Positions 1-64,000 of a stretch of 64,000 nt of DNA are shown here, one piece after another. The notes beneath the pieces are model-generated. The model saw only the letters and a list, made by a program, of their open reading frames with translations, did no database searches and was not told the origin of the DNA. The first letter of the stretch is position 1. Every line of letters starts with the position of its first letter. The position numbers and the translations under genes are program-made. The stretch is from Macrostomum lignano. Taxonomy: Eukaryota. The stretch spans positions 34,011 through 98,010 of the forward strand of contig NIVC01002893.1 in assembly GCA_002269645.1 (NCBI GenBank), read 5' to 3'.

Positions 1-1240
1 GCGATTCTTGGGGTAGTTTAGAGGCGATTCTTGGGGTAGTTTAGGGGCGATTCTTGGGGTAGTTTAGAGGCGATTCTTGGGGTAGCTTAGAGGCGATTCT
101 GAGGGTAGTTTAGAGGCGATTCTGGGGGTAGTTTAGAGGCGATTCTGGGGGTAGTTTAGAGGCGATTCTTGGGGTAGTTTAGAGGCGATTCTGGGGGTAG
201 TTTTGAGGCGATTCTGAGGGTAGTTTAGAGGCGATTCTGGGGGTAGTTTAGAGGCGATTCTGGGGGTAGTTTAGAGGCGATTCTTGGGGTAGTTTAGAGG
301 CGATTCTGGGGGTAGTTGTGAGGCGATTCTTGGGGTAGTTTAGAGGCGATTCTTGGGGTAGTTTAGAGGCGATTCTTGAGGTAGTTTAGAGGCGATTCTT
401 GGATAGTTTAGAGGCGATTCTTGGGGTAGTTTAGGGGCGATTCTTGGGGTAGTTTAGAGGCGATTCTTGAGGTAGTTTAGAGGCGATTCTTGGGGTAGTT
501 TAGAGGCGATTCTTGGGATAGTTTAGAGGCGATTCTTGGGGTAGTTTAGGGGCGATTCTTGGGGTAGTTTAGGGGCGATTCTTGGGGCAGTTTAGAGGCG
601 ATTCTTGGGATAGTTTAGAGGCGATTCTTGGGGTAGTTTAGGGGCGATTCTTGGGGTAGTTTAGAGGCGATTCTTGGGGTAGTTTAGGGGCGATTCTTGG
701 GGTAGTTTAGAGGCGATTCTTGGGGTAGCTTAGAGGCGATTCTGAGGGTAGTTTAGAGGCGATTCTGGGGGTAGTTTAGAGGCGATTCTGGGGGTAGTTT
801 AGAGGCGATTCTTGGGGTAGTTTAGAGGCGATTCTGGGGGTAGTTTTGAGGCGATTCTTGGGGTAGTTTAGAGGCGATTCTTGGGGTAGTTTAGAGGCGA
901 TTCTTAGGGTAGTTTAGGGGCGATTCTTGGGGTAGTTTAGGGGCGATTCTTGGGGTAGTTTAGGGGCGATTCTTGGGGTAGTTTAGGGGCGATTCTTGGG
1001 GTAGTTTAGGGGCGATTCTTGGGGTAGTTTAGGGGCGATTCTTGGGGTAGTTTAGGGGCGATTCTTGGGGTAGTTTAGGGGCGATTCTTGGGGTAGTTTA
1101 GGGGCGATTCTTGGGGTAGTTTAGGGGCGATTCTTGGGGTAGTTTAGGGGCGATTCTTGAGGTAGTTTAGGGGTGATTCTTGGGGTAGTTTAGGGGCGAT
1201 TCTTGGGGTAGTTTAGAAGTGATTCTTGGGGTAGTTTTAG
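1..1240. repeat. 23-bp minisatellite (GCGATTCTTGGGGTAGTTTAGAG)n, probably intronic in the UPF0489 gene
   Basis: About 54 near-identical units visible directly. The array ends at TTTTAG immediately before a candidate exon at 1241. Confidence 0.97.
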
Positions 1241-4677
<3,437 letters not shown>

Positions 4678-4899
4678 CATCAATCTTTGACAGTCTTTTG
4701 CTTTTGCTGCTGGTTGGGTTTATTTGACCAACTATTTCGTCGATAATCTTTTTCTCGGTTAAAGGTCTATTTAAAGATTTGATGTCGGTTTATAGCTTAA
4801 TCCAACGTATATTGAATGTCTAATCTTTACTGTACCAATACGGCATTGCTTTGTTTGTTTTCAATTATTTAACAATTTTCAACTGGTCAGTATATGTGA

Positions 4900-5225
4900 C
4901 GCCGAGTGCGGGCCTGCCCTCGTCGATGTGGCAGTGCAACTCGGCGCAGATCATGTGACTTGCCAGCTGGAGTCGCCAACGGCGCAGTAAGCTGCTTGAA
5001 AGGTGCCAACAGGGCGATACACTGCCGTATTTGTAACGACGCTAAAAAATACAGCGTGCCTTGCGTCAACCTGCTGTTCGAGCGAATCTGTCAGTGTCCA
5101 GGTCTCGGCGTTCCGAATGTGGCCTAAAATAACGCCGCCCTCTGGCGGTCAGACAGGGACTGCAGGACAGCCCTCACGGAAAGAAAGACAGCCCAGGCAA
5201 GCCCGGCAGCCTTGAGGCTCAGCAA
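4900..5225 (-). mobile_element. degraded non-LTR retrotransposon fragment (same family as 19117-19945)
   Basis: Clear nucleotide similarity to 19320-19640, e.g. ATGTGACTTGCCAGCTGGAGTCGCC vs ATGTGACCTGCCAGCTGAAGTCGCC, plus a shared CAGCCCAGGCAAGCCC. Confidence 0.75.
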
Positions 5226-5489
5226 GGACCTCTGTACGTAGTATACCAGAATACAAAACTCAAAGATCGTTTAATTTGTGGAGGCCAATTTCCTGGAAAA
5301 ACACAGGAAAAAAAGTAAAAAAAAAATTTTTCATGCCATAATCAATGATTGCGTTTGATCTGGGGTAGTTAAGATTATCATTCTTTCAATTTTGTATTCA
5401 CAGCATGTTTTTTATTTCATAAGCAAAAAGTTGTGGCCCTTTGACACACCACTACTACGAACTCCGGGACAGTCGCTGACTGCGCCCGG

Positions 5490-5900
5490 CAGCTCAAGGC
5501 CAGTGGCAATACTGTGTGGCTGAAGTGGATCCAGGGCAGGCAGGGTTCCCGGGGAATGAATTGGCGGACACCCTCGACAGGAGGGGCGGATCTGGCTCTT
5601 TCCTAGGCCTTTTTGAACCAAAACCGGAGGGAAAATCACGCCCACGTCATGACCCTTACCGGCAATGGTATCTCGCTAGGCACTCCTTCCTCCGAAGCGA
5701 CCTCGAGAGTGAACTTTGCCCTTTTTTCGAGTGCGACTATGAAGATGCTTAGCACTTTGTTTGTCACTCACTGCCCTTTCTTTACCTGCAGAGACCGGCT
5801 ACGCTACCTCGGGACGAACCCGTCTATTGACGAGGTCTGCCCAGCCTGACAGGATCCCACGGCTCATCCAGTTCCTTCGGGCGACTAGACGAGCCACAAT
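5490..5900 (+). mobile_element. 3' remnant of an RNase H-bearing LINE (RNase H end plus CCHC knuckle)
   Basis: WLKWIQGRQGFPGNELADTL resembles the RNase H motif WVPGH.G..GNE.AD. It is followed by YLARHSF...ELCPF...EDA*HF..HCP, with an in-frame stop. Confidence 0.65.
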
Positions 5901-6836
5901 AATGTTCACAACTTTGGGCTCATGAAATAAAAAGAAAACAATATGAAAATGAAACATTCATTAGACAATTATATAAAATACAACAACGTAACGTGTTTTG
6001 TATGCTAAATTAAAAGAATGGTACTCTTCACTTGATTGGCCTCCAAAATTTGCGTTATCAGTCGAATTTTACTTTCTATTATACAACAGTGGTCCTTGGT
6101 GCTTGTCTGTGAATGCGTTGTCCTGGGCTTTGGACATAGAGTTGGGATTAGGGTTAGAACAGGGTACGAGTTATTGGCACGCACAATGGAGTTGAACTAT
6201 CAATGATTATAAGATAAAAGTTTTGTTTTAAAAACCTGCTTTGACTAGTGATTGTGATTTTTCTGGCAGCGGGAGCCTTCAGAACATTTCCAAGAAATCA
6301 AGTTTTGCGTCCCTCTACTTCGTATGTGTATTGATGGTCTTTCAAAAAACCGAGTACACGGATTCTTCAGACTAAAGAGCGACCAGAAATACGATTAACA
6401 TATATGAAGTCGTTTTTTGAGAAGTGTTTTGTTAGAATACACTAGGAGCCATAAAAAGATTGCTCTGAGCGTTTAGTATGCTGAACCACGTTGAACTACA
6501 TCCTCATGGAAGTGAGCTTATATGCAGGTGTGCAAATTAACACGAACAAGATTTTGAGCAGGTTTATTGGCACTCAATATTTTTGTTTAATCTATTAACT
6601 CGCATGAAATAAACATTTTATGTTTTGGCTCCTAAAATTCAAAGTACAGAATCTATTTTGAAATTAAAAAAATCGCCATGTACTTATTAAGGTTACAAGC
6701 AGAAAATGTTTCTGGCTGGTCATTGGACTGTATGATTGGTTACTATACTATAATGTGGTTGCTACGTTAATGACTCAAGCGTTAAATCATACAACTCAAT
6801 TAACTACAATGAGTCTCGAAGTTAACTAGCATTGCA

Positions 6837-9800
6837 TCACTCAGCGGCCCGTTTCTTCGGCATTTTGTAGCTGCGAATCCAGATCTCCGACAAGCAGACG
6901 GACGAGTGGAACCTGAAGAATATGATCAACGGCAGGAAGATGTACTTCACAATGCTCCACGCCATCTTTCCAAAGTATCCGTTGGGAAAATCTTCCGCAA
7001 ATGTGCGCTTGGCTTCGAACACGGCCTCGATCCACATGGCCAGGTTGGCGATGAGCAGCCCGATGGTGAGTCCGCGGCCCGGCTTGTGGTTGTTCTCGAC
7101 TAGCTCCAGGGTGATGCGCCTCTGGATGGCCTGCATGATGAACAGCGTCTGCGAGATGGACTGGACCACCTCCAGCACGGACTGCGGGTGGGGCGTTGGT
7201 TGGCGATTGGCTTCTGTGTCTCACACTTGCTTGTGTCTGACACTTGCTTGTGTCTGACACTTGATGCTTGTGTCTGACACTTGATGCTTGTGTCTGACAC
7301 TTGATGCTTGTGTCTGACAATTGATGCTTGTGTCTGACACTTGATGCTTGTGTCTCTGACACTTGATGCTTGTGTCTGACACTTGATGCTTGTGTCTGAC
7401 ACTTGATGCTTGTGTCTGACACTTGATGCTTGTGTCTGACACTTGATGCTTGTGTCTGACACTTGATGCTTGTGTCTCTGACACTTGATGCTTGTGTGTG
7501 ACACTTGATGCTTGTGTCTCTGACACTTGATGCTTGTGTCTGACACTTGATGCTTGTGTCTGACACTTGATGCTTGTGTCTGACACTTGATGCTTGTGTC
7601 TGACACTTGATGCTTGTGTCTGACACTTGATGCTTGTGTCTGACACTTGATGCTTGTGTGTGACACTTGATGCTTGTGTGTGACACTTGATGCTTGTGTG
7701 TGACACTTGATGCTTGTGTCTGACACTTGATGCTTGTGTCTGACACTTGATGCTTGTGTCTGACACTTGATGCTTGTGTCTCTGACACTTGACGCTTGTG
7801 TCTCTGACACTTGATGCTTGTGTCTGACACTTGATGCTTGTGTCTGACACTTGATGCTTGTGTGTGACACTTGATGCTTGTGTGTGACACTTGATGCTTG
7901 TGTCTGAGACTTGATGCTTGTGTCTGAGACTTGATGCTTGTGTCTCTGACACTTGATGCTTGTGTCTCTGACACTTGATGCTTGTGTCTGACACTTAATG
8001 CTTGTGTCTGACACTTGATGCTTGTGTCTGACACTTGACGCTTGTGTCTGACAATTGATGCTTGTGTCTGACACTTGATGCTTGTGTCTCTGACACTTGA
8101 TGCTTGTGTCTGACACTTGATGCTTGTGTCTGACACTTGATGCTTGTGTCTGACACTTGATGCTTGTGTCTGACACTTGATGCTTGTGTCTGACACTTGA
8201 TGCTTGTGTCTCTGACACTTGATGCTTGTGTGTGACACTTGATGCTTGTGTCTCTGACACTTGATGCTTGTGTCTGACACTTGATGCTTGTGTCTGACAC
8301 TTGATGCTTGTGTCTGACACTTGATGCTTGTGTCTGACACTTGATGCTTGTGTCTGACACTTGATGCTTGTGTCTGACAATTGATGCTTGTGTGTGACAC
8401 TTGATGCTTGTGTGTGACACTTGATGCTTGTGTGTGACACTTGATGCTTGTGTCTGACACTTGATGCTTGTGTCTGAGACTTGATGCTTGTGTCTGAGAC
8501 TTGATGCTTGTGTCTGAGACTTGCATGATGCTTGTGTCTGACACTTGATGCTTGTGTCTGACACTTGATGCTTGTGTCTGACACTTGATGCTTGTGTCTG
8601 ACACTTGATGCTTGTGTGTGACACTTGATGCTTGTGTCTCTGACACTTGACGCTTGTGTCTCTGACACTTGATGCTTGTGTCTGACACTTGATGCTTGTG
8701 TGTGACACTTGATGCTTGTGTCTGACACTTGATGCTTGTGTGTGACACTTGATGCTTGTGTCTGAGACTTGATGCTTGTGTCTGAGACTTGATGCTTGTG
8801 TCTGAGACTTGATGCTTGTGTCTGAGACTTGCATGATGCTTGTGTGTGACACTTGATGCTTGTGTGTGACACTTGATGCTTGTGTGTGACACTTGATGCT
8901 TGTGTCTGACAATTGATGCTTATGTGTGACACTTGATGCTTGTGTGTGACACTTGATGCTTGTGTCTGAGACTTGATGCTTGTGTCTGAGACTTGATGCT
9001 TGTGTCTGAGACTTGATGCTTGTGTCTGAGACTTGATGCTTGTGTCTGAGACTTGCATGATGCTTGTGTGTGACGCTTGATGCTTGTGTGTGACACTTGA
9101 TGCTTGTGTGTGACACTTGATGCTTGTCCCTGACACTTGATGCTTGTGTCTCTGACACTTGATGCTTGTGTGTGACAATTGATGCTTGTGTCTGACACTT
9201 GATGCTTGTCTCTGACACTTGACGCTTGTGTCTCTGACACTTGATTCTTGTGTCTGACACTTGATGCTTGTGTCTCTGACACTTGATGCTTGTGTTTGAC
9301 ACTTGATGCTTGTGTGTGACACTTGATGCTTGTGTGTGACACTTGATGCTTGTGTCTTAGACTTGATGCTTGTGTCTGAGTCTTGATGCTTGTGTCTGAG
9401 ACTTGCATGATGCTTGTGTCTGACACTTGATGCTTGTGTGTGACACTTGATGCTTGTGTGTGACACTTGATGCTTGGGTCTGACAATTGATGCTTGTGTG
9501 TGACACTTGATGCTTGTGTGTGACACTTGATGCTTGTGTGTGACGCTTGATGCTTGTGTGTGACACTTGATGCTTGTCCCTGACACTTGATGCTTGTGTC
9601 TCTGACACTTGATGCTTGTGTGTGACAATTGATGCTTGTGTCTGACACTTGATGCTTGTCTCTGACACTTGATGCTTGTGTCTCTGACACTTGATTCTTG
9701 TGTCTGACACTTGATGCTTGTATCTAACAGGTAGCGTCTCTGTCTAACCAATGATTCAAAAAGATAATTTTGCGAGACACGTGCCGTAATGTTTAAATTC

Positions 9801-12800
9801 GGCTTTCAGCACCCAACAGAGCTCACCTTCAGTCCAGCCGCCTTAGTGATAATATTTTTATGTCCGATCCATGTCGGACAGTGGCTGATGTCGCTGGAGT
9901 CCACAGCGCAGGAGCCGACGGAGATGGCCACAAACAGGTTGAAGCACAGGATGCCCGCCAGGCCAACAAACAGCAGGTTTACGTCGAAGGCTTCGTTGCC
10001 GCGGACTCTGTAGAGTCGCAGATGGCGGACCGTCTTAACGATGCCAGTCACGGACATCGCCGAGGTGAACAGCAGCACCAGACACTCGATGCTGACTATG
10101 ACCAGCGTGTAGATGTTCTGGTGCGGCTGTTGAAGGACCGGGTTGGTGGGCCTGGGATTTGATTTTTATTCCGCCTTCCAAGATTTTGTGCTTGCTGAGT
10201 TTCTTAGAAAATGTTAAGGAGGCTGGTTTTCACCGAAATAGGAACTTTCACTTTTTTCAAATTAAAATTTTTATTGCTTTCGATAGGAGGCAGGCCCAAT
10301 GTTCATCTTTTGATATGCTGTGCCTTTCTTATGGCTCTATCGATTTTCATGAAGCTTTTTGTTTAGAAAATTAGAATTCTATGTCAATTTTTTTTTCTTC
10401 TACGTGCATTCCCTGTACCTAAAACTCAAAAATGCATGGCACAGCTCGACTCATTGATTTTATGAATCTATTTTGTCATCTCTGTTACACAATACTGTTC
10501 AGTCAGCTAAGGACAAAGTACCCTGGTAGGTTCATAAAACCAATAAGCCGAGCCGTGCCATTTTAATGGTTTTTAGGCACAGGGCATGTACCATTGTACG
10601 TAGAATAAAAATTAACATAGAATAGATAGAATACATAGAAGTTCAGTAGTCCTCACAGATACTAGAATACCTAGATGGGCCACTCAGCACATTTGCGAGT
10701 AAACTACTTTCAGTTCAGTAGAAAGTTAAACAGAAGCATTTTAATGTATTTTTAAGCCAAGGCTCATTTACTGGCGGCTCTTACTCCTAGCATAAACCCT
10801 CCAACCGCGCCTTTTTGCGCTACCCCCGCCCCGCCCCAATTTTATTGCCTTTCTTCGGAATTCCAGCCTAAAGCTGGAACATATATGTACGGTACATTTC
10901 AGTGGACTGGCCAATGTACATTACTGCTGAACCAATTAGCAAACTGTTTACGCCTGCAAGCTTGGCTTCTAAACTTATCTGTCATTTCATCTGCCTTTAT
11001 TTTATAAAATAGCTTATGTATTCTTCTTTGCTACTGAACTGAAAGTAGAAAGCTGTTTTGCTAATTTTAGTATCTGTGGGCGAGACTTGCACGACAACCT
11101 TAGGCAAAATTTGCTGTGACCGCGAGATAGTCAGAGGACGCGTTCTACCTCTGAGCTTCCCCCCCCCCGCTCTCAACCCCGGGATTTCTATAGGGGATTT
11201 GAACCCTATCCAAGTTAGACTGTTTGGGATTTGACAATCTGAAGAACGCAAACTATCTGGTTTGTTGGCGCACATTTTTGTCTGAGTTGAGCATCTGCAG
11301 GCTGATCATGGGCACCAGAACGCAGATCATGATGAGTAGGCCCAGGAAGAGACCTTTGTGCGACTTGTGACAGGCGGTGAACCTCGGCCCCTCCGGGTAC
11401 ATCTTCCTGCCGTAGGGGGTCACTTTGGTGTCGCCTATTTTGCTGAACACTTTGAAGCAGATGGCAGCGCAGATGAGGCCGTACTCGACTGCGCACGGGT
11501 ACAGGTAGGGGCCGAGCTTGTGTGATGGCCCGTTGTCTAGCAGATTCTCGTGGCAGTCTGGAGAGCAGATCACCGGTTGTATCACTCATTCACTCACTCA
11601 CTCACCCACTCGCTCACTCGCTCACTCGCTCACTCACTCACTCACTCACTCCCTCACTCACTCGCTCACTCACTCACTCACTCACTCACTCACTCACTCA
11701 CTCGCTCACTCACTCACTCACTCACTCGCTCACTCACTCACTCACTCACTCGCTCACTCACTCACTCACTCACTCACTCACTCACTCACTCACTCACTCG
11801 CTCACTCACTCACTCACTCACTCACTCACTCGCTCACTCACTCACTCACTCACTCGCTCACTCACTCACTCACTCACTCACTCACTCACTCACTCACTCA
11901 CTCACTCACTCACTCACTCACTCGCTCACTCACTCACTCACTCGCTCACTCACTCACTTACTCACTCGCTCACTCACTCACTCGCTCACTCGCTCACTCG
12001 CTCACTCACTCACCCACTCGCTCACTCACTCACTCACTCGCTCACTCACTCACCCACTCGCTCGCTCACTCACTCACTCGCTCACTCACTCACTCACTCA
12101 CTCACCCACTCACTCACTCACTCACTCACTCACTCGCTCACTCACTCACTCACTCGCTCACTCACTCACTCGCTCACTCACTCACTCACTCGCTCACTCA
12201 CTCACTTACTCACTTACTCACTCACTCATTCGCTCACTCACTCACTCACTCACTCACTCACTCACTCGCTCACTCACTCACTCACTCGCTCACTCACTCA
12301 CTCACTCGCTCACTCACTCACTCACTCGCTCACTCACTCACTCACTCACTCACTTACTCACTCACTCACTCACTCACTCGCTCACTCACTCACTCGCTCA
12401 CTCACTCACTTACTCACTCACTCACTCACTCACTCGCTCACTCACTCACTCGCTCACTCACTCACTCACTCGCTCACTCACTCACTCACTCACTCACTCA
12501 CTCACTCACTCACTCACTCACTTACTCACTCACTCACTCACTCACTCACTCGCTCACTCACTCACTCGCTCACTCACTCACTTACTCACTCACTCACTCA
12601 CTCACTCGCTCACTCACTCACTCGCTCACTCACTCACTCACTCGCTCACTCACTCACTCACTCGCTCACTCACTCACTCACTCACTCACTCGCTCACTCA
12701 CTCACTCACTCGCTCACTCACTCACTCACTCGCTCACTCACTCACTCACTCGCTCACTCACTCACCTGTACCATTGCCAGTGTAATTTTCAACACCGCCG

Positions 12801-15800
12801 TCTGGGTGACTCTTTAACGCATTGTGACTGTCGGCGGTGAGGCCCACCTTGATTTCATAGATGACAGTCTTGACCCAGATGCACAGGTTGGTGACAATCA
12901 GGTGCACCATCATGAACCGAGTCAGCAGCAGCTGCGTATTGAACGTAATCTGATGATGGCAAATGGGAGTCGCTAGTTCCCTAAAATCTACCTTGAACAT
13001 TTGTGAATAATCACAGAAAAATGTACATGTTAGCTTCTAGAGACGGAAGCCAAGGGCTCACCCTGTGATGCTTGAACAGGTAATAGGTTTGGGCCATGAT
13101 GAAAACCAGGTGAACCACCTGCTTGGGAATGAACCACATGTCATGGCAGGCCGCCAGGCCCTTCCGCTCGATCACCTCCGAGATTTTGAAGCCGTCGTGA
13201 ATCATGACCCCAAAACCAAACACTGAAAAATTATGAGATAAAGTGTTGCGGAGAAATAAAGTTTTATATTTTCATTATTCGATTCGAAATGGAATACTTG
13301 ATGCACTCACCAATGGCACCAAGTCGGAGGTACAAGTTAATCCCAGTCTCCGATTGCGTGATGGGATTGACCGTGAATGCGCTGGGTGTGAAGGGTGACT
13401 CTGCGTGGGTGCAACGGTGCAAAATTGCATCGCGTTAGTGAAGTCTGGGTGATTTTTTGAATGATAGAATACTATAGGATTAGCCCATTTTTGTTGCAAC
13501 ATGGCCTTAGTGCCAATTCAAGCTGCAGATAAGAGTGCTATATTTCGATTAATCATTGGTGCATGCTGGATGCGTCAACCGCAACAAAATCCGCCCAAAA
13601 AAAGAGCGTCTACTCTTTTTCAGTAGTTTTTCTGCGCAGAGTCACCTAAATTAAATCTGACAGCAAAAACTTCCTTTCCTTCCTAGGGGTTTGCGGCATA
13701 TGGGGTTAAAGAATGAAACAATAAGCATTTAAATCGATGTACAACATCGAGTGAACGCCAGACGGCCGAACTGCCTATCAGGCAGTACAAATCCAGCTCA
13801 GCCAATGAGAGAGCAGTAAGGAGAGAGGTCAAAATCAGACGGACGAAACTCAGCCTAGGGGCCAGGCCAAATCTAGCTCAGCCAATGAGAGAGCAGTAAG
13901 GAGAGAGGTCAAAATCAGACATAAGCTAGCAAGAGCAAAGCTTAAACTGTTTATTGGCCTGGCTGGGGCGCCACCCTTTTCTTTATTGCTCGCTTGTGCA
14001 CACGCACTGGATTTGGGTTTTTAGATTTTTTAGCTTCGGTCTTAAATTGATTTTTAAAAATAATTTCGATTCTGAGGCACGTCTGGAGTCGGGTAAAACA
14101 GGGTGAAGATGCTGATATAACGGGTCAATTCTACGAGAAAGCCAAATGCGATTGCTGCTGCTCTAGTAACTCTAAATATCTTGCAACGTTTACTATATTT
14201 TTAGTTTTACTATTTAAAAGTAAAAAACGCGATTATTACTATTGAAAATTAGTACATAAAGCGCATTTTTTCGAGATAACACCAATAGTTATTCAATATG
14301 GTATGTAGCTCTAGTATGTACTTTATGCACGGTCTGCTTCAGCGCTAATTTTGGCGCCACAGGTAGGCACTCATTTTGGCGCCGCAGGCACTCACAGGCA
14401 CTCATTTTGGCGCCACAGACAGGCACTCATTTTGGCGCCACAGACAGGCTTTCATTTTGGCACCACAGGCACTCAGTTTGGTACCCTAAAACAAAATTAT
14501 TGATTTCCACATCGGGTCACAAGGTAAATGGCTTTTACTGGGGGGGGGACATGTCCCCCCTGTCCCTCTCGGTGGCGACGCCCCTGCGCTTAACAATAAA
14601 GCCAAATTTAACAACAACGAAGAATATTAGAAAAAACCCTTTGATGCTTAAGGATGAATGACTCAAATTAAAGGCAGGTGACATTTTCTGAGGAAGGCCA
14701 AGCATGAAGGAGAAATCTTCAAGAATGAGCTCTGACAGAGTGCGTCCGACTCGCCTGGAGTGTCCGGCCCCTCGCCATCGGGCGACGCCAGGTAGCGCTC
14801 GTCGACCTGGCCGGCTCTCCTGCCACTGACAAGCACAGGAGGTAAGTCTGTCACCAGCGGATTTCGTTTCAGCATGCGACGGCGCGGTCTGTAGATCTGC
14901 GATCCGGCGGCGCCGCCGATGTCAGGTGCTGTGGATAGAAGGCCTTCATCGGCGGCGTCGGCCTCCGTGGTGGCCAGAGGGACAGTGCCTTGATGATCGG
15001 CGCCGTTGTGCGGAAGGTCCGGGCTGACCGGGTCTGTCTCCGGCGCATCGGCGGCGGCCTCCTGAAGGTGCGCCATTGGGATTTCGACCGTCTGCGGGCT
15101 GTGGCCGACGCTCAGCCCCTCGGAGGAGAACGCGGCAGCGGCGGTGGCAAATCGCTGGGCACGCTTTTTAGCTCGACGCTGGTGCAGCGAAATCAGCGAG
15201 TTGAGATAAATGATGCAGATGATGCCGACTCCGTGCATGAAGATGTAGAACATCTGCGGGGTGTTTAAATGAGGGGACCCCAGTGTTTGGATAGACTAAG
15301 TCACCCAGTCACTGCACTGGTCAGTCATTTTAAAAATCTGTCACCCAGTCACTGCTCAGTCATTTGGACGACTGTCACCCAATCACACTGCTCAGTGATT
15401 TTGGAAATCTGTCACTCAATCACACTGCTCAGTGATTTTGAAAATCTGTCACCCAATCACACTGCTCAGTGATTTTGGAAATCTGTCACTCAATCACACT
15501 GCTCAGTGATTTTGGAAATCTGTCACTCAATCACACTGCTCAGTGATTTTGGAAATCTGTCACCCAATCACACTGCTCAGTGATTTTGGAAATCTGTCAC
15601 CCAATCACACTGCTCAGTGATTTTGGAAATCTGTCACCCAATCACACTGCTCAGTGATTTTGGAAATCTGTCACCCAATCACACTGCTCAGTGATTTTGG
15701 AAATCTGTCACTCAATCACACTGCTCAGTGATTTTGGAAATCTGTCACTCAATCACACTGCTCAGTGATTTTTGGAAATCTGTCACCCATAACACTGCTC

Positions 15801-18034
15801 AGTGATTTTGGAAATCTGTCACTCAATCACACTGCTCAGTGATTTTGGAAATCTGTCACTCAATCACACTGCTCAGTGATTTTGGAAATCTGTCACCCAA
15901 TCACACTGCTCAGTGATTTTGGAAATCTGTCACCCATCACACGTCTGCTCAGTGATATTGGAGGGATTGCTCCCATAAGTTATTATACGCAGGCCAATCT
16001 GTGCTGTATCTCACCTGCCTGTAGGCGGCATGCTCCACGGGCTTGGCCAGGGCGTCGCTGATGGGAATGACCACGCCGTGCATGAGCACAACCAAACCGT
16101 ATAGAGTGAGCAGGGACTGCAGAATTGAGCTGCAAGTTGAAGCTCGATGATTGGCTGTGAATGCCAGCTGGCTTGGCTGTCTGGAACAGGGATAGAAAAC
16201 TTTCACTCTGAGGAGTCATTGCTTGCACTGGATTCTTCATCGGGTTGCCGCTTCAATTTTGCAGAGCACCTCAGCGGGTTCGTTTCCATGAGCGGTGACT
16301 CTTTACACTCTAGAGGGTGAACCTTCTAGGCAGAGTGTATATGTCAGGCGATTAGACAGTCAGTCACTGTACACCCTTCACCCTACCCCCCTGCGTCATA
16401 TCTATGCAAGACTATCAGCATGCGATTCTTCATTGCTGGCGATAGCTGGTTTTACCATAGACAAAGCCGTCCTAGACGTATAGACCATGGATGAATGAAT
16501 AGAATGGATTGCTATTCTGGCTCTGGCTATTTTCGTTTTCGACTCTTTTGCATCCGGTTCCCCCCCGTGCCTTTTCATTGGTTGATGATTGCCATAGACA
16601 ATTTTCGGCCTTCGCCCCTTTCTTTCGATGCACAAGCGCAAAGAACTGATTTTATTGTAGACGAATCGACTCTCGAATCGTGCTTGTAGGTCTTCCCCCT
16701 TTATTTCAAAACACGAGCGAAAGCGCTTGTGCATCGAAAGAAAGGGGCGAAGGCCGAAAATTGTCTATGGCAATCATCAACCAATGAAAAGGCACGGGGG
16801 GAACCGGATGCAAAAGAGTCAAAAACGAAAATAGCCAGAGCCAGAATAGCAATCCATTCTATTCATTCATCCATGGTATAGACTACGTAGATCATTCAGA
16901 AGGAAACTCACCTCTTTCTCGGCTTACGAGACGTCAAAGAGTTTTGCTTGGAGTGGGATTTTATTATAGACTTCAGACGCCCCATGGGGAGGCTTGGTTT
17001 TTCAAAAATTAAGAGAAAAGCTGGTTAAAGCTAGTTAGAAAAAATTCCAGTGCACAAATTGAGCCTAATATACACCTAGAGGACTTCCACTCATTATAAG
17101 GCCTGGTTTTGCAGCGTACTCAGTTTAGTGGTAGAACAGAACTAGAAGAAATTTCAAACGGAAAGAAATTTAACTTGAGCATAGCTAGCAAAACAATGAG
17201 CACGGTGCGATGCGGTGTAACGTGCATGCCTATACATATAGTTAAGAGTAGAGGGCTTCTACGGCCTCTAAAAGAGAGTTGGCTATCAACTGAAGGGTCT
17301 TTGAAAGAATTCACTATTGAGTGTATACGAGCTACGAGCTAAGCAAAGGCCATCAAAATATAATAACCAAAACTGAAGAGACGCGCAACAATTTTAAGTA
17401 TAGAAAATGTCATCGAGAATCTTAAAAATGGAAAACGAACTCGCGCTTCTTCAATGTATTTGTTGAATAAGCGGTCATTTAAAAAACAACCATGTTATAC
17501 AGGCATAATAAAATATTAAGAAGCAGTCATCAGCAACTATAGAATTAGATTCGTAGCCTTGTAGCCGTTCACTTCTGCTTGTTCTCGGACCCGTCCTCGT
17601 AATCGGCAACTGCAGGTGTTCAGAATGAGGAGGCAAGGGGGCGACGGATTAAACGCAGTTGAAAAAAATCAGAGTTTGTTAGATAAAAAGCTACTACAAA
17701 AATAAGTGCTCACATTTGCCAAAGTACTGACGGATCTTCTGCAGGTGAGCAGGCACTTCTTTTTGAGGCTCGGTACCTTCCTCAGGCTTGCGAACTGTGT
17801 GGATTGGGAGATAAAAAGGGGAAATAAATTAGCCATCACCAATTAGTACTTTACGAACTAAAGTTAGCTAATTGCGAAGACCTAAACAAGAAAATGTACA
17901 TAGAAATTGTGTTCCTTACCAACTTTGCCAACGGAAATGTCGGTGCCAGGCACAATGTGGAAGATCTGCGTATTACTGCCGTCGCCGTTGTCGCATTCGC
18001 TGATTGGGTTGCTGAAATCTCGCTTGTTGGCCAT
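6837..18034 (-). CDS. Otop: otopetrin family proton channel, multi-exon
   Basis: Core exons 16129-16015, 15253-14755, 13400-13311, 13222-13062, 12949-12766, 11557-11274, ~10126-9827 (acceptor uncertain) and 7181-6837 join in phase. Hallmark motifs: LLTLYGLVV, INLYLRLGAIVFGFG, HLIVTNLCIW, PYLYPCAVEYGLICA, CHKSHKGLFLG, KPGRGLTIGLLIANLAMW, PLIIFFRFHSSVCLSEIW. 5' exons are uncertain: either 18034-17920/17794-17714/17609-17573, or 16289-16207. Confidence 0.93.
7215..9725. repeat. 20-bp minisatellite (TGTCTGACACTTGATGCTTG)n filling the last otopetrin intron
   Basis: About 120 units with 22-bp and other variants. It is the source of the long HKHQVSDTSIKCQTQASSV ORFs. Confidence 0.98.
11582..12765. 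repeat. (CACT)n/(CGCT) microsatellite, equal to (GAGT)n on the otopetrin sense strand
   Basis: Directly visible. It begins exactly at the GTGAGT donor of exon 12949-12766. Confidence 0.98.
14350..14480. repeat. short degenerate array containing TTTTGGCGCC
   Basis: Four perfect TTTTGGCGCC copies plus a degenerate one. A GGGGGGGACATGTCCCCCC...GGCGACGCCCCTG transposon-like end lies at about 14540-14586. Confidence 0.7.
15300..15945. repeat. 37-bp minisatellite (CTGTCACCCAATCACACTGCTCAGTGATTTTGGAAAT)n
   Basis: About 16 units. Each has an internal inverted repeat AATCAC...GTGATT. Confidence 0.96.
16484..16877. mobile_element. foldback MITE with ~155-bp near-perfect inverted arms
   Basis: 16484-16639 is the reverse complement of 16723-16877 with only a couple of differences; the spacer is 83 bp. 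Flanks are TA-rich, but the TSD is not clearly resolved. Confidence 0.85.
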
Positions 18035-18129
18035 TTGTTTTAGTTGAGCAGCAGGTTGCGGGCTGGAGCTAACTTAGATTGGGTAGTTGCGCTTGATACG
18101 ACGTTGACGTTGCGAGCCGTGGGCCTTGG

Positions 18130-18315
18130 TAAGTGAAATCAAAGGGCAGTCCCTGTCGTTTAAATAAGCGATAGAGAGGTCTAGATTGAGGGTTTGTGAT
18201 TGGTGTTTCAGCTGTATGGGGTGGGTGGGTTGGGGGTGATGAAATGACTTTTCACTCTCTTGCCCCTAGCTAAACGCTCATTGGCTGGCAGAGTTTAGAG
18301 TAAGAGATTGGCTTC
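18130..18315 (-). promoter_or_regulatory. candidate core promoter for the exon starting at ATG 18034
   Basis: On the minus strand: three CCAAT boxes (about 18200, 18280, 18307), TATTTAAA at 18166-18159 and an Inr-like TTTCACTT about 32 bp downstream. Confidence 0.5.
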
Positions 18316-19116
18316 GCTAAATGGCTTTAAGGGTCCTGTTTTGTTTGGACTGGATTTTAAGACCGGTGCGAAAAATAACCACCGATCAAATTCCTTTTAG
18401 TGGTAATCAACTCAGCCCTAAGTTAAGACAGCCTATATTTCATGTACTTCAGTTCAATGTACGAGTACAAAGTAAGGAGGGGTACATTCTATTTTCACAA
18501 GTTGCAGGCAGGCGCTAATAATTTGTTTTTATTTTCGATTCATAAGTCAGACATTCATTTTGCATGGGTGAATCAGGGAGTTGTTAGGACAGTAAAATAA
18601 GTCATCAATCAACAAAACATTTGCTAAAAATGAACTTTTCAAAATGGAAACAAGTAAATATACTCAGCAATATGGAAAAGTCGCCACCCTTTGCCCCAGT
18701 GAGCAGTGTATTTTGACCAGCGTTTAATTGTCACCTGGCCAACCATTTTGATAATAAAAAATGCTTGAAAAACACAATGAAACCGGGCGGCAGCTTCAAT
18801 CCATCCAATATTCGCTCTCCGCTCTTCCCAGCCCAACTCTGCGCCGCGTGGCGCAAGTTGTGTCACTCAAAAGTCAATATAGAGCCAGAATTCACCGCGT
18901 ACTCTCAAGGGTGGCGACTTTTAGTTTTGTTGAGTATACTTCAGTAGATAAAGAACCGGGACAATAACATTGTTGATTTTCCATAAAAAATGGCACTTAC
19001 AACCACAAGAAGTGTTTATAAATTGAAAAATGAAATTCCATGCGTATGTACGACTAGCTCGTTGTACCCGATTTTAAGACCAGTGGGGGTTCCGGAAACC
19101 GCACAGGACATAGATA

Positions 19117-19945
19117 ACAACAACAACAACAGAATACGCGTTCAGCATCACAGGGCGCGCCTCAAGGCCAGGTCGCGAATGAACGCCACGCCGCCGGCCG
19201 ATTCCGGGGCGCCGGCGTCTGCCAGCAGGAGTCGACGAAACGCCGAGCGTGGGCCTGCCCCCGCCGGTAGGGTGCCTGCAGCGTTTAGCAGCAGCACATC
19301 CTGCACCGGCTGTGGGCAGTACGACTCGGCGCGGATGATGTGACCTGCCAGCTGAAGTCGCCGACGGCGCAACAGGTCGCTTGGACGGACCAGGCCGGCG
19401 AGGTGATACAAAGCCGCTTTGGTCACTCGCTCGTAGCCGACCTTGAAGGCGGCGCGCAGCAGGCCAGCGTGCGCCGCGTCAACTTGTTGCTCGAGTGACT
19501 CCGTTAGCTGTGTCCAGGTCTCGGCTTTGTACAGCAGAACGGTCTCGATCACCGCCTGGAACAATCGCCCTCAGGCGGTCAGGTAGGGCCTGAGACTGCA
19601 GGACTGCCCTCACAGAACGAAAGGCAGCCCAGGCAAGCCCGCAGCGACACCAACAGGCCGACACTCGCCGCAACAGTCTAGCTTGTCCAGTTGTCGCTGG
19701 GCGCCCTCGACAACTAGACAGCAGGGCGAGAGCGTCGGCGTAGCCAAAGCACGCTGAGTCGCCTCTCTGGTTGACGTCGACCCACGCGTCGCCGCAACAG
19801 AAGCCGCGTCGTTGTTGGTAGGAAGAGCGGTCCGCAGCACCCAGCCAAGCACCAGAACGAACAGGAACGGCGCAAGCGTATCTCCCCGAAACACCCCGGA
19901 GGATGTCTCAAAGAAGTCCGATAGGCCGTCCGGTGTTGAACAGCG
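19117..19945 (-). mobile_element. 5'-truncated non-LTR retrotransposon (RTE-like), RT C-terminus and 3' tail
   Basis: RT motif GDTLAPFLFVLVL, then FQAVIETVLLYKAETWT...LRRRRLQLAGHIIRA to the stop, then a (TTG)n tail at about 19117-19132. Frameshifted and internally deleted. Confidence 0.85.
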
Positions 19946-20864
19946 GCATCGCGCCCCACAGTGTACATGTAGCTTTGGTTATAGTTTCTCACCTACATGT
20001 ACTGTATGCACGCATTTCATTTTCGTTGATCGATTAGTAGTTAGAGCAAAAACATTCATTTTTTTATACGGAGACCATGCAAGCAGACAACCTGAGTAGC
20101 ATATGTGACTCTAGCTGTTTGTCGAGTTTGCTTCTGCTAAAGATCCACACACGAGCTGTATTGTACAGAAATGACGAGGGGTGTCTGGAAAGTTCTGACA
20201 CTTTTAATCAGTGGCATTGTGATGGGTTTTCACACAACTTTTGAATGAAATGACCAAAATACACAGCCACGCGACTGAATTCATTGGAAAGATCAAGAGA
20301 TTTGCCGCTTTAAATTGACACCAAACTTGTGCTTGCAGCTGCTACTGCAGCTGTTGCTCTGGGATTATGGGTGGCATCGCTGAGATGTCAAGGGGGGAGG
20401 TTGATATGTTAAGGCTTGTGGGGGAATTGCTGAGATATCAAAGCTTACAAGGGACTGCGAGGTATATTGCAAAGCAACGCTACATGCAGTTTATTAGAAA
20501 ACTTGTACTGCATTCTTTGGCTCCCTAAAGGGGGGGGGGCGTTGATTGCTAGTAATCCGTACACGTTAACTTCACAATCCTGCAGTCCTGTAATCCTGCC
20601 CATTAAGCCAATTCATGAAGATAATCTTGAGCAAGATAATAAGCAGCAAGATAAGAGCTAATAGGAGCTGATAAGAGCAAGATAATACTGTACGCATGCA
20701 CGCACTCGTACACACGCTTACACAGGGTGCACAGTGGCCCTGACTTTCTAATCGTCAGGCATGTACTCTCTCTGTGCCTTGATCAGGAAGTTTTCGTGTA
20801 CACAAGAGCCAAAATGAATGTGGGGTCGCGCGCACCGGATCAAACCAGGGGTTTGTGGCGCGAA

Positions 20865-21850
20865 GGGTGTTAGGGCCAGGTGCCACAGGGTGTTAGGGCC
20901 AGGGTGCCACAGGGTGTTAGGGCCAGGGTGCCACAGGGTGTTAGGGCCAGGTGCCACAGGGTGTTAGGGCCAGGGTGCCACAGGGTGTTAGGGCCAGGTG
21001 CCACAGGGTGTTAGGGCCAGGGTGCCACAGGGTGTTAGGGCCAGGGTGCCACAGGGTGTTAGGGCCAGGTGCCACAGGGTGTTAGGGCCAGGGTGCCACA
21101 GAGTGTTAGGGCCAGGTGCCACAGGGTGTTAGGGCCAGGGTGCCACAGGGTGTTAGGGCCAGGGTGCCACAGGGTGTTAGGGCCAGTAAAGTACAGGGTG
21201 TTAGGGCTAGTAAAGTACAGGGTGTTAGGGTCAGGGTGCCACAGGGTGTTAGGGCCAGGTGCCACAGGGTGTTAGGGCCAGGGTGCCACAGGTTGTTAGG
21301 GTTAGGGTGCCGCAGGGTGTTAGATCAAGGTGCTACAGGGTGTTAGGGTCAGGGTTCCACAGGGTGTTAGGGCCAGGGTGCCACAGGGTGTTAGGGCCAG
21401 GGTGCCACAGGGTGTTAGGGCCAGTAAAGTACAGGGTGTTAGGGCTAGTAAAGTACAGGGTGTTAGGGCCAGGGTGCCACAGGGTGTTAGGGCCAGGGTG
21501 CCACAGGTTGTTAGGGTTAGGGTGCCGCAGGGTGTTAGATCAAGGTGCTACAAGGTGTTAGGGTCAGGGTTCCACAGGGTGTTAGGGCCAGGGTGCCACA
21601 GGGTGTTAGGGCCAGTAAAGTACAGGGTGTTAGGGCTAGTAAAGTACAGGGTGTTAGGGCCAGGGTGCCAAAGGGTGTTAGGGTCAGTAAAGTACAGGGT
21701 GTTAGGGCTAGTAAAGTACAGGGTGTTAGGGCCAGGGTGCCACAGGTTGTTAGGGTCAGGGTGCCGCAGGGTGTTAGATCAAGGTGCTACAGGGTGTTAG
21801 GGTCAGGGTGCCACATGGTGTTAGATCAAGGTGCTACAAGGTGTTAGGGA
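20865..21850. repeat. 24-bp G-rich minisatellite (GGGCCAGGGTGCCACAGGGTGTTA)n containing TTAGGG
   Basis: About 41 units with higher-order blocks (AGTAAAGTACA and TAGATCAAGG variants). Confidence 0.96.
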
Positions 21851-22228
21851 TAGGGAGTGTTTTGGGGTGAGGGGGGGGGGCTTCTATAAGTCAGCCGTGC
21901 TAGAAGAGTTGCCAGTGAAACCAGGCCAAAAACCAGATCTAGGTTCTAGGCTTCTAGCTTACAATCTCCATGTTTCAGGTTCTCAATTACTCGTATGACA
22001 AAATTAATCAGCTGTTTGAAGTCACCGTTAGTAGTCCAAGCCTCTGCAAAAAATCAGGCAACTGAAGCCTAAACAAAAAACTAACAAAAAACAAGTACAA
22101 ATCGCTATAATAAGCAAAACATTTCCAACAGTTCCAAACCGTTTCCTCTCTAACAAATCAGTCAATAGCTAGTGTATTTGCTGAACTAGTCCCATTCGTG
22201 AAAACGGCAACAATAGCGACGGTTCATT

Positions 22229-22654
22229 TCACTCCTGCTGCTCGTCAGTGCGCAGCTTCGAGCTGCCGTTCACCAGCCGGATGCCAAGCTGAGCAGCCCG
22301 CTCCACCATGCCTTTACGCTTCTTGGAGCTCACCGTGTGCGCAATGACCCCAGCATAACGCCTGTTCTCCATCATCAGCATCTCCAGCTCTCTAGCGTTG
22401 TGCACCAGCACGTGACGGAAGCCGTCCCTGTGAACGTGCTTAGTCCGCTTGTCGGATCCGAATCCAATCTGTGGCATCACCGACTGGCCTTTGAATTTCC
22501 TGCGCATCCGGTTGTCGATGCCTTTAGGCCGGCGCCAGCTTGGCTTGACGCGGTCGTAACGATCGCTATGGTGACGCTGGATGTGCTTGTTGCGCTTCTT
22601 AATGCACACCGGTTTGCGCAATGGTTTCACAGCATTGATACGCTTTGCTGCCAT
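22229..22654 (-). CDS. RPL32: 60S ribosomal protein L32 (eL32), intronless CDS
   Basis: 141-aa ORF with KKR...[36 protein letters not shown]...[14 protein letters not shown]...IAH.VSSKKRK..VERA.QLGI. Confidence 0.96.
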
Positions 22655-24009
22655 GGCAACAGGTTAGTAGCTGTAATATTTATGATCCAGGTTTTTTTGA
22701 GGAATTGCATTTGGAATGATGTAAATACCATTGTCAGTTAAGCTAGATTTTGACAGGAATACAGGATCCTGATCCTAAACTTTTACCTTGCTAGACTAGG
22801 GACATCAGCCATCATTCCCAATGTATCAATGTTGCTAAAAAATATGTCAACTTGATCACTTATTGGTCATTTGCCTATGGCCCCAACCCTATCACCATTG
22901 TCACCACTCATATTAACCAAAAGGTGGCTTTAAAGCACACAGCGATATGTAAGCTTTTTCTTTAACTATCGGCAATCCTGAGTAGCTTTCAAAGTTTCTT
23001 TCTTTGAACCTTTGTTCAAATATTTAAGTCTTGTTGCCTCCTATAGATAGTCTAGATAATGGCCTTTATACTAGAAAATTCTGGCATATTTTTGCCTTTA
23101 CTGATAATCTTGGTATACACTTGACTTGGCATACAAAATAGCCAAGTTCAGGCTTGGTGTATAAATAATATCATTAAATATCAATCAAGGAAAGCTTGGC
23201 CTAGAAAACAAAAAATAATAATGCAACTTATAAGAAAAACAAAAATAAAACAAAAAAAACTCATTAATTTTTCTAAAAATATATCTTCTAAAAGTTTGCA
23301 TATAAGGGGCCTAAGCAACCTAATTTACATAGGCATAGAATTAAAAAAAAGAACTTTCATTTTGGCATATGCCTACCATAATATAGATTACGCTAAGCTT
23401 ATAGGTTGTATCTAGTTAGGAAAAAACTTCAAAGATACAAAGTTGTATTGAGGCCTCATAATGAAAAAAATATATGTCATTTATAAAACAAATATTAGAT
23501 ATAGCAAACATATCAAATCAGGCTTAATCTGTAACAAAAAGTACAGAGATTTTTTGTTATCTCTTCTACATATTAAGTAATAGGTAAGCCAACTTATACC
23601 TATGCCAAATTGCAAATCTTGTTATACAACACAAAAAAGTTAAAAAATTATGTAGAAAAAAATGAAAAAACTTTTTTATCAAAATTAAACCATTTTTCAT
23701 TTTTAGCATTTATCAATTTAGCATTTATCAACTAGCCATTTAGCCCCCCTCCGGGTGGCTTCTTAGCAGTTTAGCGCTTGTATATAAGCAGTTTTGCAGT
23801 CGCTGAGCAAATCTCACTAATCTCCGAGAAGTTCTGCAGTAGCAAATATCTAAGCAGTTGTACACCAATTTTACTGAGACTAAAAAGTTCTAAAAAGTTA
23901 CATTTCTTAATGTTTGAAACTTTGCAATGTCAATTCATTTATAGTTCTTTTATGATTATTCATTATTTTCAAATGCTCACCAGATTAGCACTATTCTCCC
24001 ATATTAGCC

Positions 24010-24660
24010 CTACACCCCCAGATTAGCCCCACTTCCCCCAGATTAGCACTATGCCCAGATTAGCACTGCGCCCAGATTAGCACTCAGCCCAGATTAGCAC
24101 TCAGCCCAGATTAGCACTCAGCCCAGATTAACACTCAGCCTAGATTAGCACTCAGCCCAGATTAGCACTCAGCCCAGATTAGCACTCAGCCTAGATTAGC
24201 ACTCAGCCCAGATTAGCACTCAGCCCAGATTAGCACTCAGCCTAGATTAGCACTCAGCCCAGATTAGCACTCAGCCCAGATTAGCACTCAGCCCAGATTA
24301 GCACTCAGCCTAGATTAGCACTCAGCCCAGATTAGCACTCAGCCTAGATTAGCACTCAGCCTAGATTAGCACTCAGCCTAGATTAGCACTCAGCCCAGAT
24401 TAGCACTCAGCCCAGATTAGCACTCAGCCCAGATTAGCACTCAGCCCAGATTAGCACCGCTCCACAGATTACCGCCGCTTCCCAGATAGTTTCACCTTCC
24501 CAGATTAGCACTACTTCTCCAGATTTGCACCACTCCACAAAAATTCGCACCGCTACTTCCTCCAGATTAGCCCCAATCCCCCAGATTAGCCCCAATCCCC
24601 CAGATTAGCCCCCCCACTCCTTTATATTAGCCCCACTCCCTTAGATTAGCACCACTCCCA
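24010..24660. repeat. 17-bp minisatellite (CCCAGATTAGCACTCAG)n
   Basis: About 25 regular units with degenerate flanking units. Confidence 0.95.
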
Positions 24661-26277
24661 AACTGCTAAAAGGTGACTACTATTATCGCCTCAGAAGTTT
24701 AAAGTTAAACCCTCCCCAGAAATTGGCAGTTATCCCCACAACAACCTGAAATTATCCCTTCTAATTCCGCAAAACAGACTGCAGTCATACAACTCATTTG
24801 CACTCTACAACTTTTATTATTATTATTCATTTATCCCTCAGGGACCCATAATTGTACCTTCTGCAAGCTACAATTATTCACAGTTAAATATCCGCCTCAG
24901 AAGTCTGCCATTATTATCCTAGCAGTCTGCAGCTATCCACTCGGCAGTTTGCTGCTTATACGCTCATAAGTCTCGAGAAACTAACCAACGTGAGCAGTTT
25001 GCAGTTTGTCCCCTTTGCAGTCTGCAATGATCCCTTCAACAATCTGCAGTTCCCCTTAGTAGTCTGCAGTCAATTCATTTGCAGTCAGCAAGTGTTTCCT
25101 TAATAATTCTCATTTATCCCCTCAGCAGTCTGCAGTTCTCTCAGCTGGCCCCTTAGTATTCTCAGCAAACTGCAATGATCTTTTCAATGGTTTAAAAATT
25201 TGCTCAGCATTTACGACAGCGCACTAATCAATTTTTGATACATATTGGCAGTCTTGCGCAACTCAGCATTTAGCAATACCTCAGCAGTTTAGCAGCATCA
25301 TCTACTGCAATGATCCTTTCAACAATGTAAAAATTAGCTCAGCATTTTATGGCTCACTAATTGATTTTTGATACATATCGGCAATCTTTTGCACCACTCA
25401 GCATTTAGCAATACCTCAGCAGTTTAGCAGCATCATCTGCAGTTTAGTAATTTAATCCCCTGCAGTTTAGTAATATCTACTTCTATAGACCTAGATAATA
25501 ACAATTAATGGGATCTTAGGATTTTACAAATCAAATCAAATTTGCTTAGTGGCTTGTGCGAGTAGCAAAAATTAATTATTGTAATTAATAAAAAAAAATT
25601 AATTACAGTTAATCAGAAAATGTTCAAAATAGTCGAGGCAGAAGCTACTAATGAATGAATTTATTTAATTTTAATTCACCGCTGGGGAGGCGGACTCGAA
25701 CCTTGGACCTTATGCCTAGCCTAAACCTAGTCCTAGTGCCTACACTGCGGCTATTCTGCCTACTGATCGGAGGGCGCAAAAATCAGCCATATATGCTTCG
25801 GCACTGCAGTCAAATACATAGCAGTGATAGGCTGCTCAGTGTGCACAGGTTGTATGCAGGCAGAGCTAATGCACAGTTGAGTGAAATCTATTAATAGCAA
25901 TTGTCTATGCAGTCCACCAGTCAGCCAGGGCCAGAATGTACACACGCAGCCACTGAGCATTATTTTCCTCTCCCTTATTGTGGCCAGTATTGAGGCGTAC
26001 ACAGTGAACAGAGAAAAGTTGTGACGCAATCTTAATTGGAATTGAAATTCAGTTAGTGAGATTTTGACCTTTTCTAGCCTCCCATTGAAAGCATAGGGAA
26101 AACTCGTTTTTCGAATATTTAACCATCTTCCCATTCGAATTTTTTAAATGCAATTACACCCACACAATCTCACAAGAATTTGCAATTGAATGAAGCAAGT
26201 TTGAAAAAAAATCGGTTTAGGCATTCAGGCTGTAGACTGGAATACCGGTCAAACCTTAGAGATTTAGTATATTGTGA

Positions 26278-27242
26278 TTTGCTGAAAGCTGATTTGCCAA
26301 AAATCAATTTGCCAAAAGCAGGTTGTTTTGCTGAATAAATAAACAACAAATAAATAAATAAAATGATTAAATAAAGAGATAATATTGTTAAATGTTAAAA
26401 TGTTAAATGTTTAAATAAATCAAGGTTGTTTCACTGAACAAATAAACAAGGAACAAATAAATAAAATTAACAAATGAAGAAATGAAATGTTAATTGTTAA
26501 AATGTAAAATGTCAAAATCAATCAATGACTTCAATAACAAATAAAGGTAACATATACAATGTTAAATGTTAGAATATAAAACATCAAATTCAATTAATAA
26601 CCCCAAAAAACAAATAAATAACATTTAGAATATTGAGTATTAAAATAAAGACATTAAAATTATTCTAAGACCCCATCAATGTCCTGCACCATGTTGAGGC
26701 AGTTGCAGGCATGAAGAAGCTGCTGCGCAGTAGTGAGAGAAAGGCAGAAAGGGATAGAGTGGGTTCTACTTTAGCTACTATAACATGCAAAAGTGTCTTT
26801 TGATATATATCATCTTAATTAATGCTATACAGCAATTTATACCAGTTGTTGTACAAAAAATATTCTCTTCATATTTTGTTTTCAATGTAATCAACAAAAA
26901 ACAAAAAAAATCAAAGTCACTCATAACCTTACACACTGTAAAGTCTAAAGATTGCAGTTTAATCTGAAAAAAATATATGTACAGGCCCAAATTGGCCAAG
27001 TTAAAGATGATGTATTTGAGGTTCTGAAGTGAACAATACAATGTACATGAATCATGCTAACTAAGACAAGATGTACATTTATGTTAGAATACCTCACTCA
27101 TTTAAAACAGTGAGTGATACAGTACATCACTTTTGAATTAGTGGATATCAAATTCCCAATCAGTACATTTTTGGAAAATTGACTTTTGGTAAAAAGGTAT
27201 TTGGCAAACTGACTTTTGGCAAAAAGATTTTTGGCAAATCAT
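26278..27242. mobile_element. decayed non-autonomous DNA transposon with inverted subterminal TTTGCCAAAA repeats
   Basis: Left: GATTTGCTGAAAG, GATTTGCCAAAAATC, TTTGCCAAAAG. Right: the reverse-complement repeats TTTTGGCAAA ending GATTTTTGGCAAATCA. Confidence 0.55.
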
Positions 27243-29203
27243 CTAGGCCTAGTATTCCCTAAATAAATTGTCAATGCTAAAAATAAAATATAAGACAAAA
27301 ATAAAACAATAGGCCTAATTCAAAAAATTAAATGGGCCCTACAAGTTTTTTAATTTCAACAATTCTATTCTAGGTAAGGCCTAACATGAACATTGAACAA
27401 TATAAAATTTAAGGTATCCTAATAAAGATTGCATCACAATAAGTTGAAAACACTGTGCCAAGTTGAAAGACAGAAATTGCGTAACCATAGGCTTATTTTT
27501 AGACAGGCCTAATTTGATAAACCTAGAAGTAGGGGTAGGCTTAGAGGCCTAGTGCAAGTTTTCATTATAAAATTAAACCCCTGGGGTAATTAGACCCAAT
27601 TAAACATAGGGCCTAGGCCTAGACCTAGCTATAGTAGGGGGCTATAGCCACCAAAAAAGCAGAAAAACAGATACACCCTGTCTGACTTGCTATGAGATAT
27701 GAATAGGCCCTAGTACTACATCTAGGCCTCAACTTGCCAGTTATATTAGGCCTACCACTACCACCTGGGGTTTTTTGTATAGATAGGCCCCCCTAGGGCT
27801 TATTTTCAATGTTGAATTTGACAAGTTTTTAAACGCGTCAGACGTTGGATTGGGTTAGAAAGACTCGGAATCAGAGTGGTTTTTGACATCCAGTCCTGGA
27901 TCGATGGACCAACTAGCAATTGCCAATCGGCAATCGCCAATATTAATAGCATCAGCCATCAGTGAAAAGTGCAGGCGCAGCCAACATCTCTAGAGCCTAG
28001 GGCCTAGCCTAGAATATACACTGCTAAGCCTGTATGATGCACATAAGTTAGCTACCATTTTTATTTGTATTTGTACACTGATGACCCTTGGGGCCTGACG
28101 TCAACGACGACGTAACAAGTTACAAATCTAGAGAAAAAAGATCAAATTAATTGCATACTCGAATCTGACAATTTAACTTTTGACAAATTATGTCAGTTGT
28201 GTTTTTAGAATTATACTGCAAGATAATATGATACACATTTATTTATTTTATGTCTGTATTTATTGATAATAATTATTTTATATATTGTCTACATATTGCA
28301 ATAGGTATTTATTTATTAAAGCGCAGGAGTCTATTTCTAAGAACTTAATGCTATTCAAATGCGTCCAAATTACAATAGTAAACTTAATTAATATATCAAA
28401 ACACATCTTCAAGACATTGTGGGATTGTGCATTTGTGTAGGCCTAATGTTTTCTTGTGGTAAATGTGGATGCTAATGTAATGTTAGACCTGAAAGTTCTG
28501 TTTCCCAAGTGTACACCAAGGCTCTTAGTGAAGAGTAAAAACAGGCCTATGGTTATGGTAGAATTTTCTGATATAAAACCATATATTGTAGTTCTAAACT
28601 ATGGTTTATACTTTATAGGCCTTGAGAAGATAGAAAGCCTTGTGGTTGTGAGCTATTAGGATGGTCTTGTTAAGTAAATATACAAGATAGGCCTAATCTA
28701 ATTCTTGACAAGTGATAAGAAAGAGTAGGCCTACCAGTGGTTCAACTTTAGCAGTTTTAGCCTAGTTTATTATATGCCTGTCATTGATTGATATTTTAGG
28801 GTTTTCCATAAAAGCTATCTAGGCCTAGTCAATGTTCCTGATATTCTTTTTTACACAATGTTTATTTTAGTTTAGGGCAATATGCTTTTAACTCTAACAA
28901 TATCAAAGTAAATAGGCCTATAGTGGTTTACAAATAAATATTCCTTTTTATCTTATATTTTCTAGTCCTAGCCAAGCCATCTATAGTTCAGCTTGTGTAT
29001 TAGACCTAGTGTATGCCAGGTTTAATGCCAGAAAAAATGACAAGATCTCATTTGTATGTTGGGTAGATTTGTGTACCAATATAAAAATTGTCATTCGACA
29101 ATGTATATACTGTAATATATGCTGAGACATACTCTGATAGGCCTAGGCTATGCTAAAAAATGATAAGACCCTTGTGGTATGCTGGGAAATCCCAGCATAC
29201 ATA

Positions 29204-31024
29204 CCTATAGGAAAAAGTTGTAAAACCGCGGACGGTGTCCGGCGCACTTTTGAAATTTTTCTAAAGCGCAGCGCGCGCACAGGCGCAGCGCCTGCGCGCG
29301 CTGCCCTTTCTTACTGGCTGCTGCTCTAGCAAATACATATACATGGAAATGGGTATAATACCTCTGTTGAAGGGGCTTATACACTCGTAATTTATTAAGC
29401 CTAGAGATGTTCCGCAAATTCAATTTCAATTTTCCAAAATTTGAAATTTTTTAGAGCGAATTTCAATTTCGAAATAAAATTTAGAAGTGAAAATTTTAGT
29501 AGTGTCTAAAAAGTCGCTAAAAATAAACTACTTTCTACTACATATACATGTATTACTTTTTGCTTAAGCAGTAAATTGAAAGTAAAAAAGTGAGTGTTGA
29601 TCATACTAAACTTTGTTTTTCTGAATTATGATTTCGGGAAATTTCAATTTTGAGGGTGTGTATAAAAGCTGGCACTGGCACATTGGACACATTGGACACC
29701 CCTTTTTATAACAAAATTAGATATGAAAATGCAAAATAAACTTGCGGAGATACTTTTAAATAATTTAAAAAATTGATAATAATAGAAATGACATCCTTGC
29801 TTTCGTGATAGATGATTTGTTAAATATTCTTTGTATCATCGATTTTTGTACATGTTTAATTTGGCATTCGATTTTTTAAAATAATCGCACATGCAAAAAC
29901 TGCAGCTTGCAATGCTATTACACTGTGATTTTACTACCCCGAAGGTTCTGTACTACAGGCGTACCGATTTAATGCTAAATATGCCTGATATATGAAATGA
30001 TCAAACTAATAGTCAGAACTCAATTTTCCATAAAATGATGAAGCATTCTGCTCTTATCAAAAAACCACAACTTATTTTGTTAGGATTACTTCATGAAGAA
30101 CGAACTTTGGATATTCCAAATTGCAAGTATTTCTATATTAAAAAAGTTAATACATTGGCAGATTATTTGATGAAAAAATTGCACCCAAAAAGTTTTTTTT
30201 TACTTTGTAAGATGATGATTAAATTAATAATTTCCAAGCTTCTTCTTTTATTAGTTCAATTACTTTTTGTATGATTTCAACCAACAAAAAAAGGAATAGC
30301 TACTCAGTGAAAGTTCAAATTACAGTCTCTTCTCTATATACAATCCTTTTAAGAAAACATTATTATGAATAATTTGCCAAGTCATGATATTTAAGAAATT
30401 GTGCTAATCATTTAAATTATGAGTTAAAAAATGCTAGCATATAAGTAAAAAATCTACCTCACAGACCAAGAAGTCTTTTTACTGAAAGTTTATATGTGAC
30501 GCTTTGAAAAAACAACATATAAACCATCTTCACATAACATTTATTGTCATTTATTTCAGACCTAAATCCTTTAGCACATAAATATTCTGCACGTATGTTG
30601 CAGGGTATACTTCCTTCTTCTAAAATCCTACAAATGCCACAAAGTTTTAATAGGCAAATTTATTCGTATTGTTTATATTAATATTTCTATATTTATGAGA
30701 AGTTTTCCAATAAGAACAAGTTCCCAATCAGTAAAACACTATATTTTAATTCTAATGTCCAAAATTATGGCATTCTAAGGGACCAAGTGATAGGTTTTAA
30801 GCTACTATTAGCACCTGCACCTCCGAAACCTCTCGATGAGAATCACCCGGTGCGGGGCGTGTTTTAGGGAGACCCCAATTTTGATTTTGGAAAGTTAGCG
30901 AATTTTGATTTCGACGAAACTGCAGATCTTTCGGAACATCTCTAATAATCCTAAAGCGCGGTAAAATAGTTTGACTCTTTTCTAAAGCGCGCGTCCGCGG
31001 GTTTTTAACATTTATTCCAATAGG
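29204..31024. mobile_element. ~1.8-kb TIR element, superfamily unassigned
   Basis: Left CCTATAGGAAAAAGTTGTAAAACCGCGGACG vs right CGTCCGCGGGTTTTTAACATTTATTCCAATAGG. A second inverted match is GATGTTCCG (about 29406) / CGGAACATC (about 30932). No ORF; TSD not resolved. Confidence 0.55.
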
Positions 31025-31173
31025 GCGGCATACATGTCGGCTTCCAAACTATGGCTAGCCACTAAGTAGGGAATACAAAATCCCAAGTTGTGCCAATCCT
31101 ATGGCTATGATTCTTGGGAATCTAGGATTGAGATAGGGCCTATTCTAGACTTAAAAAATCTTACGTCTATACT

Positions 31174-31471
31174 CATACATGTGCAACCTCCAAAACTCGG
31201 TCAGCCGTGCGACTTAGTTTTAACAAAAATGCGACGTAGTTTTTGGCCAAAAATGCGACTTACATATAAAAAAACCCGAAAGCAAAATTAACGCAACTTT
31301 GGGTAAACGGCAGGAGTAACTATGACTGTTTTATTAAGCTAAAATGCCTCGTCAGCTACTTAGTACTACTCTACAGGTTATTTTTTGGGTGGGCATTTTT
31401 GCGACTTCCTTGATTGGCCGCCAAATCGGTCGGCCGGATCGGCCGACTCGGCCGACTGTTGCGCATGTATG
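31174..31471 (+). mobile_element. hAT-type MITE, copy 1
   Basis: TIR CATACATGTGCAAC / GTTGCGCATGTATG. Perfect 8-bp TSD TCTATACT at 31166-31173 and 31472-31479. Confidence 0.9.
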
Positions 31472-31864
31472 TCTATACTCCTAGTACCAGAACCAGTACC
31501 AGAACTAGTACCAAAAAATAAAATACAAAATATAAATAAAAAACGATAATAACCAAGAAAAATGTCTAAAATAGTAAAAAATCAACTCTAGCAATTATTA
31601 TAAGCATTACCACAGCGTTCAACATATTTCGTTTCAGTGAATTATATTACAGCATAACTTAATGCCTAATAAAATGCCTATTTAAAAACTAAAAGTAAAA
31701 CACCAAAATTAAACATTCTAGCTAATAAAACCTTAAAACAAATATAAATAAAACTAAAAAACCTATCAACAATTGTTGGTAATGCCACAGATACAATATA
31801 AATATACCAAAAAACTGTACATGTAAGGGCTATGTTCAATTAATGTAAATTTTAACACAAAAAT

Positions 31865-32330
31865 TACTTTAGTATACTTTGGCAGGAACCATTGTGAGTA
31901 CAAAGTTGAAAACGGATATCTGGAAGGAAACATTATCAATCTAAAAGCCTACAAGACGCCAAGGCTCCATCTGTTCCCTACTCAAACTTACAGACTCCCA
32001 AGTCTCCCCTGCTCAGTACACTCAGCTGCAGAAAGTACTTTAGTGTACTTCAACAGGAACTATTGTGAGTACAAAGCTGAAAAATGAGATCTGGAATGAA
32101 ACATTATCAATCTAGAACCCGGCAAGACGCCAAGGCTCCATCTGTTCCATACTCAAGCTTACAGACTCCCAAGTCCCCCCTGCTCAGTACACTAAGCTGC
32201 AGAAAGTACTTTAGTATACTTCGGCAGGAACCATTGTGAGTACAAAGCTGAAAACTGAGATCTAGAAGGAAACATTATCAATCTAGAAGCCTAAAAGATG
32301 CCAAGGCTCTATCTGTTCAAGGCTCCTGTT
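31865..32330. repeat. 171-bp tandem repeat, about 2.7 copies
   Basis: Units start at 31865, 32036 and 32207 (TACTTTAGT.TACTT...CTGCAGAAAG). Confidence 0.9.
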
Positions 32331-33124
32331 CAAGGCTCCATCAGCCCTAGTATTAAAGCAGAAAAATATAAAAAAAAGTTTATTTTTGAATGTAAATTTC
32401 AAGCTTTCTAGGTTTTATAAGCTCATAATTTAAGGCATTTAAACAATTCTTTGCATGTATCATTTTTTGCTATAAATAATATTGCTAAAGAATAGGCTTA
32501 AAAATCTACCAAATTATTTGCCAAAAAGGTTCTCTTACACAATTCAAAAAACTTCATTTATTGCTGCAATACTGCCATACTAGCATAGCTTTGGGAATGG
32601 GTGTCCTTGCAATTTTTTGTCATGCATTTGCAATTATTTAATTTTTATTTGGGTAGGCCCTATGCACTGTATGCACTCAACATGATCTGGACAATGGCAA
32701 ACCATTTGGTCAACAAACCAGTTTTGATAAAAAAGGCCTATATATATGGACTTTTTTGGCTACAATGATGACTATAATAAAAAATTTGTGTAAAGTATAA
32801 ATACAATATATTATATGCCCAATGCCATGGTACCAATGATGGCAATGCCTATGCCTATGGCTATAGCCTATAGTTCTTCAGCAGCTCAGCTTAGTGAAGT
32901 CCTTAGTGACATAGGCAAAAACCATAAAAATTAAAATTAACTAATAAGTAAACTAGTTATGATACAAATAACATCTTTTCAAATACCTAACCAATTATTA
33001 CAAGAAAATTTATACATATTTTTATTTTCTATCCTATAAACAAGGTACCATACTAGTAACTAGGCCCGCTAATTATAGACGAATCTTGTCTTTAATTTTG
33101 TATCGAATTCTGAATCGATTGTGA

Positions 33125-33595
33125 CGGTCACTGGTCAGATCGTCATATTCCATTTCGTCCTATCGGATGACGAAGTGACCAGAAGCAAAGTAGCTTGAAA
33201 AATAATTTGACGAAGTGACCAAATATTTAGTTATGCTGGATAGGCCTACTTCGTCATCAACCAATGAATCTGTGCGTGATTCGAGTTAGTGTAAAATATT
33301 TCTTGTTTAATAACTATAAGCTGCGGCAAGCAGAACCGATCGATCGACAGGTTTTATCAATCGAGATGACAAAATGACTGGGATCATAAGGATTCCAATT
33401 TCCAAGTAAATATGTTTGATTGCCACAATAATTTACTTGAAGTTGGAACTAATATGATTGGTGGATGACGAAATGACTCTCTTCAGGTAGTGCATGTTAA
33501 TTAAGATGACAAAGTGACCGTAGTCAAGGTGAGCACCCCAGACACCCAGATGACGAAATGGCAGATACGAAATGACTAGGAACCTTTGTGACTAA
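33125..33595. mobile_element. old MITE with repeated GACGAAATGAC/GACGAAGTGACC motifs
   Basis: Imperfect ~33-bp TIRs (GGTCACTGGTCA...CCATTTCGTC vs GACGAAATGG...TGACTAGGAACC) with internal motif copies. Confidence 0.5.
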
Positions 33596-34869
33596 ATTTT
33601 AGTTTCATTTCTAACAATTAAACAAAGTTAAAAGTTTTGCCTTTTATAACAAGTACTAAGCATTCACTTATTAACATTGTCGTTGAATATTCTGCAATCA
33701 TTATATAAGAAAATATTCTAAAATTTAAATTTCTGTTTATCTACAATGGTATTTTTAGTTCTAACAACAGTAGAACCTAGAATTGGTTTTTAACTTATTC
33801 TCTCTTGATAATTTATTAACGATCGTTTGTGTGTGTGAAAGTAGGGCCTAGGTAATGGCTACACGAAAAGTGCAGTGTTGTGTTTGGCATGTATCAAAAT
33901 CTAATATAGTAAATTAACTTTGCACAAATAGTTAATTAATCTTACAATTAAAAAGCTAAAGCTGTCAACAACAAAGACAAATTACATATTTAGTCCCTTT
34001 TTTAAAAATCACTTAAGATATTTTAAAAAGATATTCTCTTGGCCTTATGGCCTATAGCCATAGGTCATAGCCATAGGAATGCAAAACTTACATTTTTTTT
34101 TTACTTTTACGCTATCAATTTTCACAAAACTTTTATTTATTATAAAATGCCAATGCCATGTCAATACTATTGCTAAACTCGTGCTCAGAAATAACAAATA
34201 GGCCTAGCGCCTAGTTTTATTTTTAAGCTTTTCTTTGACTTTGTGGCATAAGTTCCATGATCCATGACTTATATCATCACTTATATCCTTTTTATATTAC
34301 CAATTCCAGAACTAGAATTGGTTCAAAGCTTTTCATTTGGCTGTTCCATTTTTAGAATCAGTTCTAGAACTGTGAATCGGCATCAGTTTATTAAATGGAA
34401 TACTTATAGGCACAGCGGTCGTGTCTATAATATTTGAGCTTATGGCATGGCAATAATCATTGATATAAAACGTGTGTTCTATAGGGCTATCTCACAAGCA
34501 ATTAGTGGCTCAGTGGATATGTCGATTGCCTTGTGATTTTGAATCCCCAATGCTTGGAGATTTTTTAATTTGAAATTTTTTAGCAAATAGAAATTTTTTG
34601 CCTTGAATGTTTTCAGGTTTTTAAATAAAATAAAATAGTAAATAAAAATAAATTAAAATAATTTTTTAACAAGAGTAACACTTAATCTTAAAGTGCGGCC
34701 AATATGTATCGAAAGAATATTTCTTTTTCATATATAATTGCGGCTGCACTTTTTTAAGATTTTGTGGTAATCTTAAAAAATTAAATTTAATTTAATTTTC
34801 AAAAACCTTCAAGTTAAAAAACTCCCCGACAACAACTTTTCTCTTTTTTCATCCAATCAATGATTGTAT

Positions 34870-35225
34870 ACATGGCAGCCGTGCCTTTAAGCTCCAATAT
34901 TAGAGACATGGCCACCCACCATGCCTCTAAGTGTGAACCCAGTCAATATTAATGACACGGCCACCCACAGTGCCTCTAAGTGTGAACCCATTCAATATTA
35001 ACGATACGGCTGGGCCGTGCAAGTTTTGACATGGCAACCATGTCTCTAATAGTGACTAGGTCTATACTTATAGACATGGCAGCCGTGTCTATAATGCAGA
35101 ATCTTAGAGACATGGCGCCATGGCGGCCGTGTCTATAAGTATGGACCTAGTCATTATTAGAGACCCAGCCGCTGTGTCTATAAGTTTTTGCATTATAGAC
35201 ACGGTCGCCATGTCTATAAGTGTGG
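34870..35225. repeat. degenerate array of GACATGGCAGCCGTGTCTATAA-like motifs
   Basis: About 8 diverged copies visible. Confidence 0.65.
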
Positions 35226-35699
35226 CGTTTATAAAAAGCAAAAGCTAGGCCTTATCTAGTCAGATTTTAAAGAGCTTTCAATAATTAAAGTAGAACAAAA
35301 AAGTTCCATATTGACAATGAGAAACTAACAATGAGTTCCATATTGATATCCCTAACCATAACCCCAATCCTAACTCCAACCTTAACTATCAAAAATGTCA
35401 GAATTTTCAGTAAGCTATACAACTTACTTTTTGACCAAAAAAGTGATTTATCTATAGATTTTAAAGTTGGTTTTGTTTTGCAATTGCTTATATTGTATTA
35501 TATTGTATTGCTTATATTGTAATAGCAATGCAATTGCTACAACTTAAACCCAAGTTAAACCTTGGGTTATAGTCAAAAAGCAAAGTCCCATTGTTCTAAT
35601 CCCAACTATGGCCAAAGAGTTTTGAAGGTAGAGACTACTTAAGTAATTCTACTAATCAATTCTTAGTGCTCCATTTTAAAAGACTCCAAGGTTCCTAAA

Positions 35700-35975
35700 C
35701 ATACATGCGCAACCCCCTGATTTACACTGGCCATGTGACTTACTTTTTGAACAAAAATGCAACTTACCTATAAAAGTAACCCTAAAGTAAAATTAACACA
35801 ATTTTGGGTAAACAGCAGGAGTAACTATAACTGTCTTTTAAGGGCTAAATGCCTCATCATCTAATTAGTACTATGTCTGTATTCTTTGGGGTGGGCATTT
35901 TTGCAACTTACCCCTGGTCTACCACAATTTACAGTAGCCGGATCGGCCAGATTGGCCAGCAGTTGTGCATGTATG
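35700..35975 (+). mobile_element. hAT-type MITE, copy 2 (most decayed)
   Basis: TIR CATACATGCGCAAC / GTTGTGCATGTATG. TSD TTCCTAAA / TTACTAAA (1 mismatch). Colinear with copy 1. Confidence 0.85.
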
Positions 35976-36429
35976 TTACTAAAGCCCCAAAGCCTCTTAA
36001 AGCCTTATTACTCAATCTAAGCACAATATGCTTAAAACTGCTCATGTATCCTTGCCTTTCTTTAAGAAGTGATATGTTATCCCATCCTAAATTTCTTCTT
36101 TCATTTATGAGTCACAATCCAACAACCCCTAAAACTCTTAACTCTGTAAATGCAAACTTCTTAGTCCTTAATCCTCTAATTCCTTTTTATCCCTAATTTC
36201 TTCCTTTCATTTATGAGCCATAAAGACCAATATTCAACTCTTGATTTGCTCCAAATCTTTACCCTACATTAAAGTAATTACTCAGTATTTAGATTGTCAG
36301 CTTTCTAATTCCAATTCAAATTGAATAACTGATCAATTCAATTTGATGCTTATATTTTGGAATCTGTGTCTTATCTTTATTATAAATGTTACTTTTTAAG
36401 AATGAATGATTAAATCATTGCAAAGTGGG

Positions 36430-36605
36430 ATTGGGATCAATAGTAAATCCTAGGATTTTCTAATCCTAGACAATTGTGATCCTAGGATTTAGGCCTAATC
36501 AAAATCCTAGGATTTTCTAATCCTAGACAATTGTGATCCTAGGATTTAGGCCTAATCAAAATCCTAGAATTTAGAATCCTAGGATTATAGAATCTTGGGA
36601 TCTCT
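36430..36605. repeat. tandem duplication of a ~57-bp CCTAGGAT-rich unit
   Basis: TCCTAGGATTTTCTAATCCTAGACAATTGTGATCCTAGGATTTAGGCCTAATCAAAA occurs twice, plus a partial copy. Confidence 0.8.
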
Positions 36606-36819
36606 AGATTATATTCCTTTGTCCCAGGCTATAGGAAATAAAGTTATAACAAGGGCTTCTATCTATTGTTTATTGTTAAAAGTAAGAATAAGTTCTACTT
36701 CTATCTATGCTACAAAGCTGAGTGATATAGATATAACAAAAGTCAAAAGAGTTCTTTGCCTTTGCTTTTGAAGGTATTATTGCTCTACATGTAATAAAAG
36801 GTGCTCAATAATGAATTGC

Positions 36820-37092
36820 CATACATGCGCAACAGTCGGCCAAGTCAGCCAATCTGGATGACCGATTTGGCGGCCAACCAAGGTAAGTTGCAAAAATGCC
36901 CACCCCAAAGAATACGGACGTAGTACTAATTAGCTGACGAGGCATTTAGCCCTAATAAGACAGTCATAGCTACTCCTACCGTTAACCCAAAATTGCGTTA
37001 ATTTTGCTTTAGGGTTTCTTTCATAGGTAAGTCACATTTTTGTTAAAACTAAGTCACATGGCTGACCGAATTTTGGAGGTTGCACATGTATG
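36820..37092 (-). mobile_element. hAT-type MITE, copy 3 (inverted)
   Basis: Reverse complement of copy 1. Perfect 8-bp TSD TGAATTGC at 36812-36819 and 37093-37100. Confidence 0.9.
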
Positions 37093-37769
37093 TGAATTGC
37101 TATAATTGACTATCACTATTTGATTTGGACTTGGACAATTGGACTACCAATCAATTTGAATTCTAATAAAATGATAGGCTAGGTTTTTTGCCAAAGACAG
37201 TACAAAATTATACTTTGTATCTATTTAAAGGCAAAATTTTAAAGCTCAATTTCTTTTACCTAAATCACTAGGAATATAGACACATTTACACATTTTCTTC
37301 TATCTAAAGTATGCCTTGACCTCTTGTCTCATTTTCCAGATCTTATTTTAAGGCAGTGCAAATGAAAGCAATTTTATTTTTAGCCATCTTTTTATCAGTG
37401 TATTTTAATGGATGACTGCTTTTTTAATTAGATGATTTTTTATCAATTAACCTTTTTTTGTTTAATAGATAATGGATTGATAGGTTGTTAAAAATATAAA
37501 CAAAATAAGTGGTAAGATGTATGGGAATTATTATTTTAGATATGCTTATATTTGTCGAAGTGGTTAATAGTTTCTAGGAATATAGCAGTTTGAATCTGCG
37601 CTAATAATTTGTTTTACTCTACAAAATATTCTATAAATTCCATATATTCTATATATTCTCAATATTTGATGTTTGTTAAAAATATACACATTCAAATAGT
37701 ATAAATAGGAGCAGGCTGAGAGGAAGAAGAGATAACTCGTTCAATAGCTATAAGCTCAAAACGTGTTCA

Positions 37770-40010
37770 ATACTTATTCTCAGATCATTGCTTATTTTAA
37801 GAGGTATTAAGAGTTGGGAATCAGGGATTCATGCAAAGAGAAGTACTAAGAGTAATCACTGTGACCCTCTAATCTCAATAACGCCCAGACTAGAAAGAGA
37901 AAGTACATATACCAGTAAGACCGCTCAGGCCATATGCTAAGAACGCTACCAGACTAATACATAAGACGCTACCAGACTGATACATAAGACGCTACCAGAC
38001 TGATACATAAGACGCTACCAGACTAATACATAAAAACGCTACCAGTATATTCAAATGAAATTCTAAGAAATAGTTAGAAATACCAAAGGCAGAATTTAGT
38101 GTCAGCAGTAGAATTAGTGAGATATTATTAAGAAGGAAGAATCAGCCCTGTTACAACTTTGGTGTCAGTGGCTAAGAATTCTAGACAGAGGAATCACCCT
38201 TGTAATAACTTGGTGGCACAATGGTGGAATTTTTATAGAGAGCCAAAAGGCCTGTGACAACTTTGGTGTCAGCAGAGGGATAATTTGTAGGGACAGAAGT
38301 AAGCCCTGCTACATATTTCTAATAATAGTTTTTAATTATCACTTATTAAAAAATAAGTCTAATATCTTATTACTAATCTCATTTTAATTTCATAGCACTG
38401 ATATTATATTTAATATTTTGTAGTAGACAAAATGACTATGACTATATCATATTTTTGCAACTAAATGACTATCAGATAAACTGACAGCAGATAAAATGAC
38501 TTAACTATTTGAATAGCTATTATATTCTAAAAGATAGGTTTGAATTCATAGATTGTTAAATGTTTTGTATTAGTATCCTTAGTTCTAGTATACAAGTGCT
38601 TTTTAGTCTTCTAGTGATGCTTTGCTCTGGTCAGAGAAATGCTCTAGTCAACAAAGTAGTTGAAATGATAAATGACATATAAATGAAGCATAAGGTAATA
38701 CTTGACTTAAATTATTTGACAAAAACTACCAATAACCTTAGAGAAAAACACTGGAATATGCTATTGAAAAAAAGTTGTAGAATAATTTAAAAGTTTTGTT
38801 TTTAAAAATAAGTGAAGATTGAATAAAGAAAGGAAATTTAAGGACATTAAAGAATGATTTACTAATATCAATATAATCAGTTATTGCAAGGCTTCTATTT
38901 CAAAGCCACCAAAGTTATTATAGTAGTTCTTTATTTGTCCTTTTAAAATTTTCTATTGTTGCTACCAAAATTGTTATAGAGCTGACTTAATTTCAAATCT
39001 TGTCATTGCTAGTAAGTTATACTGAATGTTATGATTCTTTTTTAAGTTATTTTAATAAAGGTCACTAATTTATAACAAGACTATAATATATTTACTGGCT
39101 TTTAACCTAAGCTCCCAAGAGTAACGCTGAGCATAATTATTAGAATAAGTGTGAAAAAAATTTGACTATATGCCTAAGTATTTCTTACTTCTTAGTCACA
39201 CCTATTGCTGTTTGTAGCATTTTTATTATATCAATTGGTCTATGGAATTTCTGGAATTTCTGTGTAGAATTTCTTTCAAAGAATAACTCTTTAAAAATCT
39301 CTTAGTAGCTCGTAGTTATCTAGGTATTCAACTATCCAGTCCTTAGGCTTTACTAAGATTTGAAGACTGGTCATAACCTTATTATATATACAGTGTTTGT
39401 ATTTTTAAGATTTTCTTCATTTTACTTTGATCTCTTTAGTATTCTACTTATTAATAGTATATATAGTATGTTTTTCTTTTACTTTACTCAGAAACATTTA
39501 TTGTTATTAAACAATTCTCAATCTTTATTTTTAACACACTTCAAACTAGACCAGGCCTTTCAATAAGCAATTACAAAGTTAGTGTTGTAGGGCTTACTTA
39601 TGTCCTCCAACTATCCCACTAATTGCCACCAAAGTTGTAACAGGGGTTTTCCTCTATCTGTTTATAAATCTCCTACAAGCTGTCTCCTATATCCTGATTG
39701 AACCTCTATTATAATATTTCTTAGCTGTTTCTTAAAATTTCATTCGAATATTTCTGGGTAGCATTCTTAGTAGCATTTCTAGTAGCATTCTGGTAGCATT
39801 TCTAATAGCATTCTGGTAGCCGATGGCCTGAGCGATCTAGTGCTGGTACATGTATTAGTAAATAGTCCTAATCGGGTGTCTACCGAGACTAGAGGGTCAC
39901 GGCGCCTCTCTTTGTATATCTCCAAGAATTAGACCCAATTCCCTCTCTTAGCAAATTTCTTAGAATCGTTTCTTAGTCTTTTTAAAATGAATAAGTCGCT
40001 ATTAAACTCC
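37770..40010. mobile_element. old ~2.2-kb element with long (~450-550 bp) diverged inverted arms (Mutator/foldback-like)
   Basis: 37860-38320 matches the reverse complement of 39580-39900, e.g. GTGACCCTCTA.TCTC, CGCTCAGGCCAT, CCCTGTTACAACTTTGGTG and AGTAAGCCCT. Confidence 0.65.
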
Positions 40011-42122
40011 AAAGACTTTGAAATGTATAGATTGAACTACTATTTTGTTCGCAATATTTGCTCATAGGTATCAAACAGTTGGTTTTATTTTGACTCAAAT
40101 GGCTCATATATAGTGGTTTCTACCCCATACGATTAAAACAAAAAATTAATTCCCCAATTTATTTTGCACAGTAAAACAAAATGTTCAGTATGGTAAAACA
40201 AATACATTCAATGCATTAAAACAAAATATTTATCTAGTATTTTGCACAAGTTTAGTTTCTAGGAAATCATACCTTTATTGCTAAAAATTCATACAGTATT
40301 GAAGCACTACTACATTAGTCACTAAGCTGCTAGTTGATACTGTATTGGTAAAAATTATATCTATTTTTACTAAATCTGTGGTTCATTTGAATTAAAAAGT
40401 AAATGCAAGTATTATGAAAATTATATATATGGGCAGGTAAAGTAAGTGGGCTTTAGCCATTTTTAATAGCTGAGTGACCTGCCTTGCTGCCCCCCTTTTT
40501 TATTGCCCCAACCTTCTACTTGTGCTTGTTTTTATGCACTGTATGTATGTGCTCTAACTCAACACCCCTAATCCTCGGTGTGTGTGTTTTATATATACAT
40601 TGCTCAGCTCAACATGAGAGGGTGCTGCTGCTGCTCAAAATATCCATAATCTTTAATCTTTGGGCATTCATTGCACAGATATGGGGCAACCTTCTTTGCC
40701 AGCTCAGGTGTATCTGTGCATAAAGTGATGGCCTTGGGTGACTATCAAAGCAATGTTCCGTTACATTCAAACTGATGTCAAGGCTTGCTGGCGTGCAGTG
40801 GAAACAGTATCAGCCTTCATCGTCAGCTGCCCCCATCCTCTTGCTGCTCCTAACTCTTTTATTTGGCCTTGGGCCTGCCTCGCTGTGCTTGATCGCCCAC
40901 TTGCTCATCTCTGCCTCTTTGCTCTGGACATTAATATATTTAAAGAAGTTATTTATTGTAGATTATTAATAATTTATTTTGTACAAAGGTTTATTAAAAG
41001 CAAAAAATAATGAAGGCCTTCTACATTGATAAAAATCTATGGAAAGAACATAAAAATTTAAATAATGCCAAATTGAAAAAAATCAATAGCATGATTAAAA
41101 ACCCTATAAATTATTTCACTTATCAACTACAAGTTTATAACAATTATAGCTATAAAATACCCAGATTTTTTATAAGTGACACCTAAACCACTTAATCTTT
41201 CAAAGAGCCATTGTGTAAAAAAGTTAAAAAATAAAATTTTCAGTACATCTGCTAGTAATTCTGTTAGAATTTCAAACTATAGACTACTATAAGTAGGCTG
41301 ATGATTATGGAAAGCATTCCAAATTCAAAGTACAGAATGTTATTGATGCTGGCTTTGCCTTTTAAAGTGTCTATGCAGTCTAACTAGTGATGGGTGCAAA
41401 GATGTCACAGACCCATTCCAATCCCCTATTCAAGAAGTAATGCGGAGAAGTGTGTCGAACTTTAACGCCCATGATCTTTAATAGAACTTATTTAACAAAA
41501 TGAAAGTTCTTAACTACAAGTTTAAAAAGTGGGCATCAATCGAAAAAAAACTCAGCTATTTCGGTGTGTTGTTGTATGTTTGTGAAGCAGTAAAAGTAAA
41601 CAGCAATTCATATAGACGTAAACCAAAAGCAAATAGTATGTATGTCTCCTTTGTAGCAAATAGAGAGCTTACAGACTCATCATAAATCATATCTTAAGTA
41701 GAAGTAGAATCGCTAGGGAAAGAGTGGTACGGCTCGGAGCAGCGAGGATACAATCTTCTCAATCCTGCTCACTGCCTAACTAAAAGGTGACTGAGGACTG
41801 AGGACTTAGGACAGCATCTCTAAGGTTGGGCGCTCTGGTTTAGAATTGGAAATGCAAAGCATTCTCTGCGCGTCTCGTATTCCCTGCTGCGTGTTGCCTT
41901 TGCTCGCCTAGGCCCATATTTCTCTTTTTCACCACTCCAACCAGCCTTGCTCTCCTCTTCTCTCCACTCCCCCATTCTCTTTCTGTCCTGCCTCTCTTGT
42001 GTTGTGTGTGTTTTTTCGTCTCGAGGCTCGCTAAATCGATTTTGGCTATCGCTTTCTCTTTATCTCCTTAAGCTCCGAGGGGTTTGCCCTTCATCACTAT
42101 ATTCTATATTATTATCACTATA

Positions 42123-42126
<4 letters not shown>

Positions 42127-42197
<71 letters not shown>
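42127..42197. repeat. (CT)n/(GA)n microsatellite in a pyrimidine-rich region upstream of the zinc-finger gene
   Basis: Directly visible. The wider 41900-43320 region is strongly CT-skewed. Confidence 0.95.
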
Positions 42198-42201
<4 letters not shown>

Positions 42202-43465
42202 TTCCGTCTCTCATCCTCTCTCCCTCTATCCTCTCCTTCTCCCTATCTCGTCTCTGTAGTCTCTTACGTACTTTCTTTTCCTTTTTTACTGGACGCGAAT
42301 TTGTTTCTTTGCTTCTCCACCCCCCACCCCCCCCTGCCCGGTCTGGTTTTCCACCCTTTTCCATCTCTACAGTTTTTTCTCCTTTTTTCTCTTACTTGTT
42401 TTGTGCGCGCGCTCAGGCGCTCGACTTTACTTTTCCCTTCGGAGAGGGGGGGGTAGTCTTGCCTTTCTTCTTTTTGCTGACTTTCCTGTCTTGCCCAGCT
42501 CTTTCTGTCACTCTTTCTCTCTGTCTATCTCTCAGCGCATTCGTGTGAGTGTTGTGTGCTTCCTTTGCCTTTCTCTCTTTTTTATGCTTTCCTCGTACTT
42601 CTGTTCCAGCCCATCCCGCGCCGAACTGAGGGACGGAGTTGCCAGGCTATTGGGGAGAAAAAAATAGAAAGCAGCTGAAAGAATCGCGAACGGAGACAGG
42701 CAGAGAAAATGAGATAGAATGACTGAATGTTGTTCAGAAGAGAAGGGCGTATTGCGGGGGACTTCGCTCCCCTCAGCCTCTCCTATTTCCATCATTCCGC
42801 AGTGTGTTAGGTCGCTCCCTTCTGTATCCTTTCAGTTCTCTTTCTTCTTTTTTTCTACTCTGCCCAAACTGCGCCAGCCAGCTCCCCTTTCCCCTCCTAA
42901 GTGTGTATAAAGGCCAGCAGACTCAGGGCGAAATGGGGGCGAGGCAAAAAAAGGAAGCAGTCGGGCGCCAACCTCATCCTAGATCCCCTCTCTCTTTTCT
43001 CTTTCTCTCTGTTCTGTCTGTCTTTCCCCCCTCACATACACACACAAATCCTTCAACTCTAGAATGGGATCGGGGAATGGCTTGTGGGGGGGGGGAGAAG
43101 GGAAAAGGGACCCTTTTTCTCCCTTTGCTTCGTAGTCTCTTTCTCTTCTGTCTGTCTGTCTCTCCCTCTCTCACTGCCACTCTCCCTTGTATCCTCCACT
43201 CGCATTGCCAGACCCCCTCGCTAAGATGCTCTTCCCAAGAGAGAGAGAGAAAGGAAAGGACCGCACACTCACACGCTCGCATAAATGTATATAAATATCT
43301 TCATCAAAATATTGAGTTCCGGACTCGCTTCTCGGTCTGACAATTTTTGCGCGTCTCTTAATAAATTGCTAATCGTCATTTTCTTAATCCAAATAGGATT
43401 ATTAATTTATCGAGTTAATAAATTTCTGCTTGAGTGATCCCTGGCAGCAGCAATAAATTACAGCA

Positions 43466-46400
43466 ATGGCATCTGCCGCTGTCGAACCGCTGCTTCCGCA
43501 GCAGCAGCAGCAGCAGCAACAACAACTACAGCTGGGCAACCTGGACAAGATGCTGGTGCACGTGTTGCGCTGTCCCCAGTGCACTTTTCTAACCCTGGCC
43601 CAGAAGCGGCTGCAGCAGCACATCGCCGAGGCGCATCCTGGCGAGCCAATATTCTACACTCTGCACACCTGCGCCGTTTGCAGCGCCGTCACCACGGAGA
43701 AGCACCTGATGGAGGAGCACAGGCTGCTTTATCACTGCGGCGAAACTGAAGACTCCCTGCTGCTCACCGCTCTGCCTGCGGTTGTAGACGGAACTGAAAG
43801 TCACGCCAACGCTGCCGCCGTCTCCGCTGCCGTCTCCGCTGCCGTCTCGGCCGCTGCAACCTCCCTCGCTGGCTCCATCGAGTCCAAGGTAACCGGAGCA
43901 CTGTAGCTTAACTAAGAATAAGCTAGATTGCGTAAGCATGCTTATGTGCCTACTTAATTAGTAGCATCGTTAGAACCTAGCGCTATGTTGTGTATTTAAA
44001 TTCTCTATTTAGCTAATTTAGCCCGCTACCCCAATAAAGGGCCACCCACCACCCCAATATAGAACTACCCGCCACCGTAATATAGAGTTACTCACCACCC
44101 CAACGCCACCCTAATATAGGGCTACCCAACAACCCAATATAGGGCTACCCAACAACCCAATATAGGGCTTACCTCCACCCCAATATTGATTTACCCGCCA
44201 CCCCAATATAGGGCTATCCGCCACCCCAATATAGGGCCACCCGCCACCCCAATATAGGGCCACCCGCAACCCCAATATAGGGCTATCCACCATCCCAATA
44301 AAGGGCTACCCACCATCCCAATAAAGGGCTACCCACCACCCCAACATAGGGCTACCCAACAACCCAATATAGGGCTTACCTCCACCCCAATATTGATTTA
44401 CCCGCCACCCCAATATAGGGCTACCCGCCACCCCAATATAGAGCCACCCGCCAACCCAATATAGAGCCACCCGCCACCCCAATATAGGGCCACCCGCCGC
44501 CCCAATATAGGGCTACCCGCCATCCCAATAAAGGGCTACCCACCATCCTAATATAGGGCTACCCGCCACCGCAATATAGGGCCACCCGCCACCCCAATAT
44601 AGGGCCACCCGCCACCCCAATATAGGGCTACACACCACCCCATTATAGAGTTACTCACCACCCCAATATACAATATAGGCCACCGCCACCCTAATATAGG
44701 GCTACCCAACAACCCAAAATAGGGCTACCCACCACCCCAATATTGGTTTATCCGCCACTCCAATATAGGGCTACCCGCCACCCCAATATAGAGCCACCCG
44801 CCACCCCAATATAGGGCCACCCGCAACCCCAATATAGGGCTATCCACCATCCCAATAAAGGGCTACCCACCATCCCAATAAAGGGCTACCCACCACCCCA
44901 ATATAGGGCTACCCGCCACCCCAATATAGGGCCACCCGCAACCCCAATATAGGGCTATCCACCATCCCAATAAAGGGCTACCCACCATCCCAATAAAGGG
45001 CTACCCACCACCCCAATATAGGGCTACCCGCCACCCCAATATAGGGCTACCCACCACCCCATTATAGAGTTACCCACCACCCCAATATACAATATAGGCC
45101 ACCGCCACCCTAATATAGGGCTACCCAACAACCCAATATAGGGCTACCCGCCACCCCAATATAGGGCCACCCGCCACCCCAATATAGGGCCACCCGCCAC
45201 CCCAATATAGGGCCACCCGCAACCCCAATATAGGGCTATCCACCATCCCAATAAAGGGCTACCCACCATCCCAATAAAGGGCTACCCACCACCCCATTAT
45301 AGAGTTACTCACCACCCCAATATACAATAGAGGCCACCGCCACCCTAATATAGGGCTACCCAACAACCCAATATAGGGCTACCCACCACCCCAATATTGG
45401 TTTATCCGCCACTCCAATATAGGGCTACCCACCACCCCAATATAGGGCTACCCACCACCCCAATATAGGGCTACCCGCCACCCCAATATAGAGCCACCCG
45501 CCACCAAAGTATAGGGCTACTCGATACCTTAACCAACCTATGCACCATTACGTATTACAGATCGCAATGGACTCCGTACTGCTTGGCAACCTGTCCTCAA
45601 TGCTTGAGAGCGGCAGTCACGGGCCTATTGCCGCAATTCCTAACCAGCCCGTATTCCCTACTGAGTACATTACCGCAATGCCGGTTGCCTCTACCGCTGC
45701 CAGATCGCCAGCCGCCAGTTACCCCAACGGTCTCCATGGCAACAATAATAACAATAACAACAGTACCCATAGCAACTATAATAAACGCCGTTGCCAACGC
45801 GGTATCCAACAGCGCCAGGTTGCTCGGGCTGCCGCTTTCCTGGGCGTCGATGCCGTTGCGCCACTTATCGGCCGTCAGTCCCAGACTCCCAATCAGCATC
45901 ATCACCAAAAGCAGCAGCAGCAGCATACTCTACCGCCAAATGGCGTCGAATTAATGGAAGACGAGGCCTACCTTGGCGAGGACAGCGCCAAGCCCTGGCT
46001 GTGCAGAGTTTGCAGCACCTGTTTTCCGCATCAGGCCAGCCTGAGGCGGCACATGAAGTTGCACGACACTAATAAAAGATTCAAGTGCGACAAGTGTCAT
46101 AAGCGATTCTCTTATCGGTGAGTTTTTGCCCCGGCTGTTGGACAAAACGCCCCCTTTATTTGTTCAATGTGATTTTTAAGCCGCTTCACAGCCGCTAATA
46201 CTCAAAATCTCACCCTGAGAATAAGTCTCAATCTCACCCTTAGAATCGCCTCACAATCTCACCTTGAGAATCCCCTCACAATCTCACAACAAGAATCGCC
46301 TCATAATCTCACCTTGTGAATCGCCTCACAATCTCACCTGAGAATAGTCTCACAATCTCACCTGAGAATAGCCTCACAATCTCACCCTGAGAATCCCCTC

Positions 46401-47593
46401 ACAATCTCACCCTGAGAATCCCCTCACAATCTCACCCTTAAAATCGCCTCACAATCTCACCCTTAAAATCGCCTCACAATCTCACCCTTAAAATCGCCTC
46501 ACAATCTCACACCAAGAATTGCCTCATAATCTCACCTTGAGAATCGCCTCACAATCTCACCTGAGAATAGTCTCACAATCTCACCTGAGAATAGTCTCAC
46601 AATCTCACCTGAGAATAGTATCACAACCTCACCCTGAGGATCGCCTCATCGTCATAATCTCACCCTGAGATTCGCCTCAAAATCTCACCCTGAGAATCGC
46701 CTCACAACCTCACCCTGAGAATCGCCTCACAACCTCACCCTGAGAATAGTCTCACAATCTCACCCAGAGAATCGCCTCACAATCTCACCTGAGAATCGTC
46801 TCATAATGTCACCCCAAGAATCGCCTTATAATCTCACCATGAGAATGCCTTAGAATCTCATCCTGAGAATAGTATCACAAAACCTCACCCTGAGGATCGC
46901 CTCATCGTCACAATCTCACCCTGGGATTCGCTTCAAAATCTTAACCTGAGAATCGCCTCACAACCTCACCCTGAGATTCGCCTCACAATCTCACCCTGAG
47001 AAGTGAGAATAGTCACATAACCCCACCCTGAAGATCAATCGCATGTTGGCCTCAAACCGACTTAAATCGCGTCCCCTAATTCGTCCCGCAGCTGCAACCT
47101 GATGCTGCACTACCGCACCCACACTAACGAGCGCCCGTTTCACTGTGTAACCTGCGGCGCCCGTTTCAACCAGCGAGTCCATCTGCAGAATCACATTCAG
47201 AATGTGCACAGCGGACCCGGCGGCGTGAGGCCAGCCGTTACTCACGAGTGCGACATCTGCGGCGCCTGGTTCGTGCAGATCAACGCCCTGACTCGGCACC
47301 AGCGACTGCATCACGACGAGGCTGCTGGCACCGTTGCTAAACGACATTCAAACGATTCTTTGAAGCACGAACCCCAGCTGCCGGAGTCTGATGATCGCAA
47401 TGGGGATCACGATAATCGGGATTTGCCGCCTCCACAGCTGGAGGCGTCGAATGTGCCAGATGACCAGCTTGAGCAGCCGGTCGATTCGAAGAACGCCGAA
47501 GCGCCTCGCTTGTCCGAGATGGAGACGTCTGAGAGTGCCGTTATTGGCGAAGTTTGCGCCGAAGCGTTGGAACAGGCAAACGGTCCGGAGTGA
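43466..47593 (+). CDS. C2H2 zinc-finger protein (~493 aa, 6 fingers, poly-Q/N tracts)
   Basis: Exons 43466-43888, 45561-46117 and 47092-47593 are phase-consistent (K|I; CG|C gives R). Fingers: CPQC..HIAEAH, CAVC..HRLLYH, CRVC..HMKLH, CDKC..HYRTH with a TNERPF linker, CVTC..HIQNVH, CDIC..HQRLH. Confidence 0.92.
44030..45510. repeat. 23-bp minisatellite (CCCAATATAGGGCTACCCGCCAC)n in zinc-finger intron 1
   Basis: About 60 units. The core CCAATATAGG fits CC(A/T)6GG. Confidence 0.97.
46205..47000. repeat. 25-bp minisatellite (TCACAATCTCACCCTGAGAATCGCC)n in zinc-finger intron 2
   Basis: About 30 diverged units with the internal palindrome TCTCA-CCC-TGAGA. Confidence 0.95.
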
Positions 47594-47694
47594 TTGATTG
47601 GTGTCTGATTAACTTGCTTGTTTACACTGGGAGTCCGTCCATACTCCATTCTTTTCTTTGGTCATTGCGTGTTGGTCATTGCCTCCTACCTCTT

Positions 47695-48550
47695 GTGATC
47701 ATTGCCTGTCGGTCATTGCCCTTTTTTGATCATTGCCTGTCGGTCATTGCCCTTTTTTGATCATTGCCTGTCGGTCATCCCCCCTTATGATCATTGCCTG
47801 TCGGTCATTCCCCCTTATGATCATTGCCTGTCGGTCATCCCCCCTTATGATCATTGCCTGTCTGTCATTGCCCCTTATGATCATTGCCTGTCGGTCATCC
47901 CCCCTTATGATCATTGCCTGTCTGTCATTCCCCTTATGATCATTGCCTGTCGGTCATTCCCCCCCTATGATCATTGCCTGTCTGTCATTGCCCCTTATGA
48001 TCATTGCCTGTCTGTCATTGCCCCTTATGATCATTGCCTGTCGGTCATTGCCCCCTACCACTTATGATCATTGCCTGTCGGTCATTGCCCTTTTTTGATC
48101 ATTGCCTGTCGGTCATCCCCCTTATGATCATTGCCTGTCGGTCATTGCCCTTTTTTGATCATTGCCTGTCGTTCATTGCCATTTTTGATCATTGCCTGTC
48201 GGTCATCCCCCCTTATGATCATTGCCTGTCGGTCATTCCCCCTTATGATCATTGCCTGTCGGTCATCCCCCCTTATGATCATTGCCTGTCTGTCATTGCC
48301 CCTTATGATCATTGCCTGTCGGTCATCCCCCCTTATGATCATTGCCTGTCTGTCATTCCCCCTTATGATCATTGCCTGTCGGTCATTCCCCCCCCCCTAT
48401 GATCATTGCCTGTCTGTCATTGCCCCTTATGATCATTGCCTGTCTGTCATTGCCCCTTATGATCATTGCCTGTCTGTCATTGCCCCTTATGATCATTGCC
48501 TGTCGGTCATTGCCCCTACCACTTATGATCATTGCCTGTCGGTCATTGCC
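47695..48550. repeat. 30-bp minisatellite (TGATCATTGCCTGTCGGTCATTGCCCCTTA)n just downstream of the zinc-finger stop
   Basis: About 28 units. An AATAAA lies at about 48649. Confidence 0.96.
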
Positions 48551-49239
48551 TTCTCTACCGCCCCTGAGTCACCTCTATTTTTCAGTATATATTTTTAATG
48601 GCATTCTAGTACAACTCGTATTAAGCAGCGTTGATATTAAATATTTTAAATAAAATAAACTTTTTGCGCCCTATACTACTGCCAGTAAGCTGCATGTTGT
48701 TGCGTTGTCTTCTTACACTATTTTTGAGTGTTGTCTTTCTTCGTGTATCTGCGTGGACACTGAACTCATATTTGAGCATGAGATTACTATGCAATCTTGC
48801 ACAACCCATAATCATATTTCTCTGTTGATTAATCTGGCACAGATTTTGTCTCTAAAGCTTCTTCGAAACGTTTCTACTATAAGTAGCTTACACGCAAATG
48901 TGCTGCTGAGTGGCCAATCTCTCCTGGAGATTAGAGACTTCACTTTTGCGTTCGAATTTTATATTAGTCACGATGGATGATTATGAAAGTTTTGCAGTAA
49001 TTTTTCTATTTGTTTTTTCGCATCAATTGACACTTTTTGTTCTGCATATTGGTACATAATTTTTATGCAATTTTTTCATGTTTATTATGCTTGCACTTTT
49101 GTGTCACAAACTCAGCCTAGTCATCACTTGTGCAGTTATATAGAATTATATGATTAATCTGTGAGATTTTGTTGTCCGCCTTCAATAACTATGGTTTTGG
49201 TTAACCTCAGTTCTTTTAAAAAAATTGCTAACTCTCGAA

Positions 49240-49430
49240 AGGACGAATCTCAGGGTCGATTCCCATCTAAGAACGAATCTCAGGGTCGATTCCCATCTAA
49301 GAACGAATCTCATAGGGTCGATTCCCATCTAAACACGAATCTCATAGGATCGATTCCCTTTTAAAGACGAATCTCATAGGGTCGATTCCCACCTAAACAC
49401 GAATCTCATAGGGTCGATTTCCATCTAATC
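49240..49430. repeat. ~31-33-bp tandem repeat (CGAATCTCATAGGGTCGATTCCCATCTAA...)
   Basis: About 6 units upstream of the AGK start. Confidence 0.85.
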
Positions 49431-49511
49431 TTGTAAGTTTTACCAGTTTTTTAACCGTGAAATTTCAATTAAGCAGTATTTATTGAATGCATGCTACTGA
49501 CCTCATAGCAG

Positions 49512-52500
49512 ATGAGTAGTCTAGTCAGATGTTTTTCGCGCATTTTATTTTGCATGCCTATCCTACGCGTTATCCGCGAGAACCCGAAGAAGTGCGCGGC
49601 CGGCGCCCTAGCGGCTGGGTGGCTGGCCAACTGGCTCTACACACGGCAGGCGGAGCGAGCCGAACTTCGCCAGCATTGTCGATGGGCGAAGGCGTTCGGC
49701 GATGCGCCCGTCAGCGGCCAGTGGCAGCAGACGGGCCAGCGTAGGCCGCAGTCACAGCAGCAACAGCAGCCGCGTCGGGTTACAGTGCTGTTTAATCCTA
49801 GGGCAGCTCAGAGCGCCTGGTTTGAGAAGGCTCTGTCGCCTATGCTGCATTTGGCTGGCTTTGAGGTTGGACTTTCATCTCTGGAGTTGGAGGGCTGGGA
49901 TCTCTGGAGTTGGAGGACTGGGATCTCTGGGGTTGGAGGGCTGGGATCTCTGGGGTTGGAGGACTGGGATCTCTGGAGTTGGAGGACTGGGATCTTTGGG
50001 GTTGGGTAGGCTGGGATCTTTGGGGTTGGGTAGGCTGAAATCTCTGGGGTTGGAGGGCTGGGATCTCTCGTATTGGAGGACTGGGATCTCTGGTGTTGAA
50101 GGGCTGGGATCTCTGGTTTTGGAGGGCTGGGATCTTTGGTGTTCGAGGGATGAGATCTCTGGGGTTGGAGGGCTGGGATCTTTGGAGTGGGTAGGCTGGG
50201 ATCTCTGGGGTTGGAGACTGGGATCTCTGGAGTTGGAGGACTGGGATCTTTGGGGTTGGGTAGGCTGGGATCTTTGGGGTTGGGTAGGCTGGGATCTTTG
50301 GGGTTGGGTAGGCTGAAATCTCTGGGGTTGGAGGGCTGGGATCTCTGGTGTTGAAGGGCTGGGATCTCTGGTTTTGGAGGGCTGGGATCTCTGGTTTTCG
50401 AGGGATGAGATCTCTGGGGTTGGAGGGCTGGGATCTTTGGAGTGGGTAGGCTGGGATCTCTGCGGTTGGAGGGCTGGCATCTCTTGGGGTTGGAGGGCAG
50501 GGATCTCTGGGGTTGGGTAGGCTGGGATCTCTGGGGTTGGAGGGCTGGGATCTCTTGGGTTGGGTAGGCTGGGATCTCTTGGGTTGGGTAGGCTGGGATC
50601 TCTTGGGTTGGTTAGGCTGGGATCTCTTGGGTTGGGTAGGCTGGGATCTCTTGGGGTTGGAGAGCTGAGATCTCTTGGGTTGGGTAGGCTGGTATCTCTT
50701 GGGGTTGGAGAGCTGAGATCTCTTGGGTTAAGTAGGCTGAGATCTCTGGTGTTGGAGGGCTGGGATCTCTTGGGTTGGGTAGGCTGAGATCTCTTGGGTT
50801 GGGTAAGCTGGGATCTCTGGTGTTGGAGGGCTGGGATCTCTTGGGTTGGAGGGCTGGGATCTCTGCGGTTGGGTAGGCTGGGAGCTCTTGGGTTAGCGGT
50901 CTGATATCTAAAGTTTTGGACTTTTAATTTCCATTAAGGAATTCCAGGTCTGTAATAGTATAATTTCCTAGATATCTAAGGTGCGGGTTCAAATTTTCTG
51001 AAAAGGCCGCAGAGGTTCAAATTTGCTAGAAACTAAGAAATGATTCCAATTTCCTAGAAATTTAGTATTTTTTCTTGGAAAGCTCGAAGTTCTAATTTCC
51101 TAGAAACCAAGAGCTTCCAATTTCGTGGAAAATTGGGTGGGGGTTCCCATTTCCTAGAAAGTTAAAGATTTCAGTTTCCTAGAAACTCAGAGATTCCAAT
51201 TTCCTAGAAACTCAAACATTCTAATTTCCTACAAACTTAGAGATTCCAATTTCCCGGAAACTCAAAGATTCCAATTTCCTGGAAACTCAAAGATTCCAAT
51301 TTCCTGGAAACTCAAAGATTCCAATTTCCTGGAAACTCAAAGATTCCAATTTCCTGGAAACTCGAAGTTCTAATTTCCTAGAAACCAAGAGCTTCCAATT
51401 TCGTGGAAAATGGGGTTGGGGTTCCCATTTCCTAGAAAGTTAAAGATTTCAGTTTCCTAGAAACTCAGAGATTCCAATTTCCTAGAAACTCAAACATTCC
51501 AATTTCCTAGAAACTTATAGATTCCAATTTCCTGGAAACTCAAAGATTCCAATTTCCTGGAAACTCAAAGATTCCAATTTCCTGGAAACTCAAAGATTCC
51601 AATTTCCTGGAAACTTGGGGTAAAAACATTGCGATCTATTGAAAATCTCCTAATCAGAATTCCTTAATCCGTGCTCCATCATTCACTTGTCGTCTGCCTG
51701 CTGCAGGTGCAACTAGTTGAAGGCGACGCGGAGGACGAGAACAAAGGCTTCATGGAGGTGCTGGACCTCAACAGCACTGACGCTGTGCTGGTTGCAGGCG
51801 GCGATGGCACCCTGATGCAGGCGGTCACGGGTCTGCTCCGCCGGCCAGACTCTCGCCGAATTGCCGCTCGCCTGCCGGTTGCCGCCGCTCCGCTTGGCCG
51901 GCGCAGCGATTCGACGTCGACAGTGTCGACTGGCGTTGGCGGCGGCGCAAGTCCCGCCGAAGGCCTGCCGGAGGCTTGCCGGCGGACTGTGGAAGCCCTG
52001 CTGCAGGCGACTTCCGCAAATTTCAATAATACTGCAACAACTACTAAGCGAATAGCTGCTGTTCGACCCATGCGAGTTCGAGTCAGACTAGGGGGCGATT
52101 CTGAGCTGCCGAGGGACACCTACTGCCTGACCGCGCTCGAGTGGTGCGTTTTGGCCATATTTATTGCATATGCAGCGTATTAAGATTCCTACACTCGTAG
52201 ATAAGAGGTTAAAAATTGGAATTTGAGAATGGGAATTCAGATATTGGGATTTGAGAATGGGGATTTGGATATTGGCATTTGAGAATGGGGATTTGGATAT
52301 TGGCATTTGAGAATGGGGATTTGGATATTGGGATTCGATAATGGGGATTTGGATATTGGGATTTGATAATGGGGATTTAGATATTGTGATTTTAGAATTA
52401 GAATTCGGTTATTGGGATTTGAGAATGGGGATTTGGATATTGGGATTTAAGAATGGGGGATCTGATATTGGGATTTCAGAATGGAGATTTGGATATTGGC

Positions 52501-55500
52501 ATCTGAGAATGGGGAATCGGATATTGGGATTTAAGAATTGGGATTTTAATTTTTTGTGATTTTAGAATGGGATTCAGATATTAAGATATTAAAATGGGGA
52601 ATCGGATTTTGGGATTTGGAAATGAGGATTCGGATATTGGGATTTCAGAATGGGGATTCGGATATTGGGATTTGAGCTTAGAGATTCGGATATTGGGATT
52701 TGAGCTTGGAGATTGGGATATTGGGATTTGAGCTTGGGGATTCGGATATTGGGATTTGAGCTTGGAGATTCGGATATTGGGATTTGAGCTTGGAGATTCG
52801 GATATTGGGATTTGTGCTTGGAGATTCGGATATTGGGATTTGAGCTTGGAGATTCGGATATTGGGATTTGAGCTTGGAGATTCGGAAATTGGGATTTGAG
52901 CTTGGAGATTCGGATATTGGGATTTGAGCTTGGAGATTCGGATATTGGGATTTTACAATGGGAACTGAAAGATGGACAATTATTGGTACGAGCGTATTAG
53001 GAGTTTTGGATTTAAAAATAAATAAGGATTTGTACACTGTGGATTAACTCAATGGCAGGTCCAGTCTTAGACAGCGCGAGCGCGCCACCGAAGCCTCGGC
53101 CATTCGGCGCAACCTGCCTACAGTGGCGCAGCGCTGTCTGCACTGGCTGGCCGAGACCGCCTCGCCTTCGGCCGCTGCCGCCGTCCCAGTCGGCTGCGTC
53201 ATTGACTGGACGCCGGCTTGTCCCGGTTGCGCCCGCTGCGTGGCTCCCGCCCCGGCACGCAGTCTGAGCAGCCGCCTGCTCAGCGTCAGCCAGCGACCCT
53301 CGCCAGCACAGCAGCAGCAGCAGCTGGCGACCGCCTCCGTCAACCCCGACTGCGGCCAGTGGCGTCAACTGGAAGTACCGGCGACTTTGGGGATTCGTCT
53401 AAGCCCAACGCCTACCGGCACTGCCGGGGGCGTACTGCTGCAGGTTGGCGTTGCGGGCTGCGGTTTGGGGATCTGGGATATTGGGTCCGTTATTGTCCAG
53501 AAACTGGCATTTTTAATTTAGGATTTGGGATTTAGGATTTCAGATCTAGGACCTGGGATCTAGGATCTGGGATCTAGGATCTGGGATCTAGGATCTGGGA
53601 TCTAGGATCTGGGATCTAGGATCTGGGATCTAGGATCTGGGATCTAGGATCTGGGATCTAGGATCTGGGATCTAGGATCTGGGATCTAGGATCTGGGATC
53701 TAGGATCTGGGATCTAGGATCTGGGATCTAGGATCTGGGATCTAGGATCTGGGATCTAGGATCTGGGATCTAGGATCTGGGATCTAGGATCTGGGATCTA
53801 GGATCTGGGATCTAGGATCTGGGATCTAGGATCTGGGATCTAGGATCTGGGATCTAGGATCTGGGATCTAGGATCTGGGATCTAGGATCTGGGATCTAGG
53901 ATCTGGGATCTAGGATCTGGGATCTAGGATCTGGGATCTAGGATCTGGGATCTAGGATCTGGATCTAGGATCTGGGATCTAGGATCTGGGATCTAGGATC
54001 TGGGATCTAGGATCTGGGATCTAGGATCTGGGATCTAGGATCTGGGATCTAGGATCTGGGATCTAGGATCTGGGATCTAGGATCTGGGATCTAGGATCTG
54101 GGATCTAGGATCTGGGATCTAGGATCTGGGATCTAGGATCTGGGATCTAGGATCTGGGATCTAGGATCTGGGATCTAGGATCTGGGATCTAGGATCTGGG
54201 ATCTAGGATCTGGGATCTAGGATCTGGGATCTAGGATCTGGGATCTAGGATCTGGGATCTAGGATCTGGGATCTAGGATCTGGGATCTAGGATCTGGGAT
54301 CTAGGATCTGGGATCTAGGATCTGGGATCTAGGATCTGGGGATCTAGGATCTGGATCTAGGATCTAGGATCTAGGATCTGGGATCTAGGATCTAGGATCT
54401 GGGATCTAGGATCTGGGATCTGGGATCTAGGATCTAGGATCTGGGATCTAGGATCTAGGATCTGGGATCTAGGATCTAGGATCTGGGATCTGGGATCTAG
54501 GATCTGGGATCTAGGATCTAGGATCTGGGATCTAGGATCTGGGATCTAGGATCTGGGATCTAGGATCTAGGATCTGGGATCTGGGATCTAGGATCTGGGA
54601 TCTAGGATCTGGGATCTAGGATCTGGATCTAGGATCTGGATCTATCTAGGATCTAGGATCTAGGATCTAGGATCTAGGAGTAGTAATAGAAAATTACGTC
54701 CATACCTCACTTTTCAATTGCAAAACACGTAATAAGGTACCCGTCAGAAATTTTATTACGCACATACCCTATTTTTCTGTTAAAAATCAAGTAGTAAGGT
54801 ACCGAACCAAAGGGTAGGGTATTCTACAGGAATTGTAACTACACTGCACCGCACCCACAAAGAATCCAAAAGAAGAAAAGATCTCAATTTCGATCAACCA
54901 ACCAACCAACTTGTCCAAAAACGCACTTTCGGTATATTTCTGCATTACAAGAACAGAGGCAACACATGTGCTGCAAAGCGTCGTAGGCAAAAATACGTGC
55001 GCCGAAATTCATTTCCTTCGACGAGACCCACAACCAAGAATACGCGTTAAAAAGAATCGAAGGCCACCACCACCAGTCAGTTTGAAATACAAATAAAACA
55101 ACACCCAAATACCACAATGACCAGTCCGAGGATCCTGAATAGCAAATCGGCTGTAGGACCAATTTTGAAAATCCCCACATTCTCGCCTCAACCACCGTCT
55201 AATATTTTCCGATGGATTTAAACCAAGCGTATCAAAATATTCCCCGACTCTTCGTCCACGGCGCCCCCTAACCCGCCTGCTACTCACCCAAACTACAACC
55301 CAATGCCTACCAGGAAGATTCGAAGTGTCTGTATTCGCCACAAAGAAATAGTCTTTATCATCTAAAGGTTGCAGCTGCCGCCAACGCGAAACCCTCTGCT
55401 GACTAGGTAGAACGAACCCCCCTTCTCGCTCCCTTTACGTTGGTGGCTCCCAACTCGATCCACCCCTTCCTCTCAACCAACCCTGACCCTCCCTAATCCA

Positions 55501-57194
55501 CCACATGAGATCTCAGTCGTCCCTATGAGTAATTTTGCTGAATATAAGATCCTACCGACAGCAGTCCGGAAAATTTTCTAGTCTTGTCTAAACGCATTCA
55601 CTCACTACCAATATGGACAAATCCGCGCAAAAGAAGGAACTAGCTGAGCGATATGTGAGAGATGGTAAGCATTGGGCTTTTTGTTTATTCAGAGGCTAAT
55701 GAGGTAGTAATGGGCTGCGTCTTCTCTCTTTGCAGCGTTCAAGAACGGGGTCTTTGCGCGGCCGCCGCCGGGATATATATGTACCCGAGCATGTCACGGC
55801 TTGCGAAGGTAAATACGCCCTGGCTGTACAAGCCCTAGGTGCTGGCTGCTTCCGTTTCTTCTTCAGGGAGAAGGAGTCGGGAAGAGTCACTACGGTTGAC
55901 TACTGCGATTTGACTGCGGACGCCTGACTGTGCAATGGAACGAAGCTCGTAAATAATTTGGTATTATTAGTATTGTAATTATTTATCCACTATTCGTTAG
56001 GGAATTTTAAAGTTATTTAAAAGACTGTCAAATCGCATTTTTGCGTTCATTTGCATCAAGAAATTAACGTCATGAATTAACTAATCGTGTATCTCATCTG
56101 TTAAAATATATAGACATGTCAACTTGATTCGACCGAAAGACTGTTTCTTACTACGATGGTTCAGTTTATTATTGTGCATGGCCGTCAGTACCGAACTCAG
56201 GCGGATCTTGTCACAGCAACACTTACAATTACCTGGTTTTTTGGATTTGATCGGTTTCTCGATCGGTGACTGAGAGTTAAAAACTGCATATTTCTTTTGG
56301 CGTATTATATTTTAGTCAAGTTGTATTCAAGTATACTTAGTTTCGTAAGTCTCAATGGTCTTTTCTCGAAAATGAAAAAATTGGGGTCTTGAATGACTCC
56401 TGTTACAAAAAAGCTGGGCGCAGCACGTGGCTTATTTACTGCCTGTGTCCTGTTCTGAGCTGGGTTTTGCTTGCAGAGGGATTGTGGCACAATTTTGACT
56501 TCTGCAATTTATTAAGATCTTTTCTTTTGTTCTTTGTGGGTGTGTGTTTCCTCTATTCTTGTAATGCAGAAATAGCTGTCGTTTTTCAGCAACTTGGTTG
56601 ATTGGTGTTGTTGGGGTCTTTTCTTTCTCGTTCTTTGTGGGTGCGGTGCAGTGTAGTTACAATTCCTGTAGAATACCCTACCATTTGGTTCGGTACCTTA
56701 CTACTTGATTTTTAATACAAAAATAAGGTATGTGCGTAATAAAATTTCTGACGGGTACCTTATTACGTGTTTTGCAATTGAAAAGTGAGGTATGGACGTA
56801 ATTTTCTATTACTACTTCTAGGGACTGTGATCTGGGATATCAGAAGCGAAGGCTGCCCGCAACATTTCATTGCCAGGTGCTCCCAGCTCGCCTATCAGGC
56901 GGCCAGCTGTGGCGGGCCATCGGCACCAGACTGTCTGGTGGCGACTCTTCCACTGCCGCAGCTCGAATCGATCAGTTCTACACTGACTGCTCTGAGACTC
57001 AACTACTGGCTGGCGGCGTCTCTGTCCGCCTGTTGCGCAACAATGAGGCCGCCGCGTCGGCCCAGCAGCCTACGCCGGAAGAGCTGGAGAAGCAAAAGAA
57101 AAAAGAGACGCCTTATTTTCTTGATAACGAACTGTTTGACCCGGTGGACGTTCAGGTCAGCCTTAGCGAGGTGCCGCTGCTGCTGTGCGCTTGA
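49512..57194 (+). CDS. AGK: acylglycerol kinase (mitochondrial lipid kinase / TIM22 subunit), ~497 aa, 4 exons
   Basis: Exons 49512-49865, 51707-52143, 53059-53443 and 56877-57194 are phase-consistent. Motifs: RENPKK.AAG...W...W (N-terminal anchor), RVTVLFNP.A, FEK...P.LHLAG, VLVAGGDGT...VTGLLRR, PLG, CPGCARC, NPDCGQW, YFLDNELFDP.DVQV.L. Confidence 0.92.
49866..50900. repeat. ~23-bp G-rich minisatellite (GGTTGGAGGGCTGGGATCTCTGG)n in AGK intron 1
   Basis: Directly visible. It starts at the GAG|GTTGGA donor. Confidence 0.95.
51030..51615. repeat. 25-bp minisatellite (AGATTCCAATTTCCTGGAAACTCAA)n with a ~280-bp higher-order duplication
   Basis: Units contain TTCCTGGAA/TTCCTAGAA. The block starting CTCGAAGTTCTAATTTCC occurs at about 51083 and 51361. 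Confidence 0.92.
52215..52955. repeat. 28-bp minisatellite (GGATATTGGGATTTGAGCTTGGAGATTC)n in AGK intron 2
   Basis: Directly visible, with two sub-variants. Confidence 0.94.
53530..54678. repeat. 14-bp minisatellite (GGATCTAGGATCTG)n in AGK intron 3
   Basis: About 80 units. The array is homogeneous at first and degenerates toward the element insertion. Confidence 0.98.
55009..55341 (-). CDS. adenain/Polinton-type cysteine protease (PRO); 5' part out of frame, possibly a pseudogene
   Basis: VANTDTSNLPGRHWVVVW...GEYFDTLG...AIQDPRTGHCGIWVLFYL matches the Polinton PRO pattern NTD...PG.HW...EYFDS.G...Q...CG.YC..YL. H, D, Q and C are all present. The upstream sequence needs a 1-nt frameshift near 55345. 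Confidence 0.8.
   Translation of the reverse strand: MANTDTSNLPGRHWVVVWVSSRRVRGRRGRRVGEYFDTLGLNPSENIRRWLRRECGDFQNWSYSRFAIQDPRTGHCGIWVLFYLYFKLTGGGGLRFFLTRILGCGSRRRK
55613..55927 (+). CDS. three-exon microgene, 61-aa basic protein of unknown function
   Basis: Exons 55613-55664, 55736-55808 and 55867-55927. Introns are 71 nt (G|GTAAGC...CTAAT...CTTCTCTCTTTGCAG) and 58 nt (AG|GTAAAT...TTCCGTTTCTTCTTCAG). Product: MDKSAQKKELAERYVRDAFKNGVFARPPPGYICTRACHGLRREKESGRVTTVDYCDLTADA. TATAAG at about 55543. Confidence 0.65.
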
Positions 57195-57409
57195 CGTTTT
57201 GGCAGGTTGAACTTTTAGCAGTGTTTAGAAAAGTGATTTGCTAGCAAAATATATTGGTTTCGAGTTGCTGGATTTCTTTGTTAAATGACTGGCATTTCTT
57301 AATAATTGCGTCTTTATGTTCGGTTCATTTCAAATTTTATTTAGGCTTTTATTTGTCACGTTGCTTCACCTTTCACTTGCGTGAAATAAACTAATTGTGC
57401 TCTCTGTGT

Positions 57410-57960
57410 GTCCTTAAATCCGCCTCTCTGCGCTCTCCCTGAGCAGTCCTTGAATCTGCCTCTGCGCTCCCATGAGCAGTCCTTGAATCTGCCTCTGCGC
57501 TCCCATGAGCAGTCCTTGAATCTGCCTCTGCGCTCCCATGAGCAGTCCTTGAATCTGCCTCTGCGCTCCCATGAGCAGTCCTTGAATCTGCCTCTGCGCT
57601 CCCATGAGCAGTCCTTGAATCTGCCTCTCTCCGCTCTCCCTGAGCAGTCCTTGAATCTGCCTCTCTCCGCTCTCCCTGAGCAGTCCTTGAATCTGCCTCT
57701 GCGCTCCCATGAGCAGTCCTTGAATCTGCCTCTGCGCTCCCATGAGCAGTCCTTGAATCTGCCTCTGCGCTCCCATGAGCAGTCCTTGAATCTGCCTCTG
57801 CGCTCCCATGAGCAGTCCTTGAATCTGCCTCTCTCCGCTCTCCCTGAGCAGTCCTTGAATCTGCCTCTCTCCGCTCTCCCTGAGCAGTCCTTGAATCTGC
57901 CTCTGCGCTCCCATGAGCAGTCCTTGAATCTGCCTCTGCGCTCCATGAGCAGTCCTTGAA
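57410..57960. repeat. 33/36-bp minisatellite (GAGCAGTCCTTGAATCTGCCTCTGCGCTCCCAT)n
   Basis: About 16 units in two variants. Unit lengths are multiples of 3, which produces spurious ORFs. Confidence 0.96.
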
Positions 57961-58384
57961 TCCGCCCTCACCGCCCTCCTTTTATAAGCCATAAGGTCTG
58001 TCACCTATTATTCGATTAGCCATTTTCGTTACTAACTTGTTCAACATTTTCCGCAGCTACTGCAGTTCCAGTGGTACTCCGGCCTCCATTTAACTTTTTA
58101 TTTTTCGCTAACATTTCAGCATTGTGTTTGCAAAGACGCGCCTGCGGCTAGAGGGGGTCAGACAGAGCGAGCGCGATAGTAAAGCGGGGGCGGCTTGTAG
58201 GGTTGGATACAGCAGCGTTTCTAGCATATTTTAATTTAGCTTTTTTTTAGATCCGTGCTACTTATAGGGGCAGTTAAGGGTTTTTAAAAAGATATTTTTG
58301 CCAAAATGCTTCAAAAATATATTCACACTGCTATTAGCGGTAGTACAAGTAAATCAATGGAAGAATTTTGAATATTGCAAACAA

Positions 58385-60042
58385 ATGATGCTCTTATTGA
58401 CTGCCGCCCATCGCGAGGCTGAGGCCGCCCGCTGGCTTGGTCACGTGCGCGCTGGCCGCCTCTCAGCCGTGGCGCGCAGCCTCGGCGCCGGCGATCTCGG
58501 CGTCGACACGCGCGCCGGCCCAAACGGCAACACCGGCCTGCACGAGGCCTGCGCAGCCGGTTGCTTCGAGGTTGCCGCCTTTCTGATTGGCCGTGGCGCC
58601 AAGTTGGACGCCGCTAACGATTGGGGCTCCACGCCGCTGCACATGGCAGTGGGATCGGGACATCTGGCACTAGTGCGCTTGCTGATTGAGCGGGGCGCCT
58701 GTCTGGATCGGGCGGACAGGTGAGGCTTGAGGTGGTGGGCAGGTGAGGCTTGAGGTGGTGGGCAGGTGAGGCTTGAGGTGGTGGGCAGGTGAGGCTTGAG
58801 GTGGTGGGCATGTGAGGCTTGAGGTGGTGGGCATGTGAGGCTTGAGGTGGTGGGCAGGTGAGGCTTGAGGTGGTGGGCAGGTGAGGCTTGAGGTGGTGGG
58901 CAGGTGAGGCTTGAGTTGGTGGGCAGGTGAGGCTTGAGGTGGTGGGCAGGTCAGGCTTGAGGTGGTGGGCAGGTGAGGCTTGAGGTGGTGGGCAGGTGAG
59001 GCTTGAGGTGGTGGGCAGGTGAGGCTTGAGGTGGTGGGCAGGTGAGGCTTGAGGTGGTGGGCAGGTGAGGCTTGAGGTGGTGGGCAGGTGAGGCTTGAGG
59101 TGGTGGGCAGGTGAGGCTTGAGGTGGTGGGCAGGTGAGGCTTGAGGTGGTGGGCAGGTGAGGCTTGAGGTGGTGGGCAGGTGAGGCTTGAGGTGGTGGGC
59201 AGGTGAGGCTTGAGGTGGTGGGCAGGTGAGGCTTGAGGTGGTGGGCTTAGGAGCGGACAGGTGAGGCCTAGGAGCGGACAGTGAGGCTTAGGAGCGGACA
59301 GGTGAGGCCTAGGAGCGGACAGGTGAGGCTTAGGAGCGGACAGGTGAGGCTTAGGGGCGGACAGGTGAGGCTTGGGGCAGGTCATTTGCCAAACCGGGCG
59401 ATTATTATTGATATTTCTAAGAAATGTTTTTGACGGCTAGAGTTTTTCAGTAAAAGTACATCACCAAAAAACTGCACAAAAAACCATACGGTCGTTAAAG
59501 AAATTGGATCAAAAGTGTTCTTTGCCACTGACAGCGGCAGTGTAAGCGTATTGATGGAATAATTTGTAGTGGGCTATAAAAACATGCCATAGCCCTTTCC
59601 TCCGCTGCTGGATTCCCACAGCCGGTTGGGCTCGCCGCTGCACTATGCGTCCGCGCACAACCAGCCGGAGGCGGCCATCCTGCTGGCCAGCGCCGGCGCC
59701 GATCTGGAGGCCCGCTGCCGCTGCCGCTGCGGTCCAGCCGCCGAAACGCCGCTGGCGGTTGCCTGCTCTCGCGGCCACTGCCGAGTTGCCGAAGTTCTGC
59801 TCGCTTTCGGCGCCGCTCCGCCTCGGCCGATGTCGACTGGCCAAGCGCCTCTGGCCGCGTGGACGGCCGCCACGGCTGCGGGGCAGCGGCCGGAGCAGCT
59901 GACTGCGTTGGCCAGGCGAGCCGTCTGGCGCCGACTGCGGCAGCTCGGCCCGACAGCGGCCAGGCAGACCGCTAATTGGCTGCCCTGCAGGCTGCGCGAC
60001 TTCCTCTGCCTGGGACTGCCGGCCTGGCCTTGGCCGGAGTAG
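58385..60042 (+). CDS. ankyrin repeat and SOCS box protein (ASB-like), ~251 aa, 2 exons
   Basis: Exons 58385-58719 and 59622-60042 join as AG|C = Ser. Four ankyrin repeats (GNTGLHEA, GSTPLHMA, GSPLHYA, ETPLAVA) and a C-terminal SOCS box PEQLTALARRAVWRRL...WLPCRLRDFL. The start codon is uncertain. Confidence 0.88.
58720..59380. repeat. 23-bp (GTGAGGCTTGAGGTGGTGGGCAG)n then 21-bp (GTGAGGCTTAGGAGCGGACAG)n, starting at the ASB splice donor
   Basis: Directly visible. Nearly every unit junction reads CAG|GTGAGG. Confidence 0.97.
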
Positions 60043-60047
60043 CTGGG

Positions 60048-60292
60048 TGTTGTCTGGCCTGTGCTCAGCTGCTGTCTGGCCTGTGCTCAGCTGCTGTCTG
60101 GCCTGTGCTCAGCTGCTGTCTGGCCTGTACTCAGCTGCTGTCTGGCCTGTGCTCAGCTGCTGTCTGGCTGTGCTCAGCTGCTGTCTGGCCTGTACTCAGC
60201 TGCTGTCTGGCCTGTGCTCAGCTGCTGTCTGGCTTGTGCTCAGCTGCTGTCTGGCCTGTGCTCAGCTGCTGTCTGGCCTGTGCTCAGCTGCT
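60048..60292. repeat. 22-25-bp repeat (TGTCTGGCCTGTGCTCAGCTGC)n immediately after the ASB stop
   Basis: About 10 units. Confidence 0.93.
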
Positions 60293-60319
60293 TATGTTTA
60301 ATGTCTATTCTTATATCTT

Positions 60320-60597
60320 TAATCTACTCAGCTACTCTCTAATCTACCCAGCTACCTTCTAATCTACTCAGCTACTCTCTAATCTACCCAGCTACCTTCT
60401 AATCTACCCAGCTACCTTCTAATCTACTCAGCTACTCTCTAATCTACTCAGCTACTCTCTAATCTACCCAGCTACCTTCTAATCTACCCAGCTACCTTCT
60501 AATCTACTCAGCTACTCTCTAATCTACTCAGCTACTCTCTAATCTACCCAGCTACCTTCTAATCTACCCAGCTACATTCTAATCTACCCAGCTACCC
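60320..60597. repeat. 20-bp minisatellite (TAATCTACCCAGCTACCTTC)n
   Basis: About 14 units in two variants. Confidence 0.95.
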
Positions 60598-61449
60598 TCA
60601 ACTTTTCTACCTTTATGCTGTATCTACCGCTCCCCAACCAGCCAAAATGAATGCTATCAATCTACCAGTTCATCTGTTGCTTACTAAAAGTTACCCAGTG
60701 CACTTGTTTGGATCGGTCACGCCCACAAGCCTTGCATCATCTGTATAGACATGCAGCCATCAATCAGAGTTTTTATATTATTTAATGTTTTGTATGTAGT
60801 ATCTTAGCTTACTTTGTTTTTAGCTGGTAATCATCGGCTTTCTGATTTATTTTTTAAATTTTCAAATTGTTTTTGTCACATACTTGCGACGACCGGGTGT
60901 CATCTAGACAGAATTGCTGCAGATCTACCCTGTCAGTAGCTTTCTTTGCTATTCTCTGTTTTACCATTTAGATTTCTATATATAGAATATAGATAGAGAT
61001 TTATCCTTATCTGAAGCCTATATGCATATTGTGCCTTCTTTTTTCAATGCTCTAGTTTTTCCCCTAATCGGTTTACTTTTGACTTGACGACCTTTTTTTA
61101 CAATCAATTTTTGTTGTTTTTTGGGATGATATTGTACCCTGTGCTCAAGATGTTGCTGCCACATACTAGAGTTCGTGTGCTAACTGCTGATAATTTGGAA
61201 TTTTTTTTGCCTTCCTAGCTCCTCAAAAAGCTGTTTAATAACCTCGAATTACTACTGCCCTTTTATATCAGTAGCTATGTATGTATTTTGATTGTAAGTT
61301 TGTACCCACTTGTTATCATAAGTTTTTTTCTTTACTAACAGTAGTAGCTGAAAGTGAATACAGAATACGCATTGTAATCTGTCTAGGCGGTGTCTCTGGA
61401 ATTGTTAGACATTGGCTATGAAAATTGTTAGGTCTAAATGAATTTTCAA

Positions 61450-61850
61450 GCGGTGTTTGTGGGAATTGTTAGGCAGTGTCTATAGGAATTATGGGCAGTG
61501 TCTATGGGAATTATTGGGCAGTGTCTATAGGAATTGTTTGGCGGTGTCTATGGGAATTGTTTGGCGGTGTCTATGGGAATTGTTAGGCAGTGTCTATGGG
61601 AATTGTTAGACAGTGTCTATGGGAATTGTTTGGCATTGTCTATGGGAATTGTTAGGCAGTGTCTATGGGAATTGTTAGGCAGTGTCTCTGGGAATTGTTA
61701 GGCAGTGTCTCTGGAATTGTTTGGCATTGTCTATGATAATGGTTTGGCGGTGTCTATGGGAATTGTTATGGGTGTCTATGGGAATTGTTATGGGTGTCTA
61801 TGGGAATTGTTATGGTGTCTATGGAATTGTTATGGGTGTCTATGGGAATA
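61450..61850. repeat. 23-bp minisatellite (GGCAGTGTCTATGGGAATTGTTA)n, block 1
   Basis: Directly visible. Confidence 0.93.
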
Positions 61851-62529
61851 TCAGAAACATCTCTTATCAGAAACTTGATAAGCCAACTGCATGTTTTAGT
61901 TCCAAACTGGCTTGAAGTCCGTACATGCTACTGTTAGTAGCACAATGATATTGTATTTTTTATCTAAGCCTTAAAGATTTATCGAATTCCCCCCACCACT
62001 TTTTGCACCAAACCTTTGCATTGTTTTCTTTTGCTAAAGCAGAAATATAGACGGTTTCATTTTAAATTTATTTTATTTAGTCTTCTTTTTCCTGAAAATA
62101 ATAGTTTGGCTTTTTCATTGTATTATCTTTAATAACAGATATGATGTGATTTTAGAAAGTTTTAAGTTTTAAACTATCGTCTTTATAGCTGGTTTGCAAA
62201 TCATTCATAGTCAAGTGCATTTATAACTTTGCAATGAAATTGACTATAGAACTGCTCGGCAACCAGCTTACAGTAGGCGAACACCGATCTGAAAAAATGG
62301 ATAGCAGGTGTTTTCAAGATGCCGGACGCATACAGGTGTGGCGGCTGCATAGATTGCTTCATTGCGCCATGTATAATGCGTCCTACAGGCTGTTTTTTGT
62401 CATAAAAATGCTGCAGTGTTAGATTTCACTACTGTTAGTAAGCTAGAGGAATGGGCTTTGGTGTCTATCTAGTTAGTGGATGTCTATGGGGAATGTTTGG
62501 TGTTGTCTCTGGAAGTTCTTGTTTGATGT

Positions 62530-63110
62530 TATTGGAATTGTTAGTCAGTGTCTATGGGAATTGTTAGTCAGTGTCTATGGGAATTGTTAGTCATGTCTAT
62601 GGAATTGTTAAGATTTGTCTATGGGAATTTGTTAGGCAGTGTCTTATGGGAATTGTTAGTCAGTGTCTATGGGAATTGTTAGTCAGTGTCTATGGGAATT
62701 GTTAGTCAGTGTCTATGGAATTGTTAGTCAGTGTCTATGGGAATTGTTAGTCAGTGTCTATGGGAATTGTTAGTCAGTGTCTATGGGAATTCTTAAGATT
62801 TGTCTATGGGAATTGTTAAGATTTGTCTATGTGAATTGTTAAGATTTGTCTATGGGAATTGTTAGGCGGTGTATATGTGAATTGTTAGGCAGTGTCTATG
62901 GGAATTGTTAAGATTTGTCTGTGGAATTGTTAGCGGTGTCTATGGGAATTGTTAGACAGTGTCTATAGGAATTGTTAGAAAGTGTCTATGGGAATTGTTA
63001 GACAGTGTCTATAGGAATTGTTAGGCAGTGTCTATGGAATTGTTAGACAGTGTCTATAGGAATTGTTAGGCAGTGTCTATGGGAATTGTTAGGCAGTGTC
63101 TATGGGAATT
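62530..63110. repeat. 23-bp minisatellite, block 2 (same family as 61450-61850)
   Basis: Same unit; the two blocks are separated by about 700 bp of unique DNA. Confidence 0.93.
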
Positions 63111-63128
63111 CTCTGAGATATCGCATCT

Positions 63129-63523
63129 TCATCGCTGCATCATGCCCGCAGTCGAAGTCCAAGAGCGGTCAGTCGCACAGAGGCGGGCAGACGGCGGCCG
63201 ACTCAACAATGTCCCCGCTGTGGCTGCGTCGTGACGCTGGAGTCCGAGTGTCCAGGCATCGCTGCCCTGCTGAGGGCCGGCCAGCTGTCCGGCCGGAGGA
63301 CATTGACGGCTGCAGTGGGAGGCTGAGACCCTGCTAGCCAATGTGAACAAGCGCAGCTTCCTGCTTGCCGCGGAGATCAGCGGCACCCCACTGCCTGGCG
63401 GCCTGATCACCCGGTCGAACAAGTCAGAATGGCTGCCGGGAGCGGCCGTGGTCAAGTCAGTTCCCGGCAAGCCGCTGGCTCTGACCATCTCCTTGAAGCG
63501 GCGTCGCGAGGACTCGACAAGCG
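63129..63523 (-). CDS. probable coding exon of an unidentified gene (strand ambiguous)
   Basis: GC3-rich open frame ALVESSRRRFKEMVRASGLPGTDL...SDLFDRVIRPPG...GMMQR* follows a strong acceptor TTTCTCGTTGTCTCACCGTCAG. No family recognised. Confidence 0.45.
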
Positions 63524-63689
63524 CTGACGGTGAGACAACGAGAAATAGCTCAGGCTCAGTTTTTGTTGCCAGCTTTGAAATAAAAACTGTGACACGATGT
63601 TCCAATTGTTCTACTCCTAAGTGGGAATTTCTGATACAGTCTAGTATGATAAGCCGCAGGTCCTAGCTGACTGCTAAAACATTTTAAAG

Positions 63690-64000
63690 GATGATCCGAA
63701 GGATAGATCCGAAGGATAGATCCGAAGGATTAGATCCGAAGGATAGATCCGAAGGAAGATCAAGGATAGATCCGAAGGATAGATCCGAAGGATAGATCCG
63801 AAGGATAGATCCGAAGGATAGATTCGAAGGATAGATCCGCAAGGATAGATCCGAAGGATAGATCGATAGATCATCCGAAGGATAGATCCGAAGGATAGAT
63901 CCGAAGGATAGATCCGAAGGATAGATCCGAAGGATAGATCGAAGATAGATCCGAAGGATAGATCCGAAGGATAGATCCGCAAGGATAGATCGAAGGATAG
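63690..64000. repeat. 13-bp minisatellite (GAAGGATAGATCC)n
   Basis: Directly visible; runs off the window end. Confidence 0.96.

Follow-up and report, generated by a model that had tools for sequence, protein, structure and literature searches.

The window, a 64,000-nucleotide stretch of Macrostomum lignano DNA, contains an internally deleted Polinton that carries a protease gene remnant on one strand and a small two-exon gene on the other. The element is identified as such because it has terminal inverted repeats (TIRs), the end motifs, a target-site duplication (TSD) and the protease remnant, and because its ends match those of a full-length element on contig C2529 of genome G000. The features of the locus are the following:

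54673–54678: left copy of the 6-bp TSD, TCTAGG
54679–56816, no strand: internally deleted Polinton of 2138 nt with ends AGTAGT ... ACTACT; the end regions of the element match the full-length Polinton G000:C2529:17164-35936 at 96% and 93%
54679–54966: left TIR, ~288 nt, 89% identical to the right one
55009–55369, minus strand: 3′ part of the Polinton cysteine protease gene (Pfam Peptidase_C48, E = 0.0043; 96–97% DNA identity to full-length elements)
55543–55548, plus strand: TATAAG, 70 nt before the ATG
55613–55664, plus strand: exon 1, 17 codons and 1 nt, basic, predicted helix
55665–55735, plus strand: intron 1, 71 nt, phase 1, real (contig joints in runs X2, X6 and X4; site common to other Polinton families; annotated protein P0003)
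55736–55927, plus strand: true exon 2, the last exon, frameshifted in the window copy
55765–55776, plus strand: PPGY, a PPxY-type motif just before the frameshift
55776–55790, plus strand: frameshift region in a short AT repeat and a C run
55809–55866, plus strand: 58-nt segment (segment 2) proposed as 'intron 2', corresponding to 20 exon 2 codons; its splice-like signals are found in this insertion only
56543–56816: right TIR
56817–56822: right copy of the TSD, TCTAGG

The (AGT)2//(ACT)2 ends and the 6-bp TSD are end features reported for Mavericks (PMC8097293). The window element thus shares with Polintons/Mavericks (Eupolintoviridae-like) the TIRs, both of these features and an adenain-type cysteine protease, the latter as a truncated remnant whose 5′ part is gone at the deletion breakpoint near 55369–55372. 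The longer protease ORF of a sister copy matches ASFV pS273R (E = 1e−4). In G000, full-length relatives encode pPolB, an rve integrase and an A32-like ATPase, whereas the 2.1-kb window copy lacks the polymerase, integrase, ATPase and putative capsid genes as well as the protease 5′ part. As pPolB and rve integrase are missing from it and present in the relatives on C889 and C2529, it does not qualify as autonomous. The C2529 element, which has the closest ends (93–96%), is rearranged at its far end with an inverted protease piece and is devoid of the small gene.

All five near-identical copies of the element have common flanks and therefore go back to a single insertion that host duplication has multiplied. 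G000 contains five copies of the host region with the element, on C2893 (in the window and at 110001–120000), C1907, C1729 and C642. One of the five is an inverted duplicate on the same contig as the window copy, at a distance of ~24 kb; an empty insertion site for this host region was not found in G000. A 2.8-kb deletion form (L008–L012) is a second single insertion, duplicated five times; its flanks and breakpoints are different, and its protease ORF is complete or almost so. Neither the 2.1-kb nor the 2.8-kb form was found at several independent sites, as would be expected of a mobile mini-Polinton; since each is a single insertion copied with its flanks, mobility of the deleted form is not supported.

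In the host surroundings, a gene encoding a diacylglycerol-kinase catalytic domain (window 49512–57194; Pfam E = 3e−7 at 51752–52180), which we take to be acylglycerol-kinase-like, likely harbours the element in one of its late introns, where a GGATCT satellite ends. The host exon that follows the element has no Pfam or PDB match and presumably belongs to this upstream kinase-like gene. The database model P0005 fuses the kinase-domain gene to the small accessory gene. Host C2H2 zinc-finger exons are located at 43466–47593 and an ankyrin-repeat exon at 58385–58723 of the window, with minisatellite-filled introns.

The earlier note had read the small gene within this mini-Polinton as three exons encoding 61 amino acids. 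The TIR element surrounding the gene is confirmed, and the landmarks are all in the sequence: ATG at 55613, GT..AG segments at 55665–55735 (71 nt) and 55809–55866 (58 nt) in phases 1 and 2, a 61-codon frame to TGA at 55927 if both segments are removed, TATAAG at 55543–55548 and CTAAT in intron 1. Comparison of copies separates the two segments. Searching the genome at the DNA level yielded 29 matches, 17 of which span the gene; 12 of the 17 lie outside the window insertion and five are duplicates of it. The intron 1 acceptor is found in all 17 copies and its donor is GT in 15 and GC in two, while the intron tolerates indels of 4 and 15 nt among copies. The GC donors belong to L006 and L007, both otherwise open copies. 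For segment 2, the acceptor AG is present in none of the 12 outside copies and the donor GT in three; among the 17 spanning copies, both signals occur only in the five duplicates of this insertion, and the three-exon frame is kept in only two of these (the window and L005). The three-exon structure is thus not conserved.

Exon 2, read through segment 2, is under purifying selection. In eight of the 12 outside copies it stays open in frame across the segment and ends at the same stop; both exons are open from the ATG in five of the 12, and four are broken, at other places. Among six open copies, exon 2 has dN/dS of 0.13–0.28 in 14 of 15 pairs, which share ancestry and are not independent; in the exceptional pair, L013/L016, dN/dS is 3.2, and L016 is without exon 1. 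Variable columns by codon position number 14/12/33 over the whole exon and 8/3/11 in segment 2 alone, where the signal is weaker. The two-exon product has 80 residues, and exactly this two-exon join is found in the database entry PAA71600.1 (P0003; BOX15_Mlig002782g2), an 80-residue hypothetical protein of the same gene family, labelled Macrostomum lignano, a record possibly derived from this very genome. Its match is to an open sister copy, the window copy being frameshifted, and its database name has no link to Polintons. With intron 1 spliced and conserved and exon 2 under purifying selection, the locus has the properties of a two-exon accessory gene. We therefore conclude with very high confidence that the gene consists of two exons encoding 80 residues and that segment 2 is coding sequence, in place of the three exons and 61 residues proposed earlier.

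In the window copy the two-exon reading ends after 42 residues at TAA 55810–55812. The net shift near 55776–55790 amounts to 1 nt in the window and L005 and 2 nt in L002–L004, L005 having further single-base losses at its contig end. In one contig comparison, none of the contig coverage at the frameshift site agreed with the window sequence. The database model that comes from this very locus, P0005, implies a longer run and treats segment 2 as coding. The shorter run of the window may be a true allele or else an error of assembly. The window copy is likely a dead, frameshifted copy of a two-exon Polinton accessory gene; gene structure and copy status taken jointly, this reading is highly probable. 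The C-x3-C-H and distal Cys noted earlier do not fit a conserved motif: C-x3-C-H is a product of the shifted frame and is missing from every open copy, six of ten aligned rows have Trp or Phe in place of the distal Cys, and no column has an invariant Cys or His. The argument that two compatible introns are unlikely to arise by chance fails, because with a real intron and a reading frame already there only one coincidence is needed. Nine GT..AG pairs of 40–120 nt in exon 2 would reopen the frame; the pair chosen earlier has the best-looking signals of the nine.

Transcript evidence was sought in eight of 24 listed runs, compared as contigs only; seven were guessed to be RNA, and the label of every run is a guess. 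The intron 1 joint (55664/55736) occurs in contigs of three of the seven RNA-guess runs (X2, X6 and X4, from three studies), a fourth run, X1, has a loose end matching the joint, and in the unlabelled run X16 the joint was not found. All contigs spliced at intron 1 carry the sister-copy allele at 55663. Those from the 2.8-kb copies extend over 255 nt upstream, though these copies lack the TATA word: TATAAG or TATAAT is present in nine of the 17 copies and in none of the 2.8-kb ones, the source of the alleles seen in the spliced contigs. X3 and X4 contigs agree with L011/L012 alleles, and because these two copies are themselves frameshifted, splicing here is no proof of a protein. Window-type contigs retain intron 1 (X1 record 6, X3 record 19, X4 record 24), and such unspliced contigs could be host pre-mRNA or DNA. 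The first intron proposed in the earlier note is thus real, at a phase-1 site that recurs in other families. Of its suggestion of an expressed accessory gene of virus-like origin, the spliced Polinton-type gene stands, while the splicing is seen with sister-copy alleles and not with the window's own.

The second junction, 55808/55867, fared differently. Could segment 2 be a new intron made from coding sequence, in which a new acceptor and a stronger donor remove 58 nt, offset the frameshift and give a 61-residue protein? GTAAAT and TTCAG do occur together at the segment 2 sites in this lineage only, the phases fit in the window and L005, and minor splicing could escape notice because contigs drop rare forms. 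Yet the joint is absent from all eight runs (contigs only, in which rare forms can be lost), and a window-type contig (X2 record 22) bridges the segment unspliced with no other letters. The phases misfit in three of the five duplicates, and where they fit, this may reflect a rare allele or an error of assembly, given the differing contig depth and the longer run implied by P0005. Moreover, the 61-residue product would lack most of two predicted strands, and the change that created the acceptor is synonymous in the old frame. We consider a new intron very improbable; with the acceptor missing from the outside copies and the frame read through in eight of the 12, the second intron is not retained. 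Under the two-exon structure, a parental Polinton may have lost ~16 kb of its middle while keeping both ends, after which slippage in the short repeat would have put this insertion out of frame. The splice-like look of segment 2 would stem from two point changes in that lineage, and host duplication would have made the five copies.

Protein and pattern searches of the genome retrieved diverged homologues of the gene. An 18.9-kb Polinton, C889:26751-45674, encodes pPolB (E = 1.7e−21), rve integrase (2.8e−6) and an A32 ATPase (0.002), and its homologue of the small gene, 28–33% identical, sits ~1.3 kb inside the TIR at the end opposite the protease; the intron of this homologue occupies the phase-1 site of intron 1. 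Gene order and intron site are alike in the C84/C1136 family, which in addition has a long low-complexity insertion. Thus, the intron position and the motifs FKNGVF..PP and E[YF]WDL are common to Polinton families at 28–45% identity. Polinton genes also occur in every one of the 13 homologue-bearing regions examined, although some of them were fetched for their protease match. In full-length relatives, ORFs of 492 and 342 residues occupy the expected capsid places; they have no Pfam match, and labelling them major and minor capsid proteins would be by inference.

Several further observations concern these relatives. The C889 element (L078, L068, L069) has 130-nt TIRs, a 6-bp TSD and a deoxynucleoside kinase (Pfam dNK, E = 4.9e−19). 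It also contains an ORF with a weak match to TATA-binding protein (E = 2.6e−4), present in C2529, C272, C84, C1136 and C3805 as well; judged by their titles, none of the papers found in a literature search deals with such an ORF in Polintons. Copies at L093:905-1408 and on G000 contigs C84, C105, C219, C870, C1136, C2373, C3380 and C4966 have ~100 extra Ser/Thr/Pro/Gln-rich residues between the conserved ends. In this C84-type family, intron 1 is longer (266–378 nt) and four of eight copies end early. L058 has a second, diverged paralogue ~2.3 kb away.

Beyond this organism, no relative was detected among 1.84 billion representatives, a search of limited reach for so short a query. Pfam has no family for exon 2 or P0003, and word-indexed protein searches matched P0003 and P0005 only. 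A full HMMER scan gave 18 matches at E ≤ 0.001, two of them of this family. The other 16 were rejected, being long proteins with 3–17 short matching stretches each; the three that were checked are repeat proteins (PKD, fn3, other). Of 27 pattern matches in viral contigs, none was confirmed as a homologue. We found no paper on Polintons of this organism in a search whose reach excluded most subscription journals and Repbase.

The model of the 80-residue protein has a helix at residues 3–20, a low-confidence coil at 24–38 and four strands (pLDDT 62.6, pTM 0.50). Fold searches gave no match at E ≤ 0.001 in PDB and BFVD, a best Z of 5.7 in VIA, which is background level, and in the Atlas a best feature score of 0.86 with TM of 0.60–0.63 to small unnamed phage proteins, only a weak lead. 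No Pfam, structural or sequence relative supplies a function. A PPxY motif is present in ten of 12 open exon-2 frames (0.5–2.3% in shuffles of those ten), the ten positives representing only three lineages; it is doubled in two frames (C889 and C272) and missing in two of the 12, one paralogue and the whole C84/C1136 family.

PPxY motifs bind WW domains. Based on this known affinity, on the position of PPGY in the predicted coil (residues 24–38, pLDDT under 50) and on a parallel with adenovirus protein VI, the protein may serve as a small adaptor of helix-plus-sheet fold for host proteins with WW domains, a tentative prediction to which we assign a low probability. The PPxY of adenovirus protein VI is reported to recruit Nedd4 ligases (PMC2841620), and the two proteins, from related classes of DNA elements, have this short motif in common. 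No sequence or fold similarity between them was found, however, and the likeness is limited to four residues.

A structural or DNA-binding role, for example that of a minor virion or core protein in which PPPGY is only a proline-rich turn, is as likely as the adaptor and hence also no more than possible. In line with such a role are the basic N-terminal helix, the position fixed across families, the invariant residues N, V, F, P, P, D and L, which are kept even where PPxY is lost, and the small phage proteins among the weak fold look-alikes (TM 0.60–0.63). On the other hand, in full-length Polintons the gene lies outside the capsid-protease block and on the opposite strand, and the C84 family tolerates ~100 inserted low-complexity residues. 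The gene also has an intron, whereas the core genes of intact vertebrate Mavericks are reported to be intronless (PMC8097293); the small accessory gene of our elements differs from them in its conserved intron.

Introns in accessory genes of such elements have precedents. Nematode Mavericks are reported to have intron-bearing cargo genes (wasp proteases and krma kinases) in a variable region beside the TIR (10.1101/2022.07.12.499685), dinoflagellate elements contain introners (PMC12166617), and it is common for such elements to have accessory genes (PMC8502044, PMC5718144). The spliceosomal intron and the place beside the TIR, shared with the nematode cargo region (10.1101/2022.07.12.499685), could suggest that our gene, too, is a host gene captured as cargo, as the earlier note had allowed. 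We regard this as improbable, and less likely than either of the two roles above: no host copy was found, the 13 of 13 homologue regions also hold Polinton genes, and no relative outside this organism is known from the 1.84 billion representatives searched. Furthermore, nematode cargo is described as larger enzymes with ubiquitin-like domains, moved between species (10.1101/2022.07.12.499685), unlike the gene here, an 80-residue orphan without an enzyme fold or known host donor. An old capture whose donor was lost or has diverged too far is possible.

The three-exon model is best seen as an artefact of the frameshift, and the window gene, itself a broken copy, is of little import. The case exemplifies how a frameshift and chance splice-like words can mimic an extra intron, so that comparison of copies is needed. 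As a modestly useful side result, an annotated orphan protein is now tied to Polintons, and its intron has been kept at one position across Polinton families at 28–45% identity. By analogy with adenovirus protein VI, the Polintons of this organism might carry an old, spliced, element-specific 80-residue protein that recruits host proteins with WW domains, of the Nedd4 type or others, through its PPxY loop; we hold this fuller proposal to be doubtful, but the PPxY motif makes it testable. If true, it would place a host-interaction gene with an intron in a virus-like element whose known core genes are intronless.
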